Of a stretch of DNA of 40,135 nt, positions 1 to 40,135 are shown in pieces. Every line of letters starts with the position of its first letter. Positions within the stretch are counted from its first letter, which is position 1. The notes under the pieces were generated by a model. The model did no database searches. It worked only from the letters and a program-made list of their open reading frames with translations, and was not told the origin of the DNA. Position numbers and translations under genes: made by a program. Source of the DNA: Candidatus Zixiibacteriota bacterium (lineage in GTDB: Bacteria; Zixibacteria; MSB-5A5; GN15; FEB-12); contig JBGSIV010000098.1 in the NCBI GenBank assembly GCA_041742355.1, forward strand, positions 1 through 40,135, given 5' to 3'.

Positions 1-1
1 G

Positions 2-130
2 GATGTAGCTCTTGAGGCTCTACGTGATTGCTATCGTTCGCGTAAGTGCACTATGGATGATCTTTGGAAATATGGCAAAATCTGCAGAGTCGGGAACATC
101 ATGAAACCGTACCTTGAGTCCCTCACATGA
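2..130 (+). CDS. abiEi: AbiEi-family type IV antitoxin / transcriptional regulator, C-terminal fragment (5' truncated by window)
   Basis: Frame 2 reads DVALEALRDCYRSRKCTMDDLWKYGKICRVGNIMKPYLESLT*, a typical AbiEi C-terminus (DVALEAL...PYLE). Its stop overlaps the next start (ATGA, 127-130). Confidence 0.8.
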   Translation, partial: DVALEALRDCYRSRKCTMDDLWKYGKICRVGNIMKPYLESLT

Positions 131-1041
131 GCAAGCGGAATCCAGAACACATTGATGTATCCGTGCATCAGCGCCTGCTGAATCTCAGCCGGGAGCGGAA
201 AGAAGACTTCAATTTAATCCTGACGAGATATGCTGTCGAGAGATTCCTCTACCGGCTGTCCTGTTCACAATACGCAGATGAGTTTGTCCTGAAGGGGGCT
301 ATGCTACTAACCGTTTGGATGGGCCAATCGCATCGGCCGACCCGTGACCTGGATTTGCTCGGGTTTGGAGAATCTTCGGAGGAGGCCCTTAGGAAGATGT
401 TTGAGGAAATCTGTCGGGTTGAGGTCGAAAGAGATGGGCTTGTATTTGATCCGAGCAGTATAGGCATAGAGGAAATTCGTGGCGATCAGGAATACTCCGG
501 ACGACGGGTGAAGTTAGTTGGCAGATTGGGAAACGCCAAGACAAGAATCCAGATTGATGTCGGCTTTGGAGATGTCGTGACCCCAAAGGCCCTACCAGTA
601 GAGTATCCGGTTCTTCTCGATTTTCCGGCTCCCCGAATACGAGCTTACCCCATGGAGACGTTGATCGCGGAGAAGTTTCAGGCAATGGTCGCCCTGGGTA
701 TGGCCAACAGTCGCATGAAGGACTACTATGACATCTATGTTCTGTCAAAGACCTTTTCTTTCGATGGTTATAATCTGGTTTCGGCGATCACGGCCACTTT
801 CATGCGCCGAGACACACCGATTCCAAGCGATATACCTCTCGCATTGAGTGGTGAATTCGCGATGAGCAAGGATAAGGTCAGTCAGTGGAGAGCATTCACA
901 GATCGAAGCGGCCTTACAGACCTTGACGTCGATTTAGCTCAAATCATCAAAGAGCTGAGGGGCTTCTTACTTGGACCACTTCAGGCGGCCGCCTCTGGGC
1001 ACGCATTCAAGCGACAATGGACTGACGGCAGTTGGGGTTAG
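127..1041 (+). CDS. abiEii: AbiEii/AbiGii-family nucleotidyltransferase toxin (type IV TA / abortive infection)
   Basis: Motifs ERFLYRL, FVLKGAMLL, RPTRDLD, IAEK and SRMKDYYD; translationally coupled to the upstream AbiEi-like gene. Confidence 0.9.
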   Translation: MSKRNPEHIDVSVHQRLLNLSRERKEDFNLILTRYAVERFLYRLSCSQYADEFVLKGAMLLTVWMGQSHRPTRDLDLLGFGESSEEALRKMFEEICRVEVERDGLVFDPSSIGIEEIRGDQEYSGRRVKLVGRLGNAKTRIQIDVGFGDVVTPKALPVEYPVLLDFPAPRIRAYPMETLIAEKFQAMVALGMANSRMKDYYDIYVLSKTFSFDGYNLVSAITATFMRRDTPIPSDIPLALSGEFAMSKDKVSQWRAFTDRSGLTDLDVDLAQIIKELRGFLLGPLQAAASGHAFKRQWTDGSWG

Positions 1042-1054
1042 AGACAGTAATTTC

Positions 1055-3493
1055 ATGCAAGATGAAGACGAAAAGGATTTGTCGCGCAAGCTTCGCGATC
1101 TGCAGGAGGAAAACGAACGTCTTCGTATCGAAAACAAGACACTGAAGAAGGTTATCGCATCCTTTTCCGTCAAGCCGGCATCTTCTCTTCATTGTCAAAC
1201 GCCGTCCAGTGGTACGCTACCTGTCCCCGATGATGCAAGTGAAATCGCGCCAAGAGCGAAAATCGAGAAGGTACGGCTATTCCGAGATTTGTTCCGAGGG
1301 CGCGACGATGTATTCGCCATCCGCTGGGAAAACAGATCAGGGAAGTCCGGCTATGCTCCGGCCTGTGCCAATGAATGGGATCCGGTGTTATGCCGAAAAC
1401 CGTGTTCAAAATGCCCCAATAGCAATTACCTGCCACTTAGAGACTCAGTGATCGAAGAGCATCTCGCCGGAAAGAAGACAGTCGGGATATACCCTCTACT
1501 GACCGATGAGACATGTTACTTGTTGGCTGCGGATTTCGATAAAGCGTCCTGGCAGGATGATGTAATCGGGTTTCTACGGGCCTGTGGGGACATGGGTGTC
1601 CCTGCGGCTCTGGAACGGTCTCGATCCGGACAAGGGGCTCACATTTGGATCTTCTTCTCGGCGACAATACCGGCATTCCTGGCGCGCAAACTCGGCAGTG
1701 CCGTTTTGACGAATGCTCTTTCAACAAGACATGAGATTGGAATGGACTCATACGATCGCTTCTTTCCCAGTCAGGACACTATGCCCAAAGGAGGCTTCGG
1801 AAATCTGATAGCATTGCCGCTTCAAAGCATTCCAAGTGAGAAGGGCAATTCCGTATTTCTTGATGCTGATTTGAGGCCTTATCCGGATCAATGGGAGTAT
1901 CTGGCATCCATTAAGAGAATCAACCCAGATGAAGTGAAGTACATCGTCAAAGACTCTGAAAGGTCGAACTCGGTGATTGGAGTTCGCGCCGTAAAGTATG
2001 ATGATCTCGCTCAAGATGATCCGTGGACGCTGACTCCCTCGAAGCAATTTCCTGAACTGGAATTCAAGGGTCCCTTTCGCAAGAGCCTGTCAATTGTGTA
2101 TAGCAATCTTCTATATATAGAGAAAGCAGAGCTGTCTCCGCAGTCGACCAGCAGGTTAGTTCGACTGGCTGCTTTTCAGAATCCGGAATTCTATCGTGCA
2201 CAGGCCATGCGTCTTTCCACATTTGGAAAACCTCGCATAATTAACTGTGCAGAAGAATTCCCGAAACACATCGGTCTTCCAAGAGGCTGCCTGGATGAAG
2301 TCGGGGATCTTCTCAATTCCTGCAATGTCGGTTTGAAGCTGGAAGACAGACGATTCTCCGGGAAGCCAATCGTTATATCCTTTGAGGGCAAATTGCAGGA
2401 CAGGCAGGTTGATGCCGCTTCGACAATGCTTATGAGTGAAATAGGTGTGTTGGCGGCGACTACCGGGTTTGGCAAGACCGCAATTGCCTCCTGGCTGATT
2501 GGCCAACGAAAAGTAAACACGTTGATATTGGTTCACCGGCGTATACTCATGGATCAGTGGCGGGAACGGCTGGGCCTGTTTCTGAATATTCCGCCAGAAG
2601 AGATAGGACTTTACGGCGGCGGAAAGAGGAAGTTAACCGGCGTAGTTGACGTTGCCGTGATTCAGAGCCTTCAGAAAAAGGGGAAAGTTCTCGATTTGGT
2701 GGCCGACTACGGGCAGGTGATAGTCGATGAGTGCCATCACGTATCTGCCTTCAGTTTCGAACAGGTACTCAAGCAGGTTAAGGCACGTTATGTTGTCGGC
2801 CTGACCGCCACTCCGACCAGAAGAGATGGACATCATCCTATTATTATCATGCAGTGTGGTCCAATTAGGGCAAGAGTTGATGGCAGAGCCTTGGCGCTTG
2901 AACGGCCCTTCGAACATATTGTACTTCTGAGGGTGACCTCCTTCAGGATTCCAGAGTCTGTGGCGGAGCCGACAATTCAGGAGTTGTATGCCGCGCTAAC
3001 GCATGATCACGAACGAAACGTTCAAATCACCCAACAGGTTCTTGTCTCTGTGGCAAACGGCCGGTCTCCGCTGGTTCTGACAGAAAGGACTGAGCACCTC
3101 AAGATCCTGTCGGAGATGCTGAGAGACTCAGTTGAGAATATAGTCATACTGAAGGGAGGAATGGGAAAGAAGCAACGTGAGGCAGTATCCGAGCAGCTGA
3201 AGTCAATTCCCGATAATGTGAAGCGAGTTATCCTGGCGACAGGCAGACATATTGGTGAGGGGTTCGATGACGCCCGCCTGGATACATTGTTTCTGTCATT
3301 GCCGATTTCCTGGCGTGGGACGTTACAGCAGTATGCTGGGCGCTTGCACCGCTTACAGGACAACAAAACCGAAGTGCGGGTCTATGATTTCGTCGACAGG
3401 CATGTTCCCATGCTTGTTCGAATGTATCGAAAGAGGCTCGCTGGATACCGTGCTATGGGCTACTCGATCAACGAAGAGGTTGTCATTCCATGA
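1055..3493 (+). CDS. AEP-type primase domain (TOTE-conflict-system-like) fused to an SF2 (ResIII/XPB-like) DEAD/DEAH helicase
   Basis: N-terminal coiled coil, then LFRGRDDVFA, a Cys cluster (C-NEW..C..PC..C), catalytic-type ADFD, ERSRSGQGAH and GNLIALPLQ. C-terminal half has TGFGKT, DECH, TAT, GEGFD and QYAGRLHR. Start placed at ATG 1055, 13 nt after the abiEii stop. Confidence 0.85.
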   Translation: MQDEDEKDLSRKLRDLQEENERLRIENKTLKKVIASFSVKPASSLHCQTPSSGTLPVPDDASEIAPRAKIEKVRLFRDLFRGRDDVFAIRWENRSGKSGYAPACANEWDPVLCRKPCSKCPNSNYLPLRDSVIEEHLAGKKTVGIYPLLTDETCYLLAADFDKASWQDDVIGFLRACGDMGVPAALERSRSGQGAHIWIFFSATIPAFLARKLGSAVLTNALSTRHEIGMDSYDRFFPSQDTMPKGGFGNLIALPLQSIPSEKGNSVFLDADLRPYPDQWEYLASIKRINPDEVKYIVKDSERSNSVIGVRAVKYDDLAQDDPWTLTPSKQFPELEFKGPFRKSLSIVYSNLLYIEKAELSPQSTSRLVRLAAFQNPEFYRAQAMRLSTFGKPRIINCAEEFPKHIGLPRGCLDEVGDLLNSCNVGLKLEDRRFSGKPIVISFEGKLQDRQVDAASTMLMSEIGVLAATTGFGKTAIASWLIGQRKVNTLILVHRRILMDQWRERLGLFLNIPPEEIGLYGGGKRKLTGVVDVAVIQSLQKKGKVLDLVADYGQVIVDECHHVSAFSFEQVLKQVKARYVVGLTATPTRRDGHHPIIIMQCGPIRARVDGRALALERPFEHIVLLRVTSFRIPESVAEPTIQELYAALTHDHERNVQITQQVLVSVANGRSPLVLTERTEHLKILSEMLRDSVENIVILKGGMGKKQREAVSEQLKSIPDNVKRVILATGRHIGEGFDDARLDTLFLSLPISWRGTLQQYAGRLHRLQDNKTEVRVYDFVDRHVPMLVRMYRKRLAGYRAMGYSINEEVVIP

Positions 3494-3534
3494 ATAAGCA
3501 CTCCAGAACCTCACGATACTGGCTCAGAAAAAGC

Positions 3535-3553
3535 GTCACAATTTGGTCACAAT
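3535..3553 (+). repeat. GTCACAAT direct repeat x2 (11-bp period), putative integrase arm-type binding sites
   Basis: gtcacaat-ttg-gtcacaat lies about 30 bp inside the att fragment. Confidence 0.45.
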
Positions 3554-3584
3554 GACCCGTAAGTCCTTGTGCCACATAGCGAGT

Positions 3585-3613
3585 CGGGGGTTCGATTCCC
3601 CCCACCTCCACCA
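3585..3613 (+). other. ssrA: 3'-terminal fragment of tmRNA (T-arm, acceptor 3' strand, CCA); attachment-site duplication
   Basis: GGGGG-TTCGATT-CCCCC-CACCTCC-A-CCA gives a perfect T stem-loop, discriminator A, and U70 implying a G3:U70 pair with a GGGGGTG 5' end. No 5' half is present upstream. A tRNA-Ala fragment is a less likely alternative. Confidence 0.75.
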
Positions 3614-3710
3614 TATTTGCCTCCACGACCATTGCCAATCGCGTATATTCCATTTACAGAGTATCCTGCTGCCATGAGATGGTCATTGCACCTATGACTG
3701 CTGTGAGCCT

Positions 3711-4352
3711 ATGAGACCCCGAGCATACTTCCTCCCCGGCTACGCCTGTACGGCGGATATCTGGCGGCCGTGTGCTGCATCCCTCGCCGACCGATTGGAT
3801 ACCGTTGCCCTTTCCTGGCCGGCTGACCTGACCCTGGACTTTCACACGGTCAGCCATTTCAGCAACTGGCTGCAGGAGGAGATACATCTGGCGCCGGCGG
3901 ACACACTGATAGGCCACAGCCTGGGTGGGCTGGTCGCACTGGAGGTTGCGGGAAGATCCGATCTTGCGGGTTTGCGCGTGGTTCTCGTCGAATCTTTCCT
4001 CACACCGCCGCATTCGATTTTCAAGAACCTGCTGATGCCATCCGCGCCATCAGTCCTATCCGCCGAAGTGAATAACATGCTCGATCGGGAACGGCCGAAG
4101 TACTCAACGGCACTTCGGGAGCAACTGGCATCACTGGATCTGAGTGACGCCGCGCAGCGGTCTGCAGCGCGGATTGACGATCTGTATGGCGACCGGGGAC
4201 GCAGCGCTTCTGAAGTGATCGACGCACTTGGATGGTCCGAGCGGCTCAAGGGCCGGGTCAACGTTCATACCGTACCGAACGCCTGCCACTTCCCCATGCT
4301 GGAGCAGCCTGTCAGCACCACGCATATCATTCGCTCAGTACTGGATGCGTAG
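3711..4352 (+). CDS. Alpha/beta-fold hydrolase (compact)
   Basis: FLPGY oxyanion loop, GHSLGG nucleophile elbow, C-terminal HFPMLEQP. Confidence 0.8.
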   Translation: MRPRAYFLPGYACTADIWRPCAASLADRLDTVALSWPADLTLDFHTVSHFSNWLQEEIHLAPADTLIGHSLGGLVALEVAGRSDLAGLRVVLVESFLTPPHSIFKNLLMPSAPSVLSAEVNNMLDRERPKYSTALREQLASLDLSDAAQRSAARIDDLYGDRGRSASEVIDALGWSERLKGRVNVHTVPNACHFPMLEQPVSTTHIIRSVLDA

Positions 4353-4664
4353 TACGGGGCCACCCAACCGACCGAAATCGCTACGGTTTTGTCACCTGGG
4401 AAATAGGCATACGCGCAGCTCGAACGTCTGGCCCTGGGACGGTAACCGAAGTTCCTCGATGATCCCACCCTGCGACAGAAGGCCCGCGGTGGAGACCCGG
4501 CTGCGGGAGACCGATGTGGAGTCTGCATCTATGCGTCCAAAGGGCCGCCTGCCGACTTCTGCGCCTCGGGGGATTCCTTCTCTTCGCTGTCAATTGGCTC
4601 TTCTATTCCCCTGCAAAGTGGCGTATCTTGCACCAAAACAACCCATATTATAGGTGACCTCCGC

Positions 4665-5714
4665 ATGTACAACTCCAAAGCCTACGCTGCCGCCAGCGCC
4701 ACGTCCGCTTTAGCCTCCCACACCATTTGCCGGCACCACCCCACTGATCGCGACGTCCAGATTGAGATCCTCTTCTGCGGCGTCTGCCACTCCGACCTCC
4801 ATTCGGTTCGCAACGAGTGGGGTGGCACAGTCTATCCGATCGTGCCCGGCCACGAAATCGTCGGCCGCGTCACGAAAGTCGGTCCGCAGGTGAAGAAGTT
4901 CAAACCGGGCGATCTTGCCGCAGTGGGTTGCCTGGTCGGCTCGGACCGCTCGTGTCCCGAGTGCCAGGCCGGGCTCGAGCAGTATTGCTCGAACGTCGTT
5001 ATGACGTATAATTCCCCCGACGAGCACACCGGAGAACGGACCTACGGCGGCTACTCCGAAAGTATTGTAGTCGACGAGCACTTCGTGCTTTGGGTGCCCG
5101 CCAACCTCGATCTCGCCGGCGCCGCTCCGCTGCTCTGCGCGGGGATCACGACTTACTCCCCGCTGCGGCATTGGGGGATCACCAAAGGCAAAAAGGTTGG
5201 TGTTGTCGGCCTCGGCGGGCTGGGTCACATGGGGGTGAAACTCGCCCACGCGCTCGGCGCCCATGTCGTTGTCTTTACCACCACGGCCGGCAAGACGGAG
5301 GATGCCCGTCGCCTCGGGGCCGATGAGGTCGTCATTTCGCGCAACAGCAACGAGATGCAGAAGCACGCGGGGAGTTTCGATTTCATCCTCGACACCGTTT
5401 CCGCCGACCATGATATCAACAGCTACCTCAGCCTGCTTCGCCGCGACGGCAACCTCACGCTGGTCGGCGCTCCCGAGAAGCCTTTGCAGGTTGCGGCGTT
5501 CCCTCTCATTCTCAAGCGGCGGAGCTTCTCCGGTTCGCTGATCGGCGGCATTGCCGAGACACAGGAGATGCTCGATTTCTGCGGCAAGCACAATATCACC
5601 GCTGATGTCGAGGTCATTCCTATCCAGAAGATCAATGAGGCGTACGAGCGGATGCTCAAGTCGGATGTGAAGTACCGGTTTTCGATCGATATGGCTTCGC
5701 TCAAGAACGAGTAG
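4665..5714 (+). CDS. Zn-dependent NAD(P)-dependent alcohol dehydrogenase (cinnamyl-ADH-like)
   Basis: CGVCHSD, GHEIVG, structural-Zn Cys cluster, APLLCAGITTYSPL, GLGGLG, DVKYRF. Confidence 0.95.
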   Translation: MYNSKAYAAASATSALASHTICRHHPTDRDVQIEILFCGVCHSDLHSVRNEWGGTVYPIVPGHEIVGRVTKVGPQVKKFKPGDLAAVGCLVGSDRSCPECQAGLEQYCSNVVMTYNSPDEHTGERTYGGYSESIVVDEHFVLWVPANLDLAGAAPLLCAGITTYSPLRHWGITKGKKVGVVGLGGLGHMGVKLAHALGAHVVVFTTTAGKTEDARRLGADEVVISRNSNEMQKHAGSFDFILDTVSADHDINSYLSLLRRDGNLTLVGAPEKPLQVAAFPLILKRRSFSGSLIGGIAETQEMLDFCGKHNITADVEVIPIQKINEAYERMLKSDVKYRFSIDMASLKNE

Positions 5715-5923
5715 TTCTTTGGGGCGCAGGGTCGCCGGTCGATCCATGCGTCGCCGCGGTTGATGACAACCGGCCATGTCGTTCCTGGCGTGGCCGGTTC
5801 GTATTCTTGGTTCGAACATCCTCCTCACGGTTGTTGTTGCCGTCAACTGCCCAGTCGGGCTTCTTTCAGCATGAAGCGGTTCGCAAAGATCAGGCCCGGG
5901 ATCGGGCAGTTGGGAGACTTGCT

Positions 5924-6562
5924 GTGACGATTACCATCATCTATGACAACGAAACCCGGCGCGCGGACCTTCGTCCCGACTGGGGGTTCTCGTGTCTTAT
6001 CGAGGCGCACGGGACACGGATGCTGTTCGACACCGGGACCGACGGGGCGCTGCTGCTTGAGAATATGGCCCAACTCGGCATAGATCCGGGCTCTATCGAC
6101 GAGCTCTTCCTCTCGCACGTGCATTTTGACCACATTGGCGGGTTGTCCGCATTCCTGAGTGTGAACGGCCACGCCCGGATATACGCGCCGTCGAGTTTAC
6201 GGGGGATCAGGCCGGCGCGGGAGGTTGTGTACATCGACGAGGCCCGCCCGTTGCACCCTCACTTTCACACCACCGGGTTACTCCAAGGAGTTGAGCAGTC
6301 CCTGATTGTGGAGGAAGAGCAGGGGTTGGTGGTCGTCGCCGGATGTTCGCATCCCGGTGTGGGAGCTATCCTGAACAAGGCGGAAGAGATCGGTCGACCG
6401 TATGCGCTGGTCGGCGGTCTGCATGGATTCGATGAGCTGGATGTGCTCAGTCAATTGCAGTTCGTATGCCCAACACACTGCACGCAGAAGATCGCGGAGA
6501 TACGCACAAGGTATCCTGACAAGTACATTTCGGGCGGAGCGGGGGCTGTTCTGCAGATCTGA
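5924..6562 (+). CDS. MBL-fold metallo-hydrolase (COG1237-like)
   Basis: WGFSCLIE, LFDTG, SHVHFDHIGGL (HxHxDH), GCSHPG, GGLH, PTHCT; GTG start after GGGAG. Confidence 0.88.
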   Translation: MTITIIYDNETRRADLRPDWGFSCLIEAHGTRMLFDTGTDGALLLENMAQLGIDPGSIDELFLSHVHFDHIGGLSAFLSVNGHARIYAPSSLRGIRPAREVVYIDEARPLHPHFHTTGLLQGVEQSLIVEEEQGLVVVAGCSHPGVGAILNKAEEIGRPYALVGGLHGFDELDVLSQLQFVCPTHCTQKIAEIRTRYPDKYISGGAGAVLQI

Positions 6563-6638
6563 GGGGTGCTTGACTGCAATGGGTGTTTCCCGGCGACCAG
6601 GAATTAAGCAGGTGTAGGTGTGGGTCCGCCCGTGGAGA

Positions 6639-6944
6639 TTACAGCGGATCGACGGCGCCGCTTTCTTCGGTCGCCACGCGCGGCCGATGAGCGCCGGTGG
6701 CAATGGGGCTATCGGGAGACTCCTTGCTGCGTTTCCGGCCGAGTTTCTGCCTGACCCTGTCCAACAATCGTTTTGCCCAGGCAAATTCGATTGAGAGTAT
6801 GGCCAGACCGGCCGGTATGACCAGCACTGCCGGTCCCGGCAGCACGATGAGCACAATGCCCAGCGCCAGGACGGTGAAACCGACAACCGCGATAGTCAGG
6901 CGGCGTACCCGTCTGAGTGTCCGGATCATCATTGTCATTGTCAT
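6639..6944 (-). CDS. PGPGW-domain small membrane protein
   Basis: VVGFTVLALGIVLIVLPGPAVLVIPAGLAILSIEFAWA matches the PGPGW family pattern; start uncertain among four clustered ATGs. Confidence 0.8.
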   Translation of the reverse strand: MTMTMMIRTLRRVRRLTIAVVGFTVLALGIVLIVLPGPAVLVIPAGLAILSIEFAWAKRLLDRVRQKLGRKRSKESPDSPIATGAHRPRVATEESGAVDPL

Positions 6945-7031
6945 TACTGCATGATAACGACGAGGCAGTGATCCGGTTCCATCAGAACAGCAGGCCTGCG
7001 AGCGCCGTGCTCGTCAGGAGACGATAATGAA

Positions 7032-7060
7032 CTGCCCGGCCCCAGGTTAGGGCCGGGCAG
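7032..7060 (-). terminator. Intrinsic terminator-like hairpin downstream of the S9 peptidase
   Basis: 11-bp perfect inverted repeat ctgcccggccc/gggccgggcag with 7-nt loop; weak T-rich tail on the minus strand. Confidence 0.55.
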
Positions 7061-7126
7061 GAAAAGATCGGATTTGGCGCTGTCAGAGGCAACGGCCCGG
7101 CTGTGAGTAGCCCGCACAATCAAGGG

Positions 7127-9622
7127 TCACTGCAAATCCGAGCTTTGAGCCGATCGTGGCCCGGCAGCTTTGACATACGTGTCAAACCACCGAACCTGCT
7201 CCGCGAGCACCTGTTCCACGTTCTCCCGGGCGCGGTAGCCGTGATCTTCAAAGGGCAGCAGCACCAACCTGGTCGTGCCACCCGTGCCACGCACCGCCTC
7301 GAAGAGCACCTCGGACTGGAACGTTAGCGTGCCCGGGTTGGAGTCGGCGTTGCCATGGATAATCAGGATCGGCTCGTCGATCTTATCGGCAAAGAACGTC
7401 GGGGAGAGTCCAATATAGGCGTCTCTTGCTTCGAACAGCGAACGCCGCTCGCTCTGGAAGCCGAAGGGCTGGTTGGTCTTGTTGTACGAGCCGCTGCGGG
7501 CGATGCCGGCCCGGAAGAGGTCGGTGTGCGCCAGGAGGTTGGCGACCATGAGGCCGCCGTGGCTGTGGCCGATGACGCCAATCCGATCGGGATCGGCCAC
7601 GCCGATCTCGATCGCCTTGGCCACGGCCGCTTTCGCATCGGCTACCAACTGAGGCACGAAGGTATCGTACGCCGTCTCAGGATCGCCGAGCATCGGCATG
7701 GCGGTCTGGTCGAGCACTGCGTAGCCCTGGAGCAGGAAGAAGAGGTGGGAGGGGCCGTACATCCGCATGAAGCGATGGGTCGAGCCTTCGACCTGCCCCG
7801 CAGTGGCTGAGCCGGAATATTCGAGGGGATACGCATAGACAACGGTGGGAAGCCGGGTGCCTTCCTGGTAACCCGGGGGAAGCATCAGGTGGAAGCTGAG
7901 CGGCACGCCGTCCTCGCGCTCGTAGCGCACGATGCGTTTCTCTATCTGGCGAAGTTGCGGCGTGGGGTCCTCGAAGCGCGTGATCGGTAGACGGGTCAGG
8001 GTCCGAGCCGCCTCGCCCTCGGCGGCCTTGATCCGGCTGCCCAGACTGGCGAGGTAGTAGTTGGGGACATCAACCTCGGATTCGGAGCGCAGTACAAACT
8101 GGTTCTCGTTACCGGCGAAGGCCACGAAGTACTCGTAGCGGTCCCGATCGCAGCGGAACAGGCGCTCGGCCTTGCCGGTGCTCATCGAGCGCAGGTCCAG
8201 GAACGGGCGATTGCCTTCGTTCGTCGCGCCGCTGCCGCGGAAGTAGACAGCGTCGCCCTTCTGGTGCAGCACCCAGCGACCGTTCGACAGCGGGCGGAGA
8301 AGGGGATAACCCGGGTCTCCATAGCGGTCGTCCTCATCGCGATCAAACCACAGGCGCGAGGTACCCTTGTCCACATCCAGGAGCCAGACATAGAGCCGGC
8401 GTCGCATCCGCTCATGCTGGGTGAGCATGAGGGTGCCCCCTTTGGCGCTCCAGGCGTTGCGTTCGGGATAGATGCGGTGTTCGGCGCGGAAGACCTCTTT
8501 AGGTTCGGCGGCGAATGGCGCGGCCAGAGTCATAAGCCGGTCGCGGTGGGAGGCCTCGGCGCGCGGATCTCCCCCGTCGAGTGCTTCGACCCAGAAAAGG
8601 GTGTGGGGGGCGGTGGGGCGCCACGAAACGGAGCGCGGGCCCATAGGGACACCGTGGACCGGGACGGCGTCGGCCAAAGGCAATGAGGCGATTTTCGCCA
8701 CGAGACTTCCGTCGCGGTTCCACACTTCGATCTCTCGGGCGAAGCGCCACCAGGCCACTTCGTGGGACCAGGGGCCGATCAGTCGCTCGACGAGAAGATA
8801 CTCGCCGTCGGGGGAGAACTCCGCCGTGGAATAGAATCCTGGCGCACCGATGACCTTCTCCGTGCCGGCTTCGGGATCGATGATCACCAGTTCGGCGGCC
8901 ATATAGTAATCGAAGAGAGCGTCATCGTACGCCGTCTCGAGCAGGTTGCGTGCTTCGTAGGTGGATCGGGCCGAAGCGCCGGCGCCTTCCCGGATTTCCG
9001 GACCTGCCGGGATGGCCGGCGGCGCGGGAACCGGCCCGCGCTTCGGGATACGGCGGACCAGCAGGTGCTTCTGGTCGGGCAGCCAGGTTACGGCCGAACC
9101 CATAAGCGGGTTGAGCGCGAGGTTCTCGACGCGGGTGATCCCACCCGCCACCGAGCCGACCCAGAGGCCGATGTGATCGGCATAGCCGACGGTGAGCGCG
9201 AAGCGTTGGCCATCGGCGGTCCAATCCACCTCGTGGACTTCGACTTCCTTCGGCAGATCGAGCGGCGTTACCGCACCATCCTCGACCCGGACCAGGCGCG
9301 GAGAGGTGCTGCCGTGGCGACCGTAGTCGTAGTTGGTAGCGGGATTGACGCGGATGCCGGCCAGCTTGTGCATCGGCGCCGCCAGTTCGACGAGGGAGGG
9401 GTAGGTCATGGGATCAGCGAGGAGCAGGTACTGGCCGGAGGGGGATGTCCACACGATGGGTAGTTGCGGTGCGTGGAGCACCTCCAGCAACTCCTGGGGC
9501 GGAGCCTGCCATGCGTTGGTCGTCTGGAGACTACTGCCGGAACTTGCCGCGACTGCGACCGTGCCGATCGCCGTCACCGTCAGTAGAGTCAGAAGTGCTG
9601 TTATCGCGATTGATCTTCTCAT
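7127..9622 (-). CDS. Secreted S9-family (prolyl-oligopeptidase clan) serine peptidase, glutamyl-endopeptidase-like
   Basis: Signal peptide, propeller-like N-terminal region, GHSHGG, ARSGSYN..PFGFQSERR, HGNADSNPGT, EDHGY; AGGAGG RBS. Confidence 0.9.
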   Translation of the reverse strand: MRRSIAITALLTLLTVTAIGTVAVAASSGSSLQTTNAWQAPPQELLEVLHAPQLPIVWTSPSGQYLLLADPMTYPSLVELAAPMHKLAGIRVNPATNYDYGRHGSTSPRLVRVEDGAVTPLDLPKEVEVHEVDWTADGQRFALTVGYADHIGLWVGSVAGGITRVENLALNPLMGSAVTWLPDQKHLLVRRIPKRGPVPAPPAIPAGPEIREGAGASARSTYEARNLLETAYDDALFDYYMAAELVIIDPEAGTEKVIGAPGFYSTAEFSPDGEYLLVERLIGPWSHEVAWWRFAREIEVWNRDGSLVAKIASLPLADAVPVHGVPMGPRSVSWRPTAPHTLFWVEALDGGDPRAEASHRDRLMTLAAPFAAEPKEVFRAEHRIYPERNAWSAKGGTLMLTQHERMRRRLYVWLLDVDKGTSRLWFDRDEDDRYGDPGYPLLRPLSNGRWVLHQKGDAVYFRGSGATNEGNRPFLDLRSMSTGKAERLFRCDRDRYEYFVAFAGNENQFVLRSESEVDVPNYYLASLGSRIKAAEGEAARTLTRLPITRFEDPTPQLRQIEKRIVRYEREDGVPLSFHLMLPPGYQEGTRLPTVVYAYPLEYSGSATAGQVEGSTHRFMRMYGPSHLFFLLQGYAVLDQTAMPMLGDPETAYDTFVPQLVADAKAAVAKAIEIGVADPDRIGVIGHSHGGLMVANLLAHTDLFRAGIARSGSYNKTNQPFGFQSERRSLFEARDAYIGLSPTFFADKIDEPILIIHGNADSNPGTLTFQSEVLFEAVRGTGGTTRLVLLPFEDHGYRARENVEQVLAEQVRWFDTYVKAAGPRSAQSSDLQ

Positions 9623-9870
9623 TGTTGACCTCCTGTGCTTACTCCGCTCCTTCGCTCGATGCAGGAGCCGGGTCTGCCGCCAACGGCTGGTTAGGTGGTC
9701 CGCCCTCGATTTCGATCGGATGGGCGGATATTCAAATGTACATCATCGTCCGGCCGTTTCCAATAGGCTTGCGACATTCTTCCTTCCGGATTATCTCCCG
9801 GGGCGGGTTTTCTGCACTGTTTGCCGGTCGCAGATGTCGGACAGAAGGGAGAAATCCGGCTCCGAGCCAA

Positions 9871-10584
9871 TCACTTCCCGGCCGACTGCGCGCGTTTTGC
9901 CTCTTCCGCCTTTGCCTTCGCCTCGGGAGTCGAGAACGGGAAGTAGTCCAACACGTCGTATTCCCACACATTCGTGGGAAAGATCACGACCAGTTCCGCC
10001 ACTTCGGTATCGAGGTTCTGGAATGAGTGCGGCACCATGGGCGGGATATTGACGATGTACGGACCCTCCATGACGAAGACCGAATCCCCCAGGGCGTAGA
10101 GGATTTTCTGCCCTTTCAGCAGCACATGCGACTCCTCCCCTTTGTGCGTGTGCATCGGCGGCGCGCCGCCGGGGGCGGTGTAGGTGATGCCGACGGTCAG
10201 GTTCCGGTAGCCGTGCCGCTGCCCCTCCATCACGTGTACGTACTCTCCCGGTCCCGGGTTGATTACGATCAGGTCATCCTTCGAGAGGGCGAAATCCTCG
10301 ATACTGGTCATGTTCGGCGCCTGGAAGGTTCCGGGAATGCTGCGGGTCTCCAGCGCCTTGTGCGCGTGGTGCTGAGCGTGCAACGCCTGCCGGGCGTCAT
10401 CGACCGGGGTGATCTTCTCGCCATGCTCGATCCCCTCGGCCGGTGAGTTGGCGTGGGTCACGGTCGGTTCCGGGGGGAGAATCGCCGGCGTTCCGTCAGC
10501 ATTTTGGGTCTGGCCGGATGAACATCCGGCGACTACCGCCGCGATGCCGACCAGTGCGAGCGTTCCTCTCAATCCGACCTTCAT
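9871..10584 (-). CDS. Cupin-domain lipoprotein
   Basis: Lipobox VAGC; cupin motifs PMHTH..EE and IPPMVPHSFQN; AAAGGA RBS. Confidence 0.8.
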   Translation of the reverse strand: MKVGLRGTLALVGIAAVVAGCSSGQTQNADGTPAILPPEPTVTHANSPAEGIEHGEKITPVDDARQALHAQHHAHKALETRSIPGTFQAPNMTSIEDFALSKDDLIVINPGPGEYVHVMEGQRHGYRNLTVGITYTAPGGAPPMHTHKGEESHVLLKGQKILYALGDSVFVMEGPYIVNIPPMVPHSFQNLDTEVAELVVIFPTNVWEYDVLDYFPFSTPEAKAKAEEAKRAQSAGK

Positions 10585-10910
10585 AACGAGTCCTTTCTAT
10601 GAGCTGGAGGTGACTGACGGGTTTCTTCGCTACGGCCGACCTCGTTCCGCCGCCTCCGGATGGAAATGTGACTGCGAGTCGACCGAGGATGATTGGCGCG
10701 GTGAACTTGACTACTGGTGCGGCGGGCCGAGCACAGCCGGCTCGCCGTGCCCGTAATATAGATTGAATTGGTCGATGAATGCAAGGAGAATCCGGAAGCC
10801 GGTCGGTTCAGCGGTGGCCGGAAGATGGTCGGGGGGGGAACCTCCGGCCATGCCCTTCCATGGTGGCCGTCGACGGTTCGACTCCTTCCCCCTGCCCGGA
10901 CCGAGCCGCT

Positions 10911-12035
10911 TCAGTAGATTACCACCACACCCCGATTTCGAAGCACGGTGAGCAGGCTGTCGGTCGAGGCCGCCGAGAGAGGATTATCGGTAAGCCAGAC
11001 GGTGTCGCCGGCATTCAACCCGGGATTCGCGGTAAGGCCGAGGATGTCGTCGATTTGATTGTGAGCGAGCTTGAGCTTCTCCAAACCAATTAGATTGTAC
11101 AGCGGGCTTACGAAGACAATCTGGTTGGCGTCCAGGTACAGGTTGCGAATGGACGTCTTATCGGCGAGCGGGGCCAGGTTCCAAAGGGCGTTCGCTGTCA
11201 ACTCCAGTTCGGTCAGGCCGTTCAGGGGGACAAGAGCGGTGAGGTCACCGATGGAGTTCGCGTTCAGGTGCAGGGTGTCAAGGCTGACCAGCGACGAGAG
11301 CGGGCTGATATCGGTTATTCCGTTGTAACCGACCTTGAGAACGCGGAGCCTGGTGAGCCCCGCCAGCAGCGTCAGGTCGGTGACATGATTGTTCCAGAGG
11401 AGCAGGGCTTCAAGGTTGATACAGTATTCAATTCCTGACAAGTCATGGATGTGCTGATTGTCGGCGTGGAGTCGGTTCAGAGCAAACAGATCGGATCGGA
11501 GGATGTCGCCGGTGGGTTTTCCCACCCGGAATCGGATGTTTCGCTCGAAGGCCGTGTCGGGGATGGTTACTGCGAAGTTGTCGAAACACATGGCGGTCGC
11601 AATATTGGAAAGACGCGACCAATTCCCGGCTTCGTCGACCGCCCGAATGGCGAAGTAGTAGGTCGAGTCCTCCTGCAGCCCCGTGACTTCGATCGACTGC
11701 AGCATACCCGGCTCTTCTGGAGTGGGCATTCCCCGGACCGAATCGGCTGATGGCCATGTTGTCGAGTCGATCTCCTGTCGCGAGTAGCGAAGATCGTACG
11801 CAGCCGCCAACCCGCTGTCGCGGTCATCGCCGGGGGCAATCCACTGCAGAACGACTGCCGTTGGAGCAACTGCGGTGACAGTCAGGCTGGAAATGACGGA
11901 TGGGGAGACGAGGTCAAGATCTTCATCCTGCCCGTCCAACCCCCCGCCGGATTTCGAACAGGACGATATGAGCATCGTACACACACCGATTATAAACAGA
12001 ACCATTCCCCTCCGCCGCAACCGATCATCGAGCAT
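10911..12035 (-). CDS. Lipoprotein with a fibronectin type III domain and internalin-like leucine-rich repeats
   Basis: Lipobox ISSC; FN3-like LQWIAPGDD..YDLRY..YYFAIRAVDEAGNWS; about seven 22-aa LRRs (LxxLxLxxNxIxDL); GGAGG RBS before ATG 12035. Confidence 0.85.
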   Translation of the reverse strand: MLDDRLRRRGMVLFIIGVCTMLISSCSKSGGGLDGQDEDLDLVSPSVISSLTVTAVAPTAVVLQWIAPGDDRDSGLAAAYDLRYSRQEIDSTTWPSADSVRGMPTPEEPGMLQSIEVTGLQEDSTYYFAIRAVDEAGNWSRLSNIATAMCFDNFAVTIPDTAFERNIRFRVGKPTGDILRSDLFALNRLHADNQHIHDLSGIEYCINLEALLLWNNHVTDLTLLAGLTRLRVLKVGYNGITDISPLSSLVSLDTLHLNANSIGDLTALVPLNGLTELELTANALWNLAPLADKTSIRNLYLDANQIVFVSPLYNLIGLEKLKLAHNQIDDILGLTANPGLNAGDTVWLTDNPLSAASTDSLLTVLRNRGVVVIY

Positions 12036-12241
12036 CTTTGCCTCCGGAATATCTATCAATGACTCCAGTATACTATCTCGAGCGGCCTCTGTAAAGCCGC
12101 AGCTTCGGCGTCGGCCGGGAGGAGGGTGGTGACGGAATTCACCAGAACAATGTGACATCGGATCACTTGTCTCCGGCGGCTGCTCCCGGTATCTTGGGGG
12201 CAAAGAAGTAGTTTGTCTGTGGTTCATCGGTCGGAGGTATT

Positions 12242-12766
12242 ATGGACGCATTCTGGAAGACTGCTGTCTGGCAGCAGTACGGCGCCGCGATCGACATGCT
12301 TGAAAACGCCATCACGGCCTGTCCCGATCACCTCTGGGGGGATCGCTCCCGCAATCCCGAATACTGGTACCTTGTTTCTCACACCCTCTTCTTTCTCGAT
12401 TTCTACCTGACCGATGCCCCCGAAGGGGAGTTCAGGCCTCCGGCGCCGTTTGGTCTTGAGGAACTCGATCCGGCCGGTGTCATGCCCCCGCGCGTGTACA
12501 CGAAGGATGAACTGCTGACGTATCTTCGCTACGACCGCGACAAGTGCCGCGCCAACATCGCTGCGATGACCGACGCCGACGCTCGCGCGGTTGCCCTGTC
12601 GCGCCCGTCGCTCAGTCGCGGCGAATGCCTGCTGTACAACATGCGGCATGTGCAACACCACGCCGCCCAGCTCAACCTGATCCTGCGGCAGACGATCGAT
12701 TCCGCTCCGAGATGGGTGAGCATCGCGCGGCAGAAACTGGCCGATGGACCATCATCGAAAGTGTGA
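12242..12766 (+). CDS. DinB/YfiT-family protein
   Basis: WYLVSH and YNMRHVQHHAAQL His pattern; GGAGGT RBS. Confidence 0.85.
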   Translation: MDAFWKTAVWQQYGAAIDMLENAITACPDHLWGDRSRNPEYWYLVSHTLFFLDFYLTDAPEGEFRPPAPFGLEELDPAGVMPPRVYTKDELLTYLRYDRDKCRANIAAMTDADARAVALSRPSLSRGECLLYNMRHVQHHAAQLNLILRQTIDSAPRWVSIARQKLADGPSSKV

Positions 12767-12787
12767 CCGCAGACCGGGGAGACCAAC

Positions 12788-13207
12788 ATGGCATTGAGCG
12801 CCTTTGAAGACAAAGCGAATCCGCCGGACGAGCAGGCTCTCCGCGCCGTCCTCGGCAAGACATGCCCATTATGGAACAAGCTCAAAGAGGCTGTGTCGAC
12901 TGCCCATGCCCCTGTCGCGGAGGAGTGGGGCTTCGCCAGCAAGTCGACGGGCTGGGGTTTGCGCCTCAAGAAGAAGGACCGGGTTATCCTGTACATGACC
13001 CCCTGCCGGGGCTTCTTTCTCGCTTCGTTTGCTCTCGGGGAGAAGGCCGTCCGGGCCGCCCATGAAGGGAAACTCCCGGATGCAATCCTGAAGGTCATTG
13101 ATGCCGCGCCGAAGTATGCCGAAGGGCGGGGCGTGCGCATCGAGGTCCGCACGGGGAAGGATGTTGCTGCCGTTGAGAAGCTTGTGGCTATCAAGGCGGT
13201 TTTCTAA
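12788..13207 (+). CDS. DUF3788-like protein
   Basis: EWGF...GWGLRLKKKDRVILY...YAEGRGVRIEV pattern; GGAG RBS; probably co-transcribed with dinB. Confidence 0.7.
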   Translation: MALSAFEDKANPPDEQALRAVLGKTCPLWNKLKEAVSTAHAPVAEEWGFASKSTGWGLRLKKKDRVILYMTPCRGFFLASFALGEKAVRAAHEGKLPDAILKVIDAAPKYAEGRGVRIEVRTGKDVAAVEKLVAIKAVF

Positions 13208-13283
13208 GACCGATCGCGCACTCCCGTCAAGACCGTTGCGAACGACTGCTGCCCAAAATAACGACCCGCTGCGTCAAAATTCC

Positions 13284-13313
13284 TTGCAAACGCGGGATAG
13301 AAACCGCTAATCT
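13284..13313 (+). promoter_or_regulatory. Putative sigma70 promoter for sulP
   Basis: TTGCAA-N18-TAATCT. Confidence 0.4.
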
Positions 13314-13485
13314 GTCCTCCCCACGTGTCCGATAAGAATTTGACTAATGTGGGGTGGAATAATCGGCGTTTTGGCTGTCGGTTTGACCGGCGGGAACCGT
13401 TGACGCCGATTTCCGTTACGACTGAGGCTGCCGTGCCGGAAGCGACGCGACGCTCTAATCCAAAACCACAGATTGATCGAATTAC

Positions 13486-15258
13486 ATGTTCCGACCAGAA
13501 CTGCTGTCCTCACTGAAGACCTACAACCGGTCGACGTTTTCCCGCGACCTGCTCGCGGGCGTTACTGTCGGCTTTGTCGCTCTTCCGCTGGCGCTGGCGT
13601 TCGCCATTGCCAGCGGTGTTCCTCCCGAGCGCGGCATCTTCACCGCGATCGTTGCCGGCCTGCTGATTTCGGCTCTCGGCGGCAGCAAGGTGCAGATCGG
13701 CGGCCCCACCGGCGCGTTCGTCGTCATAGTCGCCGGCATCGCCGCCACCCACGGCTACGACGGGCTCGTCCTCTGCATGTTCCTCGCCGGCGGCCTTTTG
13801 ATCGCGCTCGGTCTTTCCCGCATGGGCGGCCTGATCAAGTTCATCCCTTTCCCCGTGATCACCGGCTTTACGTCGGGTATTGCTGTCGTGATCTTCTCCA
13901 CGCAGATCAAGGATCTCCTCGGGCTGCGCCTGGAAGACGTGCCGGTTGATTTCGTCGAGAAGTGGATTGCCTACGCCGTTTCCCTGAGTACGGTCAATTT
14001 TGCCGCCGCGGCTGTGGGGATCGGCACTATCGTCATCAACGTGGTCCTGCGCCGATTTGCCCCGCGTTCTCCGTCCATGCTGATCGGCCTGATTGCCGCG
14101 TCGGCCGCGGTATCCGTGTTCAACCTCGACGTTGAGACTATCGGCAGCCGTTTCGGTGAGCTTCCCCGCAGTCTCCCGACTCCCTCGCTGCCGTCGTTCG
14201 ATTTCGAGAAGTTCCGCGCCATGGTCTCGCCCGCGTTCACAGTCGGCATGCTCGCCGCCATCGAGTCGCTTCTTTCCGCCACGGTCGCCGACGGTATGAC
14301 CGGCGGCAAACATAAGCCGAACATGGAGCTGATCGCCCAGGGAGCAGCCAATATTGGGGCGGCGATTTTTGGCGGCATTCCGGCCACCGGCGCGATTGCC
14401 CGCACCGCCACCAATGTCAAGAGCGGCGCCCGCACGCCTGTTGCGGGGATCATCCATGCGCTCACGCTCGCCCTGATCCTCATTCTGGCCGCGCCCCTGG
14501 CCTCGGCCATCCCCCTCGCCTCCCTCGCCGGATTGCTCGTGCTCGTCGCCTACAACATGAGCGAAATCGGCCACTTCCGCAGCCTTCTGCGCGCGCCGCA
14601 CAGCGATGTCATGGTTCTTCTCTCCACCTTCATGCTGACCGTGCTCGTCGATCTCACGGTCGCCGTCGAGGTGGGTATCGTGCTGGCCGCCTTGCTCTTT
14701 ATCCGCCGTATGAGCGAGGTCACCAATGTCGGTATCATTACGCGCGAGCTGCGGGGCGACGAGGACGAACCGACTGATCCCAATGCCATCAATGTGCGCG
14801 ATGTCCCCTCCGGAGTTGAGGTTTTCGAGATCCAGGGGCCGTTCTTTTTCGGCGCGGCCGACCAGTTCCAGGAGGTCATGCGCCAGATCCGCAAGACGGT
14901 CCCGATAATCATCCTGCGCCTCAGAGCTGTCCCGGCGATCGACGCGACGGGCCTGCACGTGCTCCATGAGTTCAGCCGTCAATGCAAGCGCAACGGCACG
15001 AAGCTGATCCTTTCCGGTGTTCATGCCCAGCCCCTTTTCGCCATGCAGCGCAGCGACCTTTGGGAGGAGATTGGCGGCGACAACGTCTTCGGCAATATCG
15101 ACGACGCCCTGAACCGCGCCCGGGAGTTCCTTGATCTTCCGCCGGTCCTCCGGCCGGTCCCCTTTGTGCCGACGGTCAAGCGCGAGGAGCCCGCAGCGAG
15201 TGGCACTCTTCCACAGCCGGCGGGTCGCCCGTCGTCCGACACAACAAAACCTGCTTGA
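13486..15258 (+). CDS. sulP: SulP/SLC26-family anion transporter with STAS domain
   Basis: DLLAGVTVGFVALPLALAFAIASG, QIGGPTGAF, AIESLLSA, GAIARTATNV; STAS motifs GPFFFGAA and IDATG. Confidence 0.95.
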   Translation: MFRPELLSSLKTYNRSTFSRDLLAGVTVGFVALPLALAFAIASGVPPERGIFTAIVAGLLISALGGSKVQIGGPTGAFVVIVAGIAATHGYDGLVLCMFLAGGLLIALGLSRMGGLIKFIPFPVITGFTSGIAVVIFSTQIKDLLGLRLEDVPVDFVEKWIAYAVSLSTVNFAAAAVGIGTIVINVVLRRFAPRSPSMLIGLIAASAAVSVFNLDVETIGSRFGELPRSLPTPSLPSFDFEKFRAMVSPAFTVGMLAAIESLLSATVADGMTGGKHKPNMELIAQGAANIGAAIFGGIPATGAIARTATNVKSGARTPVAGIIHALTLALILILAAPLASAIPLASLAGLLVLVAYNMSEIGHFRSLLRAPHSDVMVLLSTFMLTVLVDLTVAVEVGIVLAALLFIRRMSEVTNVGIITRELRGDEDEPTDPNAINVRDVPSGVEVFEIQGPFFFGAADQFQEVMRQIRKTVPIIILRLRAVPAIDATGLHVLHEFSRQCKRNGTKLILSGVHAQPLFAMQRSDLWEEIGGDNVFGNIDDALNRAREFLDLPPVLRPVPFVPTVKREEPAASGTLPQPAGRPSSDTTKPA

Positions 15259-15512
15259 GATCCCTCGGATCGGCGCGATCGATGACATTGTTCCGACTGC
15301 GGACGGGGGGCGGTTCCCTGCCCCGAAAACGTGGATTCTCCGGGATGCTTTCCCCCCTCCAGTTCATCTTTCGAGTCGTGTGTGGCAAGGCATCATAAAA
15401 TCCTTGACCGCGCTCTTGAATTTCACCAATCTGTGGGCAGACACAAAGCAACATGTATTCATCTTGCCAGACATCTTGGCCCGACAGAAGGATGAAAAAC
15501 AAAGGAACCGCC

Positions 15513-17003
15513 ATGCACACCAAAGGATTGCTCGTCGTGCTGATGATCCTCGTCCTGGTTTCATCGGCCGCCGCCGCCGAACTCGAAGGAAGGACTTCGG
15601 TTGGCGTCCGCTTCCCGTTCTTCATGCCCGTTTTCAACGGGAGCGATTTCACCTACATCAACGGCAACCATCAGCCCTTCATGATGGGCTGGAACATCGG
15701 CCTTGACGTCCGCCACTGGCATTCCAACCGGCTTGCGTTGGGGGCGACCTTCAATTACCTGACTACGTACGATGACACCACCAGCCTCGACAACTCCGGC
15801 AAGGATCTCAATGACTCCGATCACGCGCTGGCCAAATTGACCGGACTGGCGTTTGGTCTCGAGGCGCAGTGGTACTATGTTCCGGAGTGGCGTCTGCAGC
15901 CCTACCTGCTTGGCGGGCTCGGGCTCGAGCGCTGGACTGTCGAAAGCCAGGTGACCGACGACTCCTACAACTCCACCGACCTGAGTTTTAAGATCGGCAC
16001 CGGCCTGGTCTTCCCGATCAACGAGAAGTTTTCGATCGATGCCCAGGTCAAACTGACGACCGACTTCATCAATCTCTCGGAAGATTTCCCGGAAGGCTTC
16101 TATGGCCCGGCTACCTGGGAAGACTACTCCGACCGGCCCTTCCATGGGTACGTTGAGCCGTCGATCGGCCTTCTTTACTTCTTCGGCGGCGAACCGGATA
16201 CCGACGGTGACGGGGTGGCGGATTCCAAAGATCAGTGCCCTGACACACCGCAGGATGTCAAGGTCGACGACGCCGGCTGCCCGATCGACACCGACAAGGA
16301 CGGCGTCGCGGACTACCTCGACAAATGCCCCGACACGCCGGCCGGTGTGAAGGTCGATGCCGCGGGGTGCCCGCTTGACAGCGACGGCGACGGTGTTGCC
16401 GACTACCAGGACGACTGCCCGAATACGCCCGCCGGCACGAATGTCGACGCCAAGGGCTGCGCTCCTGACGCCGACCGTGACGGCGTTCCGGACCAGTTCG
16501 ACAAGTGCCCCGATACGCCGCAGGGAACGCCGGTTGACGAAGCCGGCTGTCCGAAGGATTCCGACGGCGACGGCGTGCTGGACAACGATGACAGGTGCCC
16601 CGGTACTCCCGGAGGCATTCAGGTCGACAGCACCGGCTGCCCGCTGGTCAAGAAGATCACCGAGAAGATCTCGCTCAATATCAAGTACGCGACCAACTCG
16701 TACGAGCCGGATAATGCCTCCAAGGCGCGCCTCGACAGCATTGCCGAGCGGATCTTCGCCTATCCGGAGACCCGGGTTGAGATCCGCGGCTTCACCGACA
16801 GCCGTGGCGCCGAAGCGGCCAACCAGACCCTTTCGGAGAACCGCGCCAACGGCGTCATGCAGTACCTCCTGAGCAAGGGCGTACCGCAGAACCAGATGAC
16901 CGCCCGGGGTTACGGTGAGGATCCGAAGTACTTTGTGGGTGACAACAACACCGAGGCCGGACGCGCCGCCAATCGCCGCGTCGAGATCGAATCGGTGCAG
17001 TAG
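15513..17003 (+). CDS. OmpA-family outer membrane protein with beta-barrel, thrombospondin type-3 repeats and peptidoglycan-binding domain
   Basis: Signal peptide, amphipathic beta strands, DxDxDG repeats, GFTDSRG...NQTLSENRA...ANRRVEI; AAAGGA RBS. Confidence 0.93.
   Translation: MHTKGLLVVLMILVLVSSAAAAELEGRTSVGVRFPFFMPVFNGSDFTYINGNHQPFMMGWNIGLDVRHWHSNRLALGATFNYLTTYDDTTSLDNSGKDLNDSDHALAKLTGLAFGLEAQWYYVPEWRLQPYLLGGLGLERWTVESQVTDDSYNSTDLSFKIGTGLVFPINEKFSIDAQVKLTTDFINLSEDFPEGFYGPATWEDYSDRPFHGYVEPSIGLLYFFGGEPDTDGDGVADSKDQCPDTPQDVKVDDAGCPIDTDKDGVADYLDKCPDTPAGVKVDAAGCPLDSDGDGVADYQDDCPNTPAGTNVDAKGCAPDADRDGVPDQFDKCPDTPQGTPVDEAGCPKDSDGDGVLDNDDRCPGTPGGIQVDSTGCPLVKKITEKISLNIKYATNSYEPDNASKARLDSIAERIFAYPETRVEIRGFTDSRGAEAANQTLSENRANGVMQYLLSKGVPQNQMTARGYGEDPKYFVGDNNTEAGRAANRRVEIESVQ
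16194..16643 (+). repeat. Five tandem 90-bp (30-aa) TSP3-type Ca-binding repeats inside the OmpA gene
   Basis: xDxDxDGVxDxxDxCPxTPxxxxVDxxGC repeated five times. Confidence 0.9.
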
Positions 17004-17027
17004 CTCTTGATCCTGATAGTGAAGAAC

Positions 17028-17063
17028 AACGGCGGAGGCAATTCAGCAGTTGCCTCCGCCGTT
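17028..17063. terminator. Bidirectional intrinsic terminator between convergent OmpA and ArsR genes
   Basis: 14-bp perfect inverted repeat aacggcggaggcaa/ttgcctccgccgtt with 8-nt loop. Confidence 0.8.
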
Positions 17064-17079
17064 TCACATCAAACAGTGA

Positions 17080-17403
17080 TTATGCCTCCATATCTGCTTT
17101 CAATTTGGAAAGCAGCGCCACGGCATTCGTCGCATAGCGGCTGATCCACCGGTCGTAAATCTCCTTGATCGGGGCCACATTCAGGTAGTTCCACCGCATC
17201 CGCCCCTCCCGCCTGACAATCACCAAATCGGCGTTCTCCAGCACCCTCAGGTGCTGCATGACGGTGCACCGGTCATGGCCTTTGAAGCGCTCGCACAACT
17301 CCCCGGTCGTCACGGGCCGGGACTTGAGCATATCCAGAATCCCTCGCCGCGTTTCGTTCGCCAGCGCCTTAAAAACTAATTCTTGCTTTTCCTGTCGGTT
17401 CAT
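17080..17403 (-). CDS. ArsR/SmtB-family transcriptional regulator
   Basis: VFKALANETRRGILDML..TTGEL..VMQHLRVLENADLV..RREGR winged HTH. Confidence 0.9.
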   Translation of the reverse strand: MNRQEKQELVFKALANETRRGILDMLKSRPVTTGELCERFKGHDRCTVMQHLRVLENADLVIVRREGRMRWNYLNVAPIKEIYDRWISRYATNAVALLSKLKADMEA

Positions 17404-17421
17404 GTTATATAAATATAACAT
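17402..17421. promoter_or_regulatory. Operator palindrome in the ArsR/SRPBCC divergent promoter
   Basis: Perfect 9-2-9 inverted repeat ATGTTATAT-AA-ATATAACAT overlapping the arsR start codon. Confidence 0.75.
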
Positions 17422-17450
17422 AAAGAATCGGAAAATGAAAGGAAAATCGT

Positions 17451-17909
17451 ATGAAAAACCCATTTACCGTCCACATCAAGATTCAGAAACCGGTCGCCGA
17501 GGTTTTCGACGCCGTGGTCAACCCGAAAAAGCTCACCGGGTACTTTGTCGGCAGCGCCAGCGCGCCTCTGGTCGAAGGTACAACCGTGATGTGGAGCTTT
17601 GTCGAGCACCCGGGCGAGTTTCCCGTCGAGGTTCGAACGATTGTCCCGAATGAACGAATTGTCCTCGAATGGAACGGCGCCGATTCCAGTTACCTCACGC
17701 AGGTGGAGATGACGTTCAAGCCTGTCGACGACGGTTCAACGGTGGTGGGCATCTCCGAGAGCGGCTGGCGCGATGATGAGAACGGCGTCAACTCGTCCTA
17801 CCGCAACTGCGGCGGGTGGATGCACATGGCCTGCTGCATGAAGGCGTACCTCGACCACGGCATCAACCTGCGCAAGGGTTCGGTCCACCTCGATCCGGCT
17901 CAGCCGTGA
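17451..17909 (+). CDS. SRPBCC / AHSA1-like (START-fold) protein
   Basis: IQKPVAEVFDAVVNP..L..YF, NERIVLEW, GGW..M..CMKAYLDHGINLR; AAAGGA RBS. Confidence 0.88.
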   Translation: MKNPFTVHIKIQKPVAEVFDAVVNPKKLTGYFVGSASAPLVEGTTVMWSFVEHPGEFPVEVRTIVPNERIVLEWNGADSSYLTQVEMTFKPVDDGSTVVGISESGWRDDENGVNSSYRNCGGWMHMACCMKAYLDHGINLRKGSVHLDPAQP

Positions 17910-18165
17910 TACTGCCGCGGCCGATCTCGGTTCGCCCCCCCTCGATGCCCGGCGCGATTTTTGGAGGGCCGGTTGCTCCGCAAACCGCCTGATGTCCGGC
18001 GTGACATGCCCCTGTACCCGGAGCGCAGTCTGCCAATTTTACGTCCCCTGCCACAGCTTCAGGCTCCGATTACCCCTCTTGCGCTCCCCACCCAGAAAAC
18101 CCTATCTTCTTTTCACAATAGCCGATCTGCCTTCTGGGGCTGTACGAGAATACCCGAAGAGAACC

Positions 18166-19563
18166 ATGAGCGCGACATCATATTTGCTCCGAACCGCCAT
18201 CCTCCCCTGGCTGCTTAAGCGCGAAGGGCGCCATTCGGCCCTCGCCCACTGGCACGATCTCGAGGCCAGCCAGTACTGGTCGCCGCAACAACTGCTCGAC
18301 CACCAGTGGCAGCGCCTCACTGCGCTTCTGACGCACGCTTACGAAACCGTGCCCTACTACCGCCGATTGTTCGATGAGCGAGGCCTCACGCCCGCATCGT
18401 TCAAGTCCTTCGATGACCTCCGCCTAATTCCGGTGCTCACCCGCGACATGATACGAGCCCACACCGACGAACTCTTCTCCAACCGCTATCGCAAATCCGA
18501 GCTGCAGGAATTCGGCACCGGCGGCACGACGCGACGGCGCATGTTTTTCTACCGCGATCAGGAGAGCTACAATATCAAGCTCGCCGCGGCGTGGCGTTTC
18601 GAGGGCTTCATGGGCCGCAAACCGGGTGACAAGATCTGTTTCGTCTGGCCCGCCCATATCGATATCGGCCCCAAAGAACGTCTCCGCGCCCGTCTCAAGA
18701 ACCGCTTCCTGCTGCGCGAACTCATGTTTTTTGCGGGCGCTCCCTCGGAAGAACTCCTGCATCTATACTACCGTCAGCTCAGTTCGTTCCGGCCGCGCTA
18801 CCTCAAGGTTTTCCCCAATGCCCTCTTTCGTTTCGCCGAATTCCTCCAGGCCAACCGGCTCCAGCCGCCGCCGATCAGCGCCATCATGGCTACCGGCGAA
18901 ATCCTTCAATCCTACCACCGGGAGAAGTTCCTCGAGGTCTTCGGTGCGCCCACGTTTAACATGTACGGCTCCCGCGAGGTCGGCAATACCGCAAGTGAGT
19001 GCCCGCACCGCACCGGCCTGCATATTGCGCAGGAGACGTCGTACGTCGAATTCATCGCCGATGGCAAGCCCGCCCCCGATGGCGCAGAGGGGGAGCTGTT
19101 TGTCACCGACCTGACCAACTACGGTTCCCCCATGATCCGCTACGCGATCGAGGATTTCGGCTGCCGTCTCCCTTCCGCCTGCGCGTGCGGGCGGACATTG
19201 TCGCTCATGAGCCCCGGCGTGGGGCGGATGCTTGATCGGTATGTCGCCCCCGATGGCACCCGTCACTCGGCCCTGGCCCTCTCGGCCACCATTGCCGAGT
19301 ACGGCCCGCCATTGGGGCAGATCCAGTATACGCAGAAGTCGTTGTCTCATTTCCACTTGAAAGTCACCAACGACCCGCCCGTGACCCCCGAAATCGAAGC
19401 TCACATCCGGTCGGTCATCCATCAGCTCGTTTCTCCTGGCCTTGAAATCACGATTGAAGCAGTCGACCGCCTTCCTCGTGAACCATCGGGCAAAATCCGC
19501 TACTTTATCTGTGAGGTCGATCAGCCCGGGGTAATCCCGGATCCCCAGGCTCCACAAAGATAA
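18166..19563 (+). CRISPR. PLACEHOLDER
   Basis: Entry error; disregard. No CRISPR array is present here, see the CDS call with the same coordinates. Confidence 0.
18166..19563 (+). CDS. Phenylacetate-CoA-ligase (PaaK/CapK)-like adenylate-forming protein
   Basis: HAYETVPYYRRLF, IPVLTR, ATGE, NMYGSRE, TDLTNYGSPMIRY, SGKIR. Confidence 0.85.
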   Translation: MSATSYLLRTAILPWLLKREGRHSALAHWHDLEASQYWSPQQLLDHQWQRLTALLTHAYETVPYYRRLFDERGLTPASFKSFDDLRLIPVLTRDMIRAHTDELFSNRYRKSELQEFGTGGTTRRRMFFYRDQESYNIKLAAAWRFEGFMGRKPGDKICFVWPAHIDIGPKERLRARLKNRFLLRELMFFAGAPSEELLHLYYRQLSSFRPRYLKVFPNALFRFAEFLQANRLQPPPISAIMATGEILQSYHREKFLEVFGAPTFNMYGSREVGNTASECPHRTGLHIAQETSYVEFIADGKPAPDGAEGELFVTDLTNYGSPMIRYAIEDFGCRLPSACACGRTLSLMSPGVGRMLDRYVAPDGTRHSALALSATIAEYGPPLGQIQYTQKSLSHFHLKVTNDPPVTPEIEAHIRSVIHQLVSPGLEITIEAVDRLPREPSGKIRYFICEVDQPGVIPDPQAPQR

Positions 19564-19566
19564 TCC

Positions 19567-19594
19567 TTGGATTTTTTCGGTTTGGATGTATAAT
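19567..19594 (+). promoter_or_regulatory. Putative sigma70 promoter for typA
   Basis: TTGGAT-N16-TATAAT. Confidence 0.45.
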
Positions 19595-19743
19595 GTCAGT
19601 CTATGGCAAGTTTGACCCGGTGCGGCAGAATGCCGGACCGGGTTCTCTTTTGTACGAATCCCGCCCAATCCCTAAGAGGACGGCGCACGCGTGACGATTA
19701 ATGAGTGGGAACCAACCCGCTCGACATGAGGTTCTTTCGCTCT

Positions 19744-21657
19744 ATGATACCAGTTGACCGCATTCGCAATCTGGCCATCGTGGCTCACATCGACCACGGC
19801 AAGACCACCCTGATCGACTCCGTCTTTCGGGCCACCCGGACCTTCCGCGACAACCAGCAGGTTGCGGAACGGCTCATGGACAACAACGACCTCGAACGCG
19901 AACGGGGCATTACAATCCGGGCCAAGCACTGCACGGTCACCTGGAACGACTACCTGATCAATATTATCGATACGCCCGGCCACGCCGATTTTTCGGGCGA
20001 GGTCGAGCGCGTCCTCTCGATGGTTGATTCTGTTCTGCTGCTGGTCGATGCCAACGAAGGCCCCATGCCGCAGACCCGCTATGTCCTCAAGCGCGCGTTG
20101 CGGCTCGGCCTTCGGCCGATCGTGATCATCAACAAGGTCGATCGCCCCAATGCCCGCCCCGACTACGCCCTGAACAAGACATTCGATCTCTTCATAGATC
20201 TCGGCGCCACCGATGCCCAGGCGCATTTCCCGGTCCTCTACGGCTCCGGACTCGACGGCTGGATGGTTCGCAACCTCGAAAAGGACGAGCCCGGCAGCAT
20301 GGACTCACTCTTCCAGACCATCGTTAGCGAGGTCCCGCCGCCCAGAGTCGATCAGGACGGCCCCTTCCTCATGCAAATCAGCACGCTCGCCTGGAGCGAC
20401 TATATCGGCCAAATCGGCTGCGGTCGCGTCCTGCGCGGCGCGCTCGACAAGGGGGATGTCTTCTCCCGCTTTGTCACCCGCTGGAAGGACTCCGCGAACC
20501 AGGATCTTGGCTACGAGCCGGTCACTTCCTCCCGCGAGAAAGGCGTCCACCTCTGGGTCACCCGGGGCCTGAACCGCGTCGAAACCGACCGCATCACGGC
20601 CGGGGACATTATCTGGATCGCCGGGCCGAGCGAAATCAGCATCGGTGACACCTTCTCAGCGCTGGAAGAACCGATTGATGTTCTGCCGCCGCTGGAGATC
20701 GAAGAACCCACGGTCTCGATGTTCTTCCTTGTCAACACCGGACCGTTTTCGGGCGAGGATGGCACCGCGATCATGCTCCGCCAGCTCAAGGATCGCCTCG
20801 GGCGCGAGCTGCGAGTGAATGTCGCCCTGCGCATGGAGGATATCGGCCGCTCCGACGGCGTCAAAGTCAGCGGCCGCGGCGAACTCCACCTCGCGATTCT
20901 CATCGAGGAAATGCGTCGTGAGGGACTCGAATTCTGCGTTTCCCGCCCGGAGGTTATTACCCATACCGATGCCGACGGCAATCTTCTTGAACCGTCCGAG
21001 CAGCTCATCATCGATGTCCCCGAGGAGTACCAGGGGATCATTATCGAGAAGATGGCCCGCCGCAAAGGGGAGCTGCGCACGATCGAGAATGCCGGCACGA
21101 ATACAATTCGCATCGAATTTGAAATCCCAACGCGCGGCCTGATCGGCTACCGCAACGAATTCCTGACCGACACGCGCGGAATGGGCATTATGGCCTCCCG
21201 CTTTGTCGGCTACGGTCCGTGGCGGGGCGAAATCGCCTCGCGCAACCGTGGTTCAGTCATCAGCATGGATACCGGCCCGGCCACCGCCTACGCCATCGAA
21301 GGCTTGCAGGAGCGCGCTGTTATTTTTGTAGAACCGACCGAGCGCGTTTACTCCGGCCAGATTGTCGGTGAGAACTCGCGTCCCGATGACCTTCCGTGCA
21401 ACCCGACCCGCCGGAAGAACCTGACCAATCACCGCTCGTCGACCAAAGATATCGGCGTGACGCTGGATGTCCCGCGCAAGATGACCCTCGAGCAGGCGAT
21501 TGAGTGGATCGGCCCCGATGAACTGGTTGAGGTCACGCCCAAGGCGATCCGGGTGCGCAAGGCGATCCTCGATTCCGAGCAGCGTAAACGGGCCGAGAAG
21601 CGTCAGGCGCTCGCCGGGCAGAACCTGTCCGCCGCGACTCCGCCCCCGGCTGCGTAA
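19744..21657 (+). CDS. typA: Translational GTPase TypA/BipA
   Basis: [77 protein letters not shown]. Confidence 0.97.
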
Positions 21658-21680
21658 GCCTAAGGCAGTTCTTGTTATAC

Positions 21681-21704
21681 GCTGCGGGCGATAATGCCCG
21701 CAGC
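21681..21704 (+). terminator. Hairpin after typA (possible terminator, no U tail)
   Basis: gctgcgggc-gataat-gcccgcagc, 9-bp perfect stem. Confidence 0.45.
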
Positions 21705-21730
21705 CGTACCACTTTCCGCTGCACTTTCCC

Positions 21731-21761
21731 TTGCCGAATCTCGATAATTTTGGTATATATT
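21731..21761 (+). promoter_or_regulatory. Putative sigma70 promoter for the leader-czcBA operon
   Basis: TTGCCG-N17-TATATA with an extended -10 TG. Confidence 0.5.
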
Positions 21762-21809
21762 ATTGTCGCTGAAGGCAACCACGGCAGTTGAACACCTGTT
21801 TAAGGCAAT

Positions 21810-22136
21810 ATGACCGGCAAGAAGCTGACAAGGACCCTCGCCACGATTCTCCGCACCGGCATCCTCCTGTTGCTGGCCTGTGCCTCGGTCGGCTTTGCAG
21901 CCACTGACCTGATCGCCATGTCCTGCGAGGAATGCCACGACGATCACTGCAACGAGTCCGACGAGAACTCCTGTGCCTGCCTGCACGCCCATTTCACGAT
22001 CAATACACTCCCGGCTTTGTCGGCTGAGTGGTCCTATGAACCGACCTCGCCCTCCTCGGCACCCCAGCCCATCGCACAGGATGCCGAGCAGGAGTGGTTC
22101 GACGCTATCGATCATCCTCCTCAAATACTCCACTGA
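21810..22136 (+). CDS. Small exported Cys/His-rich leader protein (DUF2946/CzcI/CutF-like architecture) ending in DHPP
   Basis: Basic N-terminus plus hydrophobic signal, CEECHDDHC...CACLHAH, Pro/Ser linker, C-terminal IDHPPQILH; first gene of the metal efflux operon. Confidence 0.75.
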   Translation: MTGKKLTRTLATILRTGILLLLACASVGFAATDLIAMSCEECHDDHCNESDENSCACLHAHFTINTLPALSAEWSYEPTSPSSAPQPIAQDAEQEWFDAIDHPPQILH

Positions 22137-22274
22137 GAGATTCGGACCGGCCTCCCGGCCGCGCTCTTCCCTGGCCAGTGACCGCGAAGACCACGGGGCA
22201 GTTATCTGTTCGGTTTGACCTCGGCTGCCGCCCGATCCCTTCGCGATGGGTACTATGAACCTTAGTGGAGATTT
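22123..22274 (+). promoter_or_regulatory. RBS-sequestering mRNA structure between the leader ORF and czcB
   Basis: AAAT-A-CTCCACTGAG (22123-22137) pairs with CTTAGTGGAG-ATTT (22261-22274), which contains the GGAG SD. Inner stems: CGCGAAG/CTTCGCG (22183-89/22239-45) and GGCAG/CTGCC. Confidence 0.7.
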
Positions 22275-22280
22275 CCGACT

Positions 22281-23813
22281 ATGCGCCTCTCACACCGCAA
22301 GCACATCTTGTTTGTCGCCCTGATCGCCCTCCTTGGCTACGCCGCTTTTGGATGCGGCAACGATCAGACGACCGATACTCACACGTCATCGGCCGAAACC
22401 GGTCATGAGGGGCACAATCACGCCCCCGGCGAGCACGGCCAATCCGCTGCACCTCCGGCCGGTTATGTCGCCGCCGTCGACTGGTGTGCCGAACACCGTG
22501 TCCCCGAGTCCGAATGCACCCTGTGCGATCCAGCGCTCGTCGAGAAATTCAAGGCCGCGAATGACTGGTGCGCCGGCCACAACCTTCCCGAGTCCCACTG
22601 CCGCCTCTGCAACCCGGGTATCTCATTCCCGCAGGAGGCTGCGCTGAGTGTCCGTACCACTGAGTTAGCTGCCGATGAAATTCATGTTTCTCTTTACTTC
22701 CGGCCGAATGCCGCTGTCTGCGCCACCAACGACGCCCTGATCCAGTTCGCCTCGGCTCAGACCGCGGAGCGCACCGGCCTCTCGGTCCAGCAGACGCGGG
22801 CCGCACTGCGTGAGGGGGCGATCGAAGCTCCAGCGGAAGTGAAGTTCGACGAGACTAAAGCGTCGGTCATTACCTCGACGGTCCCCGCCCTGGTTTCCCG
22901 GTGGCTCGTGGCCCCCGGTGAATCGGTCAAAGAAGGAGATATCCTCGCGATCGTGCAATCCCCGGAGATCGCCGCCCTCGAGGCGCGCCTCCTTTCGGCG
23001 TATGCCGCGTACGATGTCCAGGAGAAGGAGATTGCCCGCTTTCAGTCCCTGAAGGATCGCAAGCTGATCAGCGACGCCGACTTCGAGCGCCAGAACGCGC
23101 TGGCCGAGCAGACCCGCGCCGAGTACATCAGCCTCCGTGGTCTGCTCAAATCGGCCGGGCTTAACGAAGCCGATCTCGACGATATCATCGAACACCGCAA
23201 AGTCACCAATCAATTCGGCCTTCGCGCTCCCGCGAGCGGCCTTTTGGTCGAACGCATAGCCCAAGTCGGCGAACTGCTCGACGCGGGGCGCGCTTTCGCC
23301 ATGCTTGCCGATCCGTCGGCAATGTGGATTGAAGCCAGTCTCACCGAGCAGCAGCTCCGGCAAGTGGAGGTCGGGCAGACCCTCACGTTCGCTTCCGATG
23401 GCCGAGGCCTCGATCGGATCGGCGGCAAGATTATCTGGGTGTCCCGCGTCCTTGATCCGCACACCCGCACCGGCACGGTTCGCGCCCGCGTGATTGACCC
23501 AGCCCACCATCTGCAGGCCGGGGAATTCGGCCGCGCGCACATAATGAGTCAGGATGAGCACGAGGTGGTCCTTGTCCCGCGCGACGCTGTTCAGTGGGAG
23601 GGCTGCTGCAATGTCGTCTTCGTCCGCGAAGCCCCGGACCGCTTCCGCCCGCGTAAGGTCGAACTCATCGACGGCGACGGCGGCTACTACCAGGTCACCG
23701 GCGGCCTCCATCCCGGGGAGGATGTCGTCGTCAACGGCGCGTTCCTGCTCAAGACGGAACTGAAGAAGACCAGTATTGGCGCCGGCTGCTGCGGCCTCGA
23801 ATCGGCCGGGTGA
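22281..23813 (+). CDS. czcB: Heavy-metal RND efflux periplasmic adaptor (CzcB-like lipoprotein) with extra N-terminal Cys/His domain
   Basis: Lipobox AFGC; barrel-sandwich hybrid (VAPGESVKEGD), LRAPASG, LDPHTRTGTVRA, VPRDAVQ, GLHPGEDVVVNGAFLLK. Confidence 0.9.
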   Translation: MRLSHRKHILFVALIALLGYAAFGCGNDQTTDTHTSSAETGHEGHNHAPGEHGQSAAPPAGYVAAVDWCAEHRVPESECTLCDPALVEKFKAANDWCAGHNLPESHCRLCNPGISFPQEAALSVRTTELAADEIHVSLYFRPNAAVCATNDALIQFASAQTAERTGLSVQQTRAALREGAIEAPAEVKFDETKASVITSTVPALVSRWLVAPGESVKEGDILAIVQSPEIAALEARLLSAYAAYDVQEKEIARFQSLKDRKLISDADFERQNALAEQTRAEYISLRGLLKSAGLNEADLDDIIEHRKVTNQFGLRAPASGLLVERIAQVGELLDAGRAFAMLADPSAMWIEASLTEQQLRQVEVGQTLTFASDGRGLDRIGGKIIWVSRVLDPHTRTGTVRARVIDPAHHLQAGEFGRAHIMSQDEHEVVLVPRDAVQWEGCCNVVFVREAPDRFRPRKVELIDGDGGYYQVTGGLHPGEDVVVNGAFLLKTELKKTSIGAGCCGLESAG

Positions 23814-23817
23814 CGCC

Positions 23818-26800
23818 ATGCTGAAACATATTGTCGAATCCATCCTGCGCTATCGCCTCGTGGTGCTGGCGCTCGCCGGCGTCATGTGCATCCTTGGCGG
23901 CATCGCGCTGTGGAACCTCCCCTTTGACGCCTTCCCGGACACGACGCCGGTGCTCGTGCAGGTCAATGTCTCCGCGCCCGGCTGGGCGCCCGAGGATTTG
24001 GAACGCCTCGTCACCTATCCGCTCGAACAGGTTCTTACCGGCCTGTCCGGCCTGGAGGAGGTCCGTTCGGTCACCAAGTACGGCCTCTGCCAGATCACCA
24101 CGATTTTTGACGACGATGCCGATCTGTACCTCGCCCGCCAGCAGGTTTCAGAACGCCTTCTTGCGGCGGAACTGCCCGACGGTGTCGGCGCTCCGCAGCT
24201 CGGCCCGGTTTCGACCGGCCTCGGCGAGATTTTCCACTACATCGTTGTCAGCGAATCCGAGGACCTTACTGACCCGCGCACGGTGCAGGACTGGATAGTC
24301 AAGCCGCAACTGCAGGCGGTCCCGGGTGTCGCCGAGGTCAACAGCTGGGGTGGTTTCGAGAAGCAGTACTTTCTCCTGTTCGATCCCGATCGCCTCGCCC
24401 GCTACAATCTCTCGCTGAATGAAGTCGTCGCGTCGGTGCGCGACGATCTCGGCAATGTTCCCGGCGGCCAGATTGTCCGGGGCGGTGAGATGACGATCAT
24501 CCGCGGCATCGGCCAGGTCGAATCGATCGATCAGATAAAGAGCATTGTCATTGCTGCCCCGGAAGGCACGCCGATCACGGTCGCCGACATCGGAGATGTC
24601 ATCATCGGCCATGAACTTCGTCTCGGCGCGGCCACCTACAACGGGAAGGGGGAGGCGGTCCTGGGCCTCGGTTTCATGATCACCGGGGAGAATCCCGCCG
24701 CCATCACTGAGCGCATGGCCGAGCGTCTCGAAGAAGCCGCGCCGACCCTGCCCGAGGGGGCGAGCGCGTTCCCCGTGTACGAACGGACGAAGCTGGTCAA
24801 GGAAGTACTCTCCACCGTCGAGCACAACCTCTTCTACGGAGCGATCCTCGTTGTCGCGGTCCTCTTCTTTTTTCTCGGCAATCTGCGGGCCGGTCTCATT
24901 GTGGCGTCGGCCATACCGCTCTCGATGCTCTTCGCTTTCGATCTCATGTCCCGTGCCGGGATTACCGGGAGTCTTATGAGTCTCGGCGCGATCGATTTTG
25001 GCCTCGCGGTCGACAACGCCGTCATCCAGGTGGAGAATTCTGTCCGTCGCCTCTCCGATGCCCAACCCGCAGCCAATCGCATGGAGGTTATTCGCGACGC
25101 GATCCTTGAGGTGCGCAAACCGACTCTCTTCGGCGAACTGATTATCATCATAGTCTATCTTCCTATCCTCACGCTGCAGGGGGTTGAAGGCAAGCTGTTC
25201 CGCCCGATGGCCCTCACCGTGGTCTTTCTGCTAACCGGGTCGCTGCTGCTCAGTTTCACGGTTCTTCCGGCCCTGATCGGCACCTTCCTCACGAAGAAGG
25301 TCAGCGACCGTGAGCCCCGCTTTGTCCACTGGTTGCGCCGCCTCTACGAACCGCTCCTCGACCGAGCGTTGCGCCACAGCCGCGCGATCATTATCGGCGC
25401 TCTCGTGCTCGTGATCGCCGGGGGACTTCTCTTCACCCGCCTCGGCTCCGAATTTGTCCCGCGCCTCTCCGAGGGCACGATAGTTATCAACCTGGTCCGG
25501 CTTGCCGGTATCTCGCTTGATGAATCGGTCGAGTACAACACCCGTATCGAGCAGAACCTGCTGGCAGCTTTTCCCGACGAAATCGAGCACGTGTGGACCC
25601 GAGTCGGCACGGCCGAGCTCTCCACTGATCCGATGGGTCTCGAATTGTCCGACATGTTCATGTCCCTTTACCCGAAAGAGCAGTGGACCCGGACTGACAA
25701 TCAGGCCGAACTCGTCGCTCTGATCGATTCCACACTGGCCGAGCTGCCCGGCCAGAATCGCGTGTTCACTCAACCGATCGAGATGCGTGTCAACGAGATG
25801 ATCGCCGGCATTCGCGGCGATGTCGGCATCAAGCTGTTCGGTGCGGATCTCGCTGTCCTCGAAGCGAGGGCCGAGGAGATCGCCGCGATGGTCGAGACTA
25901 TTCCGGGCGCCGCCGATGTTTCCATAGAGCAACTGACCGGTCAGCCGCAGCTTCGCCTCTCGGTCGACCGCGACCGCCTCGCCCGATTCGGCCTGACTGC
26001 GCGCGAAGTCCTTACTGCCATTGAGAGCATCGGCGGTATCGAGGTTGGCGACGTTTTCGAGGGGACCCGCCGGTTCGATCTCCTCGTGCGCATCGACACC
26101 ACCCGCCTCGGCGGTCCTGAGGATATCGGCAACATCCTGGTCCGTTCGGCCAACGGGAGCCTGGTCGGCCTCGATCGCGTCACCACTGCGGTTCTCGATG
26201 AGGGGCCCGGGACGATCACCCGCGAGTGGAGCACGCGCCGGATAGTGATCCAGTCCAATGTCCGCGATCGCGACCTCGGTTCGTTCGTGGCCGAGTTGCG
26301 CGAGCGTTTGGACAAGGAAGTTCCGCTCCCGGAGGGTTACTTCATCCGCCTCGGCGGCCAGTTTGAAAATCTCGAACGGGCCCGGACGCGTCTGGCGATT
26401 GTGGTGCCGATTGCGTTGCTGTTGATTTTCGGTCTGCTCTACTGGACGTACCACTCGGCCCGGGACGCCGTGTTGATCTTCTCCGGCGTCCCATTGGCCG
26501 CGCTGGGCGGGATTGTCACGCTTGCCCTGCGCGGGATGCCTTTCTCGATTTCGGCCGGAGTCGGTTTCATCGCTCTCTCCGGTATCGCGGTCCTCAACGG
26601 TCTGGTGCTGGTATCGACGATCAAACTGCTGCGTTGCGAGGGTCACGATATCGTGGCCGCCGTTCGCCAGGGGGCGCTCACCCGCCTGCGTCCGGTCTTC
26701 ATGACCGCGCTGGTCGCCGCCCTGGGCTTTGTCCCGATGGCCCTCTCGACGGGTGTCGGGGCCGAGGTTCAGCGCCCGCTGGCCACCGTGGTCGTCGGCG

Positions 26801-26886
26801 GTATCCTCACTTCCACCGCCCTGACGCTTATTGTCCTGCCCGCCCTTTACATAACATTCGGCAAGCGCACGGAGGGAGAAGTGTGA
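23818..26886 (+). CDS. czcA: CzcA/CusA-family heavy-metal efflux RND permease (CzcA-like, divalent cations)
   Basis: DAFPDTTPVLVQV, GPVSTGLGEI, MSLGAIDFG..VD.AV..VEN, EGKLFRPMA, RLRPVFMTALVAALGFVPMA, GAEVQRPLATVVVGG. Confidence 0.95.
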   Translation: MLKHIVESILRYRLVVLALAGVMCILGGIALWNLPFDAFPDTTPVLVQVNVSAPGWAPEDLERLVTYPLEQVLTGLSGLEEVRSVTKYGLCQITTIFDDDADLYLARQQVSERLLAAELPDGVGAPQLGPVSTGLGEIFHYIVVSESEDLTDPRTVQDWIVKPQLQAVPGVAEVNSWGGFEKQYFLLFDPDRLARYNLSLNEVVASVRDDLGNVPGGQIVRGGEMTIIRGIGQVESIDQIKSIVIAAPEGTPITVADIGDVIIGHELRLGAATYNGKGEAVLGLGFMITGENPAAITERMAERLEEAAPTLPEGASAFPVYERTKLVKEVLSTVEHNLFYGAILVVAVLFFFLGNLRAGLIVASAIPLSMLFAFDLMSRAGITGSLMSLGAIDFGLAVDNAVIQVENSVRRLSDAQPAANRMEVIRDAILEVRKPTLFGELIIIIVYLPILTLQGVEGKLFRPMALTVVFLLTGSLLLSFTVLPALIGTFLTKKVSDREPRFVHWLRRLYEPLLDRALRHSRAIIIGALVLVIAGGLLFTRLGSEFVPRLSEGTIVINLVRLAGISLDESVEYNTRIEQNLLAAFPDEIEHVWTRVGTAELSTDPMGLELSDMFMSLYPKEQWTRTDNQAELVALIDSTLAELPGQNRVFTQPIEMRVNEMIAGIRGDVGIKLFGADLAVLEARAEEIAAMVETIPGAADVSIEQLTGQPQLRLSVDRDRLARFGLTAREVLTAIESIGGIEVGDVFEGTRRFDLLVRIDTTRLGGPEDIGNILVRSANGSLVGLDRVTTAVLDEGPGTITREWSTRRIVIQSNVRDRDLGSFVAELRERLDKEVPLPEGYFIRLGGQFENLERARTRLAIVVPIALLLIFGLLYWTYHSARDAVLIFSGVPLAALGGIVTLALRGMPFSISAGVGFIALSGIAVLNGLVLVSTIKLLRCEGHDIVAAVRQGALTRLRPVFMTALVAALGFVPMALSTGVGAEVQRPLATVVVGGILTSTALTLIVLPALYITFGKRTEGEV

Positions 26887-26909
26887 GCCCTGCCGCGCAA
26901 GATGCACCG

Positions 26910-26938
26910 TTGAATTGCGGCCACGCCATGCGTATATT
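26910..26938 (+). promoter_or_regulatory. Putative sigma70 promoter
   Basis: TTGAAT-N17-TATATT upstream of the CDS at 26998. Confidence 0.5.
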
Positions 26939-26997
26939 GCCGGCGTAGTACACATAGCATTGCCAGCGGCTCATCAATCTTTTCCGGAGCGGTTTGT

Positions 26998-27759
26998 ATG
27001 GTTAAGAAAATCGTCCTGAGCCTGATCTTTCTTGTCGTCGTCGCTGTCGCGGTCGTGTATGTCGCTCGCAACGTGCTGGTGGCTCGCGCGGTCGAAGCCG
27101 GCTCGACGTACGCGCTCGGTGTTGAAACCAACCTCGGATCGGCCTCTCTTGAACTTGGCGGCGGCAGCCTCGAGCTGAGTGATCTCACGGTACATAACCC
27201 CGAGGGGTTCACCGCCGACGGCTTCCTCTCTCTACGGCGAGGCATAATGACAGTCGACGTCGGCTCGGTGCTCGATAACGAAGTCAAGGTTGATTCGTTC
27301 GTCATCGACGGCATCACGCTCAATCTCGAGCAGATCGACCGTGCCGGCAACTTCAAGGTCATTCTCGATCATATTAAACGGATGAACCTCTCGTCGTCGG
27401 AGGAGTCCCAGACCTTCCACATCGGCCTGATCGCCCTGCGCGATATTAACGTCACCGGCTCGCTCAGCCTCATGGGCAAACGCGTCGACCGTTCGTTCCA
27501 GCTCGACAATTTCGCCCTGCGCGATGTCGGCGGAGATAACGGGGCGAAGATCAGCGAGCTCACCGCCACAGTTGTTAGATCTCTCATCACCAAAGCGCTC
27601 GCCTCCCGCGGCAATCTGCCCGCCGGTTTTGCCGTCAACCTTGAGGGCTTGAAACAGCAGGCGGAGGATCTGAAAGACGAGGCGGTCGAGCAGATCGGCA
27701 CGGAGGCTGCGGGAAAACTCAAAGACCTTGGCGGATCACTGACCGGCGGCAAGAACTAG
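26998..27759 (+). CDS. AsmA/DUF748-like membrane-anchored periplasmic protein
   Basis: N-terminal TM anchor, GS..LGVET.L....L.L.GGSLEL..L.V.NPEGF pattern; GGAG RBS. Confidence 0.65.
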   Translation: MVKKIVLSLIFLVVVAVAVVYVARNVLVARAVEAGSTYALGVETNLGSASLELGGGSLELSDLTVHNPEGFTADGFLSLRRGIMTVDVGSVLDNEVKVDSFVIDGITLNLEQIDRAGNFKVILDHIKRMNLSSSEESQTFHIGLIALRDINVTGSLSLMGKRVDRSFQLDNFALRDVGGDNGAKISELTATVVRSLITKALASRGNLPAGFAVNLEGLKQQAEDLKDEAVEQIGTEAAGKLKDLGGSLTGGKN

Positions 27760-27938
27760 GCCACCTTCGGCGACTCAATCCTGAACTCTGTCTTCCGTAT
27801 GCGCGGGCCTGCCCCCGCCCGCACCACGCGATGATCGGTATCCCGAGGGCGGCACAAAGCCGCCCGGTATGGGGGAAATTGTCTGCCGAGTGTCCGGCAA
27901 ATTGACCCACCGCCACGAAAACTCCTCTTCCCCGGAAC

Positions 27939-27956
27939 CCTGTACCATGGTACAGG
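27939..27956. promoter_or_regulatory. MerR-family operator palindrome
   Basis: Perfect 18-bp palindrome CCTGTACCATGGTACAGG with the GTAC-N4-GTAC core of mer-type operators, 43 bp before the regulator. Confidence 0.8.
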
Positions 27957-27999
27957 CTGTTACACGGTGTATGGACGACGACAAATCCGAGGATACGCT

Positions 28000-28424
28000 A
28001 TGACTTCAGGTGTACTCGCCCGGCGGGCCGGCGTGAACAAGGAGACGGTCCGCTACTACGAGCGGGAAAGACTCCTTCCCAGCCCCCCGCGCACCGGCGG
28101 CGGCTACCGAACTTTCTCCGACGAGGATCTCAAACGCCTCGTATTCATCAAGAATGCCCAGAAGTTCGGTTTCGGCCTGCAGGAGATTCGCGAACTACTG
28201 GCTATTGCCGATGGTGAGTTGATCGACCGCGCCGAGGTCCGGGCCGTTGCGAAAAACAAAGTCGCCCAGATTGACGAGCAGATCGTGCGGCTGGCCCGCC
28301 TTCGCCACGCCATGCAGAACCTGATCCACCGCTGCGCCCGCCATACCGAGCTGACCGGCTGTCCCATCATCGATACCCTTGCGGACGGCGCCATTGACTC
28401 ACCTGATACTGTTGGAGACCGGTA

Positions 28425-28425
<1 letters not shown>
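28000..28425 (+). CDS. MerR-family heavy-metal-responsive transcriptional regulator
   Basis: [43 protein letters not shown]8-CPII; GAGGA RBS; stop overlaps the ATPase start (TAATG). Confidence 0.92.
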
Positions 28426-31094
<2,669 letters not shown>

Positions 31095-31177
31095 AAAGAA
31101 GAGATTAAGTTTCAGACGAAAAGGTTTGTTGAACAACGCGACGCACTACTGATCAGGTCCGCGCAGCGCCGTTGGCG

Positions 31178-31686
31178 GTCGTTGCGGGTGCAGCAAAGCA
31201 ATCTCGGCCGCAGGTCGGTTCCCGAGCCGCGTAGCGGCAAGAACCCCGTCGTGATTGATTTGGGGCTTGCCTATGTCGGGTCTCTCTGCGTCGCGCCTTC
31301 GGCGCTCGCTCCGGAACCCGACCTACGCCCAGGATCAATTGGGTTCGTCTGCGCGGTATCGCAGTCGCGTTCGTATCTCTTCCTTGTCTTTCTGTCTCAG
31401 AGAGACCCACCATGAATGGTGGGCCACAGGAGATTGGGTTCGTTTGGTAATCCCAGCATACGGTAGGCCCAGACGTGACTGGGGCCCGGCCTCCGCCGGG
31501 CTGGCAGGAAGGGAGACGGGTTGACGGATACAAGCCCCGCAGCTCGTCTTGGGTTCGTTTCGCAATTCACCGCAGTTCCATGGTCGGTTACTTTCAGTCG
31601 GGTTTCTCGGAGCTTCGCTCCTCGGAACCCGACCTACGTGTTGTTCTCAGCTTTCTTCTGTCAGTCTCCAAGGAGCCTGACCTACG
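31178..31686. repeat. Mosaic of REP-like palindromes and a TTGGGTTCGT repeat between convergent copA and tkt
   Basis: CGGAACCCGACCTACG is identical at 31312-27 and 31623-38. Related elements at 31209-50 and 31660-86, a hairpin at ~31406-23, and TTGGGTTCGT at 31339, 31434 and 31549. Confidence 0.75.
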
Positions 31687-31693
31687 GGTGAGA

Positions 31694-33751
31694 TTACGGT
31701 TTCAGCACTGCCTTTGCATGGGCGATCACATTTTCCACCGTGAAGCCATACTCCCGCAGCAGCACTTCTCCCGGCGCTGAAGCCCCGAACCCCGTGACCC
31801 CGATCACGTCACCTGCGGAACCAACATACCGTTCCCATCCCACGGGCGATCCGGCCTCCACTGCCAGCCGCGCGGTGATTTTGGGCGGCAACACCGTTTG
31901 GCGGTATTCGTCCGGCTGCGCGTCGAACAACTCCCAGCTTGGCATCGATACCACCCGAACCGCAATGCCCTCCTGTTCGAGGCTGCGCGCCGCCTGCAGC
32001 GCCAGCGCGACCTCTGATCCGGTCGCGATCAGCAAGAGATCGGGAGCGCCCCCGCGTGCCTCGCGCAGGATATAGGCTCCCTGCCGCACTCCTTCGGCCG
32101 ATCCGAGCGTGCTTCGGTCGAACACCGGCACATGCTGGCGCGTGAGGATCAGCGCCACCGGACGATCCTGGGTCTCGATCGCCACCCGCCATGCTTCCAC
32201 GGTTTCGTTGGCATCGGCCGGTCGAATCACGATCAGGTTGGGCATCGCCCGCAGGCTCACGAGGTGCTCCACCGGCTGGTGGGTCGGGCCGTCTTCGCCC
32301 AGTGCGATGCTGTCGTGAGTAAAGACGTACTTCACCGGAGCGCGTGTGATGGCCGCCAATCGTATCGCCGGCCGCATGTAGTCAGAGAAGATCAGGAAGG
32401 TCGCCACAAACGGAATTGCGCCGCCATGCGCCGCCATGCCGTTGGCGATCCCGCCCATAGCATGTTCGCGCACGCCGAAGTGAATGTTGCGCCCGGCGAA
32501 ACTCCATCCGCCGCCTGAGGACCCCTGCGTGTCATCGGCCGCATACTCCGGGGGTAAATAGTCCCCGAACCCCTTGAGCGTCGTCTTCGTCGATGGGGCC
32601 AGGTCGGCCGCTCCCCCGATCAACGCCGGGAGTTTCGGAGCGATTGCGTTAAGCACGGATTCCGACGCTGCTCGTGTTGCCATCCCCTTTTCCGACGGCG
32701 GGAACTCCGGCAATTCATCCGCCCACCCTTCCGGCAACTGCCCGCTGATCACGCCCAGCAGTTCCTCGGCCTCCCGCGGATACTGCTGCCGATACGCTTC
32801 CAGTCGCACCTCCCAGTCTCGTTCGAGCTCTGTTCCCGTTTCGGTCGCTTTCCGATACTCCCGCAGCACCTCCTCCGGCACGTAGAACTCGGATTCGACC
32901 GGCCACCCCAGGTTCTCCTTCGTCCGCCGTACTTCCTCCTCGCCGAGCGGACTGCCGTGCGCCTCGAAACTGCCCGCTTTCCCCGGCGAGCCATACCCGA
33001 GCACCGTCCGAACGATGATAAGCGACGGCCGCTTTGATTCGTCTTTCGCCTGCTCTATCGCCTTTTTGATCGCGGTCGTATCGTTGCCATTCTCGACATA
33101 CGCCGTGTGCCAGCCGAGACTGCGAAACCGCGCCGCCGTGTCCTCCGAGTGTGTCAGCGCTGTCGATGCGGCCAGCGAGGTGAGATTGTAGTCGTACAGG
33201 TAGATCAGCTTTCCCAGTTGCAGGTGGCCTGCGATTGCGGCCGCCTCCGATGACACTCCTTCCATCATATCGCCGTCGCTGCAGATGGCGTAGGTGTAGT
33301 GATCGATCACTGCATGTCCCGGCCGATTGTACCGTGCCGCGAGGTGCTTCTCCACCATGGCCATCCCTACTCCGTTGGCGAATCCCTGTCCGAGCGGGCC
33401 GGTGGTCACCTCCACGCCGGGCGTGTGATTGCGTTCGGGGTGTCCGGGTGTGCGGCTGTTCCACTGGCGGAACTGCTTCAGATCGTCGACAGAAAGCCCG
33501 TAGCCGGTCAGGTACAGAAGGCTGTAGAGAAGCATCGATCCATGGCCGGCCGAAAGAATGAAGCGGTCACGATCGAACCACTGCGGATTGCGTGGATTGT
33601 GTCGGAGGAATCGGGTCCAGAGAACGTACGCCATCGGCGCGGCACCCATGGGCATTCCGGGATGCCCGGAGTCGGCGCGCTGGACTGCGTCGATGGAGAG
33701 AAGACGGATGGTGTTGATGCAGAGGTCTTCGAGCGTGTTTTTCTCGCTCAC
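31694..33751 (-). CDS. tkt: Transketolase
   Basis: [67 protein letters not shown] start overlaps the upstream stop (GTGA). Confidence 0.97.
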
Positions 33752-34788
33752 GCGGGGCTGAGTCCCTTTCGCGAGAAGTGTACCCTGGCCATCGCCGCCG
33801 CGCCGATCACGCCGGCGTCGTTTCCGAGACTCGCTTTCACCACCTCGAGATCTTTCACAACCGCCGGCAGCGCCCGCTCCCGGACTCCTCCTTCGACCCG
33901 CGCGACCAGGTCGGGATAACCTTCGATCACGCCGCCGCCGAGAATTATCCGCCGGGGGCTGAACGCATTGGCAAACGACGTGCAACCGGCGATCAACGCC
34001 GCCACGGCTTCGTCGATCACCCGCTGCGCGAGCAAATCCCCGCGCTGCGCCGTGTCGCACACCATTCGCGCCGTCACCCGGTTGATGTCACCGTCGGCCA
34101 GGTCCAGCAGTGCGGCGCCTTCGAGGCGGTGCTGGGCGATCAATTCCTGTGCCCGCAGGGCGATTGCCCAGCCGCCCGCCACCGCCTCAAGACAGCCGTA
34201 GTTTGGGCACCGGCATTTTGGACCTCCCACGAGCACGGTCGTATGCCCCAGCTCACCGGCCGTATTTGCGTGTCCTGTGAGAAGTCGCCCCGAGCTGATC
34301 ACGCTCCCCCCGATGCCTGTCCCCACGAACACCAGCACCAGGTCGCGGAACCCTTTTCCCGCGCCGAGGTGCCATTCGCCGAAGGCCGCGGCCCGAACGT
34401 CGTTGGTTACCAGGAGCGGCAGCCCGAGCACTTCTTCGAGCCGTTCGCGTAGTGGGAAGTAGCTCCAGCCGAGGTTCGGGGCGAAGGTCACCGCTCCGGT
34501 CCCTTCCTCGATTTGCGCCGCCGCCCCGATACCGATCGGCCCGACCGAATACGAATCGGCCCGGTCGATCAGGTACCGGACCATTATGGAAAGCTGCTCG
34601 ACAACGTCGTTGGGATCTCCCCAGCCGTGTGTCTGCTCCTTCACCCCGTGCAGAAGCCGGCCGTCTTTGCTCACCAACCCCGCGACGATCTTTGTGCCGC
34701 CCAGGTCGATACCGATCGACAGCACCTTCCGACTGGTCGACGCCCGTTTGGGCCGTTCGTGCTGGATACGCTCGCGTCCTTCTGCCAT
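33748..34788 (-). CDS. ROK-family sugar kinase (glucokinase-like)
   Basis: [35 protein letters not shown]...[15 protein letters not shown]; start could instead be GTG 34725. Confidence 0.92.
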
Positions 34789-34932
34789 AAATCCGATACG
34801 ATCCTCTGCTCCGGGCCGCACCCGGGCACGGTTACTCTCTTCATTTTACAACACGACTCCGGCGACAATGTGCCCCCGTCGCCCTTCCCGCGCAAGGGAA
34901 ATGCTCAACCTGCATTTCCCCATGAAACCCCG

Positions 34933-35481
34933 CTATTCCGCCGTGACCAGCGGCGCCATGCTGATCTCCCTGCCCAACAACTTCCGCCGTTCAAGGATCT
35001 GCCCGATGTGCTGCTCGCTGTGCACCGTGTGGTGTTCCACCAGCTGACGCAGCGTCACCTCCACCCCGCGCCGTTTGTGCACGCCGATTCGCTGCCAGAC
35101 ATCCTCGGGCAGTCGCCGCAGAAGATATCCGCTCGCCCGGCGGAGCGCCGCGTACAGCGCCAGTGCTTCTTCAACTTCTGCCACCGATGCATCCTGATAG
35201 CGCAGGAGATCGGCCCAGACGGCCTGATCCCAGAGCGAAAACGTCCTCTCCGAATCGGTGATCGTCTGGCGAATTCGAGCCGCGGCCATGACTTCGGTAT
35301 CGACAACGTGCAGTGTGATTTCCTGGATCGACCATTTCCCCGCGATCGGTTTCGCCTTAAGCTCCGCCGTCGACAATCCGCCGATCGCCTCCCGCAGCCG
35401 CAGGGGATTCGCCTCGAACGCCGCGATCAGTTCTTCCGCGCTCATCTCCGGACAACTGAACAATCCGCCCGGTCCTGCCAT
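34933..35481 (-). CDS. DinB/YfiT-family protein
   Basis: GKWSIQEITLHVVDTE and HHTVHSEQHIGQI; AAAGGAG RBS. Confidence 0.87.
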   Translation of the reverse strand: MAGPGGLFSCPEMSAEELIAAFEANPLRLREAIGGLSTAELKAKPIAGKWSIQEITLHVVDTEVMAAARIRQTITDSERTFSLWDQAVWADLLRYQDASVAEVEEALALYAALRRASGYLLRRLPEDVWQRIGVHKRRGVEVTLRQLVEHHTVHSEQHIGQILERRKLLGREISMAPLVTAE

Positions 35482-35677
35482 CGCTCTCTCCTTTTCAACT
35501 GGGGCAACTTGTAAAGACTCATACGGTTTTCCGATCCCTCCCGTTGCAATCAATCTGCCGCCCGCGCACGGGTCGCGATCGGACTTTTCCGCTGTATTGA
35601 ACTTGCGTATGATAAAGCGGCCTTCGCCTGTGGGGGAGTCTCCGCCGCAGGCGCAACCCGAACCGAAGGAGCGTGCT

Positions 35678-36064
35678 GTGGCCTCGAACAAACCGGTGGT
35701 CGGTTCGATCGCCTGGATTGATCAGACATCCCCCATCGCCGATGATGTCCGCGATTTCTATGCCGCCGTGGTCGGCTGGCGGCCCGCCCCTGTGTCCATG
35801 GGCGATTACAACGACTACAACATGCTGCTGCCGAACGCCGATCAGCCCGCCGCCGGCATCTGTCACACCCAGGGGGTCAACATCGACATCCCGGTCGGAT
35901 GGCTGGTGTACATTGTTGTGGAGGATCTTGACCTGAGCCTGGCCGCCTGCCTTGAACGCGGGGGCCGAGTTATAGCCGGACCGAAGACCATGGGCCAGGG
36001 GGCTCGCTACGCCATTATCGAGGATCCTGCCGGCGCGGTAGCCGCCCTCTACGCCCCGGAGTAA
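35678..36064 (+). CDS. VOC (glyoxalase/bleomycin-resistance) family protein
   Basis: GSIAWID, DFYAAVVGW, WLVYIVVEDLD, AIIEDPAGA; AAGGAG RBS with GTG start. Confidence 0.88.
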   Translation: MASNKPVVGSIAWIDQTSPIADDVRDFYAAVVGWRPAPVSMGDYNDYNMLLPNADQPAAGICHTQGVNIDIPVGWLVYIVVEDLDLSLAACLERGGRVIAGPKTMGQGARYAIIEDPAGAVAALYAPE

Positions 36065-36073
36065 GCTCCGCTC

Positions 36074-36925
36074 CTATGCGACCCGCGAGCGGTTGACCGC
36101 ACCGCGCTCACGCCGTGCCGCAACGGTGTCCAGAAAATCGGCGAACAGGGCATTCACCTGGCCGGCGTGCGTCACCGGTCCCATGTGTCCCACGCCCGCC
36201 AGACTGTGCAGGGAGGCATCGGGGACGGCTCGCAGCAGCAGTTCGACCACCCGGCGCGACGCCCGGGGCGACGCCAGGCCGTTGACCAGCAGGGTCGGTA
36301 CTTCCAAACGCTCGAACCGGTCAAGACCGTATTCGCTCCCCAGCACCGCGTCGAAATCGGATACCACCTTCTTCATTTTGCCCTCCAGCCCCGCCTGCCG
36401 CCATTCAGGAAAGCTCTCCCATGCTCTGCTGCCGGACCAGTAGTTGATAAAGTGCCGCGCCGCCTCAGTCATTCGTCCCCCCGCTACTTCGGCACGCACG
36501 GTTGCCGCCACCGTTTCGATTTCCGCCGCTGCCGCCGCCGTGTTCCCCGCTTCTTCGAGGAGCCTGAACAGCACCGGTTCGTACATGGTCAGGCTCGCCA
36601 CGCGGTTTCCGTACCGGAGCGCTGCCTGCGCCGCCACAGCTCCGCCGTATGAATGCCCCAGCAGGTGGACCGGCTCGATGCTGCTTTCGATAACGTCCGC
36701 AAAGAGCGCCACTTCATCATCGAGGGTCAGCGGCCGGTCCCCCGGCCAGTCGGCCGTCTTGCCGTAACCGTACAGGTCGACCGCCACCACCCGGTACCGA
36801 TCGGACAGGCTTTCGGCCAGCGCCTGAAACTGCTTCGACGACGAGGTGCTGCTGTGCAGGCAGATCACTGTCCGCCCCGTCCCCGTTACCGTTCGATGCG
36901 CCGTTGTCTGATTCTGGACCGCCAT
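36074..36925 (-). CDS. Alpha/beta-fold hydrolase
   Basis: ICLHSS, DLYGYG, GHSYGG, YEPV, GHMGPVTH. Confidence 0.88.
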   Translation of the reverse strand: MAVQNQTTAHRTVTGTGRTVICLHSSTSSSKQFQALAESLSDRYRVVAVDLYGYGKTADWPGDRPLTLDDEVALFADVIESSIEPVHLLGHSYGGAVAAQAALRYGNRVASLTMYEPVLFRLLEEAGNTAAAAAEIETVAATVRAEVAGGRMTEAARHFINYWSGSRAWESFPEWRQAGLEGKMKKVVSDFDAVLGSEYGLDRFERLEVPTLLVNGLASPRASRRVVELLLRAVPDASLHSLAGVGHMGPVTHAGQVNALFADFLDTVAARRERGAVNRSRVA

Positions 36926-37058
36926 CAGGCTCTCCGTTACTTGCCGTCCCGGCCGAGGCCGGCTGTCTGGACCAATATACTCTACGTTAAGCTGTACGGC
37001 CGGGAACCGGGTTTGTTTCCCCCGGTTCCGCTGTCCGCCGAAATTCACCTCCCCGGTG

Positions 37059-37631
37059 TTACATTGGCTCGCCGGTCACCTTCACGTTCACCGCACGGGT
37101 AACGGTGTCGAACACCGGCGAGAAGGTCGGGCCGAGCTTGACGAGTTCCTGGAGCTGGTCCTCCGGAACGTCCGCTTTGATCTTGAAGTGCACGCGGATT
37201 TCCTGGTAGCCGCGCGGCACATTCGGGTCGAGCCCGAGGAAGCCGTGCAGGTCGATATCCCCTTCGAGCGTCGACTCCACCTCGTCGATCGCGATCCCCT
37301 TGGCTGCAGCGTGGTATACGAGCGAGGTGGTCACGCAGGCCGCCAGTGCGTGCAGCACGAACTCGACCGGGTTGGGCCCGCGGTCCTCGCCGAGCAGCAC
37401 TTCGGGCTCGTCGGCGTCGAGCACCCAAGCCTTGTCGCGCGTCGTGTCTTCCTGGCCCGCGCCGTAGAAATCCTTGATCGTCGAGCGGTTGTGCCCGCCG
37501 TCGATCCACTGGTTGCGCGCCCGGAAGCGGAATTTCGCCAGCCCCGGGGTCTGCTTGATCGCATTGATGGTATCAAACAGCTTCTGGGTGTCGATACCGT
37601 TCATCTTCGTGGTCACTTTCTGGGTCGCCAT
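37059..37631 (-). CDS. OsmC-like family protein (single Cys)
   Basis: DEP..LLGEDRGPNPVE..L.ALAAC, EGDIDL.GFLG, SPVFDTV; AAGGAG RBS. Confidence 0.88.
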   Translation of the reverse strand: MATQKVTTKMNGIDTQKLFDTINAIKQTPGLAKFRFRARNQWIDGGHNRSTIKDFYGAGQEDTTRDKAWVLDADEPEVLLGEDRGPNPVEFVLHALAACVTTSLVYHAAAKGIAIDEVESTLEGDIDLHGFLGLDPNVPRGYQEIRVHFKIKADVPEDQLQELVKLGPTFSPVFDTVTRAVNVKVTGEPM

Positions 37632-37706
37632 GTTCTTCTCCTTTGTGTTTCTCGTTTCCACAAGTATGGACTTTACAAGTCTCTGTTGAAATCTGACGGC
37701 AGTGAC

Positions 37707-37723
37707 AGCAGACGCCGTGCCAA
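37707..37723 (-). promoter_or_regulatory. Sigma54 (-24/-12) promoter for the OsmC-like gene
   Basis: Minus strand TTGGCACGGCGTCTGCT fits TGGCACG-N4-(T/C)TGC with GG-N10-GC spacing; IHF-like AATCAAtcgcCTG just upstream (37740-37752). Confidence 0.8.
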
Positions 37724-37919
37724 ATGCGGTGCTACGTTGCAGGCGATTGATTGACAGCGACTTTGCCTGGTAGACCGCCTTTCGGCCGGTCGCGAAAAGT
37801 CGCCGGTAACGGGAAGTCGTGAGGCTGGTTGGTGAGATTCCGTGAGATCGGGCGGCGTCGCAGATGCGCCGCCGCCCCATATCAGTTCAATTACCCGTTC
37901 GTTGTCCCGCTGTGCTTGA

Positions 37920-39851
37920 CTACCGAGGGCGGTGTATGCCCAGCGCTTTCATTCGCGAGGTCAGCGTTGAGGGGGGCAGTCCGAGCCGCGAGGCCGCGCC
38001 CTGGGCTCCCGATACTCGCCATCCCGCCCCTTCCAGCGCCAGGCGGATATTCTCCCGCTCGAATTCGACCATCTCGACTGCGGTGCGCACGCGGCGTTCC
38101 ACGGTGGTCTGCGCCATCGCCGTCATTGGCCGCCCCTGCTCTGCCGTCTCCGGCAGAGCACGGTCCAGGTTCAACCCGCTGCCGTTGGCGGTGATCAGCG
38201 CCCGCTCGATGACATTTTGCAGTTCCCGCACATTCCCCGGCCAGTCGTATGACCGGATCCGCGTCAGTACGCCCTCGCTCAGCCGTGGCGACGGCCGACC
38301 CAGACGATGCGCGGCCCGTTCGGCAAACGCCTTTGCCAGCCGCACCACATCCTCACCGCGCTCCCGCAGCGGGGGCACTCGTACCGGAAAGACATTCAGG
38401 CGGTAGTACAGATCCTCCCGGAAGGCCCCCTCGCGCACCATTCGATCGAGATCCCGGTTGGTCGCCGCGATCACCCGCACGTCGACCTTGCGGGTGCGCG
38501 ATCCGCCGACCGGTTCGAATTCCCCTTCCTGGAGCACGCGGAGCAGTTTTGGTTGCAGTTCCAACGGCAGTTCGCCGATTTCATCGAGGAAGATCGTGCC
38601 GCCGTCGGCCAAAGCAAAGCGCCCCTCGCGTGCCGCCGTTGCGCCGGTAAACGCGCCTTTTTCGTGGCCGAAGAACTCGCTTTCGATCAGCGACGCCGGT
38701 ATCGCCGCGCAGTTCACCTTGATCAGCGGTTTGCGGCTGCGTGTACTTGCCTTGTGAATCGCCCGGGCAACCAGTTCTTTCCCCGTTCCGGTTTCGCCGG
38801 TGATCAGGACCGTGGCATCGGTCGACGCCACCCGGTGCAGGTCGGCCAGCATCCGGTGCATCGGCTCGCACTCCCCGATGATTTCTTCAAAGCCCGTCAG
38901 CTCACGGATTTCCTCTATGAGGTAAGCCTGCTCCTCCGACAGCGTGCGAATCGTCTGCTCCGCGGCCAGCCTGTCGTTCACATTTCTCAGAATGAGTGTG
39001 TAGAAGGGTTCGCGCGATTGCGCCGCCCGCGCCAGTGTGGCTTCCGCCGGAAAGGCCGTACCGTCGGCCCGAACTCCCGTCAGTCCCTCGATCCACTGGT
39101 ACTGGCGGTCATCGTCGGCGGTATCGAGCTTGGCCATCACTCGCGTCAGGGTCCGGCGCCCTGCATCCTGGAGGAAGCGATCGAGGCAGGTCCCCATCGC
39201 GTCCTGCGCGGTCACGCCGAAGAACCGCTCGGCCGCCGGGTTGAACATGGACACCCGGAGTTCCCGGTCGATTTCGACAATGGCGTCCATGGCCCCGGCG
39301 AAGAGCCGCCCTAGCTTTTCCTCCCGTTCGCGGATCTGCGCTTCGGCGCGCAGCCGTCGAAGTTCAGCGGCTGCCCTCCCCGCGAATATCCGGAACAAGG
39401 TTTCCAGTCGCTCCCACCGCGGCATCCGCTTGTTGTCCACAACCGCGAGGTGCCCAAGTATCCGCCCGTCCAGATCCTGCAGCGGTGCGCCCATGTAGCT
39501 CACCGCGTCGAACGCTTTCAAGTCGGGATCGTCGGGAAACAGCTCGATCACCCGGTCGGGGTAATGAACCAGGCAGGCCTGATCAATCACCGGTTCGCAG
39601 GGCGTTCCGGCGATCGCATACTCGTAGCCGTCGACATACCGGTCACCCAGCCGGAAGGCCAGTGCCCGGAGCCGACGCTTCGGTTCATCGTATTCTGTTA
39701 CCCACGCTCCGTAGGTCCCCAGGGCTTCGGTCAGTTTCCGCACCAGGGCAAGGAAAAACTGCTCGCCCGTTTCCGCCGCCGTCCCCTCCAGTATCACCCG
39801 CAGTGCCGCTTCTTCCGACAGCACTGCCTCCTGCCTGTCCACGTCGGTCAT
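37920..39851 (-). CDS. Sigma54-dependent enhancer-binding protein (GAF-PAS-AAA+-HTH, FhlA-like)
   Basis: GAF (GTPC), PAS (MDAI..FNPAAE), [50 protein letters not shown]-terminal HTH. Confidence 0.95.
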
Positions 39852-40068
39852 GGTCTTCCTTTTCGTTTGTTACGACTCTTCAATTCAATTCACAGGGGTA
39901 GGAGGCGGAGATGTTCACCACAATATATTCACCGGCGCCCGCCGCATCAATGGAAAATGGGTCGCGGTGGTACACGCACATGCGTTACGGCTCAACCGAC
40001 CTGGGTGATTGCACAAGATCCTTCCCACAGCACACTCCCGCATACACCGGATGCGCCCCCCACAAAAC

Positions 40069-40098
40069 GAAGCCGGGCGGGTAAACCCGCCCGGCTTC
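40069..40098 (-). terminator. Intrinsic terminator of a minus-strand gene ending at the window edge
   Basis: gaagccgggcgggt/acccgcccggcttc inverted repeat followed by GTTTTG on the minus strand; a TAG at 40126-40124 precedes it. Confidence 0.7.
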
Positions 40099-40135
40099 TG
40101 CGTTGATCGCGGCTGCTGAACCGCTACTGGTAGTT

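What the first reader, a model, noticed from the sequence alone, without database searches (positions are those of the whole stretch)
21810..22283. Candidate metal-sensing ribosome-stalling leader peptide that gates translation of an RND efflux pump
Seen: (1) a 108-aa ORF with a signal peptide, a Cys/His cluster (C39-H61: CEECHDDHC...CACLHAH), a ~40-residue linker and H102-P103-P104 four codons before the stop. (2) The nucleotides right after the PP codons (AAAT-A-CTCCACTGAG, 22123-37) are complementary over 14 bp (one G:U, one bulge) to CTTAGTGGAG-ATTT (22261-74), which holds the czcB SD. (3) Nested stems in the 144-nt spacer bring the two arms together. Known: DUF2946-type leaders CruR (Bordetella) and CutF (Rhodobacter) combine a signal peptide, Cys motif and C-terminal RAPP-like arrest motif to control downstream copper genes. 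Inference: a ribosome paused at HPP would cover the anti-SD arm and free the czcB RBS, while the Cys/His cluster sits outside the tunnel at the translocon sampling metal. An HPP variant on a CzcBA-type exporter would extend this mechanism to divalent-metal efflux, possibly with logic opposite to uptake systems.
Basis: partly seen in the sequence, partly recalled or inferred. Interest (0 to 1): 0.85.

Follow-up and report, generated by a model that had tools for sequence, protein, structure and literature searches.

The report
Proline-tailed leader gating metal efflux pump
A small exported, cysteine-rich gene sits just ahead of a heavy-metal efflux pump, and the end of its message folds back over the pump's ribosome-binding site in many related uncultured bacteria, so it most likely acts as a ribosome-pausing switch of a kind already known from copper-sensing leaders, here with a different pause motif that has not been tested.

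Summary
ORF 21810-22136 belongs to a leader family without a Pfam match (175 representatives): hydrophobic N-terminus, Cys cluster, then [ID]D[HR]PP 2-7 residues before the stop. It precedes czcB in 20 of 20 relatives with upstream DNA and 75 of 80 further loci, mostly titled Zixibacteria. A Cys sits exactly 43 residues before the first Pro in 43 of 57 loci; this copy has Ala there, between two His. The leader tail pairs better with its own czcB ribosome-binding site than with others' in three locus sets (2, 36, 10 of 50,000 permutations); 98 ordinary gene pairs do not. Coupling of czcB translation to the leader is well supported; pausing and metal sensing are inferred. The motif is not RAPP (no Arg, 0 of 150), and a ribosome at the stop codon opens the site equally well. 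Öztürk 2023 already lists CutF-like leaders before CzcB/CusB, and CutF already uses this 'stall opens the SD' logic. This scan reported similar leaders with other motifs in three other genomes.

The parts
21731..21761 (+). Candidate sigma-70-type promoter of the leader-czcBA operon (TTGCCG ... TATATA/TATATT); inferred by position from relatives
   Evidence: Sequence. Not called by the consensus scan (0 found). 9 of 21 czcB-anchored loci have a 10/12 or better site upstream of the leader, typically TTGNCA-N16-TATATT, several 48-51 nt before the ATG.
21810..22136 (+). Leader ORF, 108 aa, member of an IDHPP/DRPP CutF-like family
   Evidence: No Pfam or NCBIfam hit. GC3 0.76, like czcB/czcA/typA at 0.76-0.79.
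21810..21902 (+). Basic-then-hydrophobic N-terminus (signal peptide or signal anchor)
   Evidence: Hydropathy peak at residues 18-30; helix 4-40 in the model; 144 of 150 homologues have such a segment. Cleavage not tested.
21924..21992 (+). Cys/His cluster C39-H61 (putative metal or redox sensor)
   Evidence: Among 57 czcB-anchored loci, Cys at -56 in 39 and at -43 in 43 (distance to first Pro). This copy keeps Cys at -56, -48, -46 and His at -44 but has Ala at -43.
21993..22106 (+). Fixed-length linker of unconserved sequence (ruler)
   Evidence: Nearly gap-free but unconserved in alignment A1. Last CxxC to first Pro = 43 in 101 of 124 measurable homologues (HMM-selected set) and Cys at -43 in 43 of 57 czcB-anchored loci.
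22107..22121 (+). I-D-H-P-P motif, putative pause site
   Evidence: PP within the last 15 residues in 147 of 150 homologues; IDHPP 64, IDRPP 19, LDRPP 11. Pro codons CCY in 64 of 76 versus 69 of 174 other leader Pro codons.
22123..22137 (+). Anti-SD arm, inside the last four codons and the stop of the leader
   Evidence: locus-specific pairing in homologues.
22137..22166 (+). Post-stop hairpin without a U-tract (conserved position, unconserved sequence)
   Evidence: z < -1 in 51 of 72 loci versus 14 of 98 ordinary gene pairs. Only 4 of 66 such hairpins are followed by 5 or more T in 8 nt.
22183..22245 (+). Inner spacer stem that shortens the loop between the two arms
   Evidence: Present in MFE and centroid folds; model only.
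22261..22274 (+). SD arm (GGAG at 22267-22270) of czcB
22281..23813 (+). czcB-like periplasmic adaptor with a His-rich linker, a twice-repeated WCxxHxxPESxCxxC N-terminal module (22473-22658) and a C-terminal GAGCC
   Evidence: HlyD_D23 and TIGR01730 above cut-off. The N-terminal 140 aa have no Pfam hit. Module conserved.
23818..26886 (+). CusA/CzcA-family heavy-metal RND transporter, divalent type
   Evidence: TIGR00914 1149 bits against cut-off 701. ZneA 705 bits versus CusA 560. TM4 reads DFG..DNA..VEN, and none of the three CusA Met ligands is kept (alignment; residue roles recalled). No outer-membrane factor gene in the window; OEP genes lie on other contigs.

Best explanation
A CutF-type translational switch for a divalent heavy-metal RND pump. 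(1) The leader, czcB and czcA are transcribed from a promoter upstream of the leader [inferred]. (2) On a free mRNA, the last codons of the leader pair across an 80-155-nt structured spacer with the czcB Shine-Dalgarno region and keep czcB off [helix shown in sequence; selection on it shown by comparison]. (3) The leader is exported co-translationally. When the ribosome reaches IDHPP, the 43-residue ruler has put the Cys/His cluster just outside the tunnel and translocon [geometry inferred; spacing matches CutF's 41-42]. (4) Without metal the pause is short (EF-P is encoded, and export pulls on the chain). With metal bound to the cluster the pause lengthens, the ribosome sits on the anti-SD arm, and czcB (and coupled czcA) is translated [inferred from CutF; not shown]. 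The inducer is most likely a thiophilic divalent ion (Zn, Cd, Co or Ni); copper is not excluded.
For: Family conservation and fixed position before czcB: 20 of 20 and 75 of 80. Ruler: Cys at -43 in 43 of 57 czcB-anchored loci; CutF C73 to P114/P115 is 41/42; spacing is functionally required in CruR. Cognate tail x RBS duplexes beat non-cognate ones in 21 loci (2/50,000), 17 independent loci (36/50,000) and 37 more loci (10/50,000). The signal is confined to windows starting 0 to +15 nt from the first Pro codon. 98 ordinary gene pairs of the same genome show none (12,064/20,000), and their SD pairs with the upstream gene tail in 2 of 98 versus 45 of 71 leader loci. Modelled opening cost of the czcB RBS in this locus falls from 9.3 to 6.9-7.7 kcal/mol with a ribosome on the PP codons, against 10.3-10.5 eight codons earlier. 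No folded domain after the signal helix. The same logic has been shown for CutF (passages).
Against: No pause or metal response has been measured. A ribosome at the stop codon opens the RBS as well as one at PP (7.0 kcal/mol here; 44-45 of 72 loci versus 25-42 at the two Pro positions), so the RNA evidence cannot separate stalling from plain coupling. The motif lacks the Arg needed by RAPP arrest peptides, and RPP was reported as non-stalling in E. coli. This copy lacks the family's -43 Cys. The helix register is not fixed: two peaks, at the Pro codons and at +15 to +25. RNAalifold found no consensus pairs on a 14-locus alignment whose SD ends were misaligned. 21 of 72 loci show no cognate advantage. 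One control (tail versus czcB +60) reached about p 0.04 in the first set and in the pooled 38. Two homologous leaders precede large secreted LamG proteins that have no obvious link to metals.
Confidence: 0.55

Rival explanations
1. Plain translational coupling: any ribosome finishing the leader melts the helix, so czcB output simply follows leader translation, and metal control, if any, is transcriptional. The Cys cluster and PP have another role or only slow the ribosome constitutively.
For: Modelled opening at the stop codon equals that at PP. Much of the anti-SD lies 15-30 nt after the first Pro, at or beyond the edge of a PP-stalled ribosome. The motif is not a proven arrest sequence.
Against: It does not explain an invariant PP (57 of 57, partly by construction of the set), the conserved I-D before it, or a Cys held exactly 43 residues upstream across an unconserved linker.
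Confidence: 0.15
2. A pausing leader that senses something other than metal binding: the oxidative folding (disulfide) state of its Cys cluster or the pulling force of the Sec translocon. It would match production of exported proteins to envelope capacity.
For: Median 7 Cys per leader. The CutF model itself invokes disulfides as the release force (passage). Two homologues lead large secreted LamG proteins (L062, L063).
Against: Of 20 new leader loci found with the leader profile alone, 17 precede czcB and 1 precedes an HMA-domain protein. This copy replaces a Cys by Ala beside two His, which fits metal ligation better than a disulfide (inference).
Confidence: 0.12
3. CruR-type control at the transcript level: ribosome position on the leader tail governs RNA-polymerase pausing at the post-stop hairpin and Rho-dependent termination. 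The SD helix is a secondary layer.
For: Conserved post-stop hairpin (51 of 72). Spacers of 81-155 nt approach CruR's 162 nt. C over G skew of 0.23 in the leader's last part.
Against: Locus-specific pairing is with the RBS. Hairpins lack U-tracts. Spacer C/G skew is small (0.07). The ruler matches CutF (41-42), not CruR (48).
Confidence: 0.1
4. The product is a periplasmic metal-binding helper of the pump (as long proposed for CzcI), and the RNA helix is incidental.
For: Export signal and many Cys/His ligands. One 167-nt contig of an RNA library matches the leader at 99% (weak).
Against: No folded domain. Conserved length rather than sequence in the linker. Locus-specific RNA pairing is absent from ordinary gene pairs.
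Confidence: 0.08

Closest known systems
CutF of Rhodobacter capsulatus (cutFOG). Seen: Öztürk 2023 PMC9973294 (abstract, passages, Bioinformatic analyses section; text search of 3 supplements, whose logos are images and File S1 not held); Öztürk 2021 PMC8456105 (passages); bioRxiv 10.1101/2025.02.05.636593 (passages; supplements closed)
   Same: Export signal, Cys cluster, C-terminal PP a few residues before the stop, Cys-to-Pro spacing 41-42 versus 43 here, an mRNA helix hiding the downstream SD, and a detoxification target. The 2023 paper lists CusB/CzcB, CusA/CzcA and CusC/CzcC among common downstream neighbours of CutF-like genes.
   Different: Motif IDHPP/DRPP rather than EGPPP. Larger Cys/His cluster. 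The anti-SD lies in the leader's last codons and pairs across 80-155 nt. The target is a divalent-type RND pump. The lineage is mainly Zixibacteria. Nothing has been tested here.
CruR (Bp2923) of Bordetella pertussis, DUF2946/PF11162. Seen: Roy 2022 PMC9426467 (abstract, introduction, first results section, section 9, passages); Fujiwara 2025 PMC12992588 (passages)
   Same: Upstream ORF with a Cys motif at a family-fixed distance from a C-terminal PP motif, in front of metal-handling genes.
   Different: CruR has CXXC and RAPP with 45 intervening residues (48 to the first Pro), acts through Rho termination, and is switched off by copper. This family has no R-x-P-P (0 of 150) and no DUF2946 hit in this protein.
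RAPP/RGPP arrest peptides (ApcA, ApdA, ApdP, SecM; Streptomyces SLIV peptides). Seen: PMC12992588 passages; PMC10987492 term search only (no occurrence of HPP, RND, efflux or metal)
   Same: C-terminal di-proline on a small exported upstream protein.
   Different: The Arg that is irreplaceable there is Asp here. If this motif pauses, it is more likely an EF-P-sensitive XPP pause or a new arrest chemistry.
CzcI of Cupriavidus metallidurans; DUF6660 and DUF6769 of Bacteroidota
   Same: Small exported proteins; CzcI lies before czcCBA and falls in CutF-like cluster 20 (passage). DUF6660/DUF6769 clusters were the nearest named ones in the language-model search (0.94, low shared-feature counts).
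   Different: The paper says CzcI lacks the C-terminal proline motif. DUF6660/DUF6769 hit only 1 and 2 of 132 members, at E 0.008 and 0.03: leads, not membership.

Membership tests
CutF-like proteins (rule set of Öztürk 2023) | At most 150 aa | tested here: met
   108 aa; rule read.
CutF-like proteins (rule set of Öztürk 2023) | PP within 15 residues of the C-terminus | tested here: met
   P103-P104 of 108; 147 of 150 homologues.
CutF-like proteins (rule set of Öztürk 2023) | Sec signal peptide predicted by SignalP | tested here: inconclusive
   Basic then hydrophobic N-terminus; SignalP not available, so cleavage is untested.
CutF-like proteins (rule set of Öztürk 2023) | [quoted passage not shown] | tested here: met
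   czcB 144 nt downstream.
CutF-like proteins (rule set of Öztürk 2023) | Found by the paper's jackhmmer profiles / one of its 29 clusters | not testable with these tools
   Logos are images and File S1 is not held; text search of 3 supplements found no 'HPP' or 'Zixibacteria'.
CutF mechanism | mRNA helix hides the downstream SD | tested here: met
   (computational: folding and cognate-pair tests).
CutF mechanism | Metal-induced ribosome stalling at the proline motif | not testable with these tools
   Needs toeprinting or reporters.
DUF2946 (PF11162) / CruR | Match to the Pfam model | tested here: not met
   No Pfam hit for this protein at E <= 1. DUF2946 is not among the 12 families hit by 22 members, nor among the 25 of 56 families shown for 132 members.
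DUF2946 (PF11162) / CruR | C-terminal RAPP | tested here: not met
   DHPP here; 0 of 150 homologues have R-x-P-P.
DUF2946 (PF11162) / CruR | CXXC 45 residues before RAPP | tested here: not met
   Family spacing is 43 to the first Pro versus 48 in CruR; this copy has C57xxA60.
RAPP/RGPP arrest peptides | Arg two residues before PP (irreplaceable) | tested here: not met
   Asp101.
CusA/CzcA heavy-metal RND (downstream pump) | TIGR00914 above cut-off | tested here: met
   1148.7 versus 701.45 bits.
CusA-type (Cu/Ag) subfamily | Three periplasmic Met ligands (positions recalled) | tested here: not met
   They align to Asn, Leu and Glu in the alignment; ZneA scores higher than CusA.

The most novel reading that the evidence does not exclude
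IDHPP/DRPP is an arrest motif of its own, with Asp where RAPP needs Arg. It lets a nascent exported Cys/His peptide read periplasmic Zn, Cd, Co or Ni across the membrane and switch on a CzcBA-type pump through a long-range RNA helix. This would be the first nascent-peptide sensor shown for a divalent metal and for an RND efflux system, and the same leader module would have been reused in front of unrelated secreted proteins.
Probability: 0.3. Interest if true: 0.72.

Novelty: new member of a known kind. Interest (0 to 1): 0.45.

Why it matters
In the papers seen here, metal-sensing nascent leaders were tested only for copper (CutF, CruR), although CutF-like genes are predicted in front of RND pumps. 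This family supplies comparative evidence for the RNA half of the switch (locus-specific pairing in three locus sets, absent in ordinary gene pairs), an exact 43-residue ruler, and a pause motif outside the RAPP rule. That makes a short, well-defined reporter test possible for whether such leaders can sense divalent metals and whether DHPP arrests ribosomes. The kind of system itself is already known.

Tried and rejected
Whole-spacer folding stability as evidence: not better than shuffles (z +0.73; +0.69). RNAalifold on a MAFFT alignment of 14 loci gave no consensus pairs; the SD ends were misaligned, so this is uninformative rather than negative. Synonymous recoding test per locus: only 6 of 21 reached p <= 0.05, mean z -0.99, and this locus was not significant (0.39). 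Rfam: one chance-level hit (SorY, 17 bits against gathering score 111). Promoter/terminator scan of 21500-22400: none. Paralogues of the leader in the own genome: none beyond E 0.35. A DNA-pattern search with the leader alignment could not be run for lack of a conserved stretch; the czcB module was used instead. RNA evidence: one run held 0.08 of the words. A 167-nt contig with one difference covers 21965-22131, but contigs show neither ends, strand nor level, and DNA carry-over is not excluded, so it is not used. Literature: searches for IDHPP / DHPP motif / HPP motif / WQPPK / DUF6660, Zixibacteria with metal efflux terms, stalling with uORF, zinc and RND since 2023 (20 of 79 listed) and czcI with stalling (25 of 9,792 listed) showed no paper on this family in the held library, which lacks most subscription journals. 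The ZneA metal-site residues could not be checked against a paper, so they are not used. A MerR-type 19-bp spacer reading of the promoter was considered and dropped, because the best sites in relatives have 16-18 bp (mostly 16; only 16-18 were scanned).
Full report
Observation. Taken alone the locus is only mildly beyond chance. The region folds no better than shuffles (z +0.73), and 50 of 1408 GGAG-type start regions in the genome pair with the tail as well as czcB's does. The ORF has the GC3 of neighbouring real genes (0.76), no Pfam or NCBIfam match, and a model with one N-terminal helix and no folded domain.

Context. Order: typA, a 152-nt gap, leader, czcB-like adaptor, CusA/CzcA-family RND, DUF748-like protein, MerR-family regulator, Cu-type P1B ATPase. 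The RND is closer to ZneA (705 bits) than to CusA (560), has DFG in TM4 and lacks the three CusA methionines (residue roles recalled), so it is read as a divalent-metal pump. No outer-membrane factor is in the window; several lie on other contigs. Relatives found through the adaptor's N-terminal module are mostly titled Zixibacteria, or uncultured bacteria under other labels, with a few Calditrichaeota, Kofleriaceae, Riflebacteria and a deltaproteobacterium. The lineage of the window itself is inferred from these.

The leader is a family. A czcB search of 60 relatives matched 21. One lay at a contig edge, and the other 20 all carry a similar leader 91-150 nt upstream. A profile of these found matches in 42 of 160 genomes of the order and 175 representatives in the 50% library. 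Of the 150 listed, 147 have PP in the last 15 residues (IDHPP 64, IDRPP 19, LDRPP 11), 144 have a hydrophobic N-terminal segment and none has R-x-P-P. Of 80 further czcB loci, 75 have the leader within 2.4 kb upstream. Of the five misses, one is at a contig edge, one has a partial PP-tailed ORF at the edge, and three have none found. The linker is conserved in length, not sequence: a Cys lies exactly 43 residues before the first Pro in 43 of 57 non-redundant czcB-anchored loci. In CutF the distance is 41-42; in CruR it is 48, and there it is functionally required. This copy and its closest relative P0002 have Ala at that position, flanked by His59 and His61.

The RNA helix is under selection. 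I compared the duplex energy of each leader tail (30 nt from the first Pro codon) with its own czcB start region (-25 to +3) and with those of other loci. Cognate pairs were stronger in the first 21 loci (-13.4 versus -11.0 kcal/mol; 2 of 50,000 permutations). They were stronger in 17 loci found independently with the leader profile (-14.2 versus -11.8; 36 of 50,000; 3 of 20 new loci left out because the next gene was not czcB; starts picked by hand from the SD). They were stronger again in 37 further loci with automatic start calls (-11.8 versus -10.4; 10 of 50,000; 38 of 75 dropped: 33 duplicates, 5 with spacers outside 60-170 nt). Of 72 non-redundant loci, 51 have a cognate value better than their row mean. 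Upstream leader windows showed nothing. One czcB-internal control reached about 0.04 in the first set and the pool, not in the other two sets. The effect is limited to 20-nt windows starting 0 to +15 from the first Pro codon. In full folds the SD core pairs with the tail (p > 0.5) in 45 of 71 loci, against 2 of 98 ordinary gene pairs with similar spacers in the own genome, which also show no cognate advantage. The two Pro codons are CCU/CCC in 64 of 76 cases against 69 of 174 for other leader prolines, which fits their use as an alternative anti-SD register. A hairpin follows the stop in 51 of 72 loci (14 of 98 in controls), mostly without a U-tract. Limits: the loci are kin; the register varies; a plain alignment gave no consensus structure; per-locus recoding tests were significant in only 6 of 21.

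How it most likely works. Shown: cis position, ruler, PP tail, SD-hiding helix. Inferred: a pause at IDHPP that is prolonged by metal bound to the Cys/His cluster outside the translocon, which frees the czcB SD. Modelled RBS opening cost for this locus drops from 9.3 to 6.9-7.7 kcal/mol with a ribosome on the Pro codons, and not eight codons earlier; but it drops equally (7.0) with a ribosome at the stop codon. The RNA data therefore establish coupling (my estimate about 0.85) but not stalling. The fixed ruler and invariant PP argue for a pause. The lack of Arg and the report that RPP alone does not stall in E. coli argue that it is not a RAPP-type arrest. EF-P is encoded. I put the full metal-induced model at 0.55.

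Comparison with what is known. It works like CutF, and it meets three of the four rule-based criteria for 'CutF-like' proteins; the signal-peptide call could not be run. It is not a DUF2946/CruR member or a RAPP peptide by the features tested. Öztürk 2023 already reports CutF-like genes before CusC/CzcC, CusA/CzcA and CusB/CzcB and suggests other metals, and CutF already uses metal-induced stalling to free a downstream SD. So neither the efflux context nor the logic is new. Whether an IDHPP cluster is among that paper's 29 clusters could not be seen, because the logos are images and File S1 is not held; supplements of the 2025 preprint are closed. My searches showed no paper on this motif or lineage. 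Earlier notes of this scan describe analogous leaders with LPPP, RGPP and RAPP tails before metal pumps in three other genomes. None matched this sequence or the word IDHPP.

Verdict. Real, functional-looking, and a new sequence family within a known kind of regulator. Its added value is the comparative support for the RNA switch and an untested non-RAPP motif on a divalent-type pump. Interest 0.45.

Noticed in passing
L064:1290-4498 (G000:C169:27289-30497): The same genome has a second, classical leader (hydrophobic N-terminus, His/Cys cluster with CSIC, C-terminal RAPP, 99 aa) 47 nt before a putative outer-membrane porin, znuA and znuB: a RAPP leader on a probable zinc-uptake operon beside the IDHPP leader on an efflux operon.
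   Followed up: partly
L062:735-1082 and L063:632-1117: Two homologous leaders ending IDHPPCN precede large (about 880-900 aa or more) secreted LamG-domain proteins, one with FN3 repeats, rather than a metal gene; the module may have been reused.
   Followed up: partly
L053: A homologous leader precedes a small HMA-domain (CxxC) protein instead of czcB.
   Followed up: partly
window 22473-22658 and 23790-23804: czcB carries a twice-repeated WCxxHxxPESxCxxC module with no Pfam match and a C-terminal GAGCC, both highly conserved; 353 stretches in the genome collection encode a relative of the module, some as small stand-alone ORFs.
   Followed up: partly
L119, L128, L142, L144: In some loci another gene lies directly before czcB: a 166-aa protein in L119 and L128 (no leader found in L128), and a roughly 420-aa ORF between leader and czcB in Kofleriaceae L142 (not scanned; L144 has a similar gap).
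   Followed up: no
L110:1736-2224: A Calditrichaeota locus has an upstream ORF with a hydrophobic N-terminus but no PP tail before czcB: possibly a degenerate leader.
   Followed up: no
L017, L015: In some relatives the predicted -10 box lies only 5-22 nt before the leader ATG, suggesting a leaderless or nearly leaderless mRNA.
   Followed up: no
window 127-3493: AbiEii-type nucleotidyltransferase gene followed by an AEP-TOTE primase-helicase gene at the contig start: a possible defence or mobile island.
   Followed up: no
window 27967-31094: MerR-family regulator overlapping the start of a P1B ATPase with two YHS and two HMBD domains, 1.1 kb after czcA on the same strand.
   Followed up: no
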